The notes under the pieces: model-generated | What the model was told of the DNA's origin: nothing | Database searches by the model: none | The model's input: only the letters and a program-made list of their open reading frames with translations | Virus record (IMG/VR): IMGVR_UViG_3300032236_001858 | DNA length: 64,000 nucleotides | Strand: one strand, 5' to 3' | Source: a virus | Taxonomy: Duplodnaviria > Heunggongvirae > Uroviricota > Caudoviricetes | Shown: one piece after another, positions 1 to 64,000 of the stretch | Position numbering within the stretch: the first letter of the stretch is position 1 | How the letters are laid out: each line of letters starts with the position of its first letter | Translations under genes and position numbers: made by a program

Positions 1-1
1 T

Positions 2-1027
2 TCACCAACCGGATTTGAATACGAGTTAGGTGGTCAAAAAGTTTGGATGGACTACGTTTCCAAATTTGTAAATAAAGTAGAAATTGATAACTACGGCACC
101 GCCTACGGTGTTATGGGTAATATGGACTCTAAGTTCAAAGTAGTTATTGAAGCTCACTCTGATGAAATTAGTTGGTTTGTAAACTATATTGATTCAAAAG
201 GCTACATCAAAGTAATCAAAAACGGTGGTTCTGATGCCCAAATTGCTCCTTCTATGAGAGTTAATCTTTGGGGAAGTAAAGGACCAGTTAGTGGTGTATT
301 TGGACACCCAGCAATTCACATTCATTATCGCAAAGACAAAGTAGATTTAGATTCTATCTTTATTGACGTTGGTGCTTCATCTAAAGAAGAAGTTTTAGAA
401 ATGGGTATCAATGTTGGTACCGTTGCTACTTTCCAAGACCAATTCATGAAGTTAGGTACAAGTTATTACACTGGTCGTGCTTTAGACAACCGTATTGGTG
501 GATTTATGATTGCTGAAGTAGCTCGTAGATTAAAAGAAAAAGGTAAAGAATTACCTTACCAATTATATGTTGTTAACTCAGTTCAAGAAGAAATTGGTTT
601 AAGAGGCGCTGAAATGATTGCTAACACAATCAAACCTAATGTGGCTATCGTAACGGATGTTTGTCATGAAACTTCTTCTCCTTGTTATACCGCTTCTAAA
701 GAAGGTGAACACGTTGCTGGTCAAGGTGGTGTTATCACAAGAGCACCGGCTGTTCATAACAAATTAAGACAATTAGTAATTGATACAGCAACTAAGAAAG
801 AAATTCCTTTCCAATTGGCGGCTTCTTCTCGTTCTACTGGAACCGATACAGATGCTTTTGCTTATTCAAATGGTGGAGTTCCTTCAGTTTTAATTTCACT
901 TCCTCTAAAATATATGCACACAACGTGTGAGACCGTCCACAAAGACGATGTTGAAAATGTGATTAAGTTAATCTACAATACTCTCTTAAAGATTGAAGAA
1001 AATCACAATTTTAAGTATAATGCTTAA
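2..1027 (+). CDS. M42 family metallo-aminopeptidase (5' partial)
   Basis: Frame open from base 2 (SPTGFE...); AHSDE, ALDNRIG, QEEIG, DVCH and GTDTDA metal-binding motifs. Confidence 0.88.
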   Translation, partial: SPTGFEYELGGQKVWMDYVSKFVNKVEIDNYGTAYGVMGNMDSKFKVVIEAHSDEISWFVNYIDSKGYIKVIKNGGSDAQIAPSMRVNLWGSKGPVSGVFGHPAIHIHYRKDKVDLDSIFIDVGASSKEEVLEMGINVGTVATFQDQFMKLGTSYYTGRALDNRIGGFMIAEVARRLKEKGKELPYQLYVVNSVQEEIGLRGAEMIANTIKPNVAIVTDVCHETSSPCYTASKEGEHVAGQGGVITRAPAVHNKLRQLVIDTATKKEIPFQLAASSRSTGTDTDAFAYSNGGVPSVLISLPLKYMHTTCETVHKDDVENVIKLIYNTLLKIEENHNFKYNA

Positions 1028-1031
1028 AAAG

Positions 1032-1060
1032 AAAAACCCACTCAACTGAGTGGGTTTTTT
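1032..1060. terminator. bidirectional intrinsic terminator
   Basis: AAAAACCCACTCA-AC-TGAGTGGGTTTTTT between convergent genes. Confidence 0.85.
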
Positions 1061-1061
1061 A

Positions 1062-1427
1062 TTAGTATTTAGGTATTTTCATATCTGTTGTAATTTCAAT
1101 TCTGAAACCAAATCCAGTATCATCATCTGAACTATATTTTACTTCAGAGTCGTAACCTCTATTACCATCAAAAGTCATAGGTTTTGGACCATTCATTCTA
1201 GCTTTTTTTCTCATTTCTTCTTCTCTCAACTTGGCTTCTTCTTGAGCAACCATTTCTTCAAATGTTAATCCAGGATTTGAAGGTTGTTGAGGTTCTTCTC
1301 TAGTTGAAAATTGTTGAGGTTGATGTCCATATTTACGAAGTAGTTGTTCAGCCTCCCAACTATCAATATTAACTGGTGAAGTTTGTTCTTCTTGACTTTG
1401 TATAATTCTTACTTCTGGTCTGTTCAT
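1062..1427 (-). CDS. hypothetical protein
   Basis: 121-aa ORF, Q/E-rich, no recognised motif. Confidence 0.7.
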   Translation of the reverse strand: MNRPEVRIIQSQEEQTSPVNIDSWEAEQLLRKYGHQPQQFSTREEPQQPSNPGLTFEEMVAQEEAKLREEEMRKKARMNGPKPMTFDGNRGYDSEVKYSSDDDTGFGFRIEITTDMKIPKY

Positions 1428-1431
1428 AAAA

Positions 1432-1863
1432 TTAATTTATTTTATCTAAATATATTTCATTTCCATATCTATCTAATTCCCAACCCTCTATTGGGTTGTT
1501 TTGTAAATATCGGTAATATATTTTTGTTCTTTGATGTAGTGCATCTTTTTCAGTTCCTTTACCTAAGCCTTTAATAGTTATCATCTGACACCAATCATTC
1601 TTACTAATAAAGTCGGGTAGAATACCATCAAAGATAGTTTTTAATAATCTGAATATATTTGTTTGTACTACTTTGAAAGTCCATTCTTCACCTTCTTTAA
1701 CACGATAAAGTATTTCTGCTTCACCTTCTGGTTTTCTATCTATTTCAACTCTGAATTCATTTTGACCATCTGAGAAAAAATAATAGTAGGTAGCACCTTC
1801 GTGACCACCGTATTCAAATGTGTAAAACTCAATAGATTCAAATATAGATTTGATGTATTTCAT
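1432..1863 (-). CDS. hypothetical protein with MKYIK..FE N-terminal tag
   Basis: Starts MKYIKSIFES; TAATATATA box 4 nt upstream. Confidence 0.75.
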   Translation of the reverse strand: MKYIKSIFESIEFYTFEYGGHEGATYYYFFSDGQNEFRVEIDRKPEGEAEILYRVKEGEEWTFKVVQTNIFRLLKTIFDGILPDFISKNDWCQMITIKGLGKGTEKDALHQRTKIYYRYLQNNPIEGWELDRYGNEIYLDKIN

Positions 1864-1919
1864 AGTGTATATATTAAAACTTTTGTTATTATTAAAGTAT
1901 AAAATAATAAAATATAATT

Positions 1920-2474
1920 ATGGCACATAAAGCACAACAAGATTTTTTTGAAAGCGTCAGAGTTAAATTTCCTGAGTATTTTACCGATGTTAAAGTTTTG
2001 GATATTGGTTCTTTAGATATAAATGGTAATACTAGACACTTTTTAAAACAACCTTACTACTACACTGGTTTGGATTTAGATAATGGTCCTAATGTTGATG
2101 TAGTTTGCCCAGCACATTTATATGATTGTGGATTTCAATTTGATTTAATTATGTCAGGTGAATGCTTTGAACATGATATGTTTTATCCAAAGTCAATAAA
2201 AAATCTTGTACGTCTTTTAAGAAGTGGAGGATTATTTGTTTTTACTTGTGCGTCCACAGATAGACCAGAACATGGAACTTTAAGAACATCACCAGAGAAT
2301 GCTCCATTTTTAGAAAAGTATGGAGAAGAGTGGTGTAGTTATTACAAAAACTTAACAGAGTCTGATATTAGAGAAGTGATTAATATTGAAGAAACTTTTA
2401 GTGATTTTTATTTTCAAGAATCATTTTCTGGATACATTGGTAATGACTTATACTTTTGGGGTATAAAAAAATAA
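1920..2474 (+). CDS. class I SAM-dependent methyltransferase
   Basis: VLDIGSLDING motif I, GLDL acidic motif II, ECFEH, LLRSGG. Confidence 0.85.
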   Translation: MAHKAQQDFFESVRVKFPEYFTDVKVLDIGSLDINGNTRHFLKQPYYYTGLDLDNGPNVDVVCPAHLYDCGFQFDLIMSGECFEHDMFYPKSIKNLVRLLRSGGLFVFTCASTDRPEHGTLRTSPENAPFLEKYGEEWCSYYKNLTESDIREVINIEETFSDFYFQESFSGYIGNDLYFWGIKK

Positions 2475-2482
2475 AATATTAA

Positions 2483-4171
2483 ATGATATCAGTATTAGTA
2501 GTAAACTTAAATAATTTAGAATTTACAAAAAATTGTGTTAATGATTTAATGTTACAAGATTGTGAATTCAATCTAACAATTATTGATCAAAATAGTTCAG
2601 AAGAAGGAACTAAAGAATACTTTTCAACACTACCTTCAAATATAGAATTTATACAGAATGGTCAAAACACACATCTAAATCAACTTTGGAATTGGTTTGT
2701 AATGAAATCAAATACACCATACATATGTTTATTAAACAATGATGTTAGAATTGCTCCTAATTTTTTATCATCAGCAATTCAAGTATTTGAGAAAGAACCA
2801 AATGTTGGTTTTGTTAACCATGTTTCAAATAATAAAGATTATCAAGAATGGTCTAATACGTTAGATTATAAAATAATTGAAACTCCTTATAGACAAGGAT
2901 GGGATCCAATTTTTAGAAAAGAGTGTTATAATCAAATACCTCAAGAGTTATCTTTCTTTTATGGAGATGACTACATTTATTCTAAATTATATTCATCAGG
3001 AATGAAAGGTGCTTATGTGTTAAATTCACCTATGATTCACTTTGAAAGAAGTACAACAGTTGGAAAAGGAGGACAAAGAGATGCTTCACCTGATAATTTA
3101 TATTTTCATCAATTAGATTTGGATTATAAAAATATGTCTTTTGTGGAAGAATTAAGTAAATGGAAACCTGAATTTTTAACTTTAAAAAGTAAAAACACAA
3201 GAACTTATATAACACACGTTACTAGAGATTACTTAGAAGTAGCTCTTAATTTAGCAAAATCAGTTAGATTATTTTCTAACTTACCTTTATTGGTTTATTG
3301 TATAAATTTACAAGAAGAAGATAAACAAAGATTTGATGAATATGAAAATGTTCAACTTAGAAATGTTGATTTGGATATTTCTGAACGAACATCTGAAGAT
3401 TACACATCTGTTGATTCTGGTAACTTTTATATAAATAGATATAGTGCTAGAATTTATAATATTTTATGTGCTAAGACTATTGCTATGGAAATGGCTTTAG
3501 AAGAAGGTTGGGATGAGGTTTGTTATTTAGACTCCGATTGTTTAGCAACGCCTTTAGTTGATGAATTATTTGACTGGATGTCTATTATAACTGACTATCC
3601 TATAGCTACACAGGGTATTCATGATTATATGATTTGGTTTGAAAATGGTATTGAACTTGGAAATCCTTTTGCTGGTGGATCTTGGCCTAATGTTGATAAT
3701 AAACTTTGCTTAGAATGGCCTTTGATGAGTTTCTTAGAAGTTGATGAAAATCAAAGAGGTTCTTATAGAACAACCGGTATAATGTTGATGAACCAGGACT
3801 GTTTACCTTTTATAAAAACTTGGAGAGAATTTTGTTTTATTTTACCTAAATTAGTTAATATAAGAAAGTATGCTACTTATCACGAAGAAACCATTTATAA
3901 TGTACTTTCTTGGAAAAAAACAAATCAAGGGTTTCCACTTTGTTATGTTAATATAGGCGAAGGCTTAGAAACTGTAAAACATTTTTATTCTGATGATGCG
4001 GTCGAGGGTAAATTAAGATGGGATGATAATGATAATTCAAAAAACTTTTATAAAATTCCAGATAATAAAAGAAACTCTAAAGTTTTACATGGTGAAAAAA
4101 GAACATCAGAAGTTGATTTAATTTTAGACTACCTAGTAGAATTAAAAAATAATAAATATTTTAATGATTAG
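2483..4171 (+). CDS. two-domain glycosyltransferase (GT2-like N-term plus second GT-A domain)
   Basis: ISVLVVNLN..IIDQNS..LLNND; later CYLDSD DxD motif. Confidence 0.8.
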   Translation: MISVLVVNLNNLEFTKNCVNDLMLQDCEFNLTIIDQNSSEEGTKEYFSTLPSNIEFIQNGQNTHLNQLWNWFVMKSNTPYICLLNNDVRIAPNFLSSAIQVFEKEPNVGFVNHVSNNKDYQEWSNTLDYKIIETPYRQGWDPIFRKECYNQIPQELSFFYGDDYIYSKLYSSGMKGAYVLNSPMIHFERSTTVGKGGQRDASPDNLYFHQLDLDYKNMSFVEELSKWKPEFLTLKSKNTRTYITHVTRDYLEVALNLAKSVRLFSNLPLLVYCINLQEEDKQRFDEYENVQLRNVDLDISERTSEDYTSVDSGNFYINRYSARIYNILCAKTIAMEMALEEGWDEVCYLDSDCLATPLVDELFDWMSIITDYPIATQGIHDYMIWFENGIELGNPFAGGSWPNVDNKLCLEWPLMSFLEVDENQRGSYRTTGIMLMNQDCLPFIKTWREFCFILPKLVNIRKYATYHEETIYNVLSWKKTNQGFPLCYVNIGEGLETVKHFYSDDAVEGKLRWDDNDNSKNFYKIPDNKRNSKVLHGEKRTSEVDLILDYLVELKNNKYFND

Positions 4172-5750
4172 ATTCGAGCAACCATCAAATGAAAATCCAT
4201 TTGGAAAAATCTTAGTAAATATAGATTCAAATTACGATCATTCTTTATTTAAACTACCTTTTACTTTTAAGGTGGTAAATGATATAGATAAACAAGTAAA
4301 ATGGCAGACTAATGATATGCAAAATGGTTGGTGGGCAACTTATGTAGAGCCTTGTAACTCAGAAGCCTTTTTACTTGACTCAATGGATAATATATTATAT
4401 AGTTGGAAGTGGGACACAGATAAACATGGTGATAAATCTCATAAATTCTTTTTAGATTGGTGTAAAAAAAATAAAGGGTCTAAAGGTATAGCTATTGGAA
4501 CACATAATGGTACAACAGGTGAATGGGTAGTTCCTGTTATGGATAATCTAATCGAGGCTTATTTAGTAGAAGCATCAGATAAACAATATAGCGAATTAGT
4601 TGAAAATTATAAAAGTAGTTCAAATGCTCATACTATAAAAAGCCTAATAACTTCTGATGGATCGGAAATTGAATTTTTTGAAAGTGAGGATGGATTTACA
4701 AATTCAACTTCAAAAGAACATGTTTTAAAATTTCATAATGATGTTAACTCAGTTATTAAAAAATCAATATCATTGAATGATTTAATAATTCAGTGCGGAT
4801 TACAAAATGATTTAAAATGGTTACATTTAGATGTTGAAGGTATTGATGATGAATTAATACTTAGTCTAGATGATACTAAAGTTAAATTGCCGGAAATAAT
4901 TATCTACGAAAGTCTTAATCTAAGTGATGAAAGGAAAAAGAATGTCATTGAGTGGTTAGAATCAAAAAATTACCAATGTGAAGAATCTGGATGGAATACA
5001 ATAGCTATTTTGAATAAATTAGATTTATCCTTATTAGTACATACTTGTGATTCTTATGAACAATTTTGGGGTGGTATGTTTTATACTTTAGATTCATACT
5101 GGGATTATAATATTCCTGTTTATTTTGCAAATGAAGAAAAAGAAATGTCTGATATAGTTATTGACTGCAAAGGAACACCATATAAACCAGATACAAGAAT
5201 AAAGCAAATATTAACTGGTAAAACTGATAAAAATGGATTCTCAACTAGATTTATTGAAGCAGTTAAACAAATACCAACTAAATATGTTCTTTATATACAA
5301 GAAGATATGTGGTTAAAAAGAGGAATAGATAATAAAGTATTTTCAGATATAATTTCTTTTATGGATGAAGTAAATGCTGACTCTGTTAAAATTCACGCAA
5401 AGTTATTTTATTATGATAATTATCTTTTAGAACCTACTGAACATTTTATTGATAATCAAAGACTTTTAAAATATTTAGATTGTGACGCTTTATTAACACA
5501 TAATGCTACAATATGGAGAAAAGATTATATTTTAGAACATCAAATACCCGGTGAGGATCCTTGGGTAAATGAAATATCAGGTAGTAGAAGAATGTGCTCG
5601 AAAAAACACAATCACTATCACTATAATATACATTGGTATTGTCAACCAGGAACAGTTGATAAAGGTGAACCATCTCAAGAATTTGTTGTCTATGCTCATA
5701 TAGTTGATGAAATGAAAAGTATGGAATTAAAATTAAATTTGAAAAAATAA
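4164..5750 (+). CDS. FkbM-like methyltransferase fused to a glycosyltransferase-like domain
   Basis: IAIGTHNG, VEAS, LHLDVEG (FkbM); C-terminal LVHTCDSY..YIQEDMW. Confidence 0.7.
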   Translation: MIRFEQPSNENPFGKILVNIDSNYDHSLFKLPFTFKVVNDIDKQVKWQTNDMQNGWWATYVEPCNSEAFLLDSMDNILYSWKWDTDKHGDKSHKFFLDWCKKNKGSKGIAIGTHNGTTGEWVVPVMDNLIEAYLVEASDKQYSELVENYKSSSNAHTIKSLITSDGSEIEFFESEDGFTNSTSKEHVLKFHNDVNSVIKKSISLNDLIIQCGLQNDLKWLHLDVEGIDDELILSLDDTKVKLPEIIIYESLNLSDERKKNVIEWLESKNYQCEESGWNTIAILNKLDLSLLVHTCDSYEQFWGGMFYTLDSYWDYNIPVYFANEEKEMSDIVIDCKGTPYKPDTRIKQILTGKTDKNGFSTRFIEAVKQIPTKYVLYIQEDMWLKRGIDNKVFSDIISFMDEVNADSVKIHAKLFYYDNYLLEPTEHFIDNQRLLKYLDCDALLTHNATIWRKDYILEHQIPGEDPWVNEISGSRRMCSKKHNHYHYNIHWYCQPGTVDKGEPSQEFVVYAHIVDEMKSMELKLNLKK

Positions 5751-6508
5751 TGAAACCCAAAGTTAGTGTAATAATACCTTGTTATAATTATGATAAGTAT
5801 ATTGAACAATGTCTTATGTCTGTTGTTTTGCAAAATCGAGATTTTAATATTGAGGTTTTAATAGGTGATGACAATTCAACAGATAAGAGTATTGAAATTA
5901 TTGAAAGATTTAGTAGGTATTATAGATATGATAATTTAAAATATAAAATATACTCACATGATAAAAATTTAGGTGAAATTAATAATACAAAATTTCTTTT
6001 AGATAATTGTGAAGGTGAATATATTGCTTATTTAGATGCTGATGATTACTGGACAGATCCAAATAAATTAAAAAATCAATTAGAGTTTTTAGATAATAAT
6101 AAAGACTACTCACTTTGTATAACAGGCTATATTCAATTAAAAAATGGTGTTGATTATAACCCAAATGTTAATTTTAAAAGCTGGCTTTGCCCTAAAGATA
6201 TAAATAATATGAATTCTGATGCTCTGTCTAAAGGTAATATAGTTGGTTCATCATCTTCTAGAGTATTCAGAAATTATAAAGATTTAGTTAAAGATTACTT
6301 TTATGATTTTCCTTATTCAGATTGGGTAATGAATTTTGAATTATCTCTAAAAGGTAAAATAGGTTATTTAAATTTTCCAAGTTATGTTTATCGAATGCAT
6401 GATAATTCTTTATCTACAAAAGATTTACAAGCTGAGAATAAAGAAGAACTATATAATAAAAGAGTTAGTATTTTAAAGTCTGAGCTAAATAAATATCTAA
6501 ATAATTAA
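5750..6508 (+). CDS. GT2 glycosyltransferase
   Basis: VSVIIPCYN, GDDNSTD, YIAYLDADDYW. Confidence 0.9.
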   Translation: MKPKVSVIIPCYNYDKYIEQCLMSVVLQNRDFNIEVLIGDDNSTDKSIEIIERFSRYYRYDNLKYKIYSHDKNLGEINNTKFLLDNCEGEYIAYLDADDYWTDPNKLKNQLEFLDNNKDYSLCITGYIQLKNGVDYNPNVNFKSWLCPKDINNMNSDALSKGNIVGSSSSRVFRNYKDLVKDYFYDFPYSDWVMNFELSLKGKIGYLNFPSYVYRMHDNSLSTKDLQAENKEELYNKRVSILKSELNKYLNN

Positions 6509-6519
6509 AAATTTTATTG

Positions 6520-6567
6520 TATATTTGTAAAAAATAAGAAAAGGGACTAAACTTTTTTAATATATAC
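6520..6567 (+). promoter_or_regulatory. tandem promoter block (TAnnTTTG + AAAAGGGAC..CTTTT + TAATATATA) upstream of tRNA-fMet
   Basis: Near-identical block recurs at 30967-31016 and 46548-46598. Confidence 0.7.
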
Positions 6568-6584
6568 ACATACAATAAAAACAT

Positions 6585-6656
6585 TGCGGGGTAGAGAAGA
6601 GGCATCTCGCCAGGCTCATAACCTGGAGGTCAGTGGTTCGAATCCACTCCCCGCTA
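6585..6656 (+). tRNA. tRNA-fMet (CAT)
   Basis: Cloverleaf, CCAGG-CT CAT AA-CCTGG, unpaired 1:72, A73. Confidence 0.9.
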
Positions 6657-6755
6657 CAAATAGAAAGACAGGACAAATATCTGATCAGCCCCAAGAAGGT
6701 AGGGTAGAGTACTCTGAACAAGTCTTTCTAAGGAATTAAAAAAATATTAAAAATA

Positions 6756-6787
6756 TTTGGTGAAATAAAAATTTCACCGTATATTTG
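6756..6787 (+). promoter_or_regulatory. Bacteroidota-type promoter for leader A
   Basis: TTTG at 6756, TATATTTG at 6780 (20-nt spacing). Confidence 0.7.
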
Positions 6788-6820
6788 TAAAACAATTAAG
6801 AAATTATAAAAACTAAAACA

Positions 6821-6898
6821 ATGACAACTATTACTAACATAGCGTATTATTATGAGGGAGAGCGTAGCTCAAACGTCAGACTAATGTCTATGTCGTAA
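6821..6898 (+). CDS. attenuator leader peptide A (Tyr/Glu): MTTITNIAYYYEGERSSNVRLMSMS
   Basis: TAT TAT TAT GAG GGA GAG run; GTCAGACT (6875-6882) is complementary to the terminator 5' arm. Confidence 0.85.
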   Translation: MTTITNIAYYYEGERSSNVRLMSMS

Positions 6899-6920
6899 TG
6901 GTTTCATTATGATATTTTCT

Positions 6921-6956
6921 AACCCAGTCTGACTTTCAGACTGGGTTTTTTGTTTT
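6921..6956 (+). terminator. attenuator terminator A
   Basis: AACCCAGTCTGA-CTT-TCAGACTGGGTT + T tract. Confidence 0.9.
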
Positions 6957-6966
6957 AAAATAAATT

Positions 6967-7051
6967 GGGAGTATAACGTCAGCGGTGTGTAAGCCGCCCC
7001 TAATCAAAGAGACGTATAGAGGTAACTTGTGTGCAAATCCAGGTACTCCCA
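6967..7051 (+). ncRNA. atypical tRNA-like element
   Basis: Perfect acceptor-like stem GGGAGTA/TACTCCC+A; interior does not fold as a normal cloverleaf. Confidence 0.4.
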
Positions 7052-7057
7052 CAAAAT

Positions 7058-7129
7058 GGTCCTGTCGACTAATGGTCAGGTTACAAGACTTTCAATCTTG
7101 AGATGCGGGTTCGATTCCCGTCAGGACTA
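7058..7129 (+). tRNA. tRNA-Glu (TTC)
   Basis: CAAGA-CT TTC AA-TCTTG. Confidence 0.9.
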
Positions 7130-7136
7130 CAAATAT

Positions 7137-7222
7137 GCTACGGTATGCAAACCGGAATAAGCGACCAGACTTTCAATCTGGACATCGAAAGATGTGTGCG
7201 GGTTCGAGCCCCGTCCGTAGTA
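7137..7222 (+). tRNA. tRNA with TTC anticodon and long variable arm (class II-like body)
   Basis: CCAGA-CT TTC AA-TCTGG; V-arm ACATC-GAAA-GATGT; A73. Confidence 0.75.
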
Positions 7223-7229
7223 CAAATAA

Positions 7230-7313
7230 GGGAGAGCGCCAACGTTGGAGAGTTGGGCTTGTCTGTAAAACAAGTGGCTTACGCCTGAGTGGGTTCGATT
7301 CCCACCTCTCCCA
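7230..7313 (+). tRNA. tRNA-Tyr (GTA)
   Basis: CTTGT-CT GTA AA-ACAAG, long V-arm. Confidence 0.88.
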
Positions 7314-7354
7314 CAAAAAATTAAACAAAAAAAATGAAAAGTTGAAAGTGAAAG

Positions 7355-7537
7355 ATGATAATTATGTTGGTAGTTATCTTTTTATCAAAACCAGTAATGT
7401 CACAGAACATTATTAAATACCAACAAAAAACAAAAATTGATTTGAGATTAAATAAGTCAATTGAAAACCAAAAGGTTCTTTTTAAGAAAACTAAATTAGA
7501 ATCTGATAACTTTGAAATTAAAATTAGTCACGATTAG
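7355..7537 (+). CDS. small hypothetical protein, possible signal peptide
   Basis: 60-aa ORF filling a gap in the tRNA array; hydrophobic N-terminus. Confidence 0.4.
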   Translation: MIIMLVVIFLSKPVMSQNIIKYQQKTKIDLRLNKSIENQKVLFKKTKLESDNFEIKISHD

Positions 7538-7614
7538 CTGATTAATAAAAAGTTTAGAATCAGGTTTACTTTATGTTTAGACATGAAAGAATTTTTTACC
7601 AAAGAGTAAAAAAT

Positions 7615-7687
7615 GATGCTATCGACTAATGGTTTAGGTCGCCATCCTCTCAAGGTGGAAATACGGGTTCGAATCCCGTTAGCATTA
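7615..7687 (+). tRNA. tRNA-Glu (CTC)
   Basis: CCATC-CT CTC AA-GGTGG. Confidence 0.9.
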
Positions 7688-7752
7688 CAAAAAATTAAAC
7701 AAATGTTTGGATATTAAAAAAGTATCCTTATCTTTGTAAAAGAATAAAAAAT

Positions 7753-7824
7753 GGTCCCGTCGTCTAATGGTTAGGACAATGCCCTTTCACGGCATAGATT
7801 TCGGTTCAAATCCGTGCGGGACTA
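7753..7824 (+). tRNA. tRNA-Glu (TTC)
   Basis: ATGCC-CT TTC AC-GGCAT; own TAnnTTTG promoter at 7729. Confidence 0.88.
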
Positions 7825-7913
7825 CAATAAAAACAGATAACTCCGGTATGGTCTCAATCATTACTTAGAACCGGGCTTTGGAAAGTTACAAGTTGAGATT
7901 CTGTTTTTTATAT

Positions 7914-7996
7914 TGGAAGGTGGCCGAGTGGTTAATGGCGCTTGACTGTAAATCAAGTCTCTTGCGAGTACGGGGGTTCGAATCCCTCCCTTCCAA
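7914..7996 (+). tRNA. tRNA-Tyr (GTA)
   Basis: CTTGA-CT GTA AA-TCAAG, long V-arm. Confidence 0.9.
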
Positions 7997-8061
7997 CAAA
8001 AATAAAAAAAATTAAAAGGGAAGACAAAACTTTTTATATATACATTAATATAATTAAAACG

Positions 8062-8142
8062 ATGAAAAATTTAACTAACATATCAACAGCAATCATAGGA
8101 GGCGGCGCGGGAGCGAATGTCACTGGCTGGACTATGTTATAA
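8062..8142 (+). CDS. attenuator leader peptide B (Gly/Ala/Ile): MKNLTNISTAIIGGGAGANVTGWTML
   Basis: ATC ATA GGA GGC GGC GCG GGA GCG run; TCACTGGCTGG (8120-8130) pairs 11 bp with the terminator 5' arm. Confidence 0.87.
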   Translation: MKNLTNISTAIIGGGAGANVTGWTML

Positions 8143-8166
8143 TCTTTCATCAAAAGAATTAAACGT

Positions 8167-8200
8167 AACCCAGTCAGTGAAAATTGACTGGGTTTTTTTA
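8167..8200 (+). terminator. attenuator terminator B
   Basis: AACCCAGTCA-GTGAAAAT-TGACTGGGTT + T tract. Confidence 0.9.
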
Positions 8201-8203
8201 TTT

Positions 8204-8287
8204 CGGCAGGTACCGATGGTGTCTTATACACACTATAACCGTAGCGGGAAGTTGAAAACGTGGGTTCGAATCCCACCCTGCCGACCA
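8204..8287 (+). ncRNA. D-armless tRNA-like RNA, anticodon TAT
   Basis: Acceptor CGGCAGG/CCTGCCG-A-CCA, canonical T arm, GGTGT-CT TAT AC-ACACT, only 7 nt where the D arm should be. Confidence 0.7.
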
Positions 8288-8347
8288 ACTGAGAAAACAG
8301 TAAATCGTGAGCCAACACTAAAACCATCCCACCAGGATGTAAAACTC

Positions 8348-8419
8348 GCGGGTATCGTATAGTGGCTATTACTCCTTCCTTCCAAGTAGGAGACGTCGGT
8401 TCGATTCCGGCTACCCGCT
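8348..8419 (+). tRNA. tRNA-Gly (TCC)
   Basis: CT TCC AA loop, GCGGGTA/TACCCGC, U73. Confidence 0.88.
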
Positions 8420-8427
8420 CAAATTTT

Positions 8428-8502
8428 GGGGTCACATGTACCAAGGCTAGGCGATGATGCTTTGCAAGCATCGTGTGGTGAGTTCGATTCTCACTGGCTC
8501 CA
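8428..8502 (+). tRNA. tRNA-Ala (TGC)
   Basis: GATGC-TT TGC AA-GCATC; G3:U70. Confidence 0.85.
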
Positions 8503-8521
8503 CAAAAAATGAATAGTAAAA

Positions 8522-8689
8522 ATGACTATATTCAAATATTTAGTAGATGGAAAACTTTACTTCTTGTACAATGGAGTAAATGGATATATTGCTATACCAT
8601 TTGAGCATAGTGGAAATACTATATCAAATCCAAATCTTGATGAATTTGTACCAGTGAAAATGGGCAATGGTTCTGATGGATTTGTATAA
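8522..8689 (+). CDS. small hypothetical protein (55 aa)
   Basis: ORF MTIFKYLVDG... fills the gap between tRNAs. Confidence 0.5.
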   Translation: MTIFKYLVDGKLYFLYNGVNGYIAIPFEHSGNTISNPNLDEFVPVKMGNGSDGFV

Positions 8690-8692
8690 AAT

Positions 8693-8767
8693 GCGAAAGT
8701 CGTATAGTGGCTATTATATCAGCTTGCCAAGCTGAGGACGGCAGTTCGATTCTGCTCTTTCGCTCCA
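8693..8767 (+). tRNA. tRNA-Gly (GCC)
   Basis: TCAGC-TT GCC AA-GCTGA, U73, encoded CCA. Confidence 0.9.
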
Positions 8768-8809
8768 ATATGCCGGATGATCCACCGTTGAATCGCGGTG
8801 CCGGCTCCA

Positions 8810-8883
8810 GGGGAATTAGCTCATTTGGCTAGAGCGCTTGTCTGGCAGACAAGAGGTGACGAGTTCAAATCTCGTATTCTCCA
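8810..8883 (+). tRNA. tRNA-Ala (GGC)
   Basis: CTTGT-CT GGC AG-ACAAG; G3:U70. Confidence 0.9.
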
Positions 8884-8890
8884 CTAATAA

Positions 8891-8970
8891 GCGGGTGTCG
8901 TATAGTGGCACGTAGTAGATTATGCCGGTCTTCCAAACCGGAGATGTGAGTTCGATTCTCATCACCCGCT
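8891..8970 (+). tRNA. tRNA-Gly (TCC), enlarged D loop
   Basis: CCGGT-CT TCC AA-ACCGG. Confidence 0.85.
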
Positions 8971-8977
8971 CAAAGAT

Positions 8978-9045
8978 AGTAGTAATGTACGAGTGTTACT
9001 TCGTATTTCCAACGACTAGTTCAGGTTCGAATCCTGGGTTCCGCT
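8978..9045 (+). pseudogene. degenerate tRNA-Gly (TCC)
   Basis: TT TCC AA loop, T arm and 3' GTTCCGCT kept; 5' acceptor strand lost. Confidence 0.5.
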
Positions 9046-9058
9046 CAAATGATAATAT

Positions 9059-9084
9059 GCGGGATTAGTGTAACGGTAGCACAG
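9059..9084 (+). pseudogene. 5' half of a tRNA-Gly
   Basis: GCGGGATTAGTGTAACGGTAGCACAG, then diverges. Confidence 0.5.
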
Positions 9085-9120
9085 TAAAAACACACTCAGC
9101 AAATTTTCTCTATCTTATTA

Positions 9121-9190
9121 GGGCCAGATGCCAACGGCAGGTCAACTCGCTTGCACCGAGATTGTTTGGGTTCGATTCCCACTGTGTCCA
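9121..9190 (+). tRNA. degenerate tRNA-Ala (TGC)
   Basis: CTCG-CT TGC AC-CGAG, G3:U70, bulged acceptor stem. Confidence 0.55.
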
Positions 9191-9346
9191 CTATATTTAT
9201 TTTTCATAGCTACCTAAACTTCAATATATTAATTATATATATACCATTAGATTAGATTAAAGAAAGGTTTTTAGACAGTTTAGTATTTTTAGATTAAAGA
9301 ATGACTTGAAGTTAGACAATTAACTAAAAAATAACTATGCTAAAAA

Positions 9347-12310
9347 ATGAAAAAGATCCTAAAGTTCTTACTAGTGTCATTGACTCTAGTATTTTTTGTG
9401 CCTAAACAAGCACAAGCCTCTCATTGCGCTGGAGCTGAATTATTATTCCAATGGCTTCATGACTCAACTTATCAACTTTATTACAAGTTTTACCGTGATT
9501 GTGCCGGTATTAATGAGCCAACAAATGTTACAGTTTGTTGTAGTAACAATTGTAATTCAACTACAATCAACGTAATTTTAAACAAAGTTACTACACTTAT
9601 TCCTCCTGGTGTAAATAATGGAAATGAAGTTGCTAGAGTTTGTCCTGGTATACATACCACTTGTGGTAATCCAGCCGGAACAACACCTGGCTACAGAGAA
9701 TGGTGGTATGCTAATACTGTAACTCTACCATCAAGATGTAACCACTGGACTTTTTCAGTAAGTCAGTCAGCTAGAAACTCTGGTATTACTAATTTATCTA
9801 ATCCAGGTTCTCAAAATCTTTATACAGAAGCCACACTTGATAATAGAGATGCTCAAGGTGATACCTCACCTTTCTTTTCTGTTAAGCCGGTCCCGTATAT
9901 CTGTGCTAATATACCATACACTTATAACAATGGAGCTTATGACTTAAATAACGACTCTATGGTGTTTAAAATTGTTCAACCAAATGGTGGCTCAGGTTGT
10001 CCTCCAACCACGTCAGCCATTGCTTTTGCTAATACAACACCAAGTTTAAATCTAACTGATAATCCTTTACAAACAAACAATACTTTTTCTATAAATGCTC
10101 AAAATGGATTGATGAGTTTTACTCCAGCTGGAACACAAATTGCAGTTGTAACTATTCAAGTAGATGAATATAGAAATGGTAGAAAAATTGGTTCTGTAAT
10201 GCGTGATATTCAAATTATTGTTTTGTCTTGTAATGTTCAGCAACCAGAAGTAAATATATCTGCTGCTTCTTTAAATAATGCAACTCTTGATAATAATGGA
10301 AACATTACAGCTTGTGCTGGAACACCTTTTAGTTTTTGTTTTGATGCTACAACACCAGATTCAAATGGTATTTTACTCGCATCTGATAACTCAAATATTG
10401 TAATGCCTAATTCAGTAGTATCATATACTAATCAAACTACAGATACGGTTACTGGTTGTTTTTCTTGGTGGCCTTCTGTGTATGATACAGGTTATAAAAT
10501 TTTTACAATAACTATAATGGATTCATCTTGTCGTCCTCCTGGCTTAATGTTTTCACAAACATTTACCTTACCAATTTATGTTTGGCCTGCGACTAATATT
10601 CTAAGTGATACCACAATCTGTAGAGGTGGTGCTGCAAATTTACTTGCTGTTGGTGGTGGAAATTTTATTTGGTCGGTTTTACCAGGAGGTTCTGCTTTAT
10701 CAACTTTAAACTGCACAAACTGCTCAAATCCAGTTGCTACTCCAATAATCACAACTCAGTATGTAGCTACATCTCAAATAACAAATGCTATTTGTAAAAA
10801 TAAAGATACGGTAACAGTAGCGGTTATTCAACCATTTCAGATTATACTACCTGATACAACAACATGTGTTAATAATTCTTTACAATTAAATGCAGTAGTT
10901 AATACAACAAATAATTATACTATATCCTGGACACCAAATACTTATTTAAGTAATGCTGGTATTAATAATCCAATTGTAACACCACCATCTGGTCAATCAT
11001 TGATAACTTACTATGTTAAAGTTTCTTCAATTGGTTCATCAGCTTGTTCAGTTACAGATACATTCAAATTAAAAGTTTTACAAGGATTTACTATCTATAA
11101 TCATGATACAACAATTTGTCTTGGTAAATCAGTAAATATAGCCGGCTCTGGTGATGCTTTATATAATTATACTTGGACACCAACCAGTGGTATAAGTACA
11201 ATACTTACACCATCAATAACACCAAATGTAGTTACAACAACAACGTATATTTTAACAGGTAAATATCCTGGTTGTAAAGATTCTACTAATAAAATTAAAA
11301 TCACAACAGAACCTGTACCAACTGTAGTAGCTGGTGCTGATAGACAAATATGTAGTGGTGATACTATTCATCTTACACCTTTAGTTACTCCAAGTTATCC
11401 ATATGTTTACACTTGGACACCAGGATCTTCATTAGATAATCCAAATTCTGAATTTGCTATCTTTTCAGGATTAATCACAACTCATTTATCACTAACTGTT
11501 AAATCACCAGTTGCTAATTGTTCATCAGCTGATAGTTTAATTATTAATGTAGTTAAACAATCTTTCTTAAAGGTTTCACCACAAGACACTTCAATTTGTC
11601 CATCTGATACAGTTATGATTAAATTAACCACACCTAATGATAAGTTAGTTATTTTTAATTGGAGCCCTCATAATTTTATCAGTGATTATAATTCAGTTAA
11701 TCCTTATTTATACCCACCAACATCAATGGTTTATACTGCTTGGGCTACTGATACAGCTGGTTGTAATGATACTATATCAGCTTATATTGAAATTAGACCA
11801 GGTGCTGTAATTGACATGCCTACATCAATTGGTTTATATCCTGGTGATTCTTATCAAATAACACCTCAAACTAACTGTACTAAATTTATTTGGTTTCCAT
11901 CAAGTGGTTTAAATTATGACTCATTATCAAATCCAACAGTGACCAACTTAGGAGTTAATACTAAGTATATAGTTATTGGTCAAACAGAATGGGGATGTAA
12001 AGTATCTGATTCAATAAATGTAATGGTTATTAATGATTCTTATATTGATATACCTAATGCTTTTTCACCTACAGGTGATCACAATAAAACACTAAAAGTA
12101 ATTCATTTAGGTTCTGCTACTCTTGAATATTTTAGAATATACAATAGATGGGGTAATAAAGTTTTTGAAACAAATGATATTAATGTTGGATGGGATGGTA
12201 CTTATAATGGTCAAGCTCAATCACAAGGTGTTTATGTTTATGAAGTAAAAGCAATAACATATAAAGGTAGGGTCTTTATTAAACAAGGCAATATAACTTT
12301 GATGAAATAA
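9347..12310 (+). CDS. secreted protein with T9SS type-B (gliding-motility-associated) C-terminal domain
   Basis: Signal peptide ..AQA-SHCAGAEL; Ig/PKD-like repeats; IPNAFSP..IYNRWGNKVF..GWDG..GVYVY..GNITL. Confidence 0.88.
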   Translation: MKKILKFLLVSLTLVFFVPKQAQASHCAGAELLFQWLHDSTYQLYYKFYRDCAGINEPTNVTVCCSNNCNSTTINVILNKVTTLIPPGVNNGNEVARVCPGIHTTCGNPAGTTPGYREWWYANTVTLPSRCNHWTFSVSQSARNSGITNLSNPGSQNLYTEATLDNRDAQGDTSPFFSVKPVPYICANIPYTYNNGAYDLNNDSMVFKIVQPNGGSGCPPTTSAIAFANTTPSLNLTDNPLQTNNTFSINAQNGLMSFTPAGTQIAVVTIQVDEYRNGRKIGSVMRDIQIIVLSCNVQQPEVNISAASLNNATLDNNGNITACAGTPFSFCFDATTPDSNGILLASDNSNIVMPNSVVSYTNQTTDTVTGCFSWWPSVYDTGYKIFTITIMDSSCRPPGLMFSQTFTLPIYVWPATNILSDTTICRGGAANLLAVGGGNFIWSVLPGGSALSTLNCTNCSNPVATPIITTQYVATSQITNAICKNKDTVTVAVIQPFQIILPDTTTCVNNSLQLNAVVNTTNNYTISWTPNTYLSNAGINNPIVTPPSGQSLITYYVKVSSIGSSACSVTDTFKLKVLQGFTIYNHDTTICLGKSVNIAGSGDALYNYTWTPTSGISTILTPSITPNVVTTTTYILTGKYPGCKDSTNKIKITTEPVPTVVAGADRQICSGDTIHLTPLVTPSYPYVYTWTPGSSLDNPNSEFAIFSGLITTHLSLTVKSPVANCSSADSLIINVVKQSFLKVSPQDTSICPSDTVMIKLTTPNDKLVIFNWSPHNFISDYNSVNPYLYPPTSMVYTAWATDTAGCNDTISAYIEIRPGAVIDMPTSIGLYPGDSYQITPQTNCTKFIWFPSSGLNYDSLSNPTVTNLGVNTKYIVIGQTEWGCKVSDSINVMVINDSYIDIPNAFSPTGDHNKTLKVIHLGSATLEYFRIYNRWGNKVFETNDINVGWDGTYNGQAQSQGVYVYEVKAITYKGRVFIKQGNITLMK

Positions 12311-12314
12311 AAAT

Positions 12315-12343
12315 AAAACCCATCTTAAAAAGATGGGTTTTTT
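12315..12343. terminator. bidirectional intrinsic terminator
   Basis: AAAACCCATCT-TAAAA-AGATGGGTTTTTT. Confidence 0.85.
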
Positions 12344-12374
12344 ATTTTAAAACTTTTCCAGTAATAATAATTGT

Positions 12375-12578
12375 CTATTTGTTTAAAACATAATTTTGGT
12401 ACATTGATTCGATGTCAATATCTTCTGTACCTCCAACACTAGTAACATCAAAAAAATCAAGTTCATATTTCTCTCTTTCAGCAGTAGTTAATCCATTCCA
12501 CCATTTTAGTGCCTTATCTCTAATTTTTTCAGAGTTATCACTTTTTGAAAAAAATTCAAACAATTTAATATATTTCAT
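12375..12578 (-). CDS. hypothetical protein with MKYIK..FE tag
   Basis: Starts MKYIKLFEF. Confidence 0.7.
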   Translation of the reverse strand: MKYIKLFEFFSKSDNSEKIRDKALKWWNGLTTAEREKYELDFFDVTSVGGTEDIDIESMYQNYVLNK

Positions 12579-12726
12579 AAGATAGATTTTATTTTATTTA
12601 TATATAAAATTTGTAGAATTAGAATCTTTATCGTATATTTGTAATATAATATCAACTATCATTTTTCTTTGTCAAAAGGTGGTGAAAAAATTTCAAAGAA
12701 ATTTGAATTAAAAAGAAAAATGTAGT

Positions 12727-13545
12727 ATGAAAAACAAAGACTTCGGTGATCGTATGAAAATGTACGAAAACCAAACCTGCGGAATCAGATTGATTCCCAG
12801 AATTCCGGTAATTGCTCGCCTTGATGGAAAAGGCTTTTCCAAATTCACTAAAGGTCTTAAAAGACCGTATGATGAAAGATTATCACGTTTGATGGCTGAA
12901 ACAACTAAGTATTTAGTTAAAGAAACTAATGCTAATTGTGGATATACTCAATCAGATGAAATTACTTTAATGTGGTACACTGATAAGATTGATGCTTCAA
13001 TTTACTTTGATGGTCGTCTTTTCAAAATGTTATCTGATCTTTCAGCAATGGCTTCTGTATTTTTTAACAGAAAACTTAGTGAATATCTTCCAGAAAAGTC
13101 TGACAAGATGCCAAGGTTTGACTGTAGAGTTTACAATGTACCTACTTTAGATGAGGCTATGAATTCATTCCTTTGGAGAGAACAAGATGCTACTAAGAAC
13201 TCAATTACTATGGCGGCTTCTGCTTATTACTCTCACAAAGAGTTAATGAATAAGAATGGATCTGAAAAACAAGAAATGCTTTTTCAAAAAGGTGTTAATT
13301 GGAATGATTATCCAACTTTTTTCAAAAGAGGTTCTTATGTACAAAGAAAAAGAGTTTTAACTCCTTTCACTGCTGAAGAAATTGAAAGATTACCAGCTAA
13401 ACACAATGCTAGAAAAGACCCTAGTATGTTAATTGAAAGATGGGTTATTGATGTAGTTGAACTACCTAAATTATCAAGTATTGAAAACTCAGTTGAAGTT
13501 ATTGTATTTGGTGAAGAACCTAAACTAAAAAGTCCAGTTATTTAA
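12727..13545 (+). CDS. thg1: tRNA-His guanylyltransferase Thg1-like protein
   Basis: ARLDGKGFSKFT, YTQSDEITL, PRFDCR, WREQDATKNS. Confidence 0.92.
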   Translation: MKNKDFGDRMKMYENQTCGIRLIPRIPVIARLDGKGFSKFTKGLKRPYDERLSRLMAETTKYLVKETNANCGYTQSDEITLMWYTDKIDASIYFDGRLFKMLSDLSAMASVFFNRKLSEYLPEKSDKMPRFDCRVYNVPTLDEAMNSFLWREQDATKNSITMAASAYYSHKELMNKNGSEKQEMLFQKGVNWNDYPTFFKRGSYVQRKRVLTPFTAEEIERLPAKHNARKDPSMLIERWVIDVVELPKLSSIENSVEVIVFGEEPKLKSPVI

Positions 13546-13552
13546 CTGGACT

Positions 13553-14224
13553 TTATTTTAAATCAAAGACTATAATTTCCGACTCTTCTTTTGGTGAAAT
13601 ATCTATTAAATTCTCTTCTATGTAACTTAAACCATCACCTTCGATTAGTTCTAATCCATTTATAGTAACTGAACCAGTTACAATGTATAAATAGTATTTT
13701 CTATTATTATTAATTTCAAAAGTAAAATCTTCAGTAAAAATACCTGCTAATAGTTTAGCATCTTGTTTAATTGGTAACTTTTCTGTTATATCACAGAATT
13801 TATTTAATTTATCTTCTCTTGTGAATTGATACCAATCGTGATAAGAATCTGTATTAAATTCATTTGGTCTAATCCATAGTTGTAAATAACGATTTGGTTT
13901 ATCAGAAGCATTACCTTCAGTGTGCCAGATACTTTTACCAGCGCTCATTCTTTGTACAGCACCTGCCGGTATATCTAAAACTTTACCATGACTATCTGTG
14001 TGACGACAAGTTCCTTCCACAACATATCCAAATATTTCCATATTTTGGTGTTCGTGCCAAGGAACGTGTCCATTAGGTTGAACTCTATCATCGTTGATAG
14101 TTTGAAGGTCACTAAAGTTCATATAACGAGCATCATAATAAGCTGGAAAACTAAAAGTTCTATATGAATTAATCCAACTAGCTCTAGGGTTACCTCTTGT
14201 ATTATATGGTCTATGTACTATCAT
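13553..14224 (-). CDS. pirin family protein
   Basis: HEHQNMEI, HTDSHG, QRMSAGKSIWHTE, YLQLWI. Confidence 0.92.
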   Translation of the reverse strand: MIVHRPYNTRGNPRASWINSYRTFSFPAYYDARYMNFSDLQTINDDRVQPNGHVPWHEHQNMEIFGYVVEGTCRHTDSHGKVLDIPAGAVQRMSAGKSIWHTEGNASDKPNRYLQLWIRPNEFNTDSYHDWYQFTREDKLNKFCDITEKLPIKQDAKLLAGIFTEDFTFEINNNRKYYLYIVTGSVTINGLELIEGDGLSYIEENLIDISPKEESEIIVFDLK

Positions 14225-14234
14225 AAATTATATA

Positions 14235-15044
14235 TTAACACCAGTTATTACCCTCTGATGATACTAAAGGTGTGTAAATTGTAAATGTAGCAGGGAAGTA
14301 AAATGTTCCGGCTAAACTAGGGTTTACCGGATAACCTGGTCCACTATTTAAGTACCAATCATTATAAGCGGTATCAACCGCGCTAATAAGAAATTGATTA
14401 TAACTAGAATTTACTCCAATTCTAACAAGTCCAGTACTTATAGAACTACCAGCACCCCAAGTTACGTTAAATATATAACCATCAGCATTTGTTCCTAAAC
14501 TATTAGTGTTAAATATATTTGTAATTTCTGATAATTTTTGAGATGTTAATGCGTAATTAACAATTTGAAATATTATATTATCATTACCAGCTGAAATATA
14601 TCCTAATAATCCATTAGTAGTAATTCCGCTACCAGTACCCAAAAGATTTGCGATGTCTGCTGTAGCTATTGTAAATGTAACTAAACCCCAAGAAGTCCAG
14701 TAACCATTATTATTTAACCAAGTTTTAGCATCATCACCAGTTGTGAAATTTTGACCAGTAAGGTTATTTGCTTCTTCAAGAAAAGAAGCTTCTGTTAAAG
14801 TTGCTGATCTGCGAAAAGCAACATAAGCAAAAACACCATAAACCGGTGTGTGTTGGTCACCATTTAAATTAGGCTTAGCGATTACATATCCTATTGATTC
14901 ATCTGGTCCATTCCACCATTGTAATCCGGTTGAATCAAATCCAGCAATTGGTGTTCCAATTGCTAAACTTCCAACTTGGTCAGTTCCGGATATTGGCGCA
15001 CCGGTGTTATATGCGAAGGGTCTACTTACTTGAGGTCTTGACAT
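14235..15044 (-). CDS. hypothetical (possibly virion) protein
   Basis: N-terminal PFAYNTGAPISGTDQVGSLAIG domain resembles the N-terminus of 35880-38111. Confidence 0.65.
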   Translation of the reverse strand: MSRPQVSRPFAYNTGAPISGTDQVGSLAIGTPIAGFDSTGLQWWNGPDESIGYVIAKPNLNGDQHTPVYGVFAYVAFRRSATLTEASFLEEANNLTGQNFTTGDDAKTWLNNNGYWTSWGLVTFTIATADIANLLGTGSGITTNGLLGYISAGNDNIIFQIVNYALTSQKLSEITNIFNTNSLGTNADGYIFNVTWGAGSSISTGLVRIGVNSSYNQFLISAVDTAYNDWYLNSGPGYPVNPSLAGTFYFPATFTIYTPLVSSEGNNWC

Positions 15045-15660
15045 CTTTATTAAATATTTTTTCTAAATACAAGTAAATGTATTTTTTGTATCTATTAATT
15101 GTTTTTTCATCACAGAAACGTTTAATATCAGCCCAAAGGTGACCAGCTTGTCCACCAACACCTCTTTGTAATTTCTCCATACCTTTTTCCACACTTTTTG
15201 TAACTTTAGCAAGTTCATTAGCAATTGTAAAAGAGAAAGCCATAACTTCTTCTTTATTAGAAAAATAAGATTTTCTATCAAGAGGGCTTGGTAGATTATA
15301 ATCTATTTTACCTTTTCTTAAACTTTGTTCAGCGTGAACTCTTTCGTGACTAATGATATCTAACATAATTTCCTTGAAGTTAGGAATAAATCTAGCAGCA
15401 TTTACATCTACTAAAACAAACATAGGTTTTTTTCTAACTGGATTGAAAAGAGCAAAGAAAGGAACACCCATTCTTGGCGGTGCTGATTTTTTATTTTCTT
15501 CACTTAATGAATTAAAGAACTCATCATAACCAACAACATCAAAGCCATTTCTTTCACCGAATTCTTTAGCTGATTCAAAAGAATTAACAGGTGCTTTATC
15601 CTCAATTGGTGTTGGCATAATAACTGCTTCAAATATGTTAAAAGGTTTTAGATGTTTCAT
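15022..15660 (-). CDS. hypothetical protein with MKHLK..FE tag
   Basis: Start moved to MKHLKPFNIFEA, 5 nt below a TAATATATA box; HERVH resembles HExxH. Confidence 0.7.
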   Translation of the reverse strand: MKHLKPFNIFEAVIMPTPIEDKAPVNSFESAKEFGERNGFDVVGYDEFFNSLSEENKKSAPPRMGVPFFALFNPVRKKPMFVLVDVNAARFIPNFKEIMLDIISHERVHAEQSLRKGKIDYNLPSPLDRKSYFSNKEEVMAFSFTIANELAKVTKSVEKGMEKLQRGVGGQAGHLWADIKRFCDEKTINRYKKYIYLYLEKIFNKDVKTSSK

Positions 15661-15710
15661 AAAAGTATATATTAAAATAAACAAGTTGATAATTTTAAAT
15701 TATAAGATTT

Positions 15711-16370
15711 ATGGAATTATTTCACTTTGATATTGAAACTGCGGGAAATTATAAAGATTATGATTCCTTCTTAGATAATGATGAAAGAGGAGCTAAACTC
15801 TTTGCTGGTAAGTATGAAAAAATGAACTGGTCAGAAAAATACACTGATATCAATGAGGCTTATCTCGAAAATGCTGGTATCATTTCTACTTATGGTAGAA
15901 TCGTTTGTATTTCTTTTGGGTATATTGATAATGAAGGTAATAATAAAATATCATCTTTTTATGGAGATGATGAAGAGGATATTGTTAATTCATTTAACAA
16001 CTTGTTGAAGAAGATTGAAACTAAGAGTTTTAATCTTAGTGGGTTCAGAATCAATTATTTCGACCTGCCTTGGTTGCTCCACAAACTACATAAATACGGC
16101 ATTGAACCAGCAAATATGATTTACTTATATGATAAAAAGCCTTGGGACTTGCGTGTTGTTGATATGTCGGATGATTGGAAAGGTAAGTTTGCTTGGGCAT
16201 TCTCGTTTGACGAAATGTGTTATGAATTAGGCGTGGTATCACCAAAAGATATTATCAATGGTTCTGATGTTCATAAGTATTACTGGTCTGGTAAGATTGA
16301 ACAAATTAAGACTTACTGTGAGAAAGACGTTCATTCATCAATTGAAGTTTCTAAAAAATTGTATAAGTAG
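15711..16370 (+). CDS. PolB-type 3'-5' exonuclease-like protein
   Basis: FDIET (ExoI), FDLPWL (ExoII), YCEKD (ExoIII). Confidence 0.85.
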   Translation: MELFHFDIETAGNYKDYDSFLDNDERGAKLFAGKYEKMNWSEKYTDINEAYLENAGIISTYGRIVCISFGYIDNEGNNKISSFYGDDEEDIVNSFNNLLKKIETKSFNLSGFRINYFDLPWLLHKLHKYGIEPANMIYLYDKKPWDLRVVDMSDDWKGKFAWAFSFDEMCYELGVVSPKDIINGSDVHKYYWSGKIEQIKTYCEKDVHSSIEVSKKLYK

Positions 16371-16735
16371 TGAATAGAATAATACTATACATTGACCGTG
16401 ATTGGAATTATATAGATTTAATAATATCAGATAGAGACTTTGAGACTCTTAAAGAATTACATACGATTAATTTTGATGTAGAGTTTGATATTTCATTTGA
16501 TAATAAAACTCTTGATGAATCGTTAAATCATGAAAATCTTAAATATAGAAGAGATTATTTATTTGATAGTCTTTTACAAAATGGAGTTGATAAAATATTT
16601 ATTGAAAAATCACTTAGTTTAGGTTTGCCAATACCTGGTCATCTTTATAGAAACAATCATCCATTTGATATTGATAAAGCTTGGAGAGTTTCTTATAATA
16701 GAGACCAAAAAATAAATAAAATATTAAAAAATTAA
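16370..16735 (+). CDS. hypothetical protein with C-terminal RDxKI motif
   Basis: Ends NRDQKINKILKN. Confidence 0.65.
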   Translation: MNRIILYIDRDWNYIDLIISDRDFETLKELHTINFDVEFDISFDNKTLDESLNHENLKYRRDYLFDSLLQNGVDKIFIEKSLSLGLPIPGHLYRNNHPFDIDKAWRVSYNRDQKINKILKN

Positions 16736-16810
16736 TTTTTTTCAGATATTTATGATTTTGAACATTGTTAAGTCAATTAACTTCCTTATCTTTGTAAAAA
16801 TAAACACCAA

Positions 16811-19800
16811 ATGAAGGAAATCATATACGTCTATACAACAGATACTTACAAAAGTAAAAATTGGTTTAAAATTGGAATGACTAATCAAGAGTCAGGCTCA
16901 GTTCGTATTTCTCAACAGGATGGAACATCAAATCCAGAGAGATTAGAAAAAAAATATGAAATGGACATTTCGGGAGAAACCGAATTATCTGCTTATGAGG
17001 TTGAACAAAAAATTCACAGGTATTATGATAGACTTGGTAAAAGAGTTCGTGATAATCGTGAATGGTTTGAGGTTGAAGGTGGTGTTGATGAAATTAAAAA
17101 AGTTATTGAATCTATTTTAGATAATTCGGACTTACATAAATCTCAAATTAAATTAAAGCCACATCAAATTGAAGCAAACATTAAAATTAATGAATGTTTT
17201 AATTCTGATGATAAAAAATGTCTCTTGGCGCACAAACCAAGATCTGGTAAAACATTTACAACAATCTTTAATATTAAAGAAAATAACTACAAAAATGTTG
17301 TTATTTTAACTTCATATCCTATCTTAAATTATCAATGGGAGGAAGTTATAACTAGTTTTAAAGGATTTTCTAATACTGAAATTATTATTGGATCTGGCTT
17401 ATCTAAAATTGAATTAAATTCAGAAAAAAATTCTATTGTTCTTCTTTCATTACAAGATGTTAAAGGTGGTGAAGAAGTTTTTGAAAAAGAAAAGTTTGAC
17501 CTAATTAAGGATATTGAGTTTGATTTACTCGTTATTGATGAGGTTCACTATGGAGTTGAGACGGAGAAAACACAAAATTTCCTTAACAAGATTAAATTTA
17601 CAAGAATGTTGGGTTTATCAGCAACACCAACAAGAAATCTATTATGTGGTAGATTCTCTAAAGATCAAATTCACAATTATACATTAGTTGAAGAGGTTCA
17701 ATTAAAGAAACAATATCCAGATTTATATCCTTATGCTGATATTAATTTTCTTATTTGGAATTTATCTAATAATGAAAAGTCCGAGTTGAAATATTTTTCA
17801 GATGAAGAGCAATTCAAGTTTGATAAGTTTTTCAGAATTGAAGGTGGTGAATTCTATTACAAATCAGATATTATATTTCTATTTAAGAAATTAATTGGTG
17901 ATAAGGATATTTGTCGTAGAGATAAGCTAGGAACATCATATCCATTTAAAAATAATGGCGAGTTTTCTGTTATAAAGTCAATTTTATTATTTGTTCCGGG
18001 TATAGATGTTCAATATAAATTGAAATCACTTCTGGAAGAATTAGAATCATATGATGATTTTAATATTCATATTACAAATAGTAATGAGTATTCCTCCAAG
18101 AAATTAATAAGTAAGATTAAGAGAGACTTCAAGTCCGGTGATAAAAGAAGTCTAATTTTAGCAGTAGACCAATTAACAACAGGCATCACTTTGGATGATT
18201 GTGATATGTCAGCTTTAATGAATGATTGGAGATCAGTTGATAAATATGTTCAATCATCATTTAGGTGCCAATCACCAAGAGAAGGTAAGAATAATTGTTT
18301 TGTATTGGACTTCAATGCTGCTAGAAGTTTTGAATTGATGTGGGAATATCAAAATATCATTTCAAAAAATAATGGTAAACAATTGACTGAAAATATTTTG
18401 GACTGGGTGGAATGTGTCAATATTTTCAATAGAGTTGACGGTGAACTTAAAAGAGTTGATTTTGATGGTTTTAATAGTGAGTACAACAAGGCTGTTTTAG
18501 AGAGACCAAGGTTTAATTATCAATCTGTTATTTTATCTGAGAAATTATCAGATGTTGAAGTTGGAAAGGCTTTACAAGCAATTGGTGTAAAAGGTGGTTC
18601 ATCTTCTTCTGATGAATATTTAAATGATGATGGTATTGAACGTGGTAAGAGTAAGGAAGGTGTCAAAGGTGGTAGTAAAAAGACTGATAAGAAAGACGAA
18701 ATAAGTCAAGTTAAATTAATGGAGATTGCTAAAGCATTAGTTGATAAAACTATGTTGTTAAGTATATTTACTTACTTTAAACATGATAATGTTGATGATT
18801 GCTTTAAGGCATTGTTGGAAGATAATACGATAGTTGAAGGAATTGGAGAATTGGGAAGAAAGATGTATTTAGAGACATTATTACTAGGAATGAATGATGT
18901 TGACAATATTAATTTAGGTGTTATTAAGTTCATTTATGATAATATTTTTGACAAGGATGTAATCAATAAAAAGTTATATCTATTCAACCAAAACGTAAAT
19001 TTAATATATAATAGTATCGGGGAAAATCCTGGTGATATTAGTACTATGTTAGTAAATTTAATGGAATTGGTGGATAGTTATTTGAAGCCCTCAAATACAG
19101 AGAAGAAAATGCTTGGTGAAGTTTTCACCAGTTTAGAATTAGTTGAAGAAATGTTGAATAAACTTCCAGTTGAAGTTTGGTCTAATCCTGATTTAAAATT
19201 TTTGGATCCATCAAATGGAATTGGAAATTTTCCAGTTATTCTTGTTAAGAAGTTAATGGTTGGATTGAAAGAATGGCAACCTGACTCAGAATTGAGATTA
19301 AAACATATCTTAGAAAATCAAATTTATGTTTGTGAATTACAATCTAAGAATATGTTTATTTACTTACAATTATTTGATTCAGAAAATCAATATAAGCTAA
19401 ATTTTCATAGAGGATCTTTCCTAGATGAAAATTTTACAGAAGTTATGAAGAAATGGGGAGTTGATAAATTTGATGTTGTTGTCGGTAATCCTCCTTATAA
19501 CAATGACCAAAAAGCGGAAGGTAAAAGAGGCGGTGGTGATACTTTGTGGGATAAATTTGTTATAAAAATCATTAATTCATTTTTAAAGGAAAATGGATAT
19601 TTGGTTTTTGTTCACCCTACTCTTTGGAGAAAACCTCAATCTGATAGAAGTACATCAAAAGATGTAAGTGAATTAATGATGAAAAAACAAATTCATTATT
19701 TAGAGTGCCATGACTCAAATGATGGAATGAAAGTTTTCAATGCTGGAACAAGATATGATTTTTACGTTTTGGAAAATTGTTCTATATATAAAGAAACATT

Positions 19801-20320
19801 AATAAATGGTGAGGATAGAAAAGATGTTTTAGTTAATCTTAAAAATTATGATTTTATTCCAAATTATAATCTTCAACTATTTGATAAAATAATAGCCAAA
19901 GATGGTGATGAAAAATGTCCTATACTTTTCAATGTTTCAAATTATGAGACTCGTAAATCATGGGTATCTGATGAAAAAAATGAAGAGTATAAATATACAC
20001 TGATACACTCTACTCCAAAAGGAGGAACAAGGTATAAATATTCATCAAAAAATGATAATGGTCATTTTGGTATATCAAAGGTTATATTTGGTGAGAGTGG
20101 AATAGGAGATGTTATAATTGATATGAATGGTGATTATGGTATGACGCAAGGTGCTATGTCAATAATAATATCTTCATTAGAAGAGGCCAACAATATTAAA
20201 AAAGCATTGATGAGTGGTAAATTTAATGAATTTTTAAAGACAGTAATGTGGTCAAACTTTCGTATAGACTGGAGATTATTTAGTTATCTTAAAAAAGACT
20301 TTTGGAAGGAATTTATATGA
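16811..20320 (+). CDS. single-chain nuclease-helicase-methyltransferase (Type ISP/IIG-like R-M)
   Basis: GIY-YIG/T5orf172-like N-term (KIGMT..REWF), RSGKT, DEVH, SATP, then GEVFT, FLDPSNGIG, GNPPY. Confidence 0.82.
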   Translation: MKEIIYVYTTDTYKSKNWFKIGMTNQESGSVRISQQDGTSNPERLEKKYEMDISGETELSAYEVEQKIHRYYDRLGKRVRDNREWFEVEGGVDEIKKVIESILDNSDLHKSQIKLKPHQIEANIKINECFNSDDKKCLLAHKPRSGKTFTTIFNIKENNYKNVVILTSYPILNYQWEEVITSFKGFSNTEIIIGSGLSKIELNSEKNSIVLLSLQDVKGGEEVFEKEKFDLIKDIEFDLLVIDEVHYGVETEKTQNFLNKIKFTRMLGLSATPTRNLLCGRFSKDQIHNYTLVEEVQLKKQYPDLYPYADINFLIWNLSNNEKSELKYFSDEEQFKFDKFFRIEGGEFYYKSDIIFLFKKLIGDKDICRRDKLGTSYPFKNNGEFSVIKSILLFVPGIDVQYKLKSLLEELESYDDFNIHITNSNEYSSKKLISKIKRDFKSGDKRSLILAVDQLTTGITLDDCDMSALMNDWRSVDKYVQSSFRCQSPREGKNNCFVLDFNAARSFELMWEYQNIISKNNGKQLTENILDWVECVNIFNRVDGELKRVDFDGFNSEYNKAVLERPRFNYQSVILSEKLSDVEVGKALQAIGVKGGSSSSDEYLNDDGIERGKSKEGVKGGSKKTDKKDEISQVKLMEIAKALVDKTMLLSIFTYFKHDNVDDCFKALLEDNTIVEGIGELGRKMYLETLLLGMNDVDNINLGVIKFIYDNIFDKDVINKKLYLFNQNVNLIYNSIGENPGDISTMLVNLMELVDSYLKPSNTEKKMLGEVFTSLELVEEMLNKLPVEVWSNPDLKFLDPSNGIGNFPVILVKKLMVGLKEWQPDSELRLKHILENQIYVCELQSKNMFIYLQLFDSENQYKLNFHRGSFLDENFTEVMKKWGVDKFDVVVGNPPYNNDQKAEGKRGGGDTLWDKFVIKIINSFLKENGYLVFVHPTLWRKPQSDRSTSKDVSELMMKKQIHYLECHDSNDGMKVFNAGTRYDFYVLENCSIYKETLINGEDRKDVLVNLKNYDFIPNYNLQLFDKIIAKDGDEKCPILFNVSNYETRKSWVSDEKNEEYKYTLIHSTPKGGTRYKYSSKNDNGHFGISKVIFGESGIGDVIIDMNGDYGMTQGAMSIIISSLEEANNIKKALMSGKFNEFLKTVMWSNFRIDWRLFSYLKKDFWKEFI

Positions 20321-20889
20321 TACTAACTAATATTGAGTATAAAATAAGATTAGATGATAATCTAATAGTTATAGATAAATTAGATGGTAATACTTATATA
20401 AGTATTTCACTTCCTTTATATTGGACACAACATGTTGATGATTGTGATGATTGTAAATCATTTTATTCTAAATTAAAAAATGAATCAAAGGATGACTGGT
20501 TTGTAAATTACAATGATGAATATTATAAATTGGAATTTTTAGACAACCAATATATTGGAAATGGACATAATACTATTATGGATTCTAAAATAGACTTAAA
20601 AAAAGTTGACATATCAAATATTAACCATACTGAGTATTATAAAATACAAAATATTAAATTAATAAGTGTTAATAAATATGAAAGTATTGAAATTAATAGA
20701 AATGATAAGTTGGATCACTTAATTCCATCAGAATATAATGATACAGATAAAGTTATTTATAAAAATATGTTCTTCACTCCTATATCAAAAGAATTTTCAG
20801 AAGATATTACAAATAATGAACAAACTATTAAAATAGAATTAGATAAATTAGAATCATTTGATTTTAAAATCCTAATTTCTAAAAAATAA
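20317..20889 (+). CDS. hypothetical protein
   Basis: ORF; ATGA overlap with the upstream gene favours the 20317 start. Confidence 0.65.
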   Translation: MILTNIEYKIRLDDNLIVIDKLDGNTYISISLPLYWTQHVDDCDDCKSFYSKLKNESKDDWFVNYNDEYYKLEFLDNQYIGNGHNTIMDSKIDLKKVDISNINHTEYYKIQNIKLISVNKYESIEINRNDKLDHLIPSEYNDTDKVIYKNMFFTPISKEFSEDITNNEQTIKIELDKLESFDFKILISKK

Positions 20890-20898
20890 CCCTATGAA

Positions 20899-21168
20899 AT
20901 GGATATCCAACAATATTACCTAATAATTAAACAAAAGCTAGAATCGGGCGACTACACAACAACCAATCAAAGAGAAATAAATACTCATTTAGAAGCGATA
21001 AACTATCTACAATGGGAATTTATGTCTGATAGAAAAGATCCAAGAATAAATAGAGTTTTCTCAGATATTTGTATTCCAAATAATATCAATCAGGGAGAAC
21101 TTGATGTTGATTTTTCTAAATATTCTGTTGAGGAATTTCTAAGAGATATCATGACCTTGAAAGATTAA
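20899..21168 (+). CDS. hypothetical protein
   Basis: 89-aa ORF. Confidence 0.65.
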   Translation: MDIQQYYLIIKQKLESGDYTTTNQREINTHLEAINYLQWEFMSDRKDPRINRVFSDICIPNNINQGELDVDFSKYSVEEFLRDIMTLKD

Positions 21169-21218
21169 TTTCTAATTCAAATTATTTTCCTTATCTTTGT
21201 ATTCTAAACAAAATCACT

Positions 21219-21356
21219 ATGGGAAGAGTAAAAGAAATCTATATGGAAATCCAAGAAAAACTTGGAGAAGACGTTGAAGTAACTGAAGAAGTATTTACTC
21301 AACATCTAATTGAAAAAGGAATTTACAAAGAAGACAATTCCGACGAAGAAGAATAA
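21219..21356 (+). CDS. small acidic protein (45 aa)
   Basis: MGRVKEIYMEIQEK...DEEE between a TATCTTTG promoter (21192) and a terminator. Confidence 0.65.
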   Translation: MGRVKEIYMEIQEKLGEDVEVTEEVFTQHLIEKGIYKEDNSDEEE

Positions 21357-21378
21357 ATTTGTTAGACATAAAATAAAG

Positions 21379-21410
21379 AAACCCATCTAATTTTTTAGAT
21401 GGGTTTTTTT
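21379..21410 (+). terminator. intrinsic terminator
   Basis: AAACCCATCTAA-TTTT-TTAGATGGGTTTTTTT. Confidence 0.85.
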
Positions 21411-21422
21411 ATATATAGTATA

Positions 21423-21884
21423 ATGAAATATTTAAAAACATATAAAATATTTGAGGCTAAGTTAAAAACTATTCAGTATAAAGATATGACTGACTGGGGA
21501 AGTACTGAACCACAAAAGGTTAATAAGCAAATAGAACCTGAATATTTTAATTTAGTATTTGCTGATTTTATTGATGATGGCGCTGAAGTTGAATCTAATA
21601 CAACCGAAGACCATATAGAAGATTATTGGGAAATAATTATTAAAGAGCCAGTATTAAGAGGTTCAAGAGCAGTATCAAGAGATTCAATAGATATTGATAA
21701 TCATATTAAAACTATTGAAAAGTTAAATGAGTTATACTTAGATATTAAATCTTGTATAAATAAAATAAAGGATGAATACCCTAATATCAATGTAGAATTT
21801 TCTATTGAAGAATTTGGAGAGAATAATGCTTGGGAAAATAAAATTGAAAGAAATATACACTTAATATTTAATTACAAACAATGA
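21423..21884 (+). CDS. tagged hypothetical protein
   Basis: MKYLKTYKIFEA. Confidence 0.78.
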   Translation: MKYLKTYKIFEAKLKTIQYKDMTDWGSTEPQKVNKQIEPEYFNLVFADFIDDGAEVESNTTEDHIEDYWEIIIKEPVLRGSRAVSRDSIDIDNHIKTIEKLNELYLDIKSCINKIKDEYPNINVEFSIEEFGENNAWENKIERNIHLIFNYKQ

Positions 21885-22390
21885 GATATTTAAAAACATA
21901 TAAAATATTTGAATCTTCAGATGATATACAATCTGAGATTATAGATATATTTCAACCGCTTATAGATATAAGTAATGTGAAGATGAGACATCATCCGAGC
22001 TTACCAGAACTTGGTAATAAGAAAACTTTAGAAATATCTATTAACTTCGACCGTTTAGCTGAACCTACTTCAATAAAAAGTGAGTATGATGTAGATTACA
22101 GACCGGTTAAAGATGGTAATTCTATAGCTACTGAGTTAGCAGATGCCATTGATAGATGTGTTAATATTTTAGGAATAGAATTAAAAAGAGCCGAAGTTGG
22201 TTGGATAAATGCTGGCGAATGGTCTCAATGTGCTAATAACGGATCACTAGGTAAGATATTTACATCTGATGGTGTAGTTGGACCTTTAGATAAATTAACT
22301 AAAGGCGAATATTCTACTGATTTATTACCGGAGTTTATTGTTCAGAAAGGTGATAGAATAAGAAATATTAAATTAACATTTAGATACTAA
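21881..22390 (+). CDS. tagged hypothetical protein
   Basis: MRYLKTYKIFES. Confidence 0.78.
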   Translation: MRYLKTYKIFESSDDIQSEIIDIFQPLIDISNVKMRHHPSLPELGNKKTLEISINFDRLAEPTSIKSEYDVDYRPVKDGNSIATELADAIDRCVNILGIELKRAEVGWINAGEWSQCANNGSLGKIFTSDGVVGPLDKLTKGEYSTDLLPEFIVQKGDRIRNIKLTFRY

Positions 22391-23634
22391 TGAGACACTT
22401 AGAAACATATAAAATATTTGAATCACTAGTTGATAAAAAGATACAACTACTAAAGGACCTTGCTATTGAATTACAAGATGCTGGTCTTCAAGTAGAAGTG
22501 ATTAATGGTTCTCATTCTCATTTACTTAGAGACCCAAGGGTTTCTATTCACACCGGTTCAAGATATACTAATGATTATAAGAAGTTTATAGTTATGAAAG
22601 TAACTGACGATGATAATAAGTTTAATGCTGATTTATATTTTACTGATACTATACAAGATTTTATAGAAACATTGAAGTCATATGGTATGAATCCAAGAGG
22701 AATGTCTGGTGGTAATCATTTTACCGTATTCAAATTTGATAAACATGGTAGTATGACCAACTCACCAATTGTTAGAGAGTCAAAGATATTTGAGGCTAAG
22801 AAGTCTTTAGTAGATGATTATCTTTCTAAGATAGACGCAACTCGTCAAGATGTGATTGATGTCTTTCAAGGTATTATAGACTTAGGTTTTAATCCAAAGT
22901 TTAAGTTATCTTACATAGATAAGAATGGTAGAGCAAAAGAAGAGAAAACAAGTGGTCAAGAAACGCCATTATTGACTATTAAGTTTGAATCATCTCGTGA
23001 AAAGTATATTGGTGGCTCTGTTAGATTTGATAACTTAGATTACTTAGAAAATCTTTATCATAGTTTAGCTATGTTTATGTCAATGTATAAAGACAAGTGT
23101 AATATTGAATATGATTTAGATAATATGATTGAATTAAAATTAAGATTACAATTTGATACTGAGTATGATGAGAATAAATTATCTATAAGTAGAGATGATG
23201 TTTATGATGCTTTAGAATCGGCTCTTCAAATTATACCACAAGATTATTCAAATAGTCTAAGATCAGATTATCGTACAATTAGTTTAGATATAGAACCAAC
23301 TGATGATGTGACTGAAGAATTAGCTAAAGAATTAGAAAGTTCTAAGGATAAGAAAGAGGTTGATAATTCTACTGAGGTTAATAAGATAGCTAAAGATGTT
23401 GTTAATGAAGTGGCAAAGATAATGTCAGTTAATCTTAAAAAAGATATTAAATATGAATCCAAATATCGTGCCAAATCAGGTCTTTATTGTGGTGAGCAAC
23501 TACTTTGTAATGTATCTATAGATGAAAGTGATGATTCTAAGAAATATTCATATCATGTTAAAAGAGGATTTTTAAGAACTGATAAATGTTATATTAAGAT
23601 AGCCCCTATAAGAATAGAAATTCAATTAGCATAA
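22390..23634 (+). CDS. tagged hypothetical protein with an internal second tag
   Basis: MRHLETYKIFES and internal RESKIFEA. Confidence 0.78.
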   Translation: MRHLETYKIFESLVDKKIQLLKDLAIELQDAGLQVEVINGSHSHLLRDPRVSIHTGSRYTNDYKKFIVMKVTDDDNKFNADLYFTDTIQDFIETLKSYGMNPRGMSGGNHFTVFKFDKHGSMTNSPIVRESKIFEAKKSLVDDYLSKIDATRQDVIDVFQGIIDLGFNPKFKLSYIDKNGRAKEEKTSGQETPLLTIKFESSREKYIGGSVRFDNLDYLENLYHSLAMFMSMYKDKCNIEYDLDNMIELKLRLQFDTEYDENKLSISRDDVYDALESALQIIPQDYSNSLRSDYRTISLDIEPTDDVTEELAKELESSKDKKEVDNSTEVNKIAKDVVNEVAKIMSVNLKKDIKYESKYRAKSGLYCGEQLLCNVSIDESDDSKKYSYHVKRGFLRTDKCYIKIAPIRIEIQLA

Positions 23635-24158
23635 TGAAACATATAAAGACATATAAACTATTTGAAAGTATTGATACTGATAAAATTTATAATAACATAG
23701 ATACTTCTGATAATGATGTTTATTATCAAATACCATTCCAATGGTTTTATGACGGTAAAGAATTTGGTGATGACTTTAAGTTATTTCTTGGTGAAAGATT
23801 TATTTATGATTACATAAAAGATGAAGAAATAACAAAAGAATTAGAATCTGATTTAAGTAATGTTGATTTAAGTAAAGGGTGGGAATCTGATACATTTCAT
23901 TCTGGTGATAATAAAGATAACATACACACTAAAAGGATTGCTAAATTAGTTCAGTCATTACAAAATAATGAGCCACTAAGACCTATATCTTTTTGGGTAT
24001 CAGAAAATAGTTATATGCATGATTGTTATAATTTCATAGAAGATGGAAATCATAGGTTAAGAGCTTTACAGTATTTAGGTTATGATTATTTCCCAGCTTA
24101 TGTTTATGGTTCTCATGAGAAGTTTATTTTAGAAGAATTAAAAAAATTAAATAGTTAA
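23634..24158 (+). CDS. tagged protein with ParB/Srx-like domain
   Basis: MKHIKTYKLFES; IEDGNHRLRAL. Confidence 0.72.
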   Translation: MKHIKTYKLFESIDTDKIYNNIDTSDNDVYYQIPFQWFYDGKEFGDDFKLFLGERFIYDYIKDEEITKELESDLSNVDLSKGWESDTFHSGDNKDNIHTKRIAKLVQSLQNNEPLRPISFWVSENSYMHDCYNFIEDGNHRLRALQYLGYDYFPAYVYGSHEKFILEELKKLNS

Positions 24159-24169
24159 TATATACTATA

Positions 24170-24643
24170 ATGAAACATCTAAAGACATACAAGATATTTG
24201 AAAATATTGATACGATAATAAATGATCTTAAAGATATCTTATTAGAGTTACAAGATAAGAACTTTAACATACGAATTGCGAGTATTGAACATCATGCTGG
24301 TGAAAATGCCTTAGATATAACTATATCTAAAGATGGTGGTAATTTTGATTTCTGGACAGAAAGTAATATAGGTGAACTCACACCTTTCAATTTTATTGAG
24401 GTTAAAGAGGATCTAATAAGATTATTAGAATATGCTAATAGTGAAGGATGGTATGACTTTAACTTTGAAATTATTACACCATCAAACACATTAAATGGTA
24501 GTAAAAAATTTAATGATGGTACATACCAAGCTTCGGTGGAAGTTAAAGGTGATGAGATTGTAACTAATTACAGTTGGAATCAAGGTGAACCAATTAAAGA
24601 TGATGAAAAGATCCTTTGTGTTTATATTGGATTGTTGAAATAA
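24170..24643 (+). CDS. tagged hypothetical protein
   Basis: MKHLKTYKIFEN; TAATATATA at 24156. Confidence 0.78.
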   Translation: MKHLKTYKIFENIDTIINDLKDILLELQDKNFNIRIASIEHHAGENALDITISKDGGNFDFWTESNIGELTPFNFIEVKEDLIRLLEYANSEGWYDFNFEIITPSNTLNGSKKFNDGTYQASVEVKGDEIVTNYSWNQGEPIKDDEKILCVYIGLLK

Positions 24644-24654
24644 TATATACTCTA

Positions 24655-25047
24655 ATGAAACATCTAAAATCATATAAAGTATTTGAGTCAACTGAGACAG
24701 AGCAAGACTTAAAAGATATCCTACTTGAGCTACAAGATGAAGGATATAAAGTTATACATAATGATGATGTTATGTTAGGGGTTACTGGTGAACCAGGAAA
24801 TATTAAAGCTATCTGGGTAAGAGATGTTAATAATCCAAGTTATAGTGAAGGTAAAGATTGGGAAGAGTTAAGAGATTACGCTTTAAGAATTAAAGATTAC
24901 TTAGGTGATAAGTATTTGAGCTTTGCTTGGAGACCTATTCTTTTAGGAAGTCAAGGTAAAGAAAATCCTTATCATACTGTTAAGTTAAATGAAGATACCC
25001 AAATAGATGAAAAAATATACTCATTCGTAATAAAATACAAAGAATAA
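24655..25047 (+). CDS. tagged hypothetical protein
   Basis: MKHLKSYKVFES; TAATATATA at 24641. Confidence 0.78.
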   Translation: MKHLKSYKVFESTETEQDLKDILLELQDEGYKVIHNDDVMLGVTGEPGNIKAIWVRDVNNPSYSEGKDWEELRDYALRIKDYLGDKYLSFAWRPILLGSQGKENPYHTVKLNEDTQIDEKIYSFVIKYKE

Positions 25048-25077
25048 AAAAGCCCTCTTAATGAGGGCTTTCTTTTT
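25046..25077. terminator. bidirectional terminator
   Basis: AAAAAGCCCTC-TTAAT-GAGGGCTTT. Confidence 0.8.
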
Positions 25078-28012
25078 ATCTTAATAAAGTGATATTACCT
25101 TTCTTATAGAATCTCTTACCTTTATATGAATAAGCTTCTGCTTCATAAACATAAACACCAATCGGACAAGGCTCACCTTTAAATCTACCATCCCAGCCTT
25201 CATCTATATTCTTTGTTTCAAATACCATCTGACCCCATCTATTGAATATTCTAAAATGATCCAATGTAGCAATACCATGATGTTGTACTTTAATTATATC
25301 ATTAGGTGAAGAACCCGGTGAAAAAGCATTAGCCACATCAATATAAGAATCATCTTCTACAATCACAACAACTGTATCAGTTACTTCACAACCATATTCT
25401 GTTTTAGCATTGACAGTATAAATAATACTAGATTGTACTGAAGTAATAGGTGATGATATACAAGGATTACTTAAACCATTAAGCGGAAACCAATTAAAGT
25501 ATAAACAATTACCACCTGGTGTAAATTGATATGATTCACCTGGATATAATCTAATCGTATCTGGTAGATTAATACTTGCTAAGTTTTTAATCTCTACATT
25601 TACAAGAGTAGAATCTATACAACCTGTTACTTCTTGTGCCACGACTAAATAAGTAAAATTACCTGGAGGCCATACTGTTGGCTCTTGAGCCGTATCACTA
25701 CTAATATATAAATTAGGGTACCAATGAATCCAAGTTAAAGGAGCGGCAAAAGTACTTAATAACTTAGTAGAATCTCCAGGACACAATGGTTTTATTCCTA
25801 AAGGTTGGAAAAAATTACTTGCAATTACCGTATAAGTCGCATCATCACTTCCATTACATCCGATTGGTGTTGTTACCGTTAAGTTAACATTTTGACTCAA
25901 TACACTATTAAAGATTGGATTCGCTATTGATGGGTTATTAAACGCACCTGAAGGTGTCCAAGTGTAAGTGTAAAAAGGATATGTTCCTGGTGTTATTATT
26001 GGATCACATTGAATTGTATCACCATTACATATTGTTCTGTCCGCCCCAATAAACACAGTTGGATTTGGTTGAACATCAATATAGATTGTCTTAATTGAAT
26101 CTTTACATCCTGTCTTGGTTGCTTTGATTGTATATAACCTTGAGGTGTCAGGTGTAATCGTTGGTGACATTATGTTTGGATTACTCACAAATAAATTAGG
26201 TGTCCATTTATAAGTATAACGATTATCACCAGTTACATTTATGTTAACCGTATTACCCTTACAAATCGCAGTATCTTTATTGTTTAGTTTGAACCCTTGT
26301 AATACTTTTATTTTCAATGTATCATAACGAGCACATTGATTTAATCCATTTGGAGTTATCTTAACAATATAAGTCGTATCTTTTGTAGGAGTACAAATTG
26401 GATTATTAATAGTATCCTTATTCAAAAAAGTTGAAGGAAACCATTTAACACTAAAAATTGTGTTAGCACTTGGAATTAAATTAGTATTCAATAATAACGA
26501 GTTATTGATACAAGTTACAGTATCTGGTCCCAAATTGAATATCGGTATTGGTGATACTGTTACGGTAGTCGTATCTTTGTATTTATCACAAACACCCATC
26601 AAATTACTTGTAACCACATATTGAGTTGTTACAGTTGGATTAGCAAATGGAGCAGGACAATTAGTACAAGTTAATGAAGTCACAGGCGAACCACCAGGTA
26701 AAACTGACCAAGTGAATTGGGTACCACCAGCAACTTGCAACATAGCATAATCACCAATACATATTATTGGATATGTGGTGATATGAGTTTGTTGCCAAAT
26801 ATAAATTGGTACAATAAATGTTTGTGATACAGGAATACCAGGAGGTGTACAAGTAGAATCTTTAATAGTAAATGTTAATATCCTTAAACCTGTATCAATT
26901 AATGAAGGAGACCAATTAAAACAAGTTCTAACTGAATCTGTAAATGGATGAGTTGTAGTAAGTGTTGAACCAGGAGTGGTAATGCTATTATTAGATGATA
27001 CAACTAATATAGCATTTGAATTAGTTGATTTGGCATCAAAACAAAATGATATTGTATGACCACCACATCCTTCTATTCTACCATTGTTCCAAGTACCACC
27101 TACAATAGATACTGTATCTAAATTCAAGGTTGGTGGAGGGATGGTACAAGCTTTAACAATAATTTGTATATCTCTCATCACAGAACCTATTAACACACCA
27201 TTTCTCCATTCTTTTACAAAAACAGTAACAACTGCAACTTGTTGAATGTTAGGTGTAAATGATATCTGTCCTGTTGTTGGACTAATAGTAAATGTATTGT
27301 TTGTACTTAATGGGTTATTAGTTAAGTTATAGGTTACGGGTGGTGAAGTTGTGTTTGTAAATCCTATGTCTGAACCCGCAATAACATTACAACCGGCTGA
27401 ACTTGTTTTTGGTTGAATTATAGAAAATGACATTGAATCGTTATTAGGGTCAACAGCGCCATTATTATAGTTGTATGGCATATTAACACAAAGATAAGGT
27501 ACTGGTTTTACGGTAAAATAAGGTGATGAATTACCTTGAGCATATTGATTGTTAAGCATTGCTTCAACATACATATTCTGAGTACCAGGTTGATATAAAT
27601 TAGTAATGGCATTATTTCTAGCACCTTCAGAAATATAAAATTTCCATGAATTACATCTTGAAGGCAGTGTGATTGTGTTTTCATATATCCACTCTCTATA
27701 ACCAGGGAAGGTACCACCGTTACAAGTACTTGGGTAACCAGGACAACCGGTACTTACTTCTTGTCCATTGGTTGGACTTGTAATTTTACTGAGTGTTATG
27801 TTAGTACACCAATTAGTACAAGGATTAAAACAATAACATAAAACATCACTGGGTTCTGGAATACCAGTACAATCTCTATAAAATTTGAATGTAATTTTAT
27901 ATGTTGAATCTGATATCCAACTATAAAGTAGTTCACCGCCAGCGCAGTGAGATGCTTTGCTCACGTTAGCAAAGGAAAGTAGCATAATTAATGCTAAGAG
28001 TAATCGTTTCAT
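25076..28012 (-). CDS. second secreted protein with T9SS type-B C-terminal domain, paralog of 9347-12310
   Basis: SKA-SHCAGGEL; ends VANAFSP..IFNRWGQMVF..GWDG..GNITLLR. Confidence 0.88.
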   Translation of the reverse strand: MKRLLLALIMLLSFANVSKASHCAGGELLYSWISDSTYKITFKFYRDCTGIPEPSDVLCYCFNPCTNWCTNITLSKITSPTNGQEVSTGCPGYPSTCNGGTFPGYREWIYENTITLPSRCNSWKFYISEGARNNAITNLYQPGTQNMYVEAMLNNQYAQGNSSPYFTVKPVPYLCVNMPYNYNNGAVDPNNDSMSFSIIQPKTSSAGCNVIAGSDIGFTNTTSPPVTYNLTNNPLSTNNTFTISPTTGQISFTPNIQQVAVVTVFVKEWRNGVLIGSVMRDIQIIVKACTIPPPTLNLDTVSIVGGTWNNGRIEGCGGHTISFCFDAKSTNSNAILVVSSNNSITTPGSTLTTTHPFTDSVRTCFNWSPSLIDTGLRILTFTIKDSTCTPPGIPVSQTFIVPIYIWQQTHITTYPIICIGDYAMLQVAGGTQFTWSVLPGGSPVTSLTCTNCPAPFANPTVTTQYVVTSNLMGVCDKYKDTTTVTVSPIPIFNLGPDTVTCINNSLLLNTNLIPSANTIFSVKWFPSTFLNKDTINNPICTPTKDTTYIVKITPNGLNQCARYDTLKIKVLQGFKLNNKDTAICKGNTVNINVTGDNRYTYKWTPNLFVSNPNIMSPTITPDTSRLYTIKATKTGCKDSIKTIYIDVQPNPTVFIGADRTICNGDTIQCDPIITPGTYPFYTYTWTPSGAFNNPSIANPIFNSVLSQNVNLTVTTPIGCNGSDDATYTVIASNFFQPLGIKPLCPGDSTKLLSTFAAPLTWIHWYPNLYISSDTAQEPTVWPPGNFTYLVVAQEVTGCIDSTLVNVEIKNLASINLPDTIRLYPGESYQFTPGGNCLYFNWFPLNGLSNPCISSPITSVQSSIIYTVNAKTEYGCEVTDTVVVIVEDDSYIDVANAFSPGSSPNDIIKVQHHGIATLDHFRIFNRWGQMVFETKNIDEGWDGRFKGEPCPIGVYVYEAEAYSYKGKRFYKKGNITLLR

Positions 28013-28088
28013 ATTTAAGGTTTTACATAAAGTTATGACACTACCATGACAATTCCAAAAATTATTTTTTTATTTAATATATACTTTA

Positions 28089-28490
28089 ATGAAACACTTA
28101 AAGAAATATAATGAATCTGATCAAGAATTCACATTCATAGACATTATTGATATCCTACAAGATATCATTGATGAAGGTCATGATATTGTTATTTATTCAG
28201 CTACAGGTAATTATTATACACCTGAAGATATTAATAAAAGAGGTGTAGAAACTGAATTCAGGTTTCAGAGATATGCTAATGAAAATAAAAAGTCATTTAA
28301 GATTCAAATCAACTTCAAGATGAGTTTAGAGTATAGTTATCTTGTTGATTTCTTTGATGAGATGAAAGTACCTATCGCCAGATTTGAAGATACTGGATTT
28401 TATCTAAGCCATATGGAACCAAAAGTAACTGACGAATCGGATCTCTATCGTTGTTATGGGGTTTACTACAATTTTGAATCAGATAATTAA
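28089..28490 (+). CDS. tagged hypothetical protein
   Basis: MKHLKKYNES; TAATATATA at 28075. Confidence 0.75.
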   Translation: MKHLKKYNESDQEFTFIDIIDILQDIIDEGHDIVIYSATGNYYTPEDINKRGVETEFRFQRYANENKKSFKIQINFKMSLEYSYLVDFFDEMKVPIARFEDTGFYLSHMEPKVTDESDLYRCYGVYYNFESDN

Positions 28491-28494
28491 TAAG

Positions 28495-29088
28495 CTATAA
28501 TCCAGATTTTTCTAAACAATCCTTTAAGAAAACCTTTGCTTCTTCTGGTGTTAAATCATTAGCATCTTTTCCACTTGGTACGGTATAAGCAAAATCACCA
28601 GCTTTAATTAGTCTTCTACCAGCCGCATCATTATCATAAATAACAATCTTCTTTTGTATTAAAGTTTTTAACCAAGATTTTAGTGAATCACTTGGGTTAT
28701 TACAAAGAACAGCTATAGCCGGATAACCAGCTTCTTGAATTCTAGCCGCATCAAATATACCTTCAGTTATAAATACAAACTCATCACTCATAACATCTAA
28801 AGATTCTAATCCCCAAACAGCAATCTTTTTACCTTTACCTTCATCAGAAACCCAAGTGAAATATTTAGCCATTCTTGGATCTTCTAAATTGGATTGACCT
28901 GTTTTTTGATAATCAGGATTGTATTTTTGATAACCCACCATTTGACCAGACAGGTTGTAAAGAAAGAAATAAGAATCTCCAGTATCTTCATCCATAATGA
29001 CTCTAGTCTTCGTAGGATCAACGCCACGACCTTTTAGATGGTCTGTTAGACTACCTTCAAATTCTTCATATAGTTTTAAATATCTCAT
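28495..29088 (-). CDS. Toprim-domain (primase-like) protein with N-terminal tag
   Basis: FITEGIFDA, YDNDAAG, GKDAND; starts MRYLKLYEEFE. Confidence 0.8.
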   Translation of the reverse strand: MRYLKLYEEFEGSLTDHLKGRGVDPTKTRVIMDEDTGDSYFFLYNLSGQMVGYQKYNPDYQKTGQSNLEDPRMAKYFTWVSDEGKGKKIAVWGLESLDVMSDEFVFITEGIFDAARIQEAGYPAIAVLCNNPSDSLKSWLKTLIQKKIVIYDNDAAGRRLIKAGDFAYTVPSGKDANDLTPEEAKVFLKDCLEKSGL

Positions 29089-29165
29089 AGTGTATATATT
29101 AATTTTAAATTAATACAAACTGGATGTATATACATTTATATATACTAAAAATATAATCTTACGAT

Positions 29166-29360
29166 ATGGCAGCACCTAAAGACAAAATGTTCTCACTACG
29201 AATTCCTGAAAAACTCTTAAATGAATATAGAGAGTTTTGTGAAGAAAATTCTATTAACATTTCTATGAGATTAAGAAAATTTATTGAAAGAGACCTTGAG
29301 GGTTATAGGGCTAAAAAGCTTCAACAACAAATACAAAGAAAAAATAATAATCAATCTTAA
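29166..29360 (+). CDS. ribbon-helix-helix DNA-binding protein
   Basis: MFSLRIPEKLLNEY..C....INIS..LRKFIE pattern. Confidence 0.65.
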   Translation: MAAPKDKMFSLRIPEKLLNEYREFCEENSINISMRLRKFIERDLEGYRAKKLQQQIQRKNNNQS

Positions 29361-29370
29361 TATATAGATT

Positions 29371-30414
29371 ATGAGATATATTAAAACATACGAGTCATAT
29401 AAAACTAACAAACTTCTTCAAGAAGATTTTGACAGAAAGATAACTATTCTACATAATGTAGAATTAGATGGTACAGATGAAGAACTTTTTAGAAGAATTT
29501 TTGACAAAGTTGTTGAATCTATCAAAGATGAATCTATTAAACAAGAAATCAAGAATTATGTTTCTGAAAATCAATTACTAAATGAAGGATTTTTTGATAA
29601 ATTAAAAGAAAGATTTCCTAAAGCGGCTCAAGTTTCTAAATCACTTTCGGATAAAGCTGAAGGTATTTTAAGTAATATCTTACAAAAGGTTAAAGATGCT
29701 GTTTCTTTTGTTAAAAAGATTACTGAAGGTATATCAGAGTTTTTCAAAATGGCTATTGAAAAAGGTAAAGCTTTTTATATTGAGCAATTGAAAACTGGTC
29801 AGTTAAAATCAAAAGTAGATGAATTAGTTAAAACTAAAAAAGAAGGTCTGAAGACTGATTTATTTACAATTGAAAGTGTTCTTAATTTTTATAGAGTAGA
29901 TTTTATGGGTAAGATTAATAATACTATTACAACCAATCTTACTAACTTCTTAAATAAAGAACAAACTCCAATTGCAGAATCTATGTTAAATGAAGGTGGT
30001 AATGTTATTTCTACTTTAGTTCATGGTATTGAAGCTATTCCACCATTCTCTTGGTTGGAAGCCCTTGCTAAATCTGGTGAAAAGGGTGCTGCCGCAGTTA
30101 TTGCTGCTTTAAGCTCTTTAACTCAAAAATTAGGTGGTCATGCTTTTCAACTTCCAGTTGTTGCTATTTTAATTGGTTTACTTATAGAACAAATCATTAA
30201 AGGCCAAGCAGGTCACTGGTTATTAGAATTAGCTGGTCCTACTCCACTAGGAATGGCAATTAAAGGTATTAAAATGACAGCTTCTATAATAGCACTTATT
30301 GTTGCCATTGATTCTGTTGTTGGTGGTCAATTGGGTATTGTTAATAATCATCACGATGACCACACCGAACACGGTGAACATGCAGAAACTGAGACTACTG
30401 AAAACACAGCATAA
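29371..30414 (+). CDS. tagged protein with C-terminal hydrophobic helices
   Basis: MRYIKTYESY; LLQE/LLNE/MLNE sites; Gly/Ala-rich hydrophobic C-terminus. Confidence 0.7.
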   Translation: MRYIKTYESYKTNKLLQEDFDRKITILHNVELDGTDEELFRRIFDKVVESIKDESIKQEIKNYVSENQLLNEGFFDKLKERFPKAAQVSKSLSDKAEGILSNILQKVKDAVSFVKKITEGISEFFKMAIEKGKAFYIEQLKTGQLKSKVDELVKTKKEGLKTDLFTIESVLNFYRVDFMGKINNTITTNLTNFLNKEQTPIAESMLNEGGNVISTLVHGIEAIPPFSWLEALAKSGEKGAAAVIAALSSLTQKLGGHAFQLPVVAILIGLLIEQIIKGQAGHWLLELAGPTPLGMAIKGIKMTASIIALIVAIDSVVGGQLGIVNNHHDDHTEHGEHAETETTENTA

Positions 30415-30416
30415 AT

Positions 30417-30448
30417 AAAAAGAGGAAGTTAAAAACTTCCTCTTTTTT
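30417..30448. terminator. bidirectional terminator
   Basis: AAAAAGAGGAAGT-TAAAA-ACTTCCTCTTTTTT. Confidence 0.85.
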
Positions 30449-30782
30449 ATCTTATTAAAGTAACATAACCTTTTTGAGCCATCATAGTTCCATCACAATC
30501 ATATGTGATATACCAGTTATAAATTCCTAAATCTTGAACAACTCCATTAAAAGTTCCATCCCATCTTTTATCATTTAATTGAGATTCAAAAACGGTTTGA
30601 CCCCATTTATTTTTAATTATAAAATTTAATATTTTATAATGATTACCAATTGGTCCAAAGGAATCGTTTTTACCATCATTATTTGGTGTAAAAGCGGATG
30701 GTAATGATAAAACACAAGATTGAGATCTACCTAAATTAATAACACCTATTAAAAGCGCTATCATAAGCAATGTTTTTTTCAT
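30447..30782 (-). CDS. stand-alone T9SS type-B C-terminal domain with signal peptide
   Basis: Signal peptide followed directly by LPSAFTPNNDGKND..WGQTVF..WDG..GYVTLIR. Confidence 0.82.
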   Translation of the reverse strand: MKKTLLMIALLIGVINLGRSQSCVLSLPSAFTPNNDGKNDSFGPIGNHYKILNFIIKNKWGQTVFESQLNDKRWDGTFNGVVQDLGIYNWYITYDCDGTMMAQKGYVTLIR

Positions 30783-30966
30783 AAATTATAACGTTATTTT
30801 CTTTATATATAATACTGATAATCAAATGTTTTTATATTTTTTTAAAACAAATTAGGTTATTTAAAATAAACATCCTATCTTTGTATAACAAAACGAAAAA
30901 ATAAATTACAAATTAAAAAAAGATTAAAAAAGATTAAAAAAATTAGGTAGAATTAAAACTTTTTCT

Positions 30967-31016
30967 TAATTTTGTATAAAATAAGTCAAAAGGGACAAAA
31001 ACTTTTTAATATATAC
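30967..31016 (+). promoter_or_regulatory. tandem promoter block upstream of leader C
   Basis: TAATTTTG...AAAAGGGACAAAAACTTTTTAATATATAC. Confidence 0.7.
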
Positions 31017-31020
31017 AACA

Positions 31021-31128
31021 ATGACAACAATGAATTTAAATATGAATATGAATCTAACGGTGGTGCTTAATACATTATGTATTAGACGCTCTGAGGGCTT
31101 CGTCATATCTAAACGATTTGTTGACTAA
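31021..31128 (+). CDS. attenuator leader peptide C: MTTMNLNMNMNLTVVLNTLCIRRSEGFVISKRFVD
   Basis: First 21 codons are all M/T/N/L/V/C/I; TCTGAGGGCTTCG (31090-31102) is complementary to CGAAACCCTCAGA. Confidence 0.87.
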   Translation: MTTMNLNMNMNLTVVLNTLCIRRSEGFVISKRFVD

Positions 31129-31160
31129 ATGTATAACAAATTTTATAAAGGATAAAATCG

Positions 31161-31193
31161 AAACCCTCAGACAAAAAATCTGAGGGTTTTTTT
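31161..31193 (+). terminator. attenuator terminator C
   Basis: AAACCCTCAGA-CAAAAAA-TCTGAGGGTTT + T tract. Confidence 0.9.
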
Positions 31194-31208
31194 ATATGTA
31201 ATAAATTT

Positions 31209-31280
31209 GGGGTGGTAGCTTAATGGTGAAGCAATCGGCTGTTAACCGATAGATTATAGGTTCGAATCCTATCCACCCCG
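31209..31280 (+). tRNA. tRNA-Asn (GTT)
   Basis: ATCGG-CT GTT AA-CCGAT, G73. Confidence 0.9.
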
Positions 31281-31291
31281 CAAAAATAAAC

Positions 31292-31376
31292 TGGTAGGTA
31301 CCCGAGCGGTCTTCAGGGACTAGTCTGATATACTAGGTGAGAAATCACGACGTGGGTTCAAATCCCACCCTACCAA
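31292..31376 (+). tRNA. tRNA-Ile (GAT) with long variable arm
   Basis: CTAGT-CT GAT AT-ACTAG; V-arm GTGA-GAAA-TCAC. Confidence 0.8.
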
Positions 31377-31382
31377 CAACAT

Positions 31383-31454
31383 TCACTGGTAGCTCAGAGG
31401 CAGAGCAACCGCCTGTTAAGCGGTAGGTCGGGATATCGTAATTCACCCAGTGAG
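31383..31454 (+). tRNA. tRNA-Asn (GTT), weak T arm
   Basis: ACCGC-CT GTT AA-GCGGT; T loop ATCGTAA. Confidence 0.75.
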
Positions 31455-31460
31455 CAAAAC

Positions 31461-31539
31461 GCCTCAGTAGCCGAGGTCGCCTTCTAAGCGACTAATCGTA
31501 ACGGAACTGAAAATGTAGGTTCGAATCCTACCTGGGGTA
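31461..31539 (+). ncRNA. D-armless tRNA-like RNA, anticodon TCT
   Basis: GCCTCAG/CTGGGGT-A, GTCGC-CT TCT AA-GCGAC, canonical T arm, 8 nt in place of the D arm. Confidence 0.7.
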
Positions 31540-31594
31540 CAAAAAAAAGGGACACTAGTCTTATTAATATATAAGTAAAATGTAGGTTTGTATT

Positions 31595-32425
31595 ATGTTA
31601 GACTTTGAAAATATTCAAAAAGACTTTGAAAGTGGTCTTTTTTATCAAAAAGATATACTAATTAAGTATAGTATATCAATTAAAAAATTAAGAACTTTTG
31701 TAAAAAAAGGTTTATTGAATAAAGAAAATTGGAAATTAAAAAAATATGAAGTAAAAAGAGAAACAAAAAAGTTAATATCAGAAGGTAGAAAAAAATGGTT
31801 GAAAGAAAATACATCTAAACATCCTTGGAGAAATGGAAATAAATCTAAGCCTTGTGAGGAGTTTAAGAAATTCTTAAAAAGTAGGAATATTTTCTTTTTG
31901 GAAGAGGTTATGATTTCAAAAGAAAGATTCTATTCGGTTGATATTTTAATACCTGAGTTCACTTCGGTTGTAGAAATTAATGGTAATCAACATTATAAAT
32001 CTAATGGAGAACTTAAAGATTACTATAGTGAAAGAAATAGTTTTATAAAAAATAAAGGATGGTCGATATATGAAGTACACTACTCAATTGTTTATAATTT
32101 AGAAATGTGTGATTCTATTTTAGAAAATATTAAAAATAATAATAAAATCGATATACCATTTTATATAAAAAATAAGAAAGAAAAAAAATATAAGAATAGG
32201 GAAGAGTACTGGAATAAAAGAAAAATTAATAAATTGAATAGTTATAGTGAAAGATTAAATGAATTAAAAAACAGTAGTATAGATTTTAAAAAGATTGGAT
32301 GGGTTAAACTAGCATCTGAGATATTAAAAGTTAAAAATGTAAATAAACTATTAAAAGAAATCGATCCAGAATTTTATAAAAATTGTTATAAAAGAAAACA
32401 AAATGCCGAGGTGGTGGAATGGTAG
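31595..32425 (+). CDS. free-standing DUF559/Vsr-like endonuclease inserted in the tRNA array (probable homing endonuclease)
   Basis: YSVDILIPE..VVEINGNQHY; Lys-rich; stop codon lies inside the tRNA-Leu D loop. Confidence 0.75.
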   Translation: MLDFENIQKDFESGLFYQKDILIKYSISIKKLRTFVKKGLLNKENWKLKKYEVKRETKKLISEGRKKWLKENTSKHPWRNGNKSKPCEEFKKFLKSRNIFFLEEVMISKERFYSVDILIPEFTSVVEINGNQHYKSNGELKDYYSERNSFIKNKGWSIYEVHYSIVYNLEMCDSILENIKNNNKIDIPFYIKNKKEKKYKNREEYWNKRKINKLNSYSERLNELKNSSIDFKKIGWVKLASEILKVKNVNKLLKEIDPEFYKNCYKRKQNAEVVEW

Positions 32426-32487
32426 ACACGCTAGCCTTAGAAGCTAGTACCCGCAAGGGTGTGTGGGTTCGAGTCCCACCCTCGGTA
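32405..32487 (+). tRNA. tRNA-Leu (TAG)
   Basis: CTAGC-CT TAG AA-GCTAG, long V-arm. Confidence 0.92.
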
Positions 32488-32512
32488 CTGAAGTGAAACG
32501 AAAGTTCACTAC
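32487..32512 (+). repeat. 26-nt hairpin repeat after tRNA-Leu (copy 1)
   Basis: ACTGAAGTGAAACGAAAGTTCACTAC, identical at 33320. Confidence 0.8.
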
Positions 32513-32521
32513 AAAAAAAAT

Positions 32522-32607
32522 TGATAGGTTGCCGTAGTGGCCGAACGGTCCGGACTGTTAATCCGGTGACGAATAGTCCATCGTGGGTTCGAATCCCACC
32601 CTGTCAG
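32522..32607 (+). tRNA. tRNA-Asn (GTT) with long variable arm
   Basis: CCGGA-CT GTT AA-TCCGG; V-arm GAC-GAATA-GTC; U1:A72, G73. Confidence 0.82.
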
Positions 32608-32614
32608 CAAATAT

Positions 32615-32686
32615 AGTCCTGTAGCTTAATGGGAAAGCGCTTGCCTTACATGCAAGAGAGAGTCGGATCGTTACCGACCAGGACTA
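32615..32686 (+). tRNA. tRNA-Val (TAC)
   Basis: CTTGC-CT TAC AT-GCAAG; T loop ATCGTTA. Confidence 0.88.
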
Positions 32687-32692
32687 CAAAAT

Positions 32693-32766
32693 TGGACTGT
32701 AGCTCATTTGGTTAGAGCGCCACGCTGATACCGTGGAGGTGGTCGGATCGTAACCGACCAGTCCAA
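32693..32766 (+). tRNA. tRNA-Ile (GAT)
   Basis: CCACG-CT GAT AC-CGTGG; T loop ATCGTAA. Confidence 0.88.
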
Positions 32767-32772
32767 CAACAA

Positions 32773-32856
32773 GGTACTATGGCCGAGTGGAGTCTTTAAG
32801 ACGGGAGGCAGTGGTCTGCAAAACTTCTCACACTGGTTCGAATCCAGTTAGTACCT
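32773..32856 (+). tRNA. tRNA-Cys (GCA) with hairpin inserted in the D loop
   Basis: CT GCA AA loop, U73, D-loop insert GTCT-TTA-AGAC. Confidence 0.8.
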
Positions 32857-32861
32857 CAAAC

Positions 32862-32933
32862 GCTTCTTAAGCATTAATGGTGATGCACTAGTCTTGTAAA
32901 CTAGAGAAATCGGATCGTTACCGGTAAGAAGCT
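32862..32933 (+). tRNA. tRNA-Thr (TGT)
   Basis: CTAGT-CT TGT AA-ACTAG; T loop ATCGTTA. Confidence 0.88.
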
Positions 32934-32939
32934 CTAAAT

Positions 32940-33011
32940 TGTTCTGTAGCTCAATGGTAGAGCGCTTCTGTGACATGGAAGAGGTAGTCGGATCGTTACC
33001 GACCAGGACAA
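32940..33011 (+). tRNA. tRNA-Val (GAC)
   Basis: CTTCT-GT GAC AT-GGAAG; T loop ATCGTTA. Confidence 0.85.
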
Positions 33012-33025
33012 CAAAATAATGGATG

Positions 33026-33111
33026 GTGATTAAGAGTGTTACTTCGTGAAATGGTATACACATTTGTCTTAAAAACAAACTTTTGAGGGTTCAAGTCCCT
33101 CAGTAAAATCA
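33026..33111 (+). pseudogene. degenerate tRNA-Leu (TAA)-like element
   Basis: Leu-type D arm, TTTGT-CT TAA AA-ACAAA and T arm, but no V-arm and an interrupted acceptor stem. Confidence 0.5.
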
Positions 33112-33136
33112 CTCTTTGAACTTTCCTCCATTATAT

Positions 33137-33220
33137 GCCGATGTGGCTCAGTGGCGACAGCACTGGTTTTGTAAACCAGAGACGAATAGTCCAACGGGGG
33201 TTCGAGTCCCTCCATCGGCT
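33137..33220 (+). tRNA. tRNA-Thr (TGT) with long variable arm
   Basis: CTGGT-TT TGT AA-ACCAG; V-arm GAC-GAATA-GTC. Confidence 0.82.
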
Positions 33221-33235
33221 CAAAATAAATCACCT

Positions 33236-33320
33236 GCCTGGGTGGTGGAACGGTAGACACGCTGGACTTAAAATCCAGTGGGCAGTAATGCCCGTGAGGG
33301 TTCGAGTCCCTCTCCAGGTA
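33236..33320 (+). tRNA. tRNA-Leu (TAA)
   Basis: CTGGA-CT TAA AA-TCCAG, long V-arm. Confidence 0.92.
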
Positions 33321-33345
33321 CTGAAGTGAAACGAAAGTTCACTAC
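33320..33345 (+). repeat. 26-nt hairpin repeat after tRNA-Leu (copy 2)
   Basis: Identical to 32487-32512. Confidence 0.8.
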
Positions 33346-33351
33346 TAAATT

Positions 33352-33422
33352 ATTGGGATAGTTTAATGGTAAATCGTGGGCCTGATATGCCCGTGTTCTT
33401 GGTTCGATTCCAGGTCTCAATA
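33352..33422 (+). tRNA. tRNA-Ile (GAT)
   Basis: GGGC-CT GAT AT-GCCC. Confidence 0.8.
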
Positions 33423-33427
33423 CAAAC

Positions 33428-33499
33428 TTCGATATGGCCTATTGGTAGGGTGCAGGGGGACATGTTCCTGAGGACTTGGTTCGATTCCAGGTATCGATA
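33428..33499 (+). pseudogene. tRNA with aberrant 8-nt anticodon loop (Val GAC- or Met-derived)
   Basis: Intact acceptor and T arms; CAGGG-GGACATGT-TCCTG. Confidence 0.5.
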
Positions 33500-33506
33500 C
33501 AAACAT

Positions 33507-33593
33507 CGCGGGGTAGAGTAGAGGTCAAACTCACTGGGCTCATAACCCAGGGTTGCGCAAGTGACACGTCAGGTTCGAATCCTGCCCCCGCTA
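33507..33593 (+). tRNA. initiator-type tRNA-Met (CAT) with long variable arm
   Basis: C1:U72 mismatch, CTGGG-CT CAT AA-CCCAG with three G:C pairs, extended V region. Confidence 0.8.
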
Positions 33594-33599
33594 CAACAA

Positions 33600-33672
33600 G
33601 CAGTCATCGTATAGTAGGTGATTACACCACCTTGGTACGGTGGAGATTCCGGTTCGAATCCGGGTGATTGCT
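33600..33672 (+). tRNA. tRNA-Thr (GGT)
   Basis: CCACC-TT GGT AC-GGTGG. Confidence 0.88.
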
Positions 33673-33677
33673 CAAAT

Positions 33678-33758
33678 GCCCAGATGGTGGAATGGTATAC
33701 ACGCCAGTCTAAGAAGCTGGTTCCTTCGGGATTGAGAGTTCGAGTCTCTCTCTGGGCA
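33678..33758 (+). tRNA. tRNA-Leu (AAG)
   Basis: CCAGT-CT AAG AA-GCTGG, Leu-type D and V arms. Confidence 0.88.
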
Positions 33759-33766
33759 CAACATAC

Positions 33767-33851
33767 GCCGGTGTGATCCGATGTGGTAATGGAGTTCGGC
33801 TCATATCCGAATTGGTTTATCCTATTGCTGGTTCGACTCCAGCCACCGGTA
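33767..33851 (+). tRNA. tRNA-Met or Ile2 (CAT) with extended variable region
   Basis: TTCGG-CT CAT AT-CCGAA; identity not resolvable by eye. Confidence 0.72.
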
Positions 33852-33856
33852 CAAAT

Positions 33857-33937
33857 GTCAGAATGGTGGAATGGTATACACGCTAGTTTCAAAAACTAGT
33901 GCCGAAAGGTATGAGAGTTCAAATCTCTCTTCTGATA
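33857..33937 (+). tRNA. tRNA-Leu (CAA)
   Basis: CTAGT-TT CAA AA-ACTAG, V-arm GCC-GAAA-GGT. Confidence 0.9.
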
Positions 33938-33959
33938 CTCGATAAAATAAAAAATAAAA

Positions 33960-34241
33960 ATGGAAAAGATTATCGACATCGTTAGAGATAACGTTGCAAG
34001 ATTCGACTGGGCTTCTGAAGGAGTCCTCTACTACAAAGTAGAAACTGAAAAATATATCTATCACTTCCCAGTAGATATGAATAACAAAGAAGATGTGGGA
34101 ACAGCTAATTTTGAATCAGAACATAAGGCTATAAATCTTATGAGATATTTAAGAAAAGCATCAGAAAACTTAGAAAAAATTAAAAACGATTCAGGTACGC
34201 CTGATTGGAAAAAGACATTAAGAGTTACACAAAAAGTATGA
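33960..34241 (+). CDS. hypothetical protein
   Basis: 93-aa ORF coupled (ATGA) to LeuRS. Confidence 0.7.
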   Translation: MEKIIDIVRDNVARFDWASEGVLYYKVETEKYIYHFPVDMNNKEDVGTANFESEHKAINLMRYLRKASENLEKIKNDSGTPDWKKTLRVTQKV

Positions 34242-35503
34242 AAGATGAAAAGTATATATGCGTTATGTTTCCTTACCCAAGTGGTTCGGGATTGCATGTA
34301 GGTCACTTTTATAATTATGCTATAATTGATTCTTATTGTAGATACTTTAAATACAAAGGTCAACAAGTTTTTCAACCTTTTGGTTATGATGCCTTTGGTT
34401 TGCCGGCTGAAAACTATGCTAGAAAAGTAGGTCGTGATGCTAAAGATGTTACCTATGAAAACATCAGTCAATTTAGAAAACAGATGGAAAAGATGGATAC
34501 CAACTATCAAGAAATGTTGGTAACATCTGATCCTTCTTATCAAAAATGGACACAATGGTTGTTTTTGAAATTGAAAGAACATGGCTTGGCTTATAAAAAA
34601 GATGGTGAAGTAAATTGGTGTCCTTCTTGTGAAACCGTATTGGCTCGTGAACAAGTTAAATCTGATTGTTGTGAAAGATGTTCAACTAAGGTAGAAATGA
34701 AAACAATGAATCAGTGGTACTTTAAGATTACTGATTATAAAGAACGTTTGATTAAAAACTTGGATTGGATAGATTATCCAAAATCAACTATTAACGCGCA
34801 AAGAATGTGGTTGGAAAACTTGCACGATTGGTGTGTTTCTCGTCAAAGAAAATGGGGCTGTCCAATTCCAATAGAAGGTGAAACCGATACAATGGATACA
34901 TTTGTAGATTCTTCATTTTACTATGTTAGATATTGTGATGCTACTAATGATAATGAATTGTGTGCTAAAGATAAATATAAACAAGTAGATGTTTATGTTG
35001 GTGGTAATGAACACGCTTGTATGCACTTGATTTATGCTCGTTTTATTAATATGTTTTTGTATGATATTGGTGTTGTTTCAGAGGAAGAACCATTTAAGAA
35101 AGTTATACATCAAGGTATAATTTTGAACGAAGGTGAAAAAATGTCTAAAACAAAAGGTAATGTTATTAATCCAGATGATTATGACTCTGATGAATTGAGA
35201 TTTTATATGATGTTTATTGGTCATTATTTTGATGGTGGTTCTTGGTCTGACCAAAATATAGCTGGTATTAAAAGATTTATTAGTCGTTTTAAGGAGTGGA
35301 TGTCAAGAGAAGGTTCTGATACTTTTGATATTGAATCATTTAAGAAAAAAATATTTAACTACACTGAGAGTTTTAAGTTTAATAAAGTTGTTAGTGAGTT
35401 TATGACAATAGTTAATCAAAATAGAACTAAAAACATAACACCTGAGATAAAAAAAGAATTGATTGAATTGATTAAGGTGTATATGCCTGGAATTAAAATT
35501 TAA
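34238..35503 (+). CDS. leuS: minimal leucyl-tRNA synthetase (421 aa)
   Basis: MFPYPSG..LHVGH, GYDAFGLPAEN, Zn knuckle CPSC/CERC, DWCVSRQRKWG, MDTFVDSSFY, GGNEHA, KMSKT. Confidence 0.9.
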   Translation: MKDEKYICVMFPYPSGSGLHVGHFYNYAIIDSYCRYFKYKGQQVFQPFGYDAFGLPAENYARKVGRDAKDVTYENISQFRKQMEKMDTNYQEMLVTSDPSYQKWTQWLFLKLKEHGLAYKKDGEVNWCPSCETVLAREQVKSDCCERCSTKVEMKTMNQWYFKITDYKERLIKNLDWIDYPKSTINAQRMWLENLHDWCVSRQRKWGCPIPIEGETDTMDTFVDSSFYYVRYCDATNDNELCAKDKYKQVDVYVGGNEHACMHLIYARFINMFLYDIGVVSEEEPFKKVIHQGIILNEGEKMSKTKGNVINPDDYDSDELRFYMMFIGHYFDGGSWSDQNIAGIKRFISRFKEWMSREGSDTFDIESFKKKIFNYTESFKFNKVVSEFMTIVNQNRTKNITPEIKKELIELIKVYMPGIKI

Positions 35504-35506
35504 ATT

Positions 35507-35535
35507 AAAAAAGTCCTCTATTTTAGAGGACTTTT
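35507..35535. terminator. bidirectional terminator
   Basis: AAAAAAGTCCTCTA-TTT-TAGAGGACTTTT. Confidence 0.85.
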
Positions 35536-35588
35536 AATTTATTTAAGATTTTAAATATACACAATAAATGTTTATCACTATCATATCT

Positions 35589-35858
35589 TTATTTATCAGC
35601 TATAGTTAGTTTTAATCTTATTGTTGTATTTTCATCTGTGATATTACCAGTAGTTACTCTAACACCTTTTACCCAAACTTCTGACTCATTTACTTTAAAA
35701 GCATTAGTAAGATTTAATCTACTAATTGATTGAGTTAAAAAATCGGCTACTGATAAGTCAGTATCTAACTTCATATCAAATGAAGGTGATGGGTAAGAAC
35801 TTTTATTGCTCTTTGAATCTACATAAGTAATATCTGATTTAACGTGAAATAGTTTCAT
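35589..35858 (-). CDS. hypothetical protein
   Basis: 89-aa ORF. Confidence 0.6.
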   Translation of the reverse strand: MKLFHVKSDITYVDSKSNKSSYPSPSFDMKLDTDLSVADFLTQSISRLNLTNAFKVNESEVWVKGVRVTTGNITDENTTIRLKLTIADK

Positions 35859-35879
35859 ATTTATTTTTATTATTTTTTA

Positions 35880-38111
35880 TTACCAAGTTATATCATTAAT
35901 TTGATAATTAATACTACCTAAGCCAGAACCTGTAGTAAATGTTTTAAGGGTATTACCTGAACCAAGAACATAAGTGTAGTTATTTGAATTATCGTGGAAT
36001 GATGCAATTAAACGACCATTGTAATAATCATAACTATCATTGTGTTCAAATCCATTAATAATATCTAAAGTGTTACCACTAAAGTCTAAAAGTTTAACAC
36101 TCCAACTACCAGAATATGTTCCACTTGTATTGCTATATATACCCATAATCCTATCCAAACCAATTATAAAATAACTAGAGTTCATTGAATCACTACTTAC
36201 TTCAAACTTACTAGACATGCTATTTTTATTAACAAGTCTGTAATAAGGACTACCTGAGTTATAAATAATAGTAGTATTATCAGTGTAATCAAAATCTGAA
36301 CCTTGTTGTGTTTCGGTCCAACCATAAGCAACATTGTCAAAAGTACTAAATGATCCACTTAATTTATTACTATACCAATCATTACCATCACCATCGGTGA
36401 ACATAAATACATCCCCAAGAGAATAGCCTATATTACTTGGTGATGTTCCATTCATAGTTTGTTCATCTAATTTAGTACCACTTGAATTAAAAGTTAAAGC
36501 AGTTGTACCACCTGAGTTATTAACATAAACAGCATAGTATTTATCATCACCACCTGATAGATATTGAAAAGAAGAAAAATCTGTTAATGCAAAGTCTATA
36601 TTACTTGTGCGTGATAAATACTTAATACTATAAACATCACCAGAACCATCATTAGTTCTAACTGATAAATATATACCATCTTTAGTTATTCTATTACTCC
36701 ACTCATAATAGTTATTGTTACCACTATTAGAAAGTGCAACCGTTGTAAAATCATGACCTGGATATTTCATTAATGCTGTCCAGTTGGCTGAATAATCTGT
36801 TAATAAAATAAATAAGTTTTCAGTAGATACCGGATCATCAGGATCGGTAGCATCTATATAATCCGCAAAAGCATATTGATCATTAAATAAAGAACTATCA
36901 TAGGTATGATAATCAAAAGTATCTGCATCACCATCATACACAACATAAGTATTTTGACTACCTGTATATGGACTATATAATTTGTAATAAAATTTATTAT
37001 TACCATAAAAGTCGAAATTATGATTACCATATTGATAATCTGATGTTGATCCTAAATCAGCATAAACATTTATTCTTCTAATAGATGTACCACTAGTACT
37101 ATAAACATCAATATAATCTAAATAGCTATATGTAGTATCATAGTTAAAGAAAGCGATAACGTTTGATCTATAACCAACAACATAAGAACCGTGTCTATCT
37201 GATGTGTAAACTAAACTCACAGCACCTGTATTAGTGTCAATTAAATAAGTATCATGATAACTAGATTGATAAACTCTAAAAAGAACGACATTACCGCTTC
37301 TTGAATAGTAATCATAAGAGCCACCAAACCAATAAGTTTGAGAGTTAGGAACATTAAAAGTAGTTTTTTCTGACAAACCTGTATAAGTTATATAATCATA
37401 ACCACCAGATAAATCATCTACAACAAATGTTATACCTTTTTTATAATTATGATAATCCCAACTGGCTACATTACTATCATAAGTATCTGAATATTGAATC
37501 ACCCCATCAGGACCAACAAATACCATTTTATACATATTACTATCACTATCATTAGTAAAGGTATACATTATATATCTTCCATCAACGGTATCATAGTATT
37601 GATAATTCCAGTCACTAGATGATAATCCAGAATCAATATCAGATATTAAAGTATCAGTTGTATAATTCATAACTGAAAATCCAAAATTTCCACTATTCAT
37701 TACATAGTTAAAGAAAATTGCATCTCCTGAATTAAAATTACTAATGATGGTTCCATAGTTAGGAGAACTATTAAGCCAAGTTTTAGCATCATCAACATTT
37801 GAAAAAGTACCAGGACTTCCAGGTAATCTATTAATTAAGTGTAAAAGATCTGAATTTGTTTTTGTTGGAGTTTTCCAAAATGTCGGTTTATTAGGATCTG
37901 CGATACCTTTACCACCAGCAGTTGTTCTACCTGCTAAGTTTGTTGAAGTTGTATCTGAATAAATAACATACCCTGATACATCATCAAGACCTGCTATCCA
38001 ACCACCTGTTGTGTAATCAACTGCACCAGTTGCAACTGCTAAATTTCCTATTTGAGTAGCACCAGTAATTGGTGTTTTACTTGGATTGTACTTTACATCA
38101 TATTTTGCCAT
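35880..38111 (-). CDS. large beta-rich hypothetical (possibly virion) protein
   Basis: Y/S/N/D-rich 743 aa; N-terminal domain shared with 14235-15044. Confidence 0.65.
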   Translation of the reverse strand: MAKYDVKYNPSKTPITGATQIGNLAVATGAVDYTTGGWIAGLDDVSGYVIYSDTTSTNLAGRTTAGGKGIADPNKPTFWKTPTKTNSDLLHLINRLPGSPGTFSNVDDAKTWLNSSPNYGTIISNFNSGDAIFFNYVMNSGNFGFSVMNYTTDTLISDIDSGLSSSDWNYQYYDTVDGRYIMYTFTNDSDSNMYKMVFVGPDGVIQYSDTYDSNVASWDYHNYKKGITFVVDDLSGGYDYITYTGLSEKTTFNVPNSQTYWFGGSYDYYSRSGNVVLFRVYQSSYHDTYLIDTNTGAVSLVYTSDRHGSYVVGYRSNVIAFFNYDTTYSYLDYIDVYSTSGTSIRRINVYADLGSTSDYQYGNHNFDFYGNNKFYYKLYSPYTGSQNTYVVYDGDADTFDYHTYDSSLFNDQYAFADYIDATDPDDPVSTENLFILLTDYSANWTALMKYPGHDFTTVALSNSGNNNYYEWSNRITKDGIYLSVRTNDGSGDVYSIKYLSRTSNIDFALTDFSSFQYLSGGDDKYYAVYVNNSGGTTALTFNSSGTKLDEQTMNGTSPSNIGYSLGDVFMFTDGDGNDWYSNKLSGSFSTFDNVAYGWTETQQGSDFDYTDNTTIIYNSGSPYYRLVNKNSMSSKFEVSSDSMNSSYFIIGLDRIMGIYSNTSGTYSGSWSVKLLDFSGNTLDIINGFEHNDSYDYYNGRLIASFHDNSNNYTYVLGSGNTLKTFTTGSGLGSINYQINDITW

Positions 38112-38207
38112 AGTGATTAAAATTTTTTATTTTATAGATTATATATTAAAATACCAAATAAACATTTTACAATCTCAGTTTTTTTCCATAAATTTGTAAT
38201 CTAATTA

Positions 38208-38345
38208 ATGAGTATTTGTACAAAACTACAAACAATAACAGGTATACATAGATATCTTTTCAGACTACTATTTGTGATATGGTTCATCAATAGCGCATGG
38301 GCTTTATTTTGGTATATAGTGATTGGATTAATTATAGAAGATTAA
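38208..38345 (+). CDS. small membrane protein (45 aa)
   Basis: Follows a TAAATTTG promoter at 38189; long hydrophobic stretch. Confidence 0.5.
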   Translation: MSICTKLQTITGIHRYLFRLLFVIWFINSAWALFWYIVIGLIIED

Positions 38346-38377
38346 TAAATTTATATTAAAAAATAATATATATGGAC

Positions 38378-39997
38378 ATGAAATACATTAAAACTAGAAA
38401 TAGATTTCTTGCTGAATCAAAAGGTGAAATGAGCGACAACGCTCTTCATACACTTGCGACTCATGATGATGGACAATCTCCTGATGTTCAAAAAAGTTTG
38501 GATGCACTTGACGAGGTTTCTCCTAAAGGTAAAGTGGTAACTCGTTTTGCTCCTTCACCAACAGGATTTTTACATATCGGAGGTGTTCGTACAGCTCTTT
38601 ACAACTACTTGTTTGCTAAAAAACACGGTGGTATCTTTTATGTTCGTATTGAAGATACTGACCAAAAACGTTTTGTAGGCGATGCTGAAAAATATATTCA
38701 AGACGCTTTAGAATGGTGTGGTATTGACCCAGATTATGCACCTTGGAAAGGTGGTCCTAATGGACCTTACCGCCAATCGGAAAGAGATTATTCTGGTCAT
38801 ATTCAAACTCTTTTAGATAAGGGTATGGCTTACTATGCTTTTGATACAGAAGATGATATGGTTAAAGTAAGAGCTGAAAATGCTCACTTTGCTTACGATA
38901 CTAAAACTCGTATGTCAATGAAGAACTCACTCTCTTTATCTAAAGAAGAAGTTGATGCACTTCTTGCTGCTAATACTCCATTTGTAATTCGCTTCAAAAC
39001 ACCAGAAAATAGAACTATCACCGTTAATGATGTAATTCGTGGTGAAGTTAGTTTGAATACAAATCAAACTGATGATAAAGTTTTGGTTAAATCAAATGGT
39101 ATTCCTACATATCATATGGCTAACGTATGTGACGACCACGATATGGGAACTACTCACGTTATTCGTGGTGAAGAATGGTTGCCTTCAACTCCACTTCACT
39201 TAATGTTATATGAAGCATTTGGTTGGGAAGCTCCTACATTTGCTCACCTACCTCTAATTTTGAATCCTGATGGTAAAGGTAAGTTGTCTAAACGTAAAGC
39301 TTTAGCTTTAGGTATTCCAGCTTTCCCAATGGGTGGTGAAGGTGAAGATGATAAAGGTCAAAAAGTAAAGTATCTTGGTTTCAAAGATGAAGGTTTTGAA
39401 CCACAAGCTATGTTGAATTTCTTGGTGCTTTTAGGTTGGTCCCCAACAGATACTCAAGAACTTATGACTATGGCTGACATGATTTCTAAATTTGACTTAG
39501 CTCATGTTCATAAGGCTGGTGCTCGTTTTGATGTTGAAAAAGCTAAACACTTTAATGCTCAACACTTGAACACTTATAGAAGTGATGAAGAAATTCTTTC
39601 ACATATTGATATGGGTGATACCTATCATTACTCACCAGAAAATCTTTCTAAGATTGTGGATATCTGTAAAAAGAGAGCAGTCTTTACTAAAGATTTACAA
39701 GCTGTTGCTGATATCTTCTTTAAGCCAATTGTGATTAAAGAAACAGATGTTAAGTTATTAACTGATGATTACAAAAAAGTATTCTCAGTTTTTGTAACTA
39801 AGTCAATTGATTGGACGGCTGAAACTATTAAACAAACAATTCACGACATTTGTCAAGAAATAGGTGTTAAAATGGGTAAGATAATGCCTGCTTTAAGATT
39901 GGCTATTGCTGGTGGATTACCAGGTCCAGATTTGGCAACAACAATGGAAATAATTGGTAGGGATGAAACCTTAATAAGAATTAAAAACACTTTATAA
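38378..39997 (+). CDS. gltX: glutamyl-tRNA synthetase with N-terminal tag extension
   Basis: TRFAPSPTGFLHIGG, RIEDTD, PTYH, HVIRGEEW, KLSKR; start at MKYIKT is 5 nt after a TAATATATA box. Confidence 0.93.
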   Translation: MKYIKTRNRFLAESKGEMSDNALHTLATHDDGQSPDVQKSLDALDEVSPKGKVVTRFAPSPTGFLHIGGVRTALYNYLFAKKHGGIFYVRIEDTDQKRFVGDAEKYIQDALEWCGIDPDYAPWKGGPNGPYRQSERDYSGHIQTLLDKGMAYYAFDTEDDMVKVRAENAHFAYDTKTRMSMKNSLSLSKEEVDALLAANTPFVIRFKTPENRTITVNDVIRGEVSLNTNQTDDKVLVKSNGIPTYHMANVCDDHDMGTTHVIRGEEWLPSTPLHLMLYEAFGWEAPTFAHLPLILNPDGKGKLSKRKALALGIPAFPMGGEGEDDKGQKVKYLGFKDEGFEPQAMLNFLVLLGWSPTDTQELMTMADMISKFDLAHVHKAGARFDVEKAKHFNAQHLNTYRSDEEILSHIDMGDTYHYSPENLSKIVDICKKRAVFTKDLQAVADIFFKPIVIKETDVKLLTDDYKKVFSVFVTKSIDWTAETIKQTIHDICQEIGVKMGKIMPALRLAIAGGLPGPDLATTMEIIGRDETLIRIKNTL

Positions 39998-40028
39998 AAA
40001 AAGCCTCTGATTTTTCAGAGGCTTTTTT
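39996..40028. terminator. bidirectional terminator
   Basis: AAAAAAGCCTCTGA-TTTT-TCAGAGGCTTTTTT. Confidence 0.85.
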
Positions 40029-40029
40029 A

Positions 40030-42309
40030 CTATTCAAATAGTGGGAATTTTGGCAAATATAGTCTCGTAGTGGCGTTATCTGCAAATATCATATATTTAG
40101 AATCATCTCTAATAACATATTGATTAAGTATTTTATTATGAACATCAGATGGTATAATATCTGTAAACATTCTAATATTAGTTATTCTCATATCAGAAGC
40201 AAGTATATCAAGATTTGTATTTTCAAGTTGATATTCAATTGGTATAATATTTTGAGTACTATTATACTCTAATCTAAGTATAGTTGATGTTAAATTAGGA
40301 GCATCACTTTCCTCTTCTACATTTCTCTTATAGATGAATTGACTCATAGTTCTTTGTCTTTGGTCTATATTAAGAACATAACAATACCAAACATCTTCTT
40401 GAAGTGCTGTATTATCACTTGATGCATGTCCTAATAGATCATAGTTATAAGTATTTGAATTTAAAGTAACTTGTATAGCATCATTTACCAAATTAACTTT
40501 CCAACCTAGTGAGTTAGTAACATCATAATAGTTCATAAAGTTATAAACCTCATCTGTTATATAATTATTAATCTTAAACCAAAGCATATATCCAATATTA
40601 TCAGATACTTTAAGAATTGGATCAAAGTTTTGATAGGTAACTGCAACTTGCTGATAATTTACGGTAGACAAGTCATAATTAGCCTTACTAATAATAGTTG
40701 AAGAGTTTTCAATTAATTCTTTATCAATTGTTGCATTATAACTTAATCTAATAGGATCGGATGATAATGGTGTAAATTGTTGCTTATTAGCAATTGAAGC
40801 TTTATCTTGAGCATTCTCAATGCCAAATAACTCATCAATAGTAGAGTTCTTGGTAAGTTGTTGTAACTTGTCTTTGATTTCCTGAGTACCAGCTTTGACA
40901 TTTGCTTTTTGAGTGTATTTCTTCAATATCAATTTATAGTAAATAGCTGAGTTATTGAAGTTTCTAAATTGCTGAGCATGGTCAACTTGAAACATTCTAT
41001 TAACATCACAGAAATACAAGAAATCTTCTTTTGAAGGTCTTCTTTGAGGTCCAAAAATTTCTTTGAATTGCTTTTTAGTTATATGAACCGTCATGTTTTC
41101 AAATAAACTTAAATCAAATTGATTCATTACTATTTGAGAATCTGGGAAATTATTACCATCAACTGCTACTTTTAAGTTACCTTCACATACTACATTATAT
41201 AATTGATACTCATGCATTGTATGGTCTTGACCTCTTTTATCTGGATCAGTAACAAAGTAAATAACTCTATGTCCAAACATTTGCTCAGAATCAGCACTTA
41301 ATTTATTCAATAAATCCATAGCAGTGTTTTGCTTGTAAGGATTAAATAAGTTAGCTTTATCTTGAGAATTCAATTGTGGTAAAGTTGAACCATTACCAGT
41401 TGTATCACAAGCACCAGAAGAATTTGAAATACCACCACCAACACCAGTACCTGAACCATTTGTATTATCAGCAGGTATAAAATTACCACTTGGATCCACA
41501 TAACCTACTAAGTTAGATTGACAACACTCTCTAATACCATAAAGATTAGTTTTGAAATAATCTTGACTGACATTTTGAAAATCACCAATTAAATTAATAT
41601 CTTGAATACTTTTAACTGATTGAGAGTTATTTGTTATTGAGTATTCTATTTGGAAAAATCTAATAGGATTAATTCTAACCGTTGTTATATTTTCTTTAGT
41701 AAATGGTTCCCAATTAGACCAAGTTCTTGAATTATCTTGTGAGAATCTATATTTAATATCAACATCAACCGTTCCTGTTGCTGATATAATTTCTAAGTCA
41801 CTTATATTAAAAACTTTATAAATAAATGGAGCTTTCCAAATAATATTATCACCAGGCACTAAACTAATAGTACTAACACCATCACCAGCATTTTCAGCAA
41901 CAACTCTTTCGAGTTTACCGCCAATTGAGTATTCTAAAATTCTAATAGCACCAACAGCAGATGAACCAGATCTAACCCATTTAATATCTAAATAAAGTGG
42001 GTCTTTGGTATCAATAGTTGGGAAGTTATCAATAGCTCTTTTTAGATCAAACCAATCAGTCCAAGCATTACCATCTCTTGATATGCGATAATAGTTTTTC
42101 AAAAATCTAGTATCAGTCATACCTAAAGTATCATACTTAAATGTTGTTAATTCTTTAACATTTTGTAAATTAACAAAACTTATTGTATATTCGGATCCGA
42201 TTGAATTGAAATATGGCGTCGCATCAACTGAATTGACTTGAGCATTTATATCAAATTTATCAGATATATCAATGGTGCCGTTTTCTAAGTTTGAAACTAT
42301 TTGTTGCAT
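40030..42309 (-). CDS. T4 gp14-like neck/head-completion domain within a larger virion protein
   Basis: Central segment EQMFGH.V.YF..HEY..F......ITK..F..FG..RP...D.LYF..MF.V.H resembles T4-like gp14; LamG-like C-terminus. Confidence 0.6.
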   Translation of the reverse strand: MQQIVSNLENGTIDISDKFDINAQVNSVDATPYFNSIGSEYTISFVNLQNVKELTTFKYDTLGMTDTRFLKNYYRISRDGNAWTDWFDLKRAIDNFPTIDTKDPLYLDIKWVRSGSSAVGAIRILEYSIGGKLERVVAENAGDGVSTISLVPGDNIIWKAPFIYKVFNISDLEIISATGTVDVDIKYRFSQDNSRTWSNWEPFTKENITTVRINPIRFFQIEYSITNNSQSVKSIQDINLIGDFQNVSQDYFKTNLYGIRECCQSNLVGYVDPSGNFIPADNTNGSGTGVGGGISNSSGACDTTGNGSTLPQLNSQDKANLFNPYKQNTAMDLLNKLSADSEQMFGHRVIYFVTDPDKRGQDHTMHEYQLYNVVCEGNLKVAVDGNNFPDSQIVMNQFDLSLFENMTVHITKKQFKEIFGPQRRPSKEDFLYFCDVNRMFQVDHAQQFRNFNNSAIYYKLILKKYTQKANVKAGTQEIKDKLQQLTKNSTIDELFGIENAQDKASIANKQQFTPLSSDPIRLSYNATIDKELIENSSTIISKANYDLSTVNYQQVAVTYQNFDPILKVSDNIGYMLWFKINNYITDEVYNFMNYYDVTNSLGWKVNLVNDAIQVTLNSNTYNYDLLGHASSDNTALQEDVWYCYVLNIDQRQRTMSQFIYKRNVEEESDAPNLTSTILRLEYNSTQNIIPIEYQLENTNLDILASDMRITNIRMFTDIIPSDVHNKILNQYVIRDDSKYMIFADNATTRLYLPKFPLFE

Positions 42310-42421
42310 GACTTATATATTAAAAAAGCAATTCCGGATATTAATTAAAATAATTCTATATAAATTTGGATATTGTGGATAAGTAATGTATATTTGTATT
42401 TAGAAAAATCATAACCCTAAA

Positions 42422-43657
42422 ATGATGAATATAAAAGACAAGTTTATTGAGTTAACAAGTAGAACATATCCTCACGGAACTGAGGAAGATGTTTTTCCTT
42501 TGTTAAACCCTGAACTACAAAAAGATGAGTTTAATAACCTTTTTATTAAAATTGGTGAAAGTGATGTTATGTTTACATCGCACTTAGATACTGCAACATC
42601 TGCACTTACCTCTGTTAGTCACGTTTTTGATGGTAACATAATTAAGACAGATGGTAAATCTATTTTAGGTGCTGATGATAAAGCAGGTGTTACTATTATG
42701 CTTTATATGATTGAAAATAAAATCCCAGGACTTTATTACTTTTTCTTAGGTGAAGAAGTAGGTTGTATTGGTTCTAAGAAAGTTTCTAATAAATATAAAA
42801 CTGAAAAACTTGAAGGTATCAATAAAGTAATTTCATTTGACCGTAGAGGTACCGACTCTGTTATTACTTTTCAATCTAGTCAAAGATGTTGCTCTGATAA
42901 ATTTGGTGAAGAATTATCTAAACAATTAAATTTAGCAAATGATACTTTTTCATATAAGAATGACCCAACTGGTATCTTAACTGACTCTATTCAATTTATT
43001 AGCATTTATCCAGAGTGTACTAACATTTCTGTTGGTTATCGTTCAGAACACACATTTGCTGAACAACAAGATATTGAACACTTGACTAAATTAGCTGAGG
43101 CTTGTTTGAAAGTAGATTGGAATGGTTTACCTGTTGAAAGAGATCCTTCTAAAACTGAATACAAATCATACGGTGGTTACGGTGGATATGGTTGGAGTGA
43201 TTGGGATGATTATGACTACGGTTATAAAACAACTACCAATAACACTTCAAAGTGGAATTGGAATAAAAATGTAACACCAAAGACTGATAAAATTTGGTTC
43301 CACGATAAGAAATATAACTATGTTTCTAATGTAGAACTTGATTCTTTAACTAAAAAAGTTATATCAGTTGATTTGTGTAAAGAACGTGTTGAGTATGAAA
43401 AGATGATAGTTGAAGATTTATTAATGTCATTGGATTTAAGTTATAAAGATTTTACTTGGGATGGTTTTAAGTTGAAAGTATTCTATAAGCAAAATGCTGG
43501 TGACCACACAACAGAGTGTGATCGTAATGACTTGTTAGAATATTTACCTGAACTTGACTATTCAAATGGTGATGATTTAGGTGATTATAAGAGTAACACA
43601 AATGAATTTGATGATTTTACTGATTCTTCAGAATTTAATTACTCAGAATTTGACTAA
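42422..43657 (+). CDS. M28/M20-like metallopeptidase
   Basis: SHLDT, GADDKAG, GEEVG, SFDR, HT. Confidence 0.82.
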   Translation: MMNIKDKFIELTSRTYPHGTEEDVFPLLNPELQKDEFNNLFIKIGESDVMFTSHLDTATSALTSVSHVFDGNIIKTDGKSILGADDKAGVTIMLYMIENKIPGLYYFFLGEEVGCIGSKKVSNKYKTEKLEGINKVISFDRRGTDSVITFQSSQRCCSDKFGEELSKQLNLANDTFSYKNDPTGILTDSIQFISIYPECTNISVGYRSEHTFAEQQDIEHLTKLAEACLKVDWNGLPVERDPSKTEYKSYGGYGGYGWSDWDDYDYGYKTTTNNTSKWNWNKNVTPKTDKIWFHDKKYNYVSNVELDSLTKKVISVDLCKERVEYEKMIVEDLLMSLDLSYKDFTWDGFKLKVFYKQNAGDHTTECDRNDLLEYLPELDYSNGDDLGDYKSNTNEFDDFTDSSEFNYSEFD

Positions 43658-43658
43658 T

Positions 43659-43684
43659 AAAGAGCCAGAAAACTGGCTCTTTTT
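43659..43684 (+). terminator. intrinsic terminator
   Basis: AAAGAGCCAG-AAAA-CTGGCTCTTTTT. Confidence 0.8.
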
Positions 43685-43696
43685 AAATATTATATT

Positions 43697-44146
43697 ATGA
43701 AAACAATAGCAATCTACGCTGGAAGTTTTAACCCATTTCACATCGGACATCTTAATATAGTTGAGAAAGCCGAAAAAATATTTGGTAGTGGTAATGTTGT
43801 TATCGCTATAGGAGTTAACCCAGAAAAGCCAAAATCTGATATTGAAATCAGATGTCAAGAAATCAGTAAAAAGATTAATCGTCAAGTTATTTACTATACT
43901 AAATTTCTTCATGAACTAATTGAAGATTATGAAAAATCTGGTTATAGTGTTGTACTTATAAGAGGTTTAAGAAATGGTGACGACTTAGCTTATGAAGATA
44001 ACCAACTTAAATTTATCAATGATTTCAAAAAAGATATCAATGTTGTTTTCTTTCGCTGTGATGAAGAATTTAAACACATTAGTTCTTCTGCTATTAGAAA
44101 TCTACAATCTTTCCGACCAGGTTCCGGTGATAAATATTTAGTATAA
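43697..44146 (+). CDS. coaD: phosphopantetheine adenylyltransferase-like nucleotidyltransferase
   Basis: AIYAGSFNPFHIGH, IRGLRN..D..YE, ISSSAIR. Confidence 0.8.
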   Translation: MKTIAIYAGSFNPFHIGHLNIVEKAEKIFGSGNVVIAIGVNPEKPKSDIEIRCQEISKKINRQVIYYTKFLHELIEDYEKSGYSVVLIRGLRNGDDLAYEDNQLKFINDFKKDINVVFFRCDEEFKHISSSAIRNLQSFRPGSGDKYLV

Positions 44147-44394
44147 TGAGGGATATTGAGGGTAGATATTTATCTGATAATGAAATTGAAGCAATTAATT
44201 CTTATTTATTACAAAATGGTTGCTCAACTATTAATGGCACACCAAATATAACAAATATACACTTTACTAATGGTTTTTATAAAACCGAATTTTCAGAGGC
44301 TAACAAAGCAACATTAAGTTACCTTGAAGTACCTGAAAACTGGGTTAAGTCATTTATAAGAGATAAGAAAATAAATAAAATAATAAATGGATAA
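44146..44394 (+). CDS. hypothetical protein with C-terminal RDxKI motif
   Basis: Ends IRDKKINKIING. Confidence 0.65.
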   Translation: MRDIEGRYLSDNEIEAINSYLLQNGCSTINGTPNITNIHFTNGFYKTEFSEANKATLSYLEVPENWVKSFIRDKKINKIING

Positions 44395-44797
44395 GCAAAG
44401 ATACTTCAATGTAATAAAAAACTATAAGAAAATGTGTTCAAACCTTATAGCAAGTATTTCATCATATAATTGGTCTGACGAATTTTGTAGAAAAGAAGTT
44501 AAAGAACTTTATGCAAAACTAATTAAAGAATTTGAAAATGTTGACTTCACTCAATTCACACTTGAAGAACTAAAGCAACTTGATTTTAATATGTTGGATG
44601 ATGATACAATCTTAATGCCAGTTTGGGCAATTGATTGTTTACCAGATGGTGCTATTGTAATGAGTATTAATGGTGATGAAATCACTTTTGATAAATCTAA
44701 AGGTTTAGATAAAGATGTAAGATTTGGATGTACCGCCTATGGATTTTCTAAATCTCAATTAAGAGATTCTGCTATTGAGCAAGTTTTAGGTAAGTAG
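44387..44797 (+). CDS. hypothetical protein with C-terminal RD motif
   Basis: Ends LRDSAIEQVLGK. Confidence 0.7.
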   Translation: MDKQRYFNVIKNYKKMCSNLIASISSYNWSDEFCRKEVKELYAKLIKEFENVDFTQFTLEELKQLDFNMLDDDTILMPVWAIDCLPDGAIVMSINGDEITFDKSKGLDKDVRFGCTAYGFSKSQLRDSAIEQVLGK

Positions 44798-44798
44798 T

Positions 44799-45203
44799 AT
44801 GAAAGAAGTAGAATTGCTAAAATTAGGGTACATAGTACATGCCGTTAGACAAGATAAAAAAAATCTTATAATGGTTGCTTTCAATGGTGGTCCATTATTT
44901 GACTATTATATTTCAATTTTAACTAGTCAATGTGATGATTACGAATATCTAAAAACTGATAAGTCTATTATTGGTGGTATAAATTTAAACTTGATGAATC
45001 GAAAAGATTTAGAAACATTCAAGTGTGTACCAGATGATAATCCAATTGTAGGTAAAAACTTTACAGTAAATAATCATTATTGGAGTACATCAGAAGTTAA
45101 AAAGATAATAAATAATAATATTATAATAACTAAAAACTCAGTCTATGCCATTCATGATATTTCTGAGTTAAGAGATAAAAAAATAAATGATTTAGGTATA
45201 TGA
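44799..45203 (+). CDS. hypothetical protein with C-terminal RDxKI motif
   Basis: Ends LRDKKINDLGI. Confidence 0.7.
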   Translation: MKEVELLKLGYIVHAVRQDKKNLIMVAFNGGPLFDYYISILTSQCDDYEYLKTDKSIIGGINLNLMNRKDLETFKCVPDDNPIVGKNFTVNNHYWSTSEVKKIINNNIIITKNSVYAIHDISELRDKKINDLGI

Positions 45204-45754
45204 TTAATTATATTCCAACAAATAGAAACAATCCAAGATTAGCAAATGTAGGTAGTGCTTGGGGTAATATTCCTACAATAATAAAAGACATAATTGATAG
45301 GTTTAATTTAAAACAAGATTTAGCTCTTGAATTTGGCGTTGAGTATGGTTATTCAACTTCAGCGTTAGCTAACTATTTTAATAATGTAATTGGTGTTGAT
45401 ACTTTTGAAGGAGATCCACACTCTGGATTTAAAATAAATCATCTTGAAACAACTACTGAAAATCTTAAAGATTTTAGTAATATTCAATTAGTTAAATCAG
45501 ATTACAGAGATTATATTAAAGATAATAATAATATGTATGATATGATTCATATTGATATTATACACACTTACAATGAAACATTTGAATGCGGTGAGTGGGC
45601 AATAAATCACTCAAAGTGTGTTGTTTTTCATGATACACTTTCATTTTATGAAATAATGAGAGTTTGTGAAGATCTATCAGCAAAACACAACCTTGATTTT
45701 TACAATTATGAGGAATCTTATGGTTTAGGTATTTTAATTAATAATAATCTATAA
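45200..45754 (+). CDS. class I SAM-dependent methyltransferase
   Basis: ALEFGVEYGYST, GVDTF, YDMIHID, VVFHD. Confidence 0.82.
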   Translation: MINYIPTNRNNPRLANVGSAWGNIPTIIKDIIDRFNLKQDLALEFGVEYGYSTSALANYFNNVIGVDTFEGDPHSGFKINHLETTTENLKDFSNIQLVKSDYRDYIKDNNNMYDMIHIDIIHTYNETFECGEWAINHSKCVVFHDTLSFYEIMRVCEDLSAKHNLDFYNYEESYGLGILINNNL

Positions 45755-45821
45755 ACTAAATAAAGAATAAAAGTATAACAAATGGCAATAATGCCATAAT
45801 TAAAAATAAACAAGAATAAAA

Positions 45822-46013
45822 ATGAAAACAGGAACAGTAAAGTTCTACAATGAGGCTAAAGGATTTGGTTTCATCACAGACGAAAACGGAACTGACGTGT
45901 TTGTACACGCTACAGGACTAAAAGATGAAATCAGAGAAAATGATTCAGTTAGCTTTGAAGTAACAGAAGGTAAAAAAGGATTAAATGCAATTAATGTAAC
46001 AGTTAATGCTTAA
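45822..46013 (+). CDS. cold-shock domain protein
   Basis: GTVKFYNEAKGFGFI (RNP1), VFVH (RNP2). Confidence 0.95.
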   Translation: MKTGTVKFYNEAKGFGFITDENGTDVFVHATGLKDEIRENDSVSFEVTEGKKGLNAINVTVNA

Positions 46014-46032
46014 TATATTTTTAGTACTAATT

Positions 46033-46062
46033 AAAACCCTTAGATTTATCTGAGGGTTTTTT
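46033..46062 (+). terminator. intrinsic terminator
   Basis: AAAACCCTTAGA-TTTA-TCTGAGGGTTTTTT. Confidence 0.85.
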
Positions 46063-46087
46063 GTTTATAAAAATTAATATATAATGT

Positions 46088-46462
46088 ATGAAATATTTAC
46101 AAACAATAAACGAATATCAAAGAACTGTAGGTTTTAGATATTCTGAACCAAAAGAAAAATATAAAGTATCTTTATTATGTAAAGGTCAAGATATCAATGA
46201 AGATAAGATAAATGAAGGTTTATCAAAAGTTAGTGAATTGACTTATGACTCAAAGTCTATTGAAGTAAATTTACTTGATGAAGGTATGATTGCTGAACTA
46301 CCAGAAATTGGATCTGTAGAGATTAGCGCAATTGTTAGTTTTAATGTAACTCTTTACAATGAGAAAGAAGTAAATGGTGTTGTTAGTGAATTAGGTCAAA
46401 AGTTATCAAAATTTGATATTGAAATATTAGATTTTAAATCAAAAGAAAATTTGGAAGATTAA
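46088..46462 (+). CDS. tagged hypothetical protein
   Basis: MKYLQTINEY; TAATATATA at 46075. Confidence 0.72.
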   Translation: MKYLQTINEYQRTVGFRYSEPKEKYKVSLLCKGQDINEDKINEGLSKVSELTYDSKSIEVNLLDEGMIAELPEIGSVEISAIVSFNVTLYNEKEVNGVVSELGQKLSKFDIEILDFKSKENLED

Positions 46463-46547
46463 AATATTATTTCTATCTTTGTATTCACAAAACAAAAAAG
46501 AATTAAAAAAAAATTAAAAAAATATTTGACAAATTAAAACTTTGTTG

Positions 46548-46598
46548 TATATTTGTATAAAATAAGAACAAAAGGAACAAAAACTTTTTAATATATAC
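46548..46598 (+). promoter_or_regulatory. tandem promoter block upstream of leader D
   Basis: TTTG(46525)..TATATTTG...AAAAGGAACAAAAACTTTTTAATATATAC. Confidence 0.72.
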
Positions 46599-46602
46599 AG
46601 AA

Positions 46603-46701
46603 ATGAAAAACTTAAACTTAAATATCGTTAACCCTCAACCGCAAGTTGTAATCGATCAGGATCCTGGTTCGAAAGGGGCTAACTATGTGGTTTTAAGTTA
46701 A
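46603..46701 (+). CDS. attenuator leader peptide D (Pro/Gln/Asp): MKNLNLNIVNPQPQVVIDQDPGSKGANYVVLS
   Basis: CCT CAA CCG CAA .. GAT CAG GAT CCT; GGCTAACT (46677-46684) pairs with AGTTAGTC of the terminator. Confidence 0.83.
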   Translation: MKNLNLNIVNPQPQVVIDQDPGSKGANYVVLS

Positions 46702-46724
46702 AGATATTATAACTATGAAACATT

Positions 46725-46757
46725 ACCCAGTTAGTCGAAAGATTAACTGGGTTTTTT
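46725..46757 (+). terminator. attenuator terminator D
   Basis: ACCCAGTTAGTC-GAAA-GATTAACTGGGT + T tract. Confidence 0.9.
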
Positions 46758-46768
46758 GTTTTAGATAC

Positions 46769-46840
46769 AGTCCGTGGGTATGTTGGTATGAATAACCTCC
46801 TGTCACGGGGAAGAAGCCGGTTCGATTCCGGTACGGACTG
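46769..46840 (+). tRNA. tRNA-Asp (GTC)
   Basis: CT GTC AC loop, G73. Confidence 0.85.
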
Positions 46841-46845
46841 CAAAA

Positions 46846-46919
46846 CGAGAAGTGACTAAGGTTTTAAGCACGCGCCGTCTGGAGCGGTGAGTTAGCAGGT
46901 TCGATTCCTGTCTTCTCGA
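46846..46919 (+). tRNA. tRNA-Pro (TGG) with C33
   Basis: CGCCG-TC TGG AG-CGGTG; C1:G72, A73. Confidence 0.72.
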
Positions 46920-46982
46920 CAACAAGTAGCTTTTGAGGCGAAAAATACTCTTTAGAGAATAGAGTAAAACAATTCTCAAAAT

Positions 46983-47055
46983 GGTCTCGTGGTTGAATGG
47001 TTACAATACCACCCTGTCACGGTGCGAGATGCCGGTTCGATTCCGGTCGAGACCG
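46983..47055 (+). tRNA. tRNA-Asp (GTC)
   Basis: CACC-CT GTC AC-GGTG, G73. Confidence 0.88.
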
Positions 47056-47060
47056 CAAAA

Positions 47061-47131
47061 GGACATATAGCTTAAAAGGAAAGAGTACCTCCAGTGGGAG
47101 GGGAGTCTTGGTTCAAGTCCAGGTATGTCCG
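47061..47131 (+). ncRNA. tRNA body with non-canonical anticodon arm
   Basis: GGACATA/TATGTCC-G and normal T arm; arm CCTCC-AGTG-GGAGG (4-nt loop) or AG TGG GA in a weaker register. Confidence 0.55.
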
Positions 47132-47137
47132 CAAAAA

Positions 47138-47209
47138 GGTCTATTAGGGTAGTGGTTATCCTTCCCGACTGTCTATCGGGAGACACCGGTTCGAATCCGG
47201 TATAGACCG
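47138..47209 (+). tRNA. tRNA-Asp (GTC)
   Basis: CCCGA-CT GTC TA-TCGGG. Confidence 0.9.
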
Positions 47210-47256
47210 CAAATGGGCTTTTCAAGACAAAAAGTTTGTAGATTACTTAATGAAAC

Positions 47257-47331
47257 GGTCTAGTGGTGAAGTGGCTATCATATCTGCCTGTCACGCAGAA
47301 GTAGAGGGATCGAAACCCTTCTAGACCGCCA
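47257..47331 (+). tRNA. tRNA-Asp (GTC)
   Basis: TCTGC-CT GTC AC-GCAGA; T loop ATCGAAA; encoded CCA. Confidence 0.88.
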
Positions 47332-47337
47332 AAAATT

Positions 47338-47412
47338 CGGGGTGTAGCGTAGTCCGGTTATCGCGCATGCTTTGGGAGCATGAAATCGTAGGTTCGAATC
47401 CTGCCACCCCGA
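47338..47412 (+). tRNA. tRNA-Pro (TGG)
   Basis: CATGC-TT TGG GA-GCATG; C1:G72. Confidence 0.92.
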
Positions 47413-47443
47413 CAAAGAAACAAAATATTAATAAATAGAAATT

Positions 47444-47497
47444 ATGAGAACAACAACACAATACCAGCAACAACAACAAATTAATCCAACGGATTGA
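47444..47497 (+). CDS. attenuator leader peptide E (Gln): MRTTTQYQQQQQINPTD
   Basis: CAA TAC CAG CAA CAA CAA CAA; GGATTGA over the stop codon pairs with TCAATCT of the terminator. Confidence 0.88.
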   Translation: MRTTTQYQQQQQINPTD

Positions 47498-47525
47498 TAA
47501 CGGTATCGTATTGTCTAAACTTTAC

Positions 47526-47559
47526 AAACCCTATTCAATCTGATTGAGTAGGGTTTTTT
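47526..47559 (+). terminator. attenuator terminator E
   Basis: AAACCCTATTCAAT-CTG-ATTGAGTAGGGTTT + T tract. Confidence 0.9.
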
Positions 47560-47561
47560 AT

Positions 47562-47632
47562 TGTCTGATGGTGTAGTGGTAGCACAAGGGTCTTTGATCC
47601 CCTTAGTTCAGGTCCGATTCCTGATCAGACAA
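47562..47632 (+). tRNA. tRNA-Gln (TTG)
   Basis: CT TTG AT loop, U1:A72. Confidence 0.85.
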
Positions 47633-47639
47633 CAAATAT

Positions 47640-47721
47640 TGAGGAATAGAATAATGGCAGTTCACCCGCCTTTGAAGCGGAGAGAGAAATCTCAGTGTAG
47701 GTTCGAGTCCTACTTCCTCAA
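47640..47721 (+). tRNA. tRNA-Gln (TTG) with long variable arm
   Basis: CCGC-CT TTG AA-GCGG; V-arm GAGA-GAAA-TCTC. Confidence 0.82.
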
Positions 47722-47727
47722 CAAAAT

Positions 47728-47799
47728 TGCTTTATAGTATATGGGTTAACATATCTGTCTTTGAAACAGATGAACTTGGTTCGAGTCCAAGTGGAGCAA
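47728..47799 (+). tRNA. tRNA-Gln (TTG)
   Basis: TCTGT-CT TTG AA-ACAGA. Confidence 0.88.
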
Positions 47800-47817
47800 C
47801 AAAAAATAATAACTACT

Positions 47818-49422
47818 ATGAATTTCATTGAAGAAAAAATAATTGAAAAAGGTAATCTTGATAAACTAACATTGAGATTTCCACCAGAACCAAATGGCTA
47901 TTTACATATTGGTCACGCTAAATCCATTATCTTAAATTTTGGTTTAGCTGAAAAATATAATAGACCTTGTAACTTGAGATTTGATGATACTAACCCAACT
48001 ACCGAAGATACTCACTTTGTTGAGTCAATTATAAAAGATATAGAATGGTTAGGTTACAAACCCGCCAATATTTTCTATACATCTGATTATTTTGATTTTC
48101 TTTATGAATGTGCTATTACTTTAATTAAAAAAGGATTAGCTTATGTTGATGATTCAACATCAGAAGAAATTGCTAACTTAAAAGGAACACCAACTTCACC
48201 TGGTAAAGATTCACCTTATAAGTCAAGAAGTGTTGATGAAAATTTAGACCTATTTAATAGAATGAGATTAGGTGAATTTGTAGAAGGTTCTAAAATTCTT
48301 AGAGCTAATATTGATATGACTTCTCCTAATATGATTTTAAGAGATCCAGTTCTTTATAGAATAATATCTAAGTCACACCACAGAACTGGTGATACTTGGA
48401 AGATTTATCCAATGTATGACTTTGCTCATCCACTTTCAGATTATAAAGAAGGTATTACCGATTCTTTATGTACTTTAGAATTTGAAGTTCACAGACCTTT
48501 ATATATGTGGGTTTTAGAAAATTGTGATTTAGAAAATCCGCTTCCAGAAGAAACTGAGTTTGCTCGTTTGAACATTGACTATACGGTTATGTCAAAGAGA
48601 AAATTAAAAAGATTAGTTGAAGAAGGATTTGTAGATGGTTGGGATGATCCAAGAATGCCAACTATTTCTGGTTTAAGAAGAAGAGGTTTTACTCCAAATG
48701 CTATTAAAGATTTTTGTGATAGAATTTCTGTTACAAGAAAAGATGGTATTGTTTCTTATTTACTTTTAGAAGAATGTTTAAGAACTGATTTGAACATAGT
48801 TACCAATAGATTAATGGGTGTTATGGATCCAGTTAAGTTAGTTATTACTAATTGGGATAGCGGAACTGAAATGGTTGAAGTTGAAAATAATCCTGGTGAT
48901 GAAAGTGCTGGTACAAGAATGATTCCTTTTAGTGGTGAACTATTTATTGAAAGAGAAGATTTCAGAGAAGAAGCTAATAATAAATTTCATAGATTGAAAT
49001 TAGGTGGTGAAGTAAGATTAAAAGGCGCTTATGTTATTATGGCTAACGAAGTTATCAAAGATGAATTTGGAGAAATCACTGAGATTAGATGTACTTACGA
49101 TCCTTTAACAAGATCAGGTATGTCTATTGAAAGAAAGATTAAAGGAACTATTCACTGGGTATCTGCTGAACACGGAGTTAGAATGAATGTAAATGAATAT
49201 GATAGATTATTTAATGATGGATCACCAGATAAAAATGAAGATGATTTTATCAATTATATCAACCCAGATTCACTTATAATTAATGATAAGGCAATCTTTG
49301 AACCTCACGTTTTAAACGTCAAGGAACCAGTTCAAATGATGAGAAAAGGGTATTATATTTTAGATACTGATGGTAAAAGTTTCAATAAAACGGTAAGTTT
49401 AAAAGAAGGTTGGGTAGGTTAA
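47818..49422 (+). CDS. glnS: glutaminyl-tRNA synthetase (534 aa)
   Basis: RFPPEPNGYLHIGHAK, RFDDTNP, YPMYDFAH, CTLEF, MSKRKL, GWDDPRMPT. Confidence 0.95.
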   Translation: MNFIEEKIIEKGNLDKLTLRFPPEPNGYLHIGHAKSIILNFGLAEKYNRPCNLRFDDTNPTTEDTHFVESIIKDIEWLGYKPANIFYTSDYFDFLYECAITLIKKGLAYVDDSTSEEIANLKGTPTSPGKDSPYKSRSVDENLDLFNRMRLGEFVEGSKILRANIDMTSPNMILRDPVLYRIISKSHHRTGDTWKIYPMYDFAHPLSDYKEGITDSLCTLEFEVHRPLYMWVLENCDLENPLPEETEFARLNIDYTVMSKRKLKRLVEEGFVDGWDDPRMPTISGLRRRGFTPNAIKDFCDRISVTRKDGIVSYLLLEECLRTDLNIVTNRLMGVMDPVKLVITNWDSGTEMVEVENNPGDESAGTRMIPFSGELFIEREDFREEANNKFHRLKLGGEVRLKGAYVIMANEVIKDEFGEITEIRCTYDPLTRSGMSIERKIKGTIHWVSAEHGVRMNVNEYDRLFNDGSPDKNEDDFINYINPDSLIINDKAIFEPHVLNVKEPVQMMRKGYYILDTDGKSFNKTVSLKEGWVG

Positions 49423-49799
49423 ACTGCCTCCCATCTACCATCTGATAAAAATCTATATGAACCAATAAACTCAAATTTTGCCCATTGTTCCGGTGATATT
49501 AAAGAAAGAAATTCTTCTCCATTTTTGGAGTAAAGATGATAAACTTCACCAGATATTGGTTCAAAATTATGCTTTGCTTTATAAAGTCTTTCATTTATTT
49601 TAATTTCAAGCATTAGTGATTCGTATTCTTTAGCCATTTCTTCAAAACGAGCAGAGTAATATTTTTTTACTTTGCTTGTTTTTTCCAGCCTAAAAAGGTC
49701 GATGTTATCCGGTGAAAATTTTTGCGAGCCGATTTCCGTTGGATAGGTTTTAACCATTCTATCCACAACATAACTCATTGGTAATTTCTTATCTTGCAT
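49419..49799 (-). CDS. DUF2452-like protein
   Basis: FEPISGEVYHLY..FLSLISPEQW pattern. Confidence 0.6.
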   Translation of the reverse strand: MQDKKLPMSYVVDRMVKTYPTEIGSQKFSPDNIDLFRLEKTSKVKKYYSARFEEMAKEYESLMLEIKINERLYKAKHNFEPISGEVYHLYSKNGEEFLSLISPEQWAKFEFIGSYRFLSDGRWEAV

Positions 49800-49908
49800 A
49801 CAATTATATTAATAATAACTATAATGTTTTTATAAGGTTATCATGATGTTTCATGAATTTAAATTTCCTATATTGTAAAATTATTATTATATTTGTGAAT
49901 ATATACAA

Positions 49909-50364
49909 TTGATGCTCTGCGTTTATAAAATTAAATTTAATAAGTCACCTTTTGACCTTAATGATGACTATGAAAGACTTTCTGACATAGATAAGGAAAA
50001 GATTGCTGATATGGAAGCAGAGTCATTTTTGGATTACGAGGAAGATGGTAGATATGCTTTCTTTATCATTGCTGAGCCAACTGAAGTTAAAAAATATACA
50101 AATGTTCTTAGTGAAAATTTAGTTCAATTTGAATTAAATAATATGTCTGATGATATATTAAAGGGAAATTTTAATATTGAAGACTCGGTTGGAAGTAAAG
50201 TAAAAACAATCAACTCGATGAAATATTCATTTTTTGTTGACGATTTGAAAGATTGGATATACAACAATTTAGATATTGATACTATATTAGATAGAATATC
50301 TTCTGTTGGAATGGCATCTTTAACAGACGTAGAAAAGAAATTTTTAAAGAATTATAACTTATGA
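49909..50364 (+). CDS. hypothetical protein
   Basis: 151-aa ORF after promoter at 49888. Confidence 0.7.
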   Translation: MMLCVYKIKFNKSPFDLNDDYERLSDIDKEKIADMEAESFLDYEEDGRYAFFIIAEPTEVKKYTNVLSENLVQFELNNMSDDILKGNFNIEDSVGSKVKTINSMKYSFFVDDLKDWIYNNLDIDTILDRISSVGMASLTDVEKKFLKNYNL

Positions 50365-50774
50365 ACTTATTTTTAGATGATATTAGAATTCCTGGAATGG
50401 CACACAATGCTAAGAAAGGATTAGGTCTTGACTATCTACCTACTAATAAATGGGTTATTGCTCGTGATTATTTTGAATTTGTTAATATAGTTGATAAACA
50501 CTTTGACGAAATTGAATTAGTTTCATTTGACCATGATTTGGCTTGTGTTAAAGATGGTATAGAATATACTGGTAAAACTGCTGTTGATTATTTAATCAAC
50601 TATTGCTTAGAACATAGTAAACAATTTCCTGATTGGTATGCTCATACTGATAACACTTCTGGTCGTCAAAACATCATTGGTGCTATTACCAACTATTTAA
50701 AAGTAGTTGAAGGCAAAGACCTTTCAGATTTTAGATATTATCATAATGGTATTGTTAATGGAAAATTTGTATGA
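50361..50774 (+). CDS. cyclic-phosphate-processing receiver-like domain protein
   Basis: LFLDDIR, VSFDHDL, GKTAVDYL, HTDN..G. Confidence 0.7.
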   Translation: MNLFLDDIRIPGMAHNAKKGLGLDYLPTNKWVIARDYFEFVNIVDKHFDEIELVSFDHDLACVKDGIEYTGKTAVDYLINYCLEHSKQFPDWYAHTDNTSGRQNIIGAITNYLKVVEGKDLSDFRYYHNGIVNGKFV

Positions 50775-51082
50775 ACTTTATCACAAAACACTTAATTGAA
50801 AAAATTGGCGAACAGATTAGACAAAAACAATCTATTCTAAAACATAACCACTTTTATTACTTTGATGAACCTATTAAAGATGGTAAAAAGCATAAAAGAG
50901 TTATAGATAGAGTTGATAGGTCTTATCCTTACGTTAAGAATGAAATTTTACCAATTACTTGGTATGCTTTAGATGCTTCTTCTTTAAGAGAGCTTTACAT
51001 GAAATTAAAATATAACCAGTTTTACATCTATAAAAAATTAGAAGATGGTAAAAGCTATAAAACAAGAATTAAAAACAAATGA
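50771..51082 (+). CDS. hypothetical protein
   Basis: 103-aa basic ORF. Confidence 0.65.
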   Translation: MNFITKHLIEKIGEQIRQKQSILKHNHFYYFDEPIKDGKKHKRVIDRVDRSYPYVKNEILPITWYALDASSLRELYMKLKYNQFYIYKKLEDGKSYKTRIKNK

Positions 51083-51789
51083 TAGTAGGAAAAAGCTTTA
51101 AATATTGCACTGATTATGATTACAACACATATCGTGATTGTAGTAATCATGGGTGTGATGATGAAGGAATTTGTCGTTGTGGAACTATTGAAAATGCTCA
51201 TATCATTTCAGTAAACATACCTTCAATGGTTGATGAAATATATTCAGAATATTTTGATAATAGTTTAGCTTCTAAAAGAAACTCTACTATCAATAATATA
51301 TTAGGTGGTGTTTCTAAAGAAATTGATATTTATACCATTGATAGGATTTTAAGAATCAATGGTGCCTATGAACCATCTAATTGGGATATTCAAATTTGTG
51401 GTGGATATTATGGTCAAGAAATTGACGATATTCTTTTAGAAGATAGTATTGCTAGAAAAGTTGAGGACCAAATCAATGAAGCTTTTTCAATTATTGATTT
51501 AACATCAAGAGTTGAATATCTTTTAACTTTGGAATATGGAGAGGTTTTACCTGCTTTAAAAGGTCGTCAATATTCAATTGAAATGGTTGAAAGAGATAGT
51601 ATCATTTTTGGTTCAGATGAACATTATAGAAAAGTAAATACTAAAAACCTTGACCATTATTCTGATAAGAATTATGAAGGTATTAGAGGTATTGCTTTAG
51701 TTAAAGACAATAAATTCAGATTGATTGATGGTTATCACCGTTGTTCAACATCTGAGAACATTAAGATTAAACTTTTAATCGCAAAATAA
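51079..51789 (+). CDS. hypothetical protein with C-terminal ParB/Srx-like motif
   Basis: FRLIDGYHR; Cys cluster near the N-terminus. Confidence 0.6.
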   Translation: MIVGKSFKYCTDYDYNTYRDCSNHGCDDEGICRCGTIENAHIISVNIPSMVDEIYSEYFDNSLASKRNSTINNILGGVSKEIDIYTIDRILRINGAYEPSNWDIQICGGYYGQEIDDILLEDSIARKVEDQINEAFSIIDLTSRVEYLLTLEYGEVLPALKGRQYSIEMVERDSIIFGSDEHYRKVNTKNLDHYSDKNYEGIRGIALVKDNKFRLIDGYHRCSTSENIKIKLLIAK

Positions 51790-52232
51790 TGATTGATTTT
51801 TTTCATAGTGGAAGTCAAGTAGGATTTGTAATCAACGGTGTTGGTGGTGCAATCCTACTTTTTTATATATTGATAGAACTATCTATGGTGGTTGTAACTG
51901 GTACATTTTTATGGCGTAAGTTATTAATTGCTTTTAATGTTCATAGACAAGTAAAGTCAACTATCCCAAGGTGGTGGAAGATTGATAGAATATCAATTAT
52001 AACAATTGTTAAGAAAAAGAATAATCTTTTATCTTGGGATTACGAATGTTATGTTCATGTTAGTTCTAATTATATTGAGGGAGTTTGGACAAATGACCAT
52101 GTAAAAACTAATAGTTGGGGAAAAATTTTAAAGTGTGACCTTTTTGATGATATTAAAACTATTGATTCAAGACACGGTGATAAAGTAAAACAGTATAATA
52201 GAGATAATACATTAGATAAACTTGGAATTTAG
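51789..52232 (+). CDS. membrane protein with C-terminal RD motif
   Basis: N-terminal transmembrane segment; ends NRDNTLDKLGI. Confidence 0.65.
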   Translation: MIDFFHSGSQVGFVINGVGGAILLFYILIELSMVVVTGTFLWRKLLIAFNVHRQVKSTIPRWWKIDRISIITIVKKKNNLLSWDYECYVHVSSNYIEGVWTNDHVKTNSWGKILKCDLFDDIKTIDSRHGDKVKQYNRDNTLDKLGI

Positions 52233-54124
52233 TTCCAAGTTTCATTATCTAAGTCTTCTTTTCTATCTTCACACTTAGCTCTTAACATAGAAATTCTATC
52301 TCTATATTCTTGTTCTTCTTTATTGTCAAACTTGATTCTTAACTGACCTTTATCATTTAAGATATCGTCATACTTATTATATAATTTATCAACTCTTTCA
52401 ATAAGAACATCTAAGAACTCACTAATACTTTCAGTATAAGTAAACCAATCAATTACTCTTTTCTCTTCACCATCAACAGATTGTTCTATTAAAGCATAAC
52501 CTAAAGCTTTAGCATCTATTTCAGTTAGATATTCAACTCCTGTTATATCAACAGCATTACTATCTTTAGCTTCTTCTATCTTATAAACCTCAGTTGCGAA
52601 TTTCTTAGGAATGTAATTACCTTTATAATCAACAACTAATAAATCTTGACTTATGTAACTATAGCTAGACCAGTCGCTAAATTTATCAGATATTTTATCA
52701 AACCAAAACCAATCAGTGTCTATTAGAGTAATATTGTTATCACCTTCATACATATATTTATCACCAGGACTTGGTACATCACCATCACTATAAATCTCAG
52801 TAACTACTCTTACAGCGGTTTGATCGTATAACATTCTACGTTCAATATCAGACCAAACACCATCATCTACATGGAAATATTCATCATGATCTTCATCATA
52901 GAATATATCATCATAGTCTTCTGGGTACCAACCTTGTCTTCTTCTACTACTTGCTCTTCTAACTTCAACCGATCTATCCAGGATTAAATAATCATCAAGA
53001 GGGTCTGACCAAATAGCATCATCTTCAGAAATTCTTCTATCATACCATTCAGAGTAAACACCACCTTCAATTTCTTGATATCCACCACCAGTATCTTCTA
53101 AAATATACTGACCTTCATAGTCTTTATCTTGTTCATCATCATTGTGTAAAATGCCATTACTAACATCATATCTTCTAAAAGTATCCATATAAGGGTATCT
53201 GTTGTAATCTTTATCTTTAACCTTAACCGTCATCTGAACATTTTTAACTTCATCATTTATAGTAACCGTTGAATAACTATGATGGTTATTATATGATTTA
53301 TAACACCAACCTTGTTCTTTAGCATAGTTTTTGAATTTTTGAACATCAGAGTCTTTAATAGTATATTGTCTATCCATAAAATACTCAACACCTTCAATAA
53401 CATCACTACCTCTTTTTATAGATGATAATTTCCAAACCAAAGCTCTGCCTAATATTTTATCATCTTCTTTAAGTATTAATAATTTACAAACATCTTGGTT
53501 TTGAGTATAGATTCCAAATAAACCTCTTTTTTTAGCCATACAAGATGAACCTAATGTACCACCTTCTTCTTTATAATTCTCATACCAGTACCAATATTCA
53601 ATATCTTCGCCTTCAACTAAATCAAAATGCTCTCCAGTTTTTTCTAAAGAAGCTTTAAATGAATTTACAAAATCTTGTCTTTGTTTATCATTATATTTTC
53701 CGGGAAATAGTTTATTAACAAACTTACCTAATGCTACTTCGTTTCTTGATTTAGTAAATACTCCAGAAGCGTCAGGTGTTTTATTCATATCAAACTCATG
53801 TAAGTCATTTGAATAAGTCTGAGGATCTGGCATTGCCTTGTTATCAATGTTTATAGACCAATCTATATCAGGATATTTAGCATTAATCAACGGCTTAGCA
53901 TTTCTCATTGTTATAAAAGAAAGATAACCTTCTTTACCTAAATCAATAAAAGTCATATCAGGCTTTACATCGGTACCTTCTGAATTTAATAATTCAGCCG
54001 CAATATCATTATTCTTTATTCTACTAAGAGCTTTTCTAACATTTGGTGAGTAATACAAAAAAGACTCATTGATAGCCTTTTCTAATAATAAATCTTCAAT
54101 AAAACTATTATAATTTGAAATCAT
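52229..54124 (-). CDS. large hypothetical protein
   Basis: 631 aa; GTLGSSCM, GRALVW, YFMDRQY, YPYMDTF; TAATATATA box upstream. Confidence 0.7.
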   Translation of the reverse strand: MISNYNSFIEDLLLEKAINESFLYYSPNVRKALSRIKNNDIAAELLNSEGTDVKPDMTFIDLGKEGYLSFITMRNAKPLINAKYPDIDWSINIDNKAMPDPQTYSNDLHEFDMNKTPDASGVFTKSRNEVALGKFVNKLFPGKYNDKQRQDFVNSFKASLEKTGEHFDLVEGEDIEYWYWYENYKEEGGTLGSSCMAKKRGLFGIYTQNQDVCKLLILKEDDKILGRALVWKLSSIKRGSDVIEGVEYFMDRQYTIKDSDVQKFKNYAKEQGWCYKSYNNHHSYSTVTINDEVKNVQMTVKVKDKDYNRYPYMDTFRRYDVSNGILHNDDEQDKDYEGQYILEDTGGGYQEIEGGVYSEWYDRRISEDDAIWSDPLDDYLILDRSVEVRRASSRRRQGWYPEDYDDIFYDEDHDEYFHVDDGVWSDIERRMLYDQTAVRVVTEIYSDGDVPSPGDKYMYEGDNNITLIDTDWFWFDKISDKFSDWSSYSYISQDLLVVDYKGNYIPKKFATEVYKIEEAKDSNAVDITGVEYLTEIDAKALGYALIEQSVDGEEKRVIDWFTYTESISEFLDVLIERVDKLYNKYDDILNDKGQLRIKFDNKEEQEYRDRISMLRAKCEDRKEDLDNETWN

Positions 54125-54203
54125 ACAAACTATATATTAATTTTATATTGGTAAATTAATAAATATATCATATCTTTGTAAGACAAAAAATTATACACAA
54201 TTA

Positions 54204-54809
54204 ATGGCAACTATAAAAAAGTTCAACCAATTTAACACATCTGAATGGATAGGACCTTTAACAATCCTCGATATTAAGGATAATATCGTTTATACTAACT
54301 TTGGTAATTTCTCTAATAAGTCAGAAAATAAATTAACTATAGGCTACTCTTATATTTTAAGAGTTGTAGGTAATGATATTGTTGATACAGGAATGTCCTG
54401 TGTTGACTTAGTTGTTTTAGTAGATACTGGAACAAATTATAAAATTCTTTCTATTAAGCGTGGTAAAGAACCATTCAAAGGAATGTGGGCTAATCCAGGT
54501 GGTAACATTGATGAAGGTGAGATACCTTTAGATGCCGCAATCCGTGAGTTAGAAGAAGAAACAGGACTTCTTATACATCCTAGAGACTTTACTTACGTTG
54601 GTGCCTTTGATAAGCCTTATCGTGACCCTAGAAATAAAAACTGTGTTAGTCATGCTTTTGCTACTGTCTTAGATGAAATCCCAGAAGTTGTAGCTGGTGA
54701 TGATGCTACAGAATGTACTTGGAATGATGTTAGTTATGACGGTGATGTAACCGTTGATATGGCATTTGACCACGCAGAAATAATTAAAAAATCAATTCAA
54801 TCAATTTAA
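54204..54809 (+). CDS. NUDIX hydrolase
   Basis: GGNIDEGE...AAIRELEEETG Nudix box; RDPR, AGDDA. Confidence 0.9.
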   Translation: MATIKKFNQFNTSEWIGPLTILDIKDNIVYTNFGNFSNKSENKLTIGYSYILRVVGNDIVDTGMSCVDLVVLVDTGTNYKILSIKRGKEPFKGMWANPGGNIDEGEIPLDAAIRELEEETGLLIHPRDFTYVGAFDKPYRDPRNKNCVSHAFATVLDEIPEVVAGDDATECTWNDVSYDGDVTVDMAFDHAEIIKKSIQSI

Positions 54810-54810
54810 T

Positions 54811-55299
54811 ATGAATTTAAAATACTTAAAAGAACCATTTGTTATTATCCTTATCGGACCACCTCTTTCGGGTAAATCAACTTGGATTAGAGAAAACTTT
54901 CCAACGACTGAAGTAATTAGTCGTGATGAAACCGTTATGGAAGTATATGGTTCAAGAAACTATACAGAAGCATTTAACAATGTTGATCAAAAAGAAGTAG
55001 ATAGAGTTTTAACTCAAAAGTTTATTGATGCTAATGAGGCTAAGAAAAATGTGATTGTTGATATGACTCATATGGCTTCTAAACGTAGAAAGCAAAATCT
55101 AAACTATTTTTCTGATGATTACTATAAGTTGGGTGTTATCTTTCCTATTTTATCAGATGAAGAATATGAAAGAAGAAACAAAAAAAGAATTGAAGAGGAA
55201 AACAAAGATCTTCCAATGAGAATTGTAAAGAATATGATTTCTTCTTATCAACCAATTCAACCAGATGAAGATTTTAACAAAGTAATAACATTAAAATAA
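54811..55299 (+). CDS. P-loop polynucleotide-kinase-like protein (AAA_33)
   Basis: IGPPLSGKSTW, ISRD, VIVDMTH..KRR. Confidence 0.8.
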   Translation: MNLKYLKEPFVIILIGPPLSGKSTWIRENFPTTEVISRDETVMEVYGSRNYTEAFNNVDQKEVDRVLTQKFIDANEAKKNVIVDMTHMASKRRKQNLNYFSDDYYKLGVIFPILSDEEYERRNKKRIEEENKDLPMRIVKNMISSYQPIQPDEDFNKVITLK

Positions 55300-55304
55300 A
55301 ATAT

Positions 55305-55631
55305 ATGTCAAGTACATTCGACGCATTGGTAGAAGCTATACAGGCTTCTGGTAAAAAATTTAACGAGATTGGTAAAGAATCTATTTTTGCTTATCTTCAA
55401 AAACAAGGTGAACCTAAAAGCACATGGGATTCTACTTATCAAAAACTAAATGATATGTTTACTCCAACTAAAAAGAAATCTAACTTATCAAGTGCTGGAA
55501 ATTCTGGAACTTCTATGATGGTAGATACACATGTGTCTGTTGTTGATTATTCAGACTCATCACACAATGATGTTAAGACTAGACAACCAAGGAAGTCAAT
55601 TTTTTCTGAGATAAAGAAAGTAGCTGGGTAA
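55305..55631 (+). CDS. hypothetical protein
   Basis: 108-aa ORF. Confidence 0.65.
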   Translation: MSSTFDALVEAIQASGKKFNEIGKESIFAYLQKQGEPKSTWDSTYQKLNDMFTPTKKKSNLSSAGNSGTSMMVDTHVSVVDYSDSSHNDVKTRQPRKSIFSEIKKVAG

Positions 55632-55643
55632 AAGAAATTATTT

Positions 55644-55679
55644 AATCATAGGCATACTATAAGTGTGCCTATGATTTTG
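55644..55679 (+). terminator. hairpin/terminator
   Basis: AATCATAGGCATAC-TATAA-GTGTGCCTATGATT. Confidence 0.7.
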
Positions 55680-55727
55680 TATTTTAAAAAGTATTTATTA
55701 TATTTGTATTTCAAATAAAATATATAC

Positions 55728-56090
55728 ATGACTGATTTTATCTCTACATACTCTCTGAACACTAATGAAATTAACAAATTGGTTGATTTTGATTGTGTAA
55801 AATCAGATAGATGGATTGATTTAGTACTTGAAAATGAAGGTCAATTTAGTAGAACTGGTGAGTTCATGGCATTCGATATAGATGGTGTGGAATTAGTTAT
55901 ATTTTATAATTTATCTGTATATGGTAAAATAGAATATGATAGAGGTGATTATTGGACACCACCATATTGTGATGTTGATATCACTGGTGAATCTATTGAT
56001 GTGAATCAAGTTATCTTAGATAACTATGATATTGAGTTAACAAAAGAACTCAAAGATTCATTTTCAAAAGTAATTAAAAATAATTTATAA
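55728..56090 (+). CDS. hypothetical protein
   Basis: Acidic 120-aa ORF after promoter at 55699. Confidence 0.7.
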   Translation: MTDFISTYSLNTNEINKLVDFDCVKSDRWIDLVLENEGQFSRTGEFMAFDIDGVELVIFYNLSVYGKIEYDRGDYWTPPYCDVDITGESIDVNQVILDNYDIELTKELKDSFSKVIKNNL

Positions 56091-56092
56091 TT

Positions 56093-56419
56093 ATGGCAAA
56101 TGTTTATTTTGATAAGGAAAATTACGGTAACTGGGTAGTTTATGAATTAGAAGACTACTATAATTTTAAAGCCGTTAACTATCAAACAAATGAAGAATCA
56201 AATCATATTTTATCTTGGTCTAGAAATTATGATGAATCTGATTTAAGTGATAATGTAGATAGAATCTATGATGTAGAAATAGATGAAGTAAAATATTATT
56301 TTCTTTTTTGTAAAAATAATAAAGGCTGGGATTTAATCTCAGAAGATCCAAGTAAATTAGAACTACTTATAAAAGAAAAAGGTTTATTTTTTACTGGTGA
56401 GACTAAGATAGTTGAGTAA
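56093..56419 (+). CDS. hypothetical protein
   Basis: 108-aa ORF. Confidence 0.65.
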   Translation: MANVYFDKENYGNWVVYELEDYYNFKAVNYQTNEESNHILSWSRNYDESDLSDNVDRIYDVEIDEVKYYFLFCKNNKGWDLISEDPSKLELLIKEKGLFFTGETKIVE

Positions 56420-57241
56420 GTTATCCATCAATTGGTCAGCTCTTTCAAAAAATTCTTTATTCTTTAATACTTTTATATTCGCTGTATAATAGTCAACTCC
56501 TTTATTTACATAAAATGATTGTACCAATTCATCAGGTACATAAACACCGGAATACTTTAATTGATTTATAAAAGGCATAACAACATTTTTAGGATTGTGT
56601 GAAAAGCCATCATCCATAATATCATATGAATCCGGTAATTCTCTATCGTGATAATCATCGGCACCATCATCACCATGTACATAAAACCCCGCAACTTTAC
56701 CTTCTAAATGATTTCTTAAAAGACTATCAAATTTTCTAGACTTTGATAGTTTACCAGTCACCTCGGCATTTTTAATATTCTCTCTACCCAATACATTAAT
56801 AGCATCCCAAACATTCATAGTTAAGTTAGAACAAACTAAACGATCAAACATTGTTTTAACTTGAGCTGATAAAGAATGCCAATGAACAGGTGAAACAATT
56901 ATAAAAGCATCACATTCTTGTAATAGATTATAAACATCTAATTCGTGTAGTAAGTCAGGTACTTTTTGGTCACCTTTGTTATAACAAGAACAAGGAAAGT
57001 GACAATGATAACCACCCGCAGTTGAAACACAACCTTTACAAGGTTGAATAGTTGGCTTCTTATATTGATTAACAGAAAGGTCTATAAGTTTGAAGTTAAT
57101 AAAAGGAGACCACTCTTCTAAAATATAATCAACAATAACATGACTTTTAGAGTCCATGCCAGGACAAGTATCTTTATCTCTTGGAGAACCTTGAAATAAA
57201 ACGACATTTGGTTTTTTGTCACCGAGCTTTCTAATAATCAT
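56384..57241 (-). CDS. iron-sulfur flavoprotein / NADPH-dependent FMN reductase family
   Basis: QGSPR, PCKGC..CH.PCSC, SPVHW, MFDRL. Confidence 0.8.
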   Translation of the reverse strand: MIIRKLGDKKPNVVLFQGSPRDKDTCPGMDSKSHVIVDYILEEWSPFINFKLIDLSVNQYKKPTIQPCKGCVSTAGGYHCHFPCSCYNKGDQKVPDLLHELDVYNLLQECDAFIIVSPVHWHSLSAQVKTMFDRLVCSNLTMNVWDAINVLGRENIKNAEVTGKLSKSRKFDSLLRNHLEGKVAGFYVHGDDGADDYHDRELPDSYDIMDDGFSHNPKNVVMPFINQLKYSGVYVPDELVQSFYVNKGVDYYTANIKVLKNKEFFERADQLMDNLLNYLSLTSKK

Positions 57242-57278
57242 ATTTGTATATATTAATTATTTTTACTATCTTTGCCTT

Positions 57279-57707
57279 ATGAAAGTTAGTTTTGATTTTG
57301 ATAATACGTTATCTCGAAAGGATGTTCAAGAGTTTGCCAAAGAGTTGGTGAATGAAGGGCACGAAGTTTGGATTGTTACTTCTAGGTTTGATGATGAAAC
57401 TGCTGAAAAAAACCTTAATAAATCTGGTCTTTTTGCCGGTGTTGTTAATCAAAACCAAAAACTTTTTAAGGTTGCTGAACAATGTGGCATTAAAAAAGAG
57501 AATATTCAATTTACTTGTATGGAATCTAAATCTTTATTTTTAGAAGGTAAAGGATTTATATTTCATTTAGATGATGATGATATTGAGTTGATGGATATTC
57601 ATGAAAATAATAAATTTACTGGTTATAAATGTTTTCCAGTTCATGTTGACCATTTTGAGTGGAAAGAAACTTGTAAAGATATTTTGAAAAAAAGTTTGGC
57701 GGAATAA
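57279..57707 (+). CDS. HAD-superfamily phosphatase
   Basis: SFDFDNTL (DxDxT), IVTSR, HLDDD. Confidence 0.8.
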   Translation: MKVSFDFDNTLSRKDVQEFAKELVNEGHEVWIVTSRFDDETAEKNLNKSGLFAGVVNQNQKLFKVAEQCGIKKENIQFTCMESKSLFLEGKGFIFHLDDDDIELMDIHENNKFTGYKCFPVHVDHFEWKETCKDILKKSLAE

Positions 57708-57967
57708 AAAATTGTTGTATCTTTGTGTAACAAAAAGAGAACACAATGATTAAATAATAAATGAAAACAATTTTCGTAATTAAATTATTTGTAATTCTAG
57801 GAATTACAAGTATGGGTCCGAAAAACTATTCTTACTCTATAACATTGGCGACACGGTGCCGATAATGGAAGAAAAACAAATTAGAGTGGATATTTATCCA
57901 AATTCTAAAAAGTGATAAAAATTTGCGGTTTTTTACAACTTTTGAAAATCGTAAAGTATAACATAAA

Positions 57968-58118
57968 GAGTTTTCGTAGTGGTTAACTCTTAATTCCTCC
58001 AACTGAGGGGTCTGTTTTTACAGGGTGGGTACTAAACCCCACGCAAAGTTTTCGTAGTGGTTAACTTACCTCTGAACAGAGGGGTCTGTTTTTACAGGGT
58101 GGATACCTAACTCCACAC
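57968..58118 (+). ncRNA. tandem pair of about 75-nt four-hairpin structured elements
   Basis: Two copies (57968-58043, 58046-58118) with compensatory stem changes. Confidence 0.65.
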
Positions 58119-58131
58119 TAAAATTAATTCT

Positions 58132-58242
58132 ATGAATGACACGGAAATGTATGCTTTAATAGCAACTCCTGTTATATTGTTTGGTTCAATAGCAATCGCA
58201 GTGTATAAGGAAAAGAGAGCCAAGAGAAAGAAAGGCGTTTAA
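58132..58242 (+). CDS. small single-pass membrane protein (36 aa)
   Basis: Hydrophobic helix with basic tail KRAKRKK, followed by a terminator. Confidence 0.55.
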   Translation: MNDTEMYALIATPVILFGSIAIAVYKEKRAKRKKGV

Positions 58243-58267
58243 TCCCATCTAAGATGGGATTTTTTTT
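58241..58267 (+). terminator. intrinsic terminator
   Basis: AATCCCATCT-A-AGATGGGATT + T tract. Confidence 0.75.
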
Positions 58268-58302
58268 GTAAAACTTTTTAATAATTTTTAATATTAACAT
58301 TA

Positions 58303-58752
58303 ATGGATTTACTAACATCAGAAATAGATATTTTACTTCTTATATTACCTAGAATTTTAGTAGCCACAATATGTGGATTTCTTGTAGGTTGGGATAGAGA
58401 AAAGAAAAAGAAAGTAGCCGGTTTAAGAACAATGGTTCTTATTAGCGTTGGTACTTGTATATTTGTTTTATCAGCTCTTGTTTGTTCAAAAATGTATAAT
58501 ATATCAGACCCATCCAGAATTATATCAACTATTATAACTGGTATAGGATTTTTAGGTGCTGGTGTTATTATGAAACATGATGATAAAATTGTTGGTGTAA
58601 CAACCGCTTCTTTTATATGGGTAATCGCGGGTATAGGTATTATGGCTGGTCTTGGAATAATTATTATGCCAATTGTTTTGACTTTTGGACTTTTATTCAT
58701 ATCTTCGTATTTCGAAAAATTAGAAAAGTACATACAAAGAAAAAATCAATAG
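58303..58752 (+). CDS. MgtC/SapB family membrane protein
   Basis: GWDRE..AGLRT, DPSRIISTIITGIGFLGAG, GVTTAS. Confidence 0.9.
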   Translation: MDLLTSEIDILLLILPRILVATICGFLVGWDREKKKKVAGLRTMVLISVGTCIFVLSALVCSKMYNISDPSRIISTIITGIGFLGAGVIMKHDDKIVGVTTASFIWVIAGIGIMAGLGIIIMPIVLTFGLLFISSYFEKLEKYIQRKNQ

Positions 58753-59241
58753 ATGAAATTAGAAATCGAACGCAAATTTCTATTGAAGGCTATGCCTGAT
58801 ATAGATCCTACCGAGGTTGTTAAAATTGACCAATACTATTTTAAAAATTCAAAAGGTGTTTGGGAACGAGCTCGATCATGGGAGTCTAATAAGAATGGTA
58901 AAAAATATATTCACACGGTTAAAAAAAGCATTTCTAAAGGTGTAAACCTTGAAGATGAAAAAGCATTAACTGATGTTGAGTTTGTTGATTTTAAAAATAA
59001 GTGTTTATCAAAAACACTTGAGTCTAAATTCATTTCCAAAGAAAGATGGATTTATCCAGATGGTAAACTTTATTGGGAAGTTGATATTTTTAATAGTGGT
59101 CACCATTTAATTGTAGCAGAGATTGAAATACCTACAAAAAGCTATAAATTGACTATTCCGGATTTTATTAAAGATAAAATGCTGTTAGAAGTAACAGGAT
59201 TAAAACAATTCAGTAATAGAAACCTTTCTAATAAAATCTAA
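58753..59241 (+). CDS. CYTH-domain protein
   Basis: EIERKFL, KERW, WEVDIF, VAEIE. Confidence 0.88.
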   Translation: MKLEIERKFLLKAMPDIDPTEVVKIDQYYFKNSKGVWERARSWESNKNGKKYIHTVKKSISKGVNLEDEKALTDVEFVDFKNKCLSKTLESKFISKERWIYPDGKLYWEVDIFNSGHHLIVAEIEIPTKSYKLTIPDFIKDKMLLEVTGLKQFSNRNLSNKI

Positions 59242-59251
59242 TATAAAAAAC

Positions 59252-59785
59252 ATGAGTAATAAATTAGAATTAAGAATGTATGGTCTTGTACCATATAATA
59301 TTTCACCAATTCAACAAGCTATCCAATTTGGACACGCTGTTGTTGAGTATGGTCAAAAAATGAAATACTTAGGTGAACATAAGCAGTCACTGAATACTCA
59401 GTACAATGATTGGGCTGATAACTGGAAAACATTTATCATCTTAAATGGTGGTACGACAAATCATAAAACTTCCTTAGAAAATGGATTACCATTTGGTAGT
59501 CTGAATAACCACTTACTTACTTTATCTGAAAATGATGTTGAGCTTGCTCATTTTAGTGAGCCAGATTTGGGTGACCAATTAACTGCGGTTGTTTTCATTG
59601 TTGATGAAAGAGTATTTAATAAAAAGAAATATCCGGATTTTGGATTTGACTATGATGAAATAAATGAATGCTTTGTTAGAAATACTAATTTTGGTCTAAA
59701 GCCAGACTCTGCTTGGAAAGAAAGTATAGGTGGTGCTAAAAATGTCTTCCTAAGAGACTTTTTGAAAAACTTTAGATTAGCTTAA
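59252..59785 (+). CDS. Pth2-like peptidyl-tRNA hydrolase fold protein
   Basis: ISPIQQAIQFGHA, FIILNGG, FSEPDLGDQLTAV. Confidence 0.6.
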   Translation: MSNKLELRMYGLVPYNISPIQQAIQFGHAVVEYGQKMKYLGEHKQSLNTQYNDWADNWKTFIILNGGTTNHKTSLENGLPFGSLNNHLLTLSENDVELAHFSEPDLGDQLTAVVFIVDERVFNKKKYPDFGFDYDEINECFVRNTNFGLKPDSAWKESIGGAKNVFLRDFLKNFRLA

Positions 59786-59787
59786 CT

Positions 59788-60135
59788 ATGGCTGAAAGTT
59801 GGATAAAGATTAATGATGAAATATTTTACACTAAAGATATATCAATTCAATTAAGTATTGGATCACATGCTTCTTTATCATTGACATTTGATATTAATAA
59901 ATATCCAAGCTATTCAAATATATTTTTTACTAAATATGATGGTCGTGAAAAATTTAATATTGTAGGTAAAGATTTTGAAGCAAAAGGAACTATAATTAAA
60001 ACAATTGATATTGATAAAAGTACAATGATTGTATCTGTTAGATGTGATTTGCTTAATCATAAAGATATTTCAGAAAGAAGAGAAGAAATTCTTGATAAAG
60101 TACTAAACAACCCTGAAAATAATAATATAAAATAA
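59788..60135 (+). CDS. hypothetical protein with RREE variant of the C-terminal motif
   Basis: ERREEILDKVLN near the C-terminus. Confidence 0.65.
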   Translation: MAESWIKINDEIFYTKDISIQLSIGSHASLSLTFDINKYPSYSNIFFTKYDGREKFNIVGKDFEAKGTIIKTIDIDKSTMIVSVRCDLLNHKDISERREEILDKVLNNPENNNIK

Positions 60136-60153
60136 ACAAGTAAAATTTAAAAT

Positions 60154-62286
<2,133 letters not shown>

Positions 62287-62311
62287 ACTTCCTTCTGTTC
62301 ATATCAAAGAT

Positions 62312-62340
62312 AAGAGAGAGTTGAAAAACTCTCTCTTTTT
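62312..62340 (+). terminator. intrinsic terminator
   Basis: AAGAGAGAGT-TGAAAA-ACTCTCTCTTTTT. Confidence 0.85.
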
Positions 62341-62377
62341 ATTTTAAACAATTATTATAATAATCAGTATAAACAAT

Positions 62378-62962
62378 ATGGTACTTTACATTTTTATAAC
62401 ACATCAGAAAAACATAAATAACTGCTATAATAGAATCTTTAATATGATGAAGGATGATTTTATAGTCGTTCAGGGTGGATTTGCTAAAGATGAATATGAT
62501 GAGGACAAAAAAATACTGAAATTGAATTGTAATGATTTATATGTAGGTCTGCCGGAAAAAGTTATGAAAACATTTCATTATTTAATTAGTGATGATAGAT
62601 TTAGTAAATATACACACTTTTGTAAATTGGATGATGATATGATAGTTACTAAAAGATTTGAAAATTTAACTGATGATTATTTAGGTAATGTTTCTTATCA
62701 AGAGGGTAATAGAAATTGGCACATTGGTAGATGTGGTAATTTTTGGGATAAGATTCCATATTTAGGTAAATTTGTACCTTGGTGTATGGGTGGGTTTGGT
62801 TATGTTGTTTCAAGAAAAGCTTTGCAAAAAGTATTACCAAATTTTAACTATTTAGATCATATTTATGAAGATCTATACATGGGTATTATTTTAAATAATT
62901 CAGGCATACTACCTAAAATGATAAATACAAAAGAATATCTGATAAGCCCAGACCATAAATAA
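62378..62962 (+). CDS. galactosyltransferase-like (GT31-type) protein
   Basis: YVGLPEKV, FCKLDDD, GGFGYVVSR, YEDLYMG. Confidence 0.72.
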   Translation: MVLYIFITHQKNINNCYNRIFNMMKDDFIVVQGGFAKDEYDEDKKILKLNCNDLYVGLPEKVMKTFHYLISDDRFSKYTHFCKLDDDMIVTKRFENLTDDYLGNVSYQEGNRNWHIGRCGNFWDKIPYLGKFVPWCMGGFGYVVSRKALQKVLPNFNYLDHIYEDLYMGIILNNSGILPKMINTKEYLISPDHK

Positions 62963-62973
62963 GTAAAATAGTA

Positions 62974-63996
62974 ATGATTAAAATTTATACCTATGCTCAT
63001 AAAAGACCAGATTTTATCGCAATTCAATTTGACTCTATTTCTAAATACCTTAAAGACGACTATGAATATGTTGTTTTTAACAACGCTATAGATGATGAAA
63101 ATTTAAGTTCTCAAATAGAAAAAGAATGTCAAAAGATTAATATAAAATGTATAAAAGTACAGCTACAAGAAGATATTAATAATCAAAATTTTATTGATGG
63201 TTCTGAGATACAATTTATAAATAACAATGGTAATTACAAATACGCTAATCCAAATGTTGCTTGTTCTTACCCTCTTATTTGGTCTTTTAAAAATATTATA
63301 TCTAAAGATGATAATGAAAATATAATTGTTATCATTGATTCTGATATGTTTTTTAGTAGAGATATCTCTATTAAAGATTTAATGACCGGTTATGATATAG
63401 CCTTTATTCCTCAATATAGAAATAATGATGTTCACTATATGTGGAATGGGTTTGTTATTATAGATGGTAGTAAAAATAATTTAAATGAAATAAACTGGTT
63501 TTGTGGAAGAGTTAATGGCCAACCTGTTGATGTTGGTGGACAAACTCATTTTTATCTTAAAAATAATCCTCAATTAAAAATAATGTATTTAGAGTTTTGG
63601 AATCTAAATGAATTTAATAATGATGAATATAGATCACATCTAAATGGTAATATGTGCGTTCTTTTTTCTTTGAAAGACAATGAAGTTGTAGATTTTACTC
63701 CAATAGATAGTAGGTTTACTGATAATAATAAATTATTTGATTACGAAATAGATAAAGATAGTTTTGATGAGTATATAAAATACTATACAGATAATATTAA
63801 ATATATTAAAAACTCTGTAGAATCATTTAACTTTCCAAAACCAGAGCATATAGATTTTATAAAATGTTATAATAAAAAAATAGAAGACTCTTTTATTTTT
63901 CATTACAAGAGTGGTAGTAACTATCTAAACTTCCAAGATAATAATTATAATAAGTTAAAGACTAATGCTCTTAAAAAATTAATTGAATCACTATGA
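62974..63996 (+). CDS. glycosyltransferase-like protein
   Basis: RPDFI..Q, IIDSDMFF DxD motif, DVGG, FHYKSGSNY. Confidence 0.65.
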   Translation: MIKIYTYAHKRPDFIAIQFDSISKYLKDDYEYVVFNNAIDDENLSSQIEKECQKINIKCIKVQLQEDINNQNFIDGSEIQFINNNGNYKYANPNVACSYPLIWSFKNIISKDDNENIIVIIDSDMFFSRDISIKDLMTGYDIAFIPQYRNNDVHYMWNGFVIIDGSKNNLNEINWFCGRVNGQPVDVGGQTHFYLKNNPQLKIMYLEFWNLNEFNNDEYRSHLNGNMCVLFSLKDNEVVDFTPIDSRFTDNNKLFDYEIDKDSFDEYIKYYTDNIKYIKNSVESFNFPKPEHIDFIKCYNKKIEDSFIFHYKSGSNYLNFQDNNYNKLKTNALKKLIESL

Positions 63997-64000
63997 TATT

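Follow-up and report, generated by a model that had tools for sequence, protein, structure and literature searches.

A Short Open Reading Frame and a Terminator ahead of Seven tRNA Genes

The window analyzed here is a 64,000-nucleotide stretch of a 476-kb phage genome. The locus that we call D comprises, in order, a promoter, a short open reading frame (ORF), a terminator, and a block of tRNA genes. Its promoter and reading frame consist of the following features.

46525–46555, plus strand: host-type promoter (TTTG, 19 nt, TAtaTTTG)
46590–46598, plus strand: gene-start motif AATATATAC, 4 nt 5′ of the ATG of leader D
46603–46701, plus strand: leader ORF D, 32 codons, reading MKNLNLNIVNPQPQVVIDQDPGSKGANYVVLS, with its stop codon at 46699–46701
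46633–46665, plus strand: regulatory codons 11–21, PQPQVVIDQDP (CCT CAA CCG CAA ... GAT CAG GAT CCT)

The promoter is host-type by the Bacteroidota −33/−7 consensus; it can alternatively be read as TTGACA-16-TATATT, and an additional −7 box lies at 46474–46481. An A-run/T-run inverted repeat is found upstream of the gene-start motif. A loosened form of this motif gave 71 matches in all in the whole genome, and ATATATA followed by A, C, or T lies 2–7 nt 5′ of the ATG of ∼65 ORFs (70–759 amino acids) on both strands. It is also found upstream of the D leaders in 10 of the 12 orthologs described below. The ORF at 46603–46701 begins directly 3′ of these motifs and is the sole plus-strand ORF of 20 or more amino acids listed from the promoter to the terminator.

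A reading of this DNA from the sequence alone had claimed a cluster of Pro, Gln, and Asp codons at 46633–46665, and the cluster is present: codons 11–21 comprise three Pro, three Gln, and two Asp, or 8 of 11 codons against 1.4 expected from the genome proteome (binomial p = 9e-6, for a core picked post hoc). Over the whole leader, Asp and Pro together are not significantly enriched (5/31, p = 0.19). These codons match the tRNA genes that follow.

46769–46841, plus strand: tRNA-Asp (GTC), copy 1 (Rfam, 32 bits)
46846–46920, plus strand: tRNA-Pro (TGG) with an unusual D arm (Rfam, 29.6 bits)
46983–47056, plus strand: tRNA-Asp (GTC), copy 2 (Rfam)
47061–47132, plus strand: odd tRNA-like gene (anticodon loop of 6 nt; Rfam, 45 bits)
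47138–47210, plus strand: tRNA-Asp (GTC), copy 3 (Rfam)
47257–47331, plus strand: tRNA-Asp (GTC), copy 4 (Rfam)
47338–47413, plus strand: tRNA-Pro (TGG), second copy (Rfam)

The block behind the terminator thus holds seven tRNA genes: four Asp, two Pro, and one odd tRNA-like gene. The earlier reading had named the four Asp and two Pro genes correctly and missed the odd one, at 47061–47132. Rfam and relaxed ARAGORN alone detected the tRNA-Pro at 46846–46920. A His (GTG) identity for the odd gene was considered and set aside, as the acceptor end lacks G-1:C73 in the fold as read and the counterpart in contig L002 has a different loop. The cargo of D is these tRNA genes, rather than the amino-acid biosynthesis or synthetase genes controlled by all described attenuators of the leader-peptide kind, and a synthetase gene, glnS, is reached only behind a second gate.

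Alternative Folds of the Leader RNA and Their Conservation

The leader RNA can adopt three mutually exclusive folds, namely a protector hairpin, an 8-bp antiterminator, and a terminator.

46621–46708, plus strand: protector (anti-antiterminator); the 5′ arm lies over the regulatory codons, and region 2 is sequestered by the 3′ arm
46652–46672, plus strand: hairpin H, the tip of the protector, over the I-D-Q-D-P-G-S codons
46677–46736, plus strand: antiterminator, in which region 2 (46677–46684) pairs with the terminator 5′ arm (46729–46736)
46725–46758, plus strand: intrinsic terminator, with a 12-bp stem (46725–46752), a GAAA loop, and a U-run (−18.0 kcal/mol)

In the untranslated leader (46603–46724), the fold of minimum energy is the protector (1:2) helix (−25.8 kcal/mol, z −2.2), which overlaps the codons and ties up the antiterminator strand. 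At the tip of this helix, hairpin H pairs UCGAUCAG with CUGG-UCGA around a GAUC loop; its role may possibly be that of a pause hairpin. The sequence-only reading had placed a competing hairpin over the codons. A hairpin is indeed there, but the register given would leave a 2-nt loop and cannot form, and it is the larger protector helix, of which hairpin H is the tip, that competes with the antiterminator. Since GAUCAGGAUC is conserved at the nucleotide level and lies inside hairpin H, the role of the DQD codons may be structural in part.

The claimed 8-bp antiterminator is recovered as the pairing of GGCUAACU (46677–46684) with AGUUAGUC (46729–46736), a strand shared with the terminator. With the sequence 5′ of 46666 left out and the terminator 3′ arm still to be made, it is the minimum-energy fold (46666–46740; −15.8 kcal/mol). 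The terminator itself lies between the leader and the tRNA genes, 16 nt 5′ of the first of them. The terminator is always present in full-length minimum-energy folds, even with a masked ribosome, so that read-through must be kinetic. In six orthologs the fold formed before the 3′ arm exists already favors the antiterminator (2:3) pairing without a ribosome, so that the protector must win by forming first. The 2:3 duplex energies given by RNAduplex are 0 to 3.3 standard deviations better than those of shuffles, a significance that is weak at best, and other 2:3 registers are chosen in L009 and L015. Because single-sequence thermodynamics is weak, we base the folds on conservation and not on energies.

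The comparison set comprises 12 related phage contigs in about six lineages by our own grouping, and these are not independent samples; in the orthologs reached through glutaminyl-tRNA synthetase (GlnRS), that protein is 57%–93% identical. A search of viral contigs for the exact D-terminator pattern returned two new contigs only, L032 and L033. A GlnRS scan of metagenomes gave 80 loci, nearly all at 53%–57% identity and in our reading mostly cellular GlnRS, with no new D ortholog among them; L039 is cut just after its D leader. BLAST of the D leader against L008, L010, L011, and L013 produced chance matches only, and L114 is coding sequence.

The leader frame is open in all 12 orthologs, with no in-frame stops; the two alternative frames contain 51 and 32. 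The core differs only synonymously among close relatives, and the tail carries five amino-acid changes. In a 12-codon window anchored on the structure, Pro, Gln, and Asp account for 22%, 27%, and 21% of codons, and outside it they fall to 1/216, 3/216, and 1/216, that is, 70% together inside and under 2% for each outside. The claim that D senses Gln finds support here, as no residue in the D family is more enriched than Gln (3.9-fold over whole leaders); Asp is only 1.2-fold enriched over whole leaders. Of the 33 Pro codons in D leaders, 15 are the rare CCG, which accounts for 5% genome-wide. Val and Asn are likewise enriched, probably due to pairing.

The placement of these codons relative to the folds is also conserved. 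The last Pro, Gln, or Asp codon lies 7–10 nt from region 2 in 10 of 12 orthologs, in 11 of them the extended region 2 ends 4–13 nt 5′ of the stop codon, and the stop codon lies 19–25 nt 5′ of the terminator. Given the established size of the ribosome footprint, a ribosome stalled on the core would leave region 2 exposed, and one at the stop codon would cover it. Across the 12 orthologs, 97.9% of terminator cells are paired, with five pairs changed on both sides. For the antiterminator the figure is 92.6% versus 12%–37% with the partner slid; its changes are one-sided only, with no compensatory pair. The protector 1:2 helix is 67.7% paired, with four pairs changed on both sides, and hairpin H 74%, with three such pairs; slid controls across the helices are 12%–43% paired.

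These observations bear on two other accounts of the locus. The hairpin and U-run could serve the upstream gene at 46088–46462 as a constitutive terminator, an insulator, or an RNA-end stabilizer, with the short ORF arising by chance and the tRNAs made through leakage or from another start. There is indeed no terminator from the stop of that gene to 46725, and many short ORFs arise in AT-rich DNA. However, two host-type promoters and the gene-start motif lie between this gene and the terminator, and no promoter motif lies from the terminator to the tRNAs. A chance open frame of 31 codons has a probability of ∼0.07 per lineage by our own estimate from base composition, yet every ortholog has one. 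The conserved antiterminator and codon window would also be left unexplained, and we consider this account extremely unlikely.

The ORF could instead encode a functional micropeptide whose gene the terminator merely ends, and the N terminus of D leaders is conserved (MKN/MKT..NI). Yet an identical N terminus begins leaders with quite different cores, the order of core residues is scrambled among lineages while their composition is kept, and the peptide has no Pfam match. The C-terminal half is free to change as protein while the RNA pairing is kept, as in L005, in which ANY is replaced by AGC and pairing is retained by G-U replacements. We find a micropeptide scarcely credible. Every sequence-level part of a leader-peptide attenuator is found at D and is conserved in the 12 contigs.

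A Probable Second Gate and Codon-to-tRNA Matching

The last tRNA gene of the D block is followed by a second unit, E.

47444–47556, plus strand: attenuator E, with leader MRTTTQYQQQQQINPTD (47444–47497) and terminator (47526–47556)
47562–47800, plus strand: three tRNA-Gln (TTG) genes (Rfam)
47818–49422, plus strand: glnS, glutaminyl-tRNA synthetase, the last gene of the unit

Leader E is a Gln run that begins 30 nt 3′ of the last D tRNA, a tRNA-Pro, and the gene next after glnS is on the opposite strand. No TAnnTTTG (−7) box and no AATATATAC motif were found upstream of leader E, although the other leaders carry such motifs, and this places D and E in series. Both the serial arrangement and the confinement of tRNA-Gln to the far side of E had been proposed from the sequence alone, and both agree with our data: no tRNA-Gln was found 5′ of attenuator E. 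The D–E spacer is repeated in L001, L002, L003, and L006, and in L009 and L033 leader D is itself followed directly by a tRNA-Gln. In L010, a leader rich in Asn, Gln, Tyr, and Trp precedes Tyr, Trp, Asn, and Asn tRNAs and then, ∼1 kb on, two tRNA-Gln; between these and the leader-proximal tRNAs there is no E-type gate and no promoter motif. L008, with a Leu/Arg/Gln/Glu leader and an E-type gate further on, was rejected as an independent case of gates in series, as its E unit could be transcribed from a phage-type motif at 2621.

An attenuator at D might nevertheless sense Pro and Asp only, with the Gln codons an ancestral relic of a tRNA-Gln in the D block or a product of RNA pairing, and the D–E series would then have no selected logic. 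Consistent with this, L009 and L033 still have tRNA-Gln directly behind leader D, CAG lies inside the conserved hairpin H and CAA in the protector 5′ arm, and L005, L012, and L015 retain Gln codons in D although their E units have the phage gene-start motif. However, the number and position of the Gln codons differ by lineage (PQPQ, QVQRQ, PQQQP, PQQPQ) while composition is kept, which points to selection on codons and not on fixed nucleotides, and CAA and CAG interchange. L007, the sole lineage that combines a full promoter dedicated to E with a D block free of tRNA-Gln, has lost most of these codons and retains one. In the window E lacks a promoter, so that a shortage of Gln by itself would fail to open the outer gate if D had no Gln codons. 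A sensor restricted to Pro and Asp thus appears rather unlikely, and the Gln codons may instead persist in D because E lies in series.

Seven leader-terminator units stand before tRNA blocks in the genome, and the true pairing of the seven leaders with their tRNAs scores best among all 5040 permutations. The other units of this genome and of related huge phages (A, B, C, E, U1, and U2) share with D the promoter module (E excepted), the MKN/MKT leader start, the style of terminator, and the codon-to-tRNA matching. D differs as the outer member of a nested pair and as the sole leader here with codons for tRNAs that lie behind another gate.

A leader RNA switch read by uncharged tRNA, in the manner of a T-box, or by a phage antiterminator protein would make the ORF incidental to sensing. 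Alternative folds alone equally fit a trans-acting factor, translation of the leader is deduced from sequence, and mRNAs of the Bacteroidota type, which are not known to carry a Shine-Dalgarno sequence, offer none to score. Against this, no Rfam family, including the T-box covariance model, matches leader D (46450–46790, E ≤ 10). The frame is open throughout the orthologs with a core that changes only synonymously, and in-frame Pro, Gln, and Asp codons are restricted to a window set by ribosome-footprint distances. The distance from the gene-start motif to the ATG is the same as at the ∼65 protein genes, and the codon-to-tRNA match holds over all seven units. We regard sensing independent of a ribosome as very unlikely.

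Proposed Mechanism and Relation to Known Attenuators

Sequence anatomy, alternative folds, conservation, and the match of codons to tRNAs are established here for unit D. D is likely a transcription attenuator of the leader-peptide (ribosome-mediated) kind, multivalent in the codons sensed, which controls entry into a phage tRNA operon and is followed downstream by a second attenuator. From these features we infer translation of the leader, stalling, kinetic competition between folds, and regulation itself. As the tRNAs lie behind a leader of Pro, Gln, and Asp codons with a switchable stop, those of D, together with the Gln tRNAs behind E, are probably made only while these codons are read slowly.

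In this model, transcription would be initiated from the host-type promoter and, probably, from the phage gene-start motif as well, and a ribosome would translate the 32-codon leader. When Pro, Gln, and Asp codons are decoded fast, the ribosome would reach the stop codon and cover the 3′ portion of region 2; alternatively, the protector would re-form behind it. With region 2 unavailable, the terminator stem would fold and RNA polymerase would halt upstream of the tRNA genes. If charged tRNA-Pro, tRNA-Gln, or tRNA-Asp were scarce, the ribosome would stall in codons 11–21, the protector would melt, and region 2 would be left just beyond the ribosome footprint. Before synthesis of the terminator 3′ arm, region 2 would then pair with the 5′ arm, and polymerase would continue into the four tRNA-Asp genes, the two tRNA-Pro genes, and the odd tRNA gene. 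Polymerases past D would meet leader E, where a second, Gln-specific stall would be needed for the three tRNA-Gln and glnS to be transcribed; the Gln codons of leader D would let Gln shortage open the outer gate.

Leader-peptide attenuation is textbook knowledge for amino-acid operons and a few synthetase genes. Multivalent examples in enterobacteria are ilvL of ilvGMEDA (Ile/Leu/Val) and thrL (Thr/Ile). Like these, D has a promoter-proximal short ORF in which codons for two or more amino acids cluster, and mutually exclusive protector, antiterminator, and terminator, and a stall on any sensed codon is proposed to give read-through. Unlike these, D would regulate tRNA genes and not biosynthetic enzymes, and its sensed set includes Gln, whose tRNAs sit behind a second gate. 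D also resides in a phage with Bacteroidota-type promoters, bears no sequence relation to these leaders, and matches no Rfam leader family.

The classical attenuator before aminoacyl-tRNA synthetase genes is pheM-pheST of E. coli. Attenuators have also been predicted before trpS and leuS in Streptomyces (PMC1262725). As in these synthetase-gene systems, a controlled product of the translation apparatus would relieve the sensed stall, and glnS ends the D–E unit; in contrast, the main and first cargo of D is tRNA genes, with the synthetase behind two serial gates. D resembles T-box riboswitches (RF00230) in the proposed sensing of charged-tRNA supply and in terminator/antiterminator competition before translation genes, but it has no specifier loop or T-box sequence, and its sensor would be a translated ORF.

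Tandem leaders are known: B. subtilis thrZ is preceded by three T-boxes, and B. clausii metE by tandem SAM/AdoCbl riboswitches. There, as proposed here, two termination switches must be passed on one transcript. In contrast to those tandems, seven tRNA genes lie between the D and E switches, the genes under the inner switch would be a subset of those under the outer switch, and the outer leader also has the codons of the inner leader. The published cases of leader-peptide control that we found concern amino-acid and synthetase genes and not tRNA genes; a full-text literature search that covered subscription journals thinly gave no report of attenuation for tRNA genes, an absence that is not proof.

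More tentatively, and with confidence that stops somewhat short of an even balance, we suggest a hierarchical codon-sensing network. In it, ∼60 spare tRNA genes would form seven attenuator-gated regulons for 19 amino acids with at least one nested pair (D then E, the outer gate sensing the union Pro/Asp/Gln and the inner gate the subset Gln), each set, and one synthetase, being tuned to the measured decoding speed of its own codons. To such a system unit D would add a single leader sensing three amino acids and a nested two-gate arrangement with clear logic. The leaders would also represent compact, ready-made codon-specific sensors for Bacteroidota-type systems and offer annotators a simple rule by which to divide phage tRNA arrays into regulons.

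If this model is correct, phage tRNA genes are not simply expressed but switched on per codon family upon slow decoding. This would bear on the debated role of phage tRNAs, as compensation for codon usage or as replacement of tRNAs destroyed by the host, and the network, if it exists, could also counter host defenses that deplete particular tRNAs.

Architecture of unit D and its surroundings

The window is AT-rich (30% G+C), corresponds to bases 224490–288489 of the 476,236-base virus record, and carries 37–40 tRNA genes arranged in blocks on the + strand only. The database entries nearest to it come from two uncultured phages, 635 and 642 kb in size, and carry no annotation. The Bacteroidota promoter consensus is TTTG / TAnnTTTG, and in a motif scan the window promoters match that type. 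Just 5′ of unit D lies a cold-shock-domain protein gene with its own terminator (45822–46060; 63 aa, Pfam CSD, 1e-18), followed by a 124-aa ORF without a Pfam match.

Elements of unit D (window positions)
46525–46555, +, host-type promoter (sigma-70 scan score 11/12)
46590–46598, +, gene-start motif AATATATAC, 4 nt 5′ of the leader ATG
46603–46701, +, leader ORF D, 32 residues
46633–46665, +, regulatory codons 11–21, PQPQVVIDQDP
46725–46752, +, terminator: 12-bp stem, GAAA loop, U-run

Every element that a sequence-only reading had listed for this unit was found, with two amendments. The proposed hairpin ATCAGG/CCTGGT exists, but in that register only 2 nt would remain for the loop; folding instead places the hairpin, H, at 46652–46672 with a GAUC loop. 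The proposed 8-bp antiterminator is exact, with region 2 (46677–46684) pairing with 46729–46736. The four tRNA-Asp and two tRNA-Pro genes are all present, in a block of seven: Asp, Pro, Asp, a tRNA-like gene of odd form (anticodon loop of 6 nt), Asp, Asp, Pro. The first begins 16 nt past the terminator.

The motif AATATATAC (loosely ATATATA[A/C/T]) stands 2–7 nt, mostly 3–4, 5′ of the ATG of ∼65 ORFs of 70–759 aa on both strands, and genome-wide is also found in front of six of the seven leaders of tRNA units. It resembles a promoter or gene-start signal specific to the phage, one that would give near-leaderless mRNAs. Upstream of it, the tRNA units have an inverted repeat made of an A-run and a T-run.

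Several of the tRNA genes are unusual. The tRNA-like gene (47061–47132; Rfam 45 bits) has the loop CAGUGG; its counterpart in LR745206 (L002 1823–1896) has a different, longer loop, which ARAGORN reads as "gtag". The four tRNA-Asp(GTC) genes (46769–47331) are each distinct in sequence, the first having a 3-bp D stem and only 32 Rfam bits. The tRNA-Pro at 46846–46920 is atypical (29.6 bits), and two related loci, L001 and L002, also have a tRNA-Pro(AGG) built in the same unusual way. Between tRNA-Pro and tRNA-Asp, a 63-nt spacer (46920–46982; L002 1483–1542) contains a small conserved hairpin, TACTCT ... AGAGTA, together with a GAATTC palindrome, and may mark a processing site or give rise to a small RNA.

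Evidence for probable attenuation at D

In the core, which was chosen by eye, 8 of 11 codons encode Pro, Gln or Asp, against 1.4 expected; for Asp plus Pro across the whole leader, p=0.19. The window sequence by itself thus makes a moderate case against chance, and the strength of the argument rests on three independent directions: the whole genome, orthologues and RNA structure.

A blind search of the whole genome for a terminator preceded by a short ORF and followed by a tRNA found seven units, on the + strand only. Of all 5040 ways to assign the leaders to the tRNA sets, the actual one has the highest excess of cognate residues.

Leaders and the tRNAs behind them
Rich in H/K/F/W: Phe, His, Trp, Lys
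Rich in S/R: Arg, Ser
YYYEGE: Glu, Tyr
GGGAGA: Gly, Ala
Rich in T/M/N/L/V: Asn, Ile, Leu, Val, Thr, Met
Unit D leader: Asp, Pro
Gln-run leader: Gln

Each of 19 amino acids is served by just one of the seven gated units (F/H/W/K; R/S; E/Y; G/A; N/I/L/V/T/M; D/P; Q), which span record positions 218458–272289; the sole tRNA-Cys is isolated and distant from them, at record position 132971. The only ungated start of a tRNA block in the window is tRNA-Met at 6510–6657, which has all parts of the promoter module (TAtaTTTG, inverted repeat, AATATATAC) and neither leader ORF nor terminator.

D-type units were gathered via GlnRS, blastn and a terminator pattern, giving 12 (the window, L001, L002, L003, L005, L006, L007, L009, L012, L015, L032 and L033) that by our own grouping represent about six lineages, with GlnRS identity as low as 57%. 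An ORF of 25–35 codons is kept in all 12, its frame free of stops, as against 51 and 32 stops in the other two. Between the three closest relatives, codons 2–21 differ only at third positions (two synonymous, no amino-acid changes), and codons 22–32 carry five amino-acid changes. In a 12-codon stretch anchored on the conserved antiterminator strand rather than on the peptide, 22% of codons encode Pro, 27% Gln and 21% Asp; among the 216 codons beyond this stretch, the three number 1, 3 and 1. The order of the core varies between lineages (PQPQ..DQDP, QVQRQ..DQDQPD, PQQQPDQDPD, QVQPDPQ), and what is conserved is therefore the composition rather than the sequence. CCG, a rare codon, accounts for 15 of 33 Pro codons in D leaders, versus 5% genome-wide, as expected of a sensitive sensor; pairing needs may contribute.

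The untranslated leader (46603–46724) folds as a single long imperfect hairpin, the protector (46621–46708; −25.8 kcal/mol, z −2.2), with the regulatory codons in its 5′ arm and tip and region 2 in its 3′ arm. When RNA 5′ of 46666 is removed, mimicking ribosome stalling at the final core codon, and the terminator 3′ arm is not yet made, the antiterminator is the best fold (−15.8 kcal/mol). Across the 12 aligned sequences the terminator is 97.9% paired and has five pairs in which both sides have changed; the figures are 67.7% and four for the protector, and 74% and three for hairpin H. At one protector pair (alignment columns 31/90), nine sequences have G-C, and one, in our reading L001 with region 2 CUAAUU, has A-U. 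For the antiterminator, pairing is 92.6% (12–37% with the partner slid), with one-sided changes only (G-U, A-U, G-C). In L005 the peptide across region 2 changes from A-N-Y to A-G-C and pairing is retained via G-U; region 2 is therefore conserved at the RNA level.

Spacing is constant across the units: the gap from the last Pro, Gln or Asp codon to region 2 is 7–10 nt in 10 of 12, extended region 2 ends 4–13 nt 5′ of the stop codon in 11 of 12, and the stop lies 19–25 nt 5′ of the terminator. Such distances are those that the footprint of a bacterial ribosome requires under the classical model.

Considered together, these data support, at the level of sequence, the attenuator proposed in the sequence-only reading, and D is quite probably a ribosome-mediated attenuator of its tRNA block. 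In the leader left untranslated, the protector would persist and transcription terminate. Under fast decoding the ribosome would reach the stop codon with region 2 covered or retaken by the protector, so that the terminator folds and the tRNAs are not made. If Pro, Gln or Asp codons were decoded slowly, the ribosome would remain on the protector 5′ arm or tip, and free region 2 would capture the emerging terminator 5′ arm, allowing read-through. Because minimum-energy folds at full length always favor the terminator, the switch, like that of the trp leader, must be kinetic. A speculative role for hairpin H is that of a pause site coupling polymerase and ribosome.

Probable series arrangement of attenuators D and E

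Leader E (47444–47497), with five Gln codons in a row, starts 30 nt past tRNA-Pro. Among the seven genome leaders, five have a host-type −7 box and six an ATATATA-type motif; leader E has neither, and the motif scan found none between 46599 and 47818. The same promoterless spacer (30–36 nt) precedes E in L001, L002, L003 and L006. This supports the proposal of two attenuators in series on one transcript. Since E is promoterless, tRNA-Gln and glnS, whose product has Pfam class I E/Q synthetase domains, would be reachable in the window only by polymerases past D, and D must then respond to Gln shortage; Gln is the most enriched residue in D-type leaders.

A few comparative hints fit this logic. 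tRNA-Gln lies immediately 3′ of D in L009 and L033. In L007, E has a complete promoter, D lacks tRNA-Gln, and two of three Gln codons are replaced. In L010 an N/Q/Y/W-rich leader precedes Tyr, Trp, Asn and Asn, with two tRNA-Gln ∼1 kb on and neither gate nor promoter motif between. However, L005, L012 and L015 keep their Gln codons despite a phage-type motif at E, and one CAG sits in conserved hairpin H. On balance we lean toward the series logic, given that the attenuator itself is real.

In L012 (2759–3688) and L015 (2757–3683) a ∼309-codon gene sits as an insert between the tRNAs of D and unit E, running in frame into the E leader and ending at the leader's stop codon. Because similar ORFs of 275–277 aa occupy the same site in L007 and L009, the gene is probably a mobile insertion. 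Elsewhere in the window, leader B (Gly/Ala; 8000–8062) has the AATATATAC module and no host-type −7 box, and leader A, 5′ of it, has one Gly and one Ala codon beside its Tyr/Glu run; the pair may be a second, weaker instance of an outer leader holding an inner leader's codons.

Relation to known attenuators

The ilvL and thrL leaders are multivalent attenuators, and pheM-pheST places an attenuator before a synthetase gene. Judged from its sequence, unit D would work like the former and also like pheM-pheST and the attenuators predicted for trpS and leuS (PMC1262725). Its leader is not a T-box and matches no Rfam family. It has every sequence-level hallmark of the leader-peptide class and departs from it only in a historical one, the kind of gene controlled. 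A full-text literature search, whose coverage was incomplete and in which absence is not proof, turned up no account of tRNA genes controlled by leader-peptide attenuation. The data thus support a known mechanism, leader-peptide attenuation, that would here act newly on tRNA genes, and the nested D-then-E layout is a separate point of interest.

Follow-up and report, generated by a model that had tools for sequence, protein, structure and literature searches.

Leader-peptide attenuation is a textbook mechanism for the control of amino-acid biosynthesis operons and of a few synthetase genes; to our knowledge it is not known for tRNA genes, and no such leader has been reported for glnS. In the trpL, hisL, pheL, thrL, leuL and ilv leaders of E. 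coli and Salmonella a short ORF enriched in regulatory codons is combined with an intrinsic terminator and a mutually exclusive antiterminator. In leaders of the trpL type the stop codon is placed such that a ribosome which does not stall prevents the antiterminator from forming, and the signal is the availability of charged tRNA. Transcription attenuation of synthetase genes by tRNA charging is also found with the T-box riboswitches of Firmicutes, which bind uncharged tRNA directly and without translation. Mixed tRNA-mRNA operons are known as well, like thrU-tyrU-glyT-thrT-tufB of E. coli, in which tRNA processing frees a protein gene transcribed together with the tRNA array just ahead of it; this operon has no leader peptide or attenuator. 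A synthetase gene behind a leader rich in its own amino acid is found in pheM-pheST of E. coli and in Streptomyces, where leader peptides precede leuS, trpS, alaS and thrS (PMC8079986).

Here we analyse a locus (unit E) in a 476-kb phage genome, located within a stretch of DNA of 64,000 nt (the window), in which a Gln-rich leader is followed by three tRNA-Gln genes and glnS (Table 1). We read it as a trp-type, ribosome-mediated attenuator that exerts negative feedback on the supply of Gln-tRNA(Gln), and give this reading a probability of about 0.78 in the absence of transcript, ribosome or reporter data. Leaders of the trpL type gate biosynthetic enzymes, whereas the phage unit gates tRNA genes plus a synthetase, and the feedback would therefore bear directly on what is sensed; moreover, the unit is virus-encoded, matches no Rfam leader family and lacks a Shine-Dalgarno sequence. 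The pheM-pheST and Streptomyces units hold no tRNA genes, while in the phage glnS is placed behind the tRNA genes and shares their transcript. T-box features are absent. A Phe leader at the E. coli tRNA-Phe gene pheV was ruled out on NC_000913.3, where the promoter is followed by the tRNA without a leader. An earlier, sequence-only reading of this DNA had named pheM-pheST as precedent and supposed that there was none for a unit of tRNAs and synthetase. The latter agrees with our literature searches, which turned up no paper on attenuation of tRNA genes or on this Gln unit, but the synthetase precedents are wider, as the Streptomyces leaders illustrate.

Table 1. Features of the tRNA-Gln/glnS unit (E) and of the preceding unit (D); positions refer to the window
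Feature	Position	Strand	Description
Upstream unit D	46603-47413	+	leader D, terminator D, tRNA-Asp genes, two irregular tRNA-like genes, tRNA-Pro
Leader D	46603-46701	+	Pro, Gln and Asp codons
Terminator D	46725-46752	+	
Leader E ORF	47444-47497	+	17 codons + TGA, ATG start; peptide MRTTTQYQQQQQINPTD
Regulatory Gln codons (codon 6, codons 8-12)	47459-47479	+	CAA x5, CAG x1; proposed ribosome stall site
Local hairpin AUUAAUCC/GGAUUGAU (region 1:2)	47480-47498	+	candidate anti-antiterminator or pause hairpin
Antiterminator 5' strand (region 2)	47489-47505	+	spans stop codon; partner 47527-47542
Intrinsic terminator	47526-47559	+	5' arm 47526-47539, loop 47540-47542, 3' arm 47543-47556, T tract 47554-47559
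tRNA-Gln(UUG) 1	47562-47633	+	canonical, 72 nt, 57 bits
tRNA-Gln(UUG) 2	47640-47722	+	83 nt, long variable arm, 55.5 bits
tRNA-Gln(UUG) 3	47728-47800	+	73 nt, 52.6 bits
glnS, glutamine--tRNA ligase	47818-49422	+	534 aa; TIGR00440

Anatomy of the unit

A leader-peptide attenuator should have a short translatable ORF directly upstream of the regulated genes, a clustering of codons that call for the supplied amino acid or tRNA, an intrinsic terminator separating the leader from the structural genes, an antiterminator that excludes this terminator and is backed by covariation, and a geometry in which a stalled ribosome frees the antiterminator strand and a ribosome at the stop codon covers it. Each of these properties was observed for unit E, the codon cluster in 16/16 of the loci described below, leader E included, with the reservation that translation of the ORF itself is not shown.

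The six Gln codons in seven positions that had been noticed from the sequence alone are codons 6 and 8-12 of the leader, the latter forming a CAA/CAG block at 47465-47479. This Gln run is the densest in the phage genome and the sole case, in any frame and on both strands, of a seven-codon window with at least six Gln codons, for which the chance expectation is ~0.005 (calculated by us from the share of CAA/CAG among triplets, 3.0%). The region is of low complexity (ACA/CAA repeats). No Shine-Dalgarno sequence was found before leader E, an absence that is usual for Bacteroidota-type hosts, and translation of the leader is inferred.

Exactly three tRNA-Gln genes with anticodon TTG follow the terminator, as the sequence-only reading had it, and tRNAs were the only Rfam matches at gathering score on the locus. 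The product of glnS matched TIGR00440 with 668 bits (cut-off 426) over model positions 3-522 of 524, and HIGH and MSK motifs (class I HIGH, KMSKS-type) are visible in its translation; judged from its sequence, glnS is a true glutamine--tRNA ligase gene. The T tract is separated from the first tRNA by 2 nt, the tRNAs from each other by 5-6 nt, and the last tRNA from glnS by 17 nt when its ARAGORN end is taken or by 18 nt, the distance given earlier, when its Rfam end is taken. These gaps leave no space for a promoter, and expression of the tRNA-Gln genes and glnS therefore requires read-through of the terminator.

The terminator hairpin (47526-47556) consists of 14 pairs (-16.4 kcal/mol) and is followed by T6. 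The alternative pairing, of the region 2 strand with its partner in the terminator, reaches -12.4 kcal/mol versus -4.3 for shuffles (p ~0.006). The motif GGATTGA, previously put forward as the antiterminator, is indeed present (47491-47497), overlaps the TGA stop codon (47495-47497) and has its complement, TCAATCT, in the terminator 5' arm, but the true strand measures ~17 nt rather than 7. Since the terminator is the more stable of the two structures, switching has to be under kinetic control; in the trp attenuator the antiterminator is likewise the weaker one.

Between the Gln codons and the antiterminator strand lies the start of a local hairpin, which is a candidate for sequestering part of this strand when no ribosome is present. 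Its six pairs were kept in 10/10 aligned loci with one-sided changes only and without significant covariation, and it was all that the consensus structure recovered (MAFFT and RNAalifold on the leaders). Folding the leader RNA up to the terminator, one sequence at a time, left about half of the antiterminator strand or more in paired form in 15/16 loci. An outer anti-antiterminator stem is not claimed, because formal pair counting gave no covariation above shuffles. The whole regulatory element measures ~115 nt and did not match any of the leader families curated in Rfam (His, Trp, Thr, Leu and others) at gathering score; with E-values up to 10 allowed, there were only sub-threshold hits that were driven by the terminator hairpin (e.g. 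PyrG_leader, 20 bits versus 65).

Conservation in related phages and ribosome geometry

The sequence-only reading had suggested looking for the same leader before glnS in related phages, and we found the unit in 15 other phage contigs (16 loci in total), the GlnRS of which are ~57-93% identical. All loci (16/16) have an ATG, a stop codon and, in frame between them, a run of 4-7 Gln codons. In the relatives CAA and CAG are mixed in this run in varying proportions, and the leader is followed by a terminator (-15.9 to -18.7 kcal/mol among the homologues) and then by tRNA-Gln and/or glnS. For instance, in L011 the attenuator precedes an ORF and glnS without any tRNA, which makes this locus the closest parallel to the pheM-pheST and Streptomyces units. 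In several relatives the leader is immediately preceded by a promoter-like motif, at loci that include ones without an upstream tRNA; a terminator between promoter and genes makes sense only as an attenuator. With respect to codon choice, at least one CAG codon occurred in the leader in 5/5 cases with a tRNA-Gln(CUG) downstream versus 4/7, a difference too weak to use.

A poly-Gln leader is missing from the more distant phage GlnRS loci (L013, L016-L027, L113, L115) and from L010. A host origin of the leader was also considered and rejected: a short Gln-run ORF at most 500 nt upstream was seen at 1/69 genome and 0/43 metagenome cellular glnS loci, i.e. poly-Gln leaders are essentially absent from these ~110 loci.

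The alternative pairings are conserved in position and in strength. The antiterminator strand begins 8-12 nt after the last Gln codon in 16/16 loci and pairs with the terminator 5' arm at -9.6 to -16.6 kcal/mol (shuffles, -4 to -8), and the stop codon lies inside this strand or at most 12 nt downstream of it. Five unrelated terminator sequences were found, each with its own matching antiterminator, and the native assignment of antiterminators to terminators was the unique best of the 120 permutations of the five classes, which amounts to covariation at the level of the helix. The motif GAUUGA is kept at the RNA level in L005 and L007, where it is not the stop codon.

Modelling of the ribosome was carried out for 12 loci. 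With the ribosome at the stop codon the antiterminator was abolished in all of them (12/12), and with the ribosome on the last Gln codon the strand was left free, in L001 only when a corrected ribosome mask was used. The truncated RNA without ribosome still preferred the antiterminator in 7/12 loci. Every sequence-level prediction that follows from a Gln leader attenuator gating tRNA-Gln and glnS, as had been proposed, holds at this locus, with support from the 15 other loci and from the helix-level covariation; the response of read-through to Gln-tRNA(Gln) is inferred.

In the mechanism that we propose, an RNA polymerase that is assumed to obey intrinsic terminators would reach the leader either from the Asp/Pro tRNA unit upstream or from a weak local promoter, and would transcribe it with a ribosome following. 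When Gln-tRNA(Gln) is plentiful, the ribosome would reach the UGA and cover the antiterminator strand, so that the terminator forms and transcription ends 2 nt before the first tRNA. When it is scarce, the ribosome is inferred to stall on the CAA/CAG block with its front edge just short of 47489, and the strand would therefore be free to pair with the emerging terminator 5' arm; with the antiterminator formed there would be no terminator, and the polymerase would read into the tRNA-Gln genes and glnS. Their products would raise Gln-tRNA(Gln) and relieve the stall, which closes a negative feedback loop. The phage thus probably makes tRNA-Gln and GlnRS only when ribosomes read Gln codons slowly.

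Genomic context and alternative explanations

Unit E directly follows the tRNA-Pro gene of unit D, and no clear promoter of its own was found for leader E in the window. It lies inside an operon gated by leader D, the peptide of which also has Gln codons. Transcripts that reach leader E probably come through unit D, in which case unit E would rely on attenuator D being read through and on translation starting within a tRNA precursor. This position, the low complexity of the leader region and the lack of expression evidence could also fit a plain, constitutively leaky terminator, which would end or damp the Asp/Pro tRNA transcript with a fixed level of read-through, the ORF being an untranslated by-product of the CAA repeat. 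Such an explanation seems unlikely to us: the in-frame ATG, Gln run and stop codon are kept in 16 loci, including loci that combine a promoter-like motif of their own with the absence of an upstream tRNA; the antiterminator strand follows the last Gln codon at a constant 8-12 nt and changes together with the terminator, of which there are five different sequences; and six other operons have different leaders that match their tRNAs.

The conservation of start codon, reading frame and stop codon also argues against direct sensing in the manner of a T-box, whereby uncharged tRNA-Gln would be bound through pairing of its UUG anticodon with the CAA tract, stabilising the antiterminator without translation. 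CAA is complementary to this anticodon and T-boxes control synthetase genes in Firmicutes, but neither the T-box (RF00230) nor any other Rfam family matched at E-values up to 10, the element of only ~115 nt has no specifier loop or T-box-type architecture, and the mixed codon sets of the sister leaders in this genome are meaningful only when read in frame; we regard direct sensing as very improbable. That the peptide itself is the product, either as a small Gln-rich protein or as a nascent arrest peptide, independent of Gln-tRNA supply, we find scarcely credible. Some leader peptides are reported to act in trans, for instance peTrpL (PMC7298713). However, the peptide residues conserved besides the Gln run (I-N-x-T-D) coincide with the RNA pairing segments, which are kept at the nucleotide level even where the frame differs, and the seven sister peptides of this genome have only the match to their downstream tRNAs in common.

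Proposed regulation of tRNA supply in a large phage

In the attenuator as proposed, the sensed quantity (the decoding speed of Gln codons) is the same as the output (tRNA-Gln and GlnRS), and the unit would therefore be a minimal, virus-borne homeostat for one aminoacyl-tRNA. This touches on two questions about large phages, namely how their tRNA sets are regulated and what they have synthetases for. The unit offers an answer that is easily tested, in which stalling at particular codons triggers supply on demand. Since the elements are short (~115 nt), modular and codon-addressable, they are attractive as natural sensors of tRNA availability.

A more far-reaching possibility, which is tentative and which we consider doubtful, is that unit E is a node of a genome-wide, codon-resolved demand sensor, in which seven attenuators share 19 amino acids, with Gln nested in the Asp/Pro unit, such that host decoding would be monitored per codon family and the phage's own tRNAs and GlnRS would be deployed only when a family fails. 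If so, the failure could be depletion of host tRNA or an anticodon-nuclease defence, and the system would be a self-triggering counter-defence rather than a simple compensation for codon usage. What we observed is that all tRNA operons of this phage (7/7) have the same layout, with leaders that are codon-matched to their own tRNAs; the native assignment of leaders to tRNA operons was the unique best of 5040 permutations, and the leader logic extends across these operons to 19 amino acids.

Anatomy and proposed antiterminator switch of the glutamine unit

Unit E comprises a leader ORF, a terminator hairpin, three tRNA-Gln genes and glnS (see the table). The sequence-only reading had described six Gln codons in seven positions, three TTG tRNAs after the terminator and a glnS gene 18 nt further on; the first two statements hold and glnS is a genuine GlnRS gene, at a distance of 17 nt by the ARAGORN end of the last tRNA and 18 nt by the Rfam end. 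A window of seven codons with at least six Gln codons occurs nowhere else in the 476-kb phage genome (both strands, all frames), and the terminator (-16.4 kcal/mol) is the dominant element in the minimum-energy fold of the entire leader (z = -3 versus shuffles). The T tract lies 2 nt from the first tRNA and the tRNAs lie 5-6 nt apart, spacings that, together with the 17 nt before glnS, leave a promoter no space, so that the tRNA-Gln genes and glnS should be made only via read-through of the terminator.

Features of unit E, of the preceding unit D and of related elements in the window
Feature	Position	Remark
Leader ORF E, MRTTTQYQQQQQINPTD	47444-47497	Gln at codons 6 and 8-12
Antiterminator strand	47489-47505	spans the UGA stop codon, contains GGATTGA
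Pairing partner of the strand	47527-47542	most of the terminator 5' arm plus loop
Terminator hairpin	47526-47556	14 pairs, then T run; terminator scan
tRNA-Gln(UUG), first	47562-47633	ARAGORN and Rfam concordant
tRNA-Gln(UUG), second	47640-47722	ARAGORN and Rfam concordant
tRNA-Gln(UUG), third	47728-47800	ARAGORN and Rfam concordant
glnS ORF, true GlnRS	47818-49422	TIGR00440, 668 bits (cut-off 426); HIGH and MSK motifs seen
Leader D, MKNLNLNIVNPQPQVVIDQDPGSKGANYVVLS	46603-46701	carries Pro and Asp codons and three for Gln
Motif AAAAGGGAC-N5-ACTTTTTAATATATACA	6540-6575, 8015-8045, 30988-31018, 46570-46600; also 31545-31575
Degenerate motif copy	47425-47443	only copy at leader E
Irregular tRNA-like genes	47061-47132, 33428-33500, 46846-46919, 8891-8970, 9122-9190, 31383-31539	odd anticodon loops (ARAGORN 'gt', 'acat') or found by Rfam alone
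276-codon ORF in operon C	31595-32425	promoter-like motif; between first tRNAs and main array

The first and third tRNA-Gln(UUG) are canonical (72-73 nt) and the second has 83 nt, with a stem-looped long variable arm and a class II-like body. U1-A72 and G2-C71 are common to all three, and long-arm counterparts were seen in the relatives L001, L002, L005, L009, L012, L015 and L110 (loci fetched via related GlnRS).

The antiterminator strand pairs with its partner at -12.4 kcal/mol, compared with -4.3 kcal/mol in shuffled controls. The antiterminator GGATTGA that had been claimed to overlap the stop codon does so and does pair, but it forms only part of the strand. When the leader transcript was cut before the terminator 3' arm and folded, the antiterminator formed with a modelled ribosome on the last Gln codon and could not form with the ribosome at the stop codon, where residual structure was about -2 kcal/mol.

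We read unit E as a trp-type attenuator. Its anatomy and geometry, its conservation and the alternative pairings were observed; translation of the leader ORF, ribosome stalling there and a change in read-through are inferred, without expression data. With the Gln block decoded fast, the ribosome would reach the stop codon and occlude the antiterminator strand, and transcription would end at 47554-47559. With slow decoding, the ribosome would be held on 47465-47479, the strand would pair with the emerging terminator arm and the polymerase could proceed into the tRNA-Gln genes and glnS, whose products would restore decoding. The sensed quantity would be Gln-tRNA(Gln) at the A site, and limitation of tRNA, synthetase or glutamine during infection cannot be distinguished by sequence alone. 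The weakest part of this model is the ribosome-free third state. Without a ribosome, 12 of the 17 strand bases were paired in the fold of the leader upstream of the terminator, by a local hairpin (47480-47487 with 47491-47498) and by GGUAU..UAUUGU pairs with the 5' part of the ORF. The consensus fold of the leaders retained only the six-pair local hairpin, and pair counting across leaders supported the outer anti-antiterminator stem no better than in shuffles, so that the anti-antiterminator state remains uncertain.

The leader in related phages

The sequence-only reading left it to be seen whether the same leader precedes glnS in related phages. With the GlnRS protein as query against phage records, IMG/VR and metagenomes, we indeed found the layout of unit E in 15 further loci (L001, L002, L003, L005-L009, L011, L012, L014, L015, L110, L112 and L114; GlnRS ~57-93% identical). 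In each, an ATG is followed in frame by a run of 4-7 Gln codons in varying CAA/CAG mixtures and by a stop codon; then come a terminator (-15.9 to -18.7 kcal/mol), a tRNA-Gln array (except in L011) and, in most, glnS directly after the array. At cellular glnS such a leader was seen in 1 of 69 genome loci, a chance-like case, and in none of 43 metagenome loci.

The best partner of the terminator 5' arm begins 8-12 nt past the last Gln codon in all 16 loci, roughly where the leading edge of a ribosome stalled on that codon would be expected, and the stop codon lies inside the antiterminator strand or at most 12 nt downstream. The pairing GAUUGA/UCAAUC is common to 12 loci, with variant arms (UUAGUC, UUAAUC, UCAGUC) accommodated by G-U pairs; in L011, L014, L008 and L112 the terminators are unrelated in sequence, and each is matched by a strand of its own further upstream. 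Among the 120 permutations of strands over the five terminator classes, the native pairing alone scores best, with a sum of -67.8 kcal/mol, compared with -46.5 kcal/mol for the best assignment in which every pair is mismatched. L005 and L007 retain GAUUGA where it is not the stop codon, which indicates that the constraint acts on the RNA and not on Asp-stop codons.

Directly before the leader, four loci (L005, L007, L011 and L114) carry a TAnnTTTG box or a motif of the ATATATA type, and the sequence inspected upstream of it holds no tRNA; in L012 and L015 the approach to the leader is merely AT-rich. A terminator between a putative promoter and the sole genes served makes sense only as an attenuator. 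In L011 the poly-Gln leader and attenuator directly precede a 149-codon ORF and glnS, and judged by this arrangement the element is a pure synthetase attenuator, because no tRNA-Gln lies in between (377-961, leader MSQTQTHIQQLQQQFDTKG with matched antiterminator and terminator). Two relatives, L010 (1264-1975, no leader left upstream) and L014 (1619-2209), have ORFs inserted in or next to their tRNA-Gln arrays that, judged by eye only, look like GIY-YIG homing endonuclease genes.

Sister operons, probable nesting and rival explanations

The same layout of leader ORF, antiterminator strand, terminator and tRNA array occurs seven times in the genome: unit A (Tyr/Glu leader, Glu/Tyr tRNAs), B (Gly/Ala), C (Met/Thr/Asn/Leu/Val/Ile), D (Pro/Gln/Asp leader, Asp/Pro tRNAs), E (Gln) and, in the adjacent window, F (His/Lys/Phe/Trp) and G (Ser/Arg). 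The strand lies ~1-10 codons past the last regulatory codon, and the terminators are of the ACCC...GGGT type save that of unit F (GTCC...GGAC). The native leader-to-tRNA assignment scored 59 against a permutation mean of 18, the unique maximum of 5040, with tRNA sets that are incomplete because several irregular tRNA-like genes have no assigned identity. Operon F is interrupted outside the window by HNH-like and HisRS-like ORFs (genome 219175-219717 and 220433-221065).

The conserved motif AAAAGGGAC-N5-ACTTTTTAATATATACA is a candidate promoter of the phage. It ends 3-12 nt upstream of the leader ATGs, so that leader mRNAs started from it would be almost leaderless, and it is also found before the tRNA-Met gene (6585) and before an ORF starting at 31595. 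Unit E lies 31 nt past the tRNA-Pro of unit D, without the AAAAGGGAC..TTTTTAATATATACA motif found before the other leaders. It is therefore probably nested in the D transcript, although it may still have a degenerate promoter of its own. The Gln codons of leader D fit such nesting and suggest nested attenuators, with a Gln unit inside the D operon. D-type leaders are also present in L001 and L009, both with a PQPQDQD core, and in L002, with a related yet different Gln/Asp-rich core; the D unit of L009 includes a tRNA-Gln.

The lack of a clear local promoter would also be consistent with a merely leaky terminator behind an accidental ORF, but this would not account for the conservation of the reading frame, the constant spacing, the covariation of the antiterminators or the different codon content of the six sister leaders. 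Direct sensing of tRNA in the manner of a T-box is unsupported, as there is no Rfam support and start, frame and stop are all conserved. A functional peptide is unlikely, since the residues conserved outside the Gln run fall on segments that pair in the RNA.

Precedents and probable host

Synthetase genes under attenuation are known from pheM-pheST. The claim that synthetase attenuation has precedents and a unit of tRNA genes plus synthetase has no known one stands as far as our literature search goes, which found no tRNA genes behind leader-peptide attenuators, but the known synthetase cases also include leuS, trpS, alaS and thrS in Streptomyces (PMC8079986). Escherichia coli pheV was considered as an attenuated tRNA gene and rejected, its sequence having no leader. 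If the inferred function is correct, the mechanism of unit E is classical, and new are the cargo (tRNA genes and their synthetase), the viral host and the closed feedback loop.

The window (224490-288489 of the genome) is AT-rich (30.7% G+C) and holds 37-40 tRNA genes (ARAGORN, Rfam); the nearest database relatives are the uncultured phages LR745206 and LR756502 (635 and 642 kb). TAnnTTTG boxes, which we take to be the Bacteroidota -7 promoter element, were read off upstream of tRNA operons, and the closest cellular GlnRS (~57% identical) are mostly from Bacteroidota; together these point to a putative host among the Bacteroidota.
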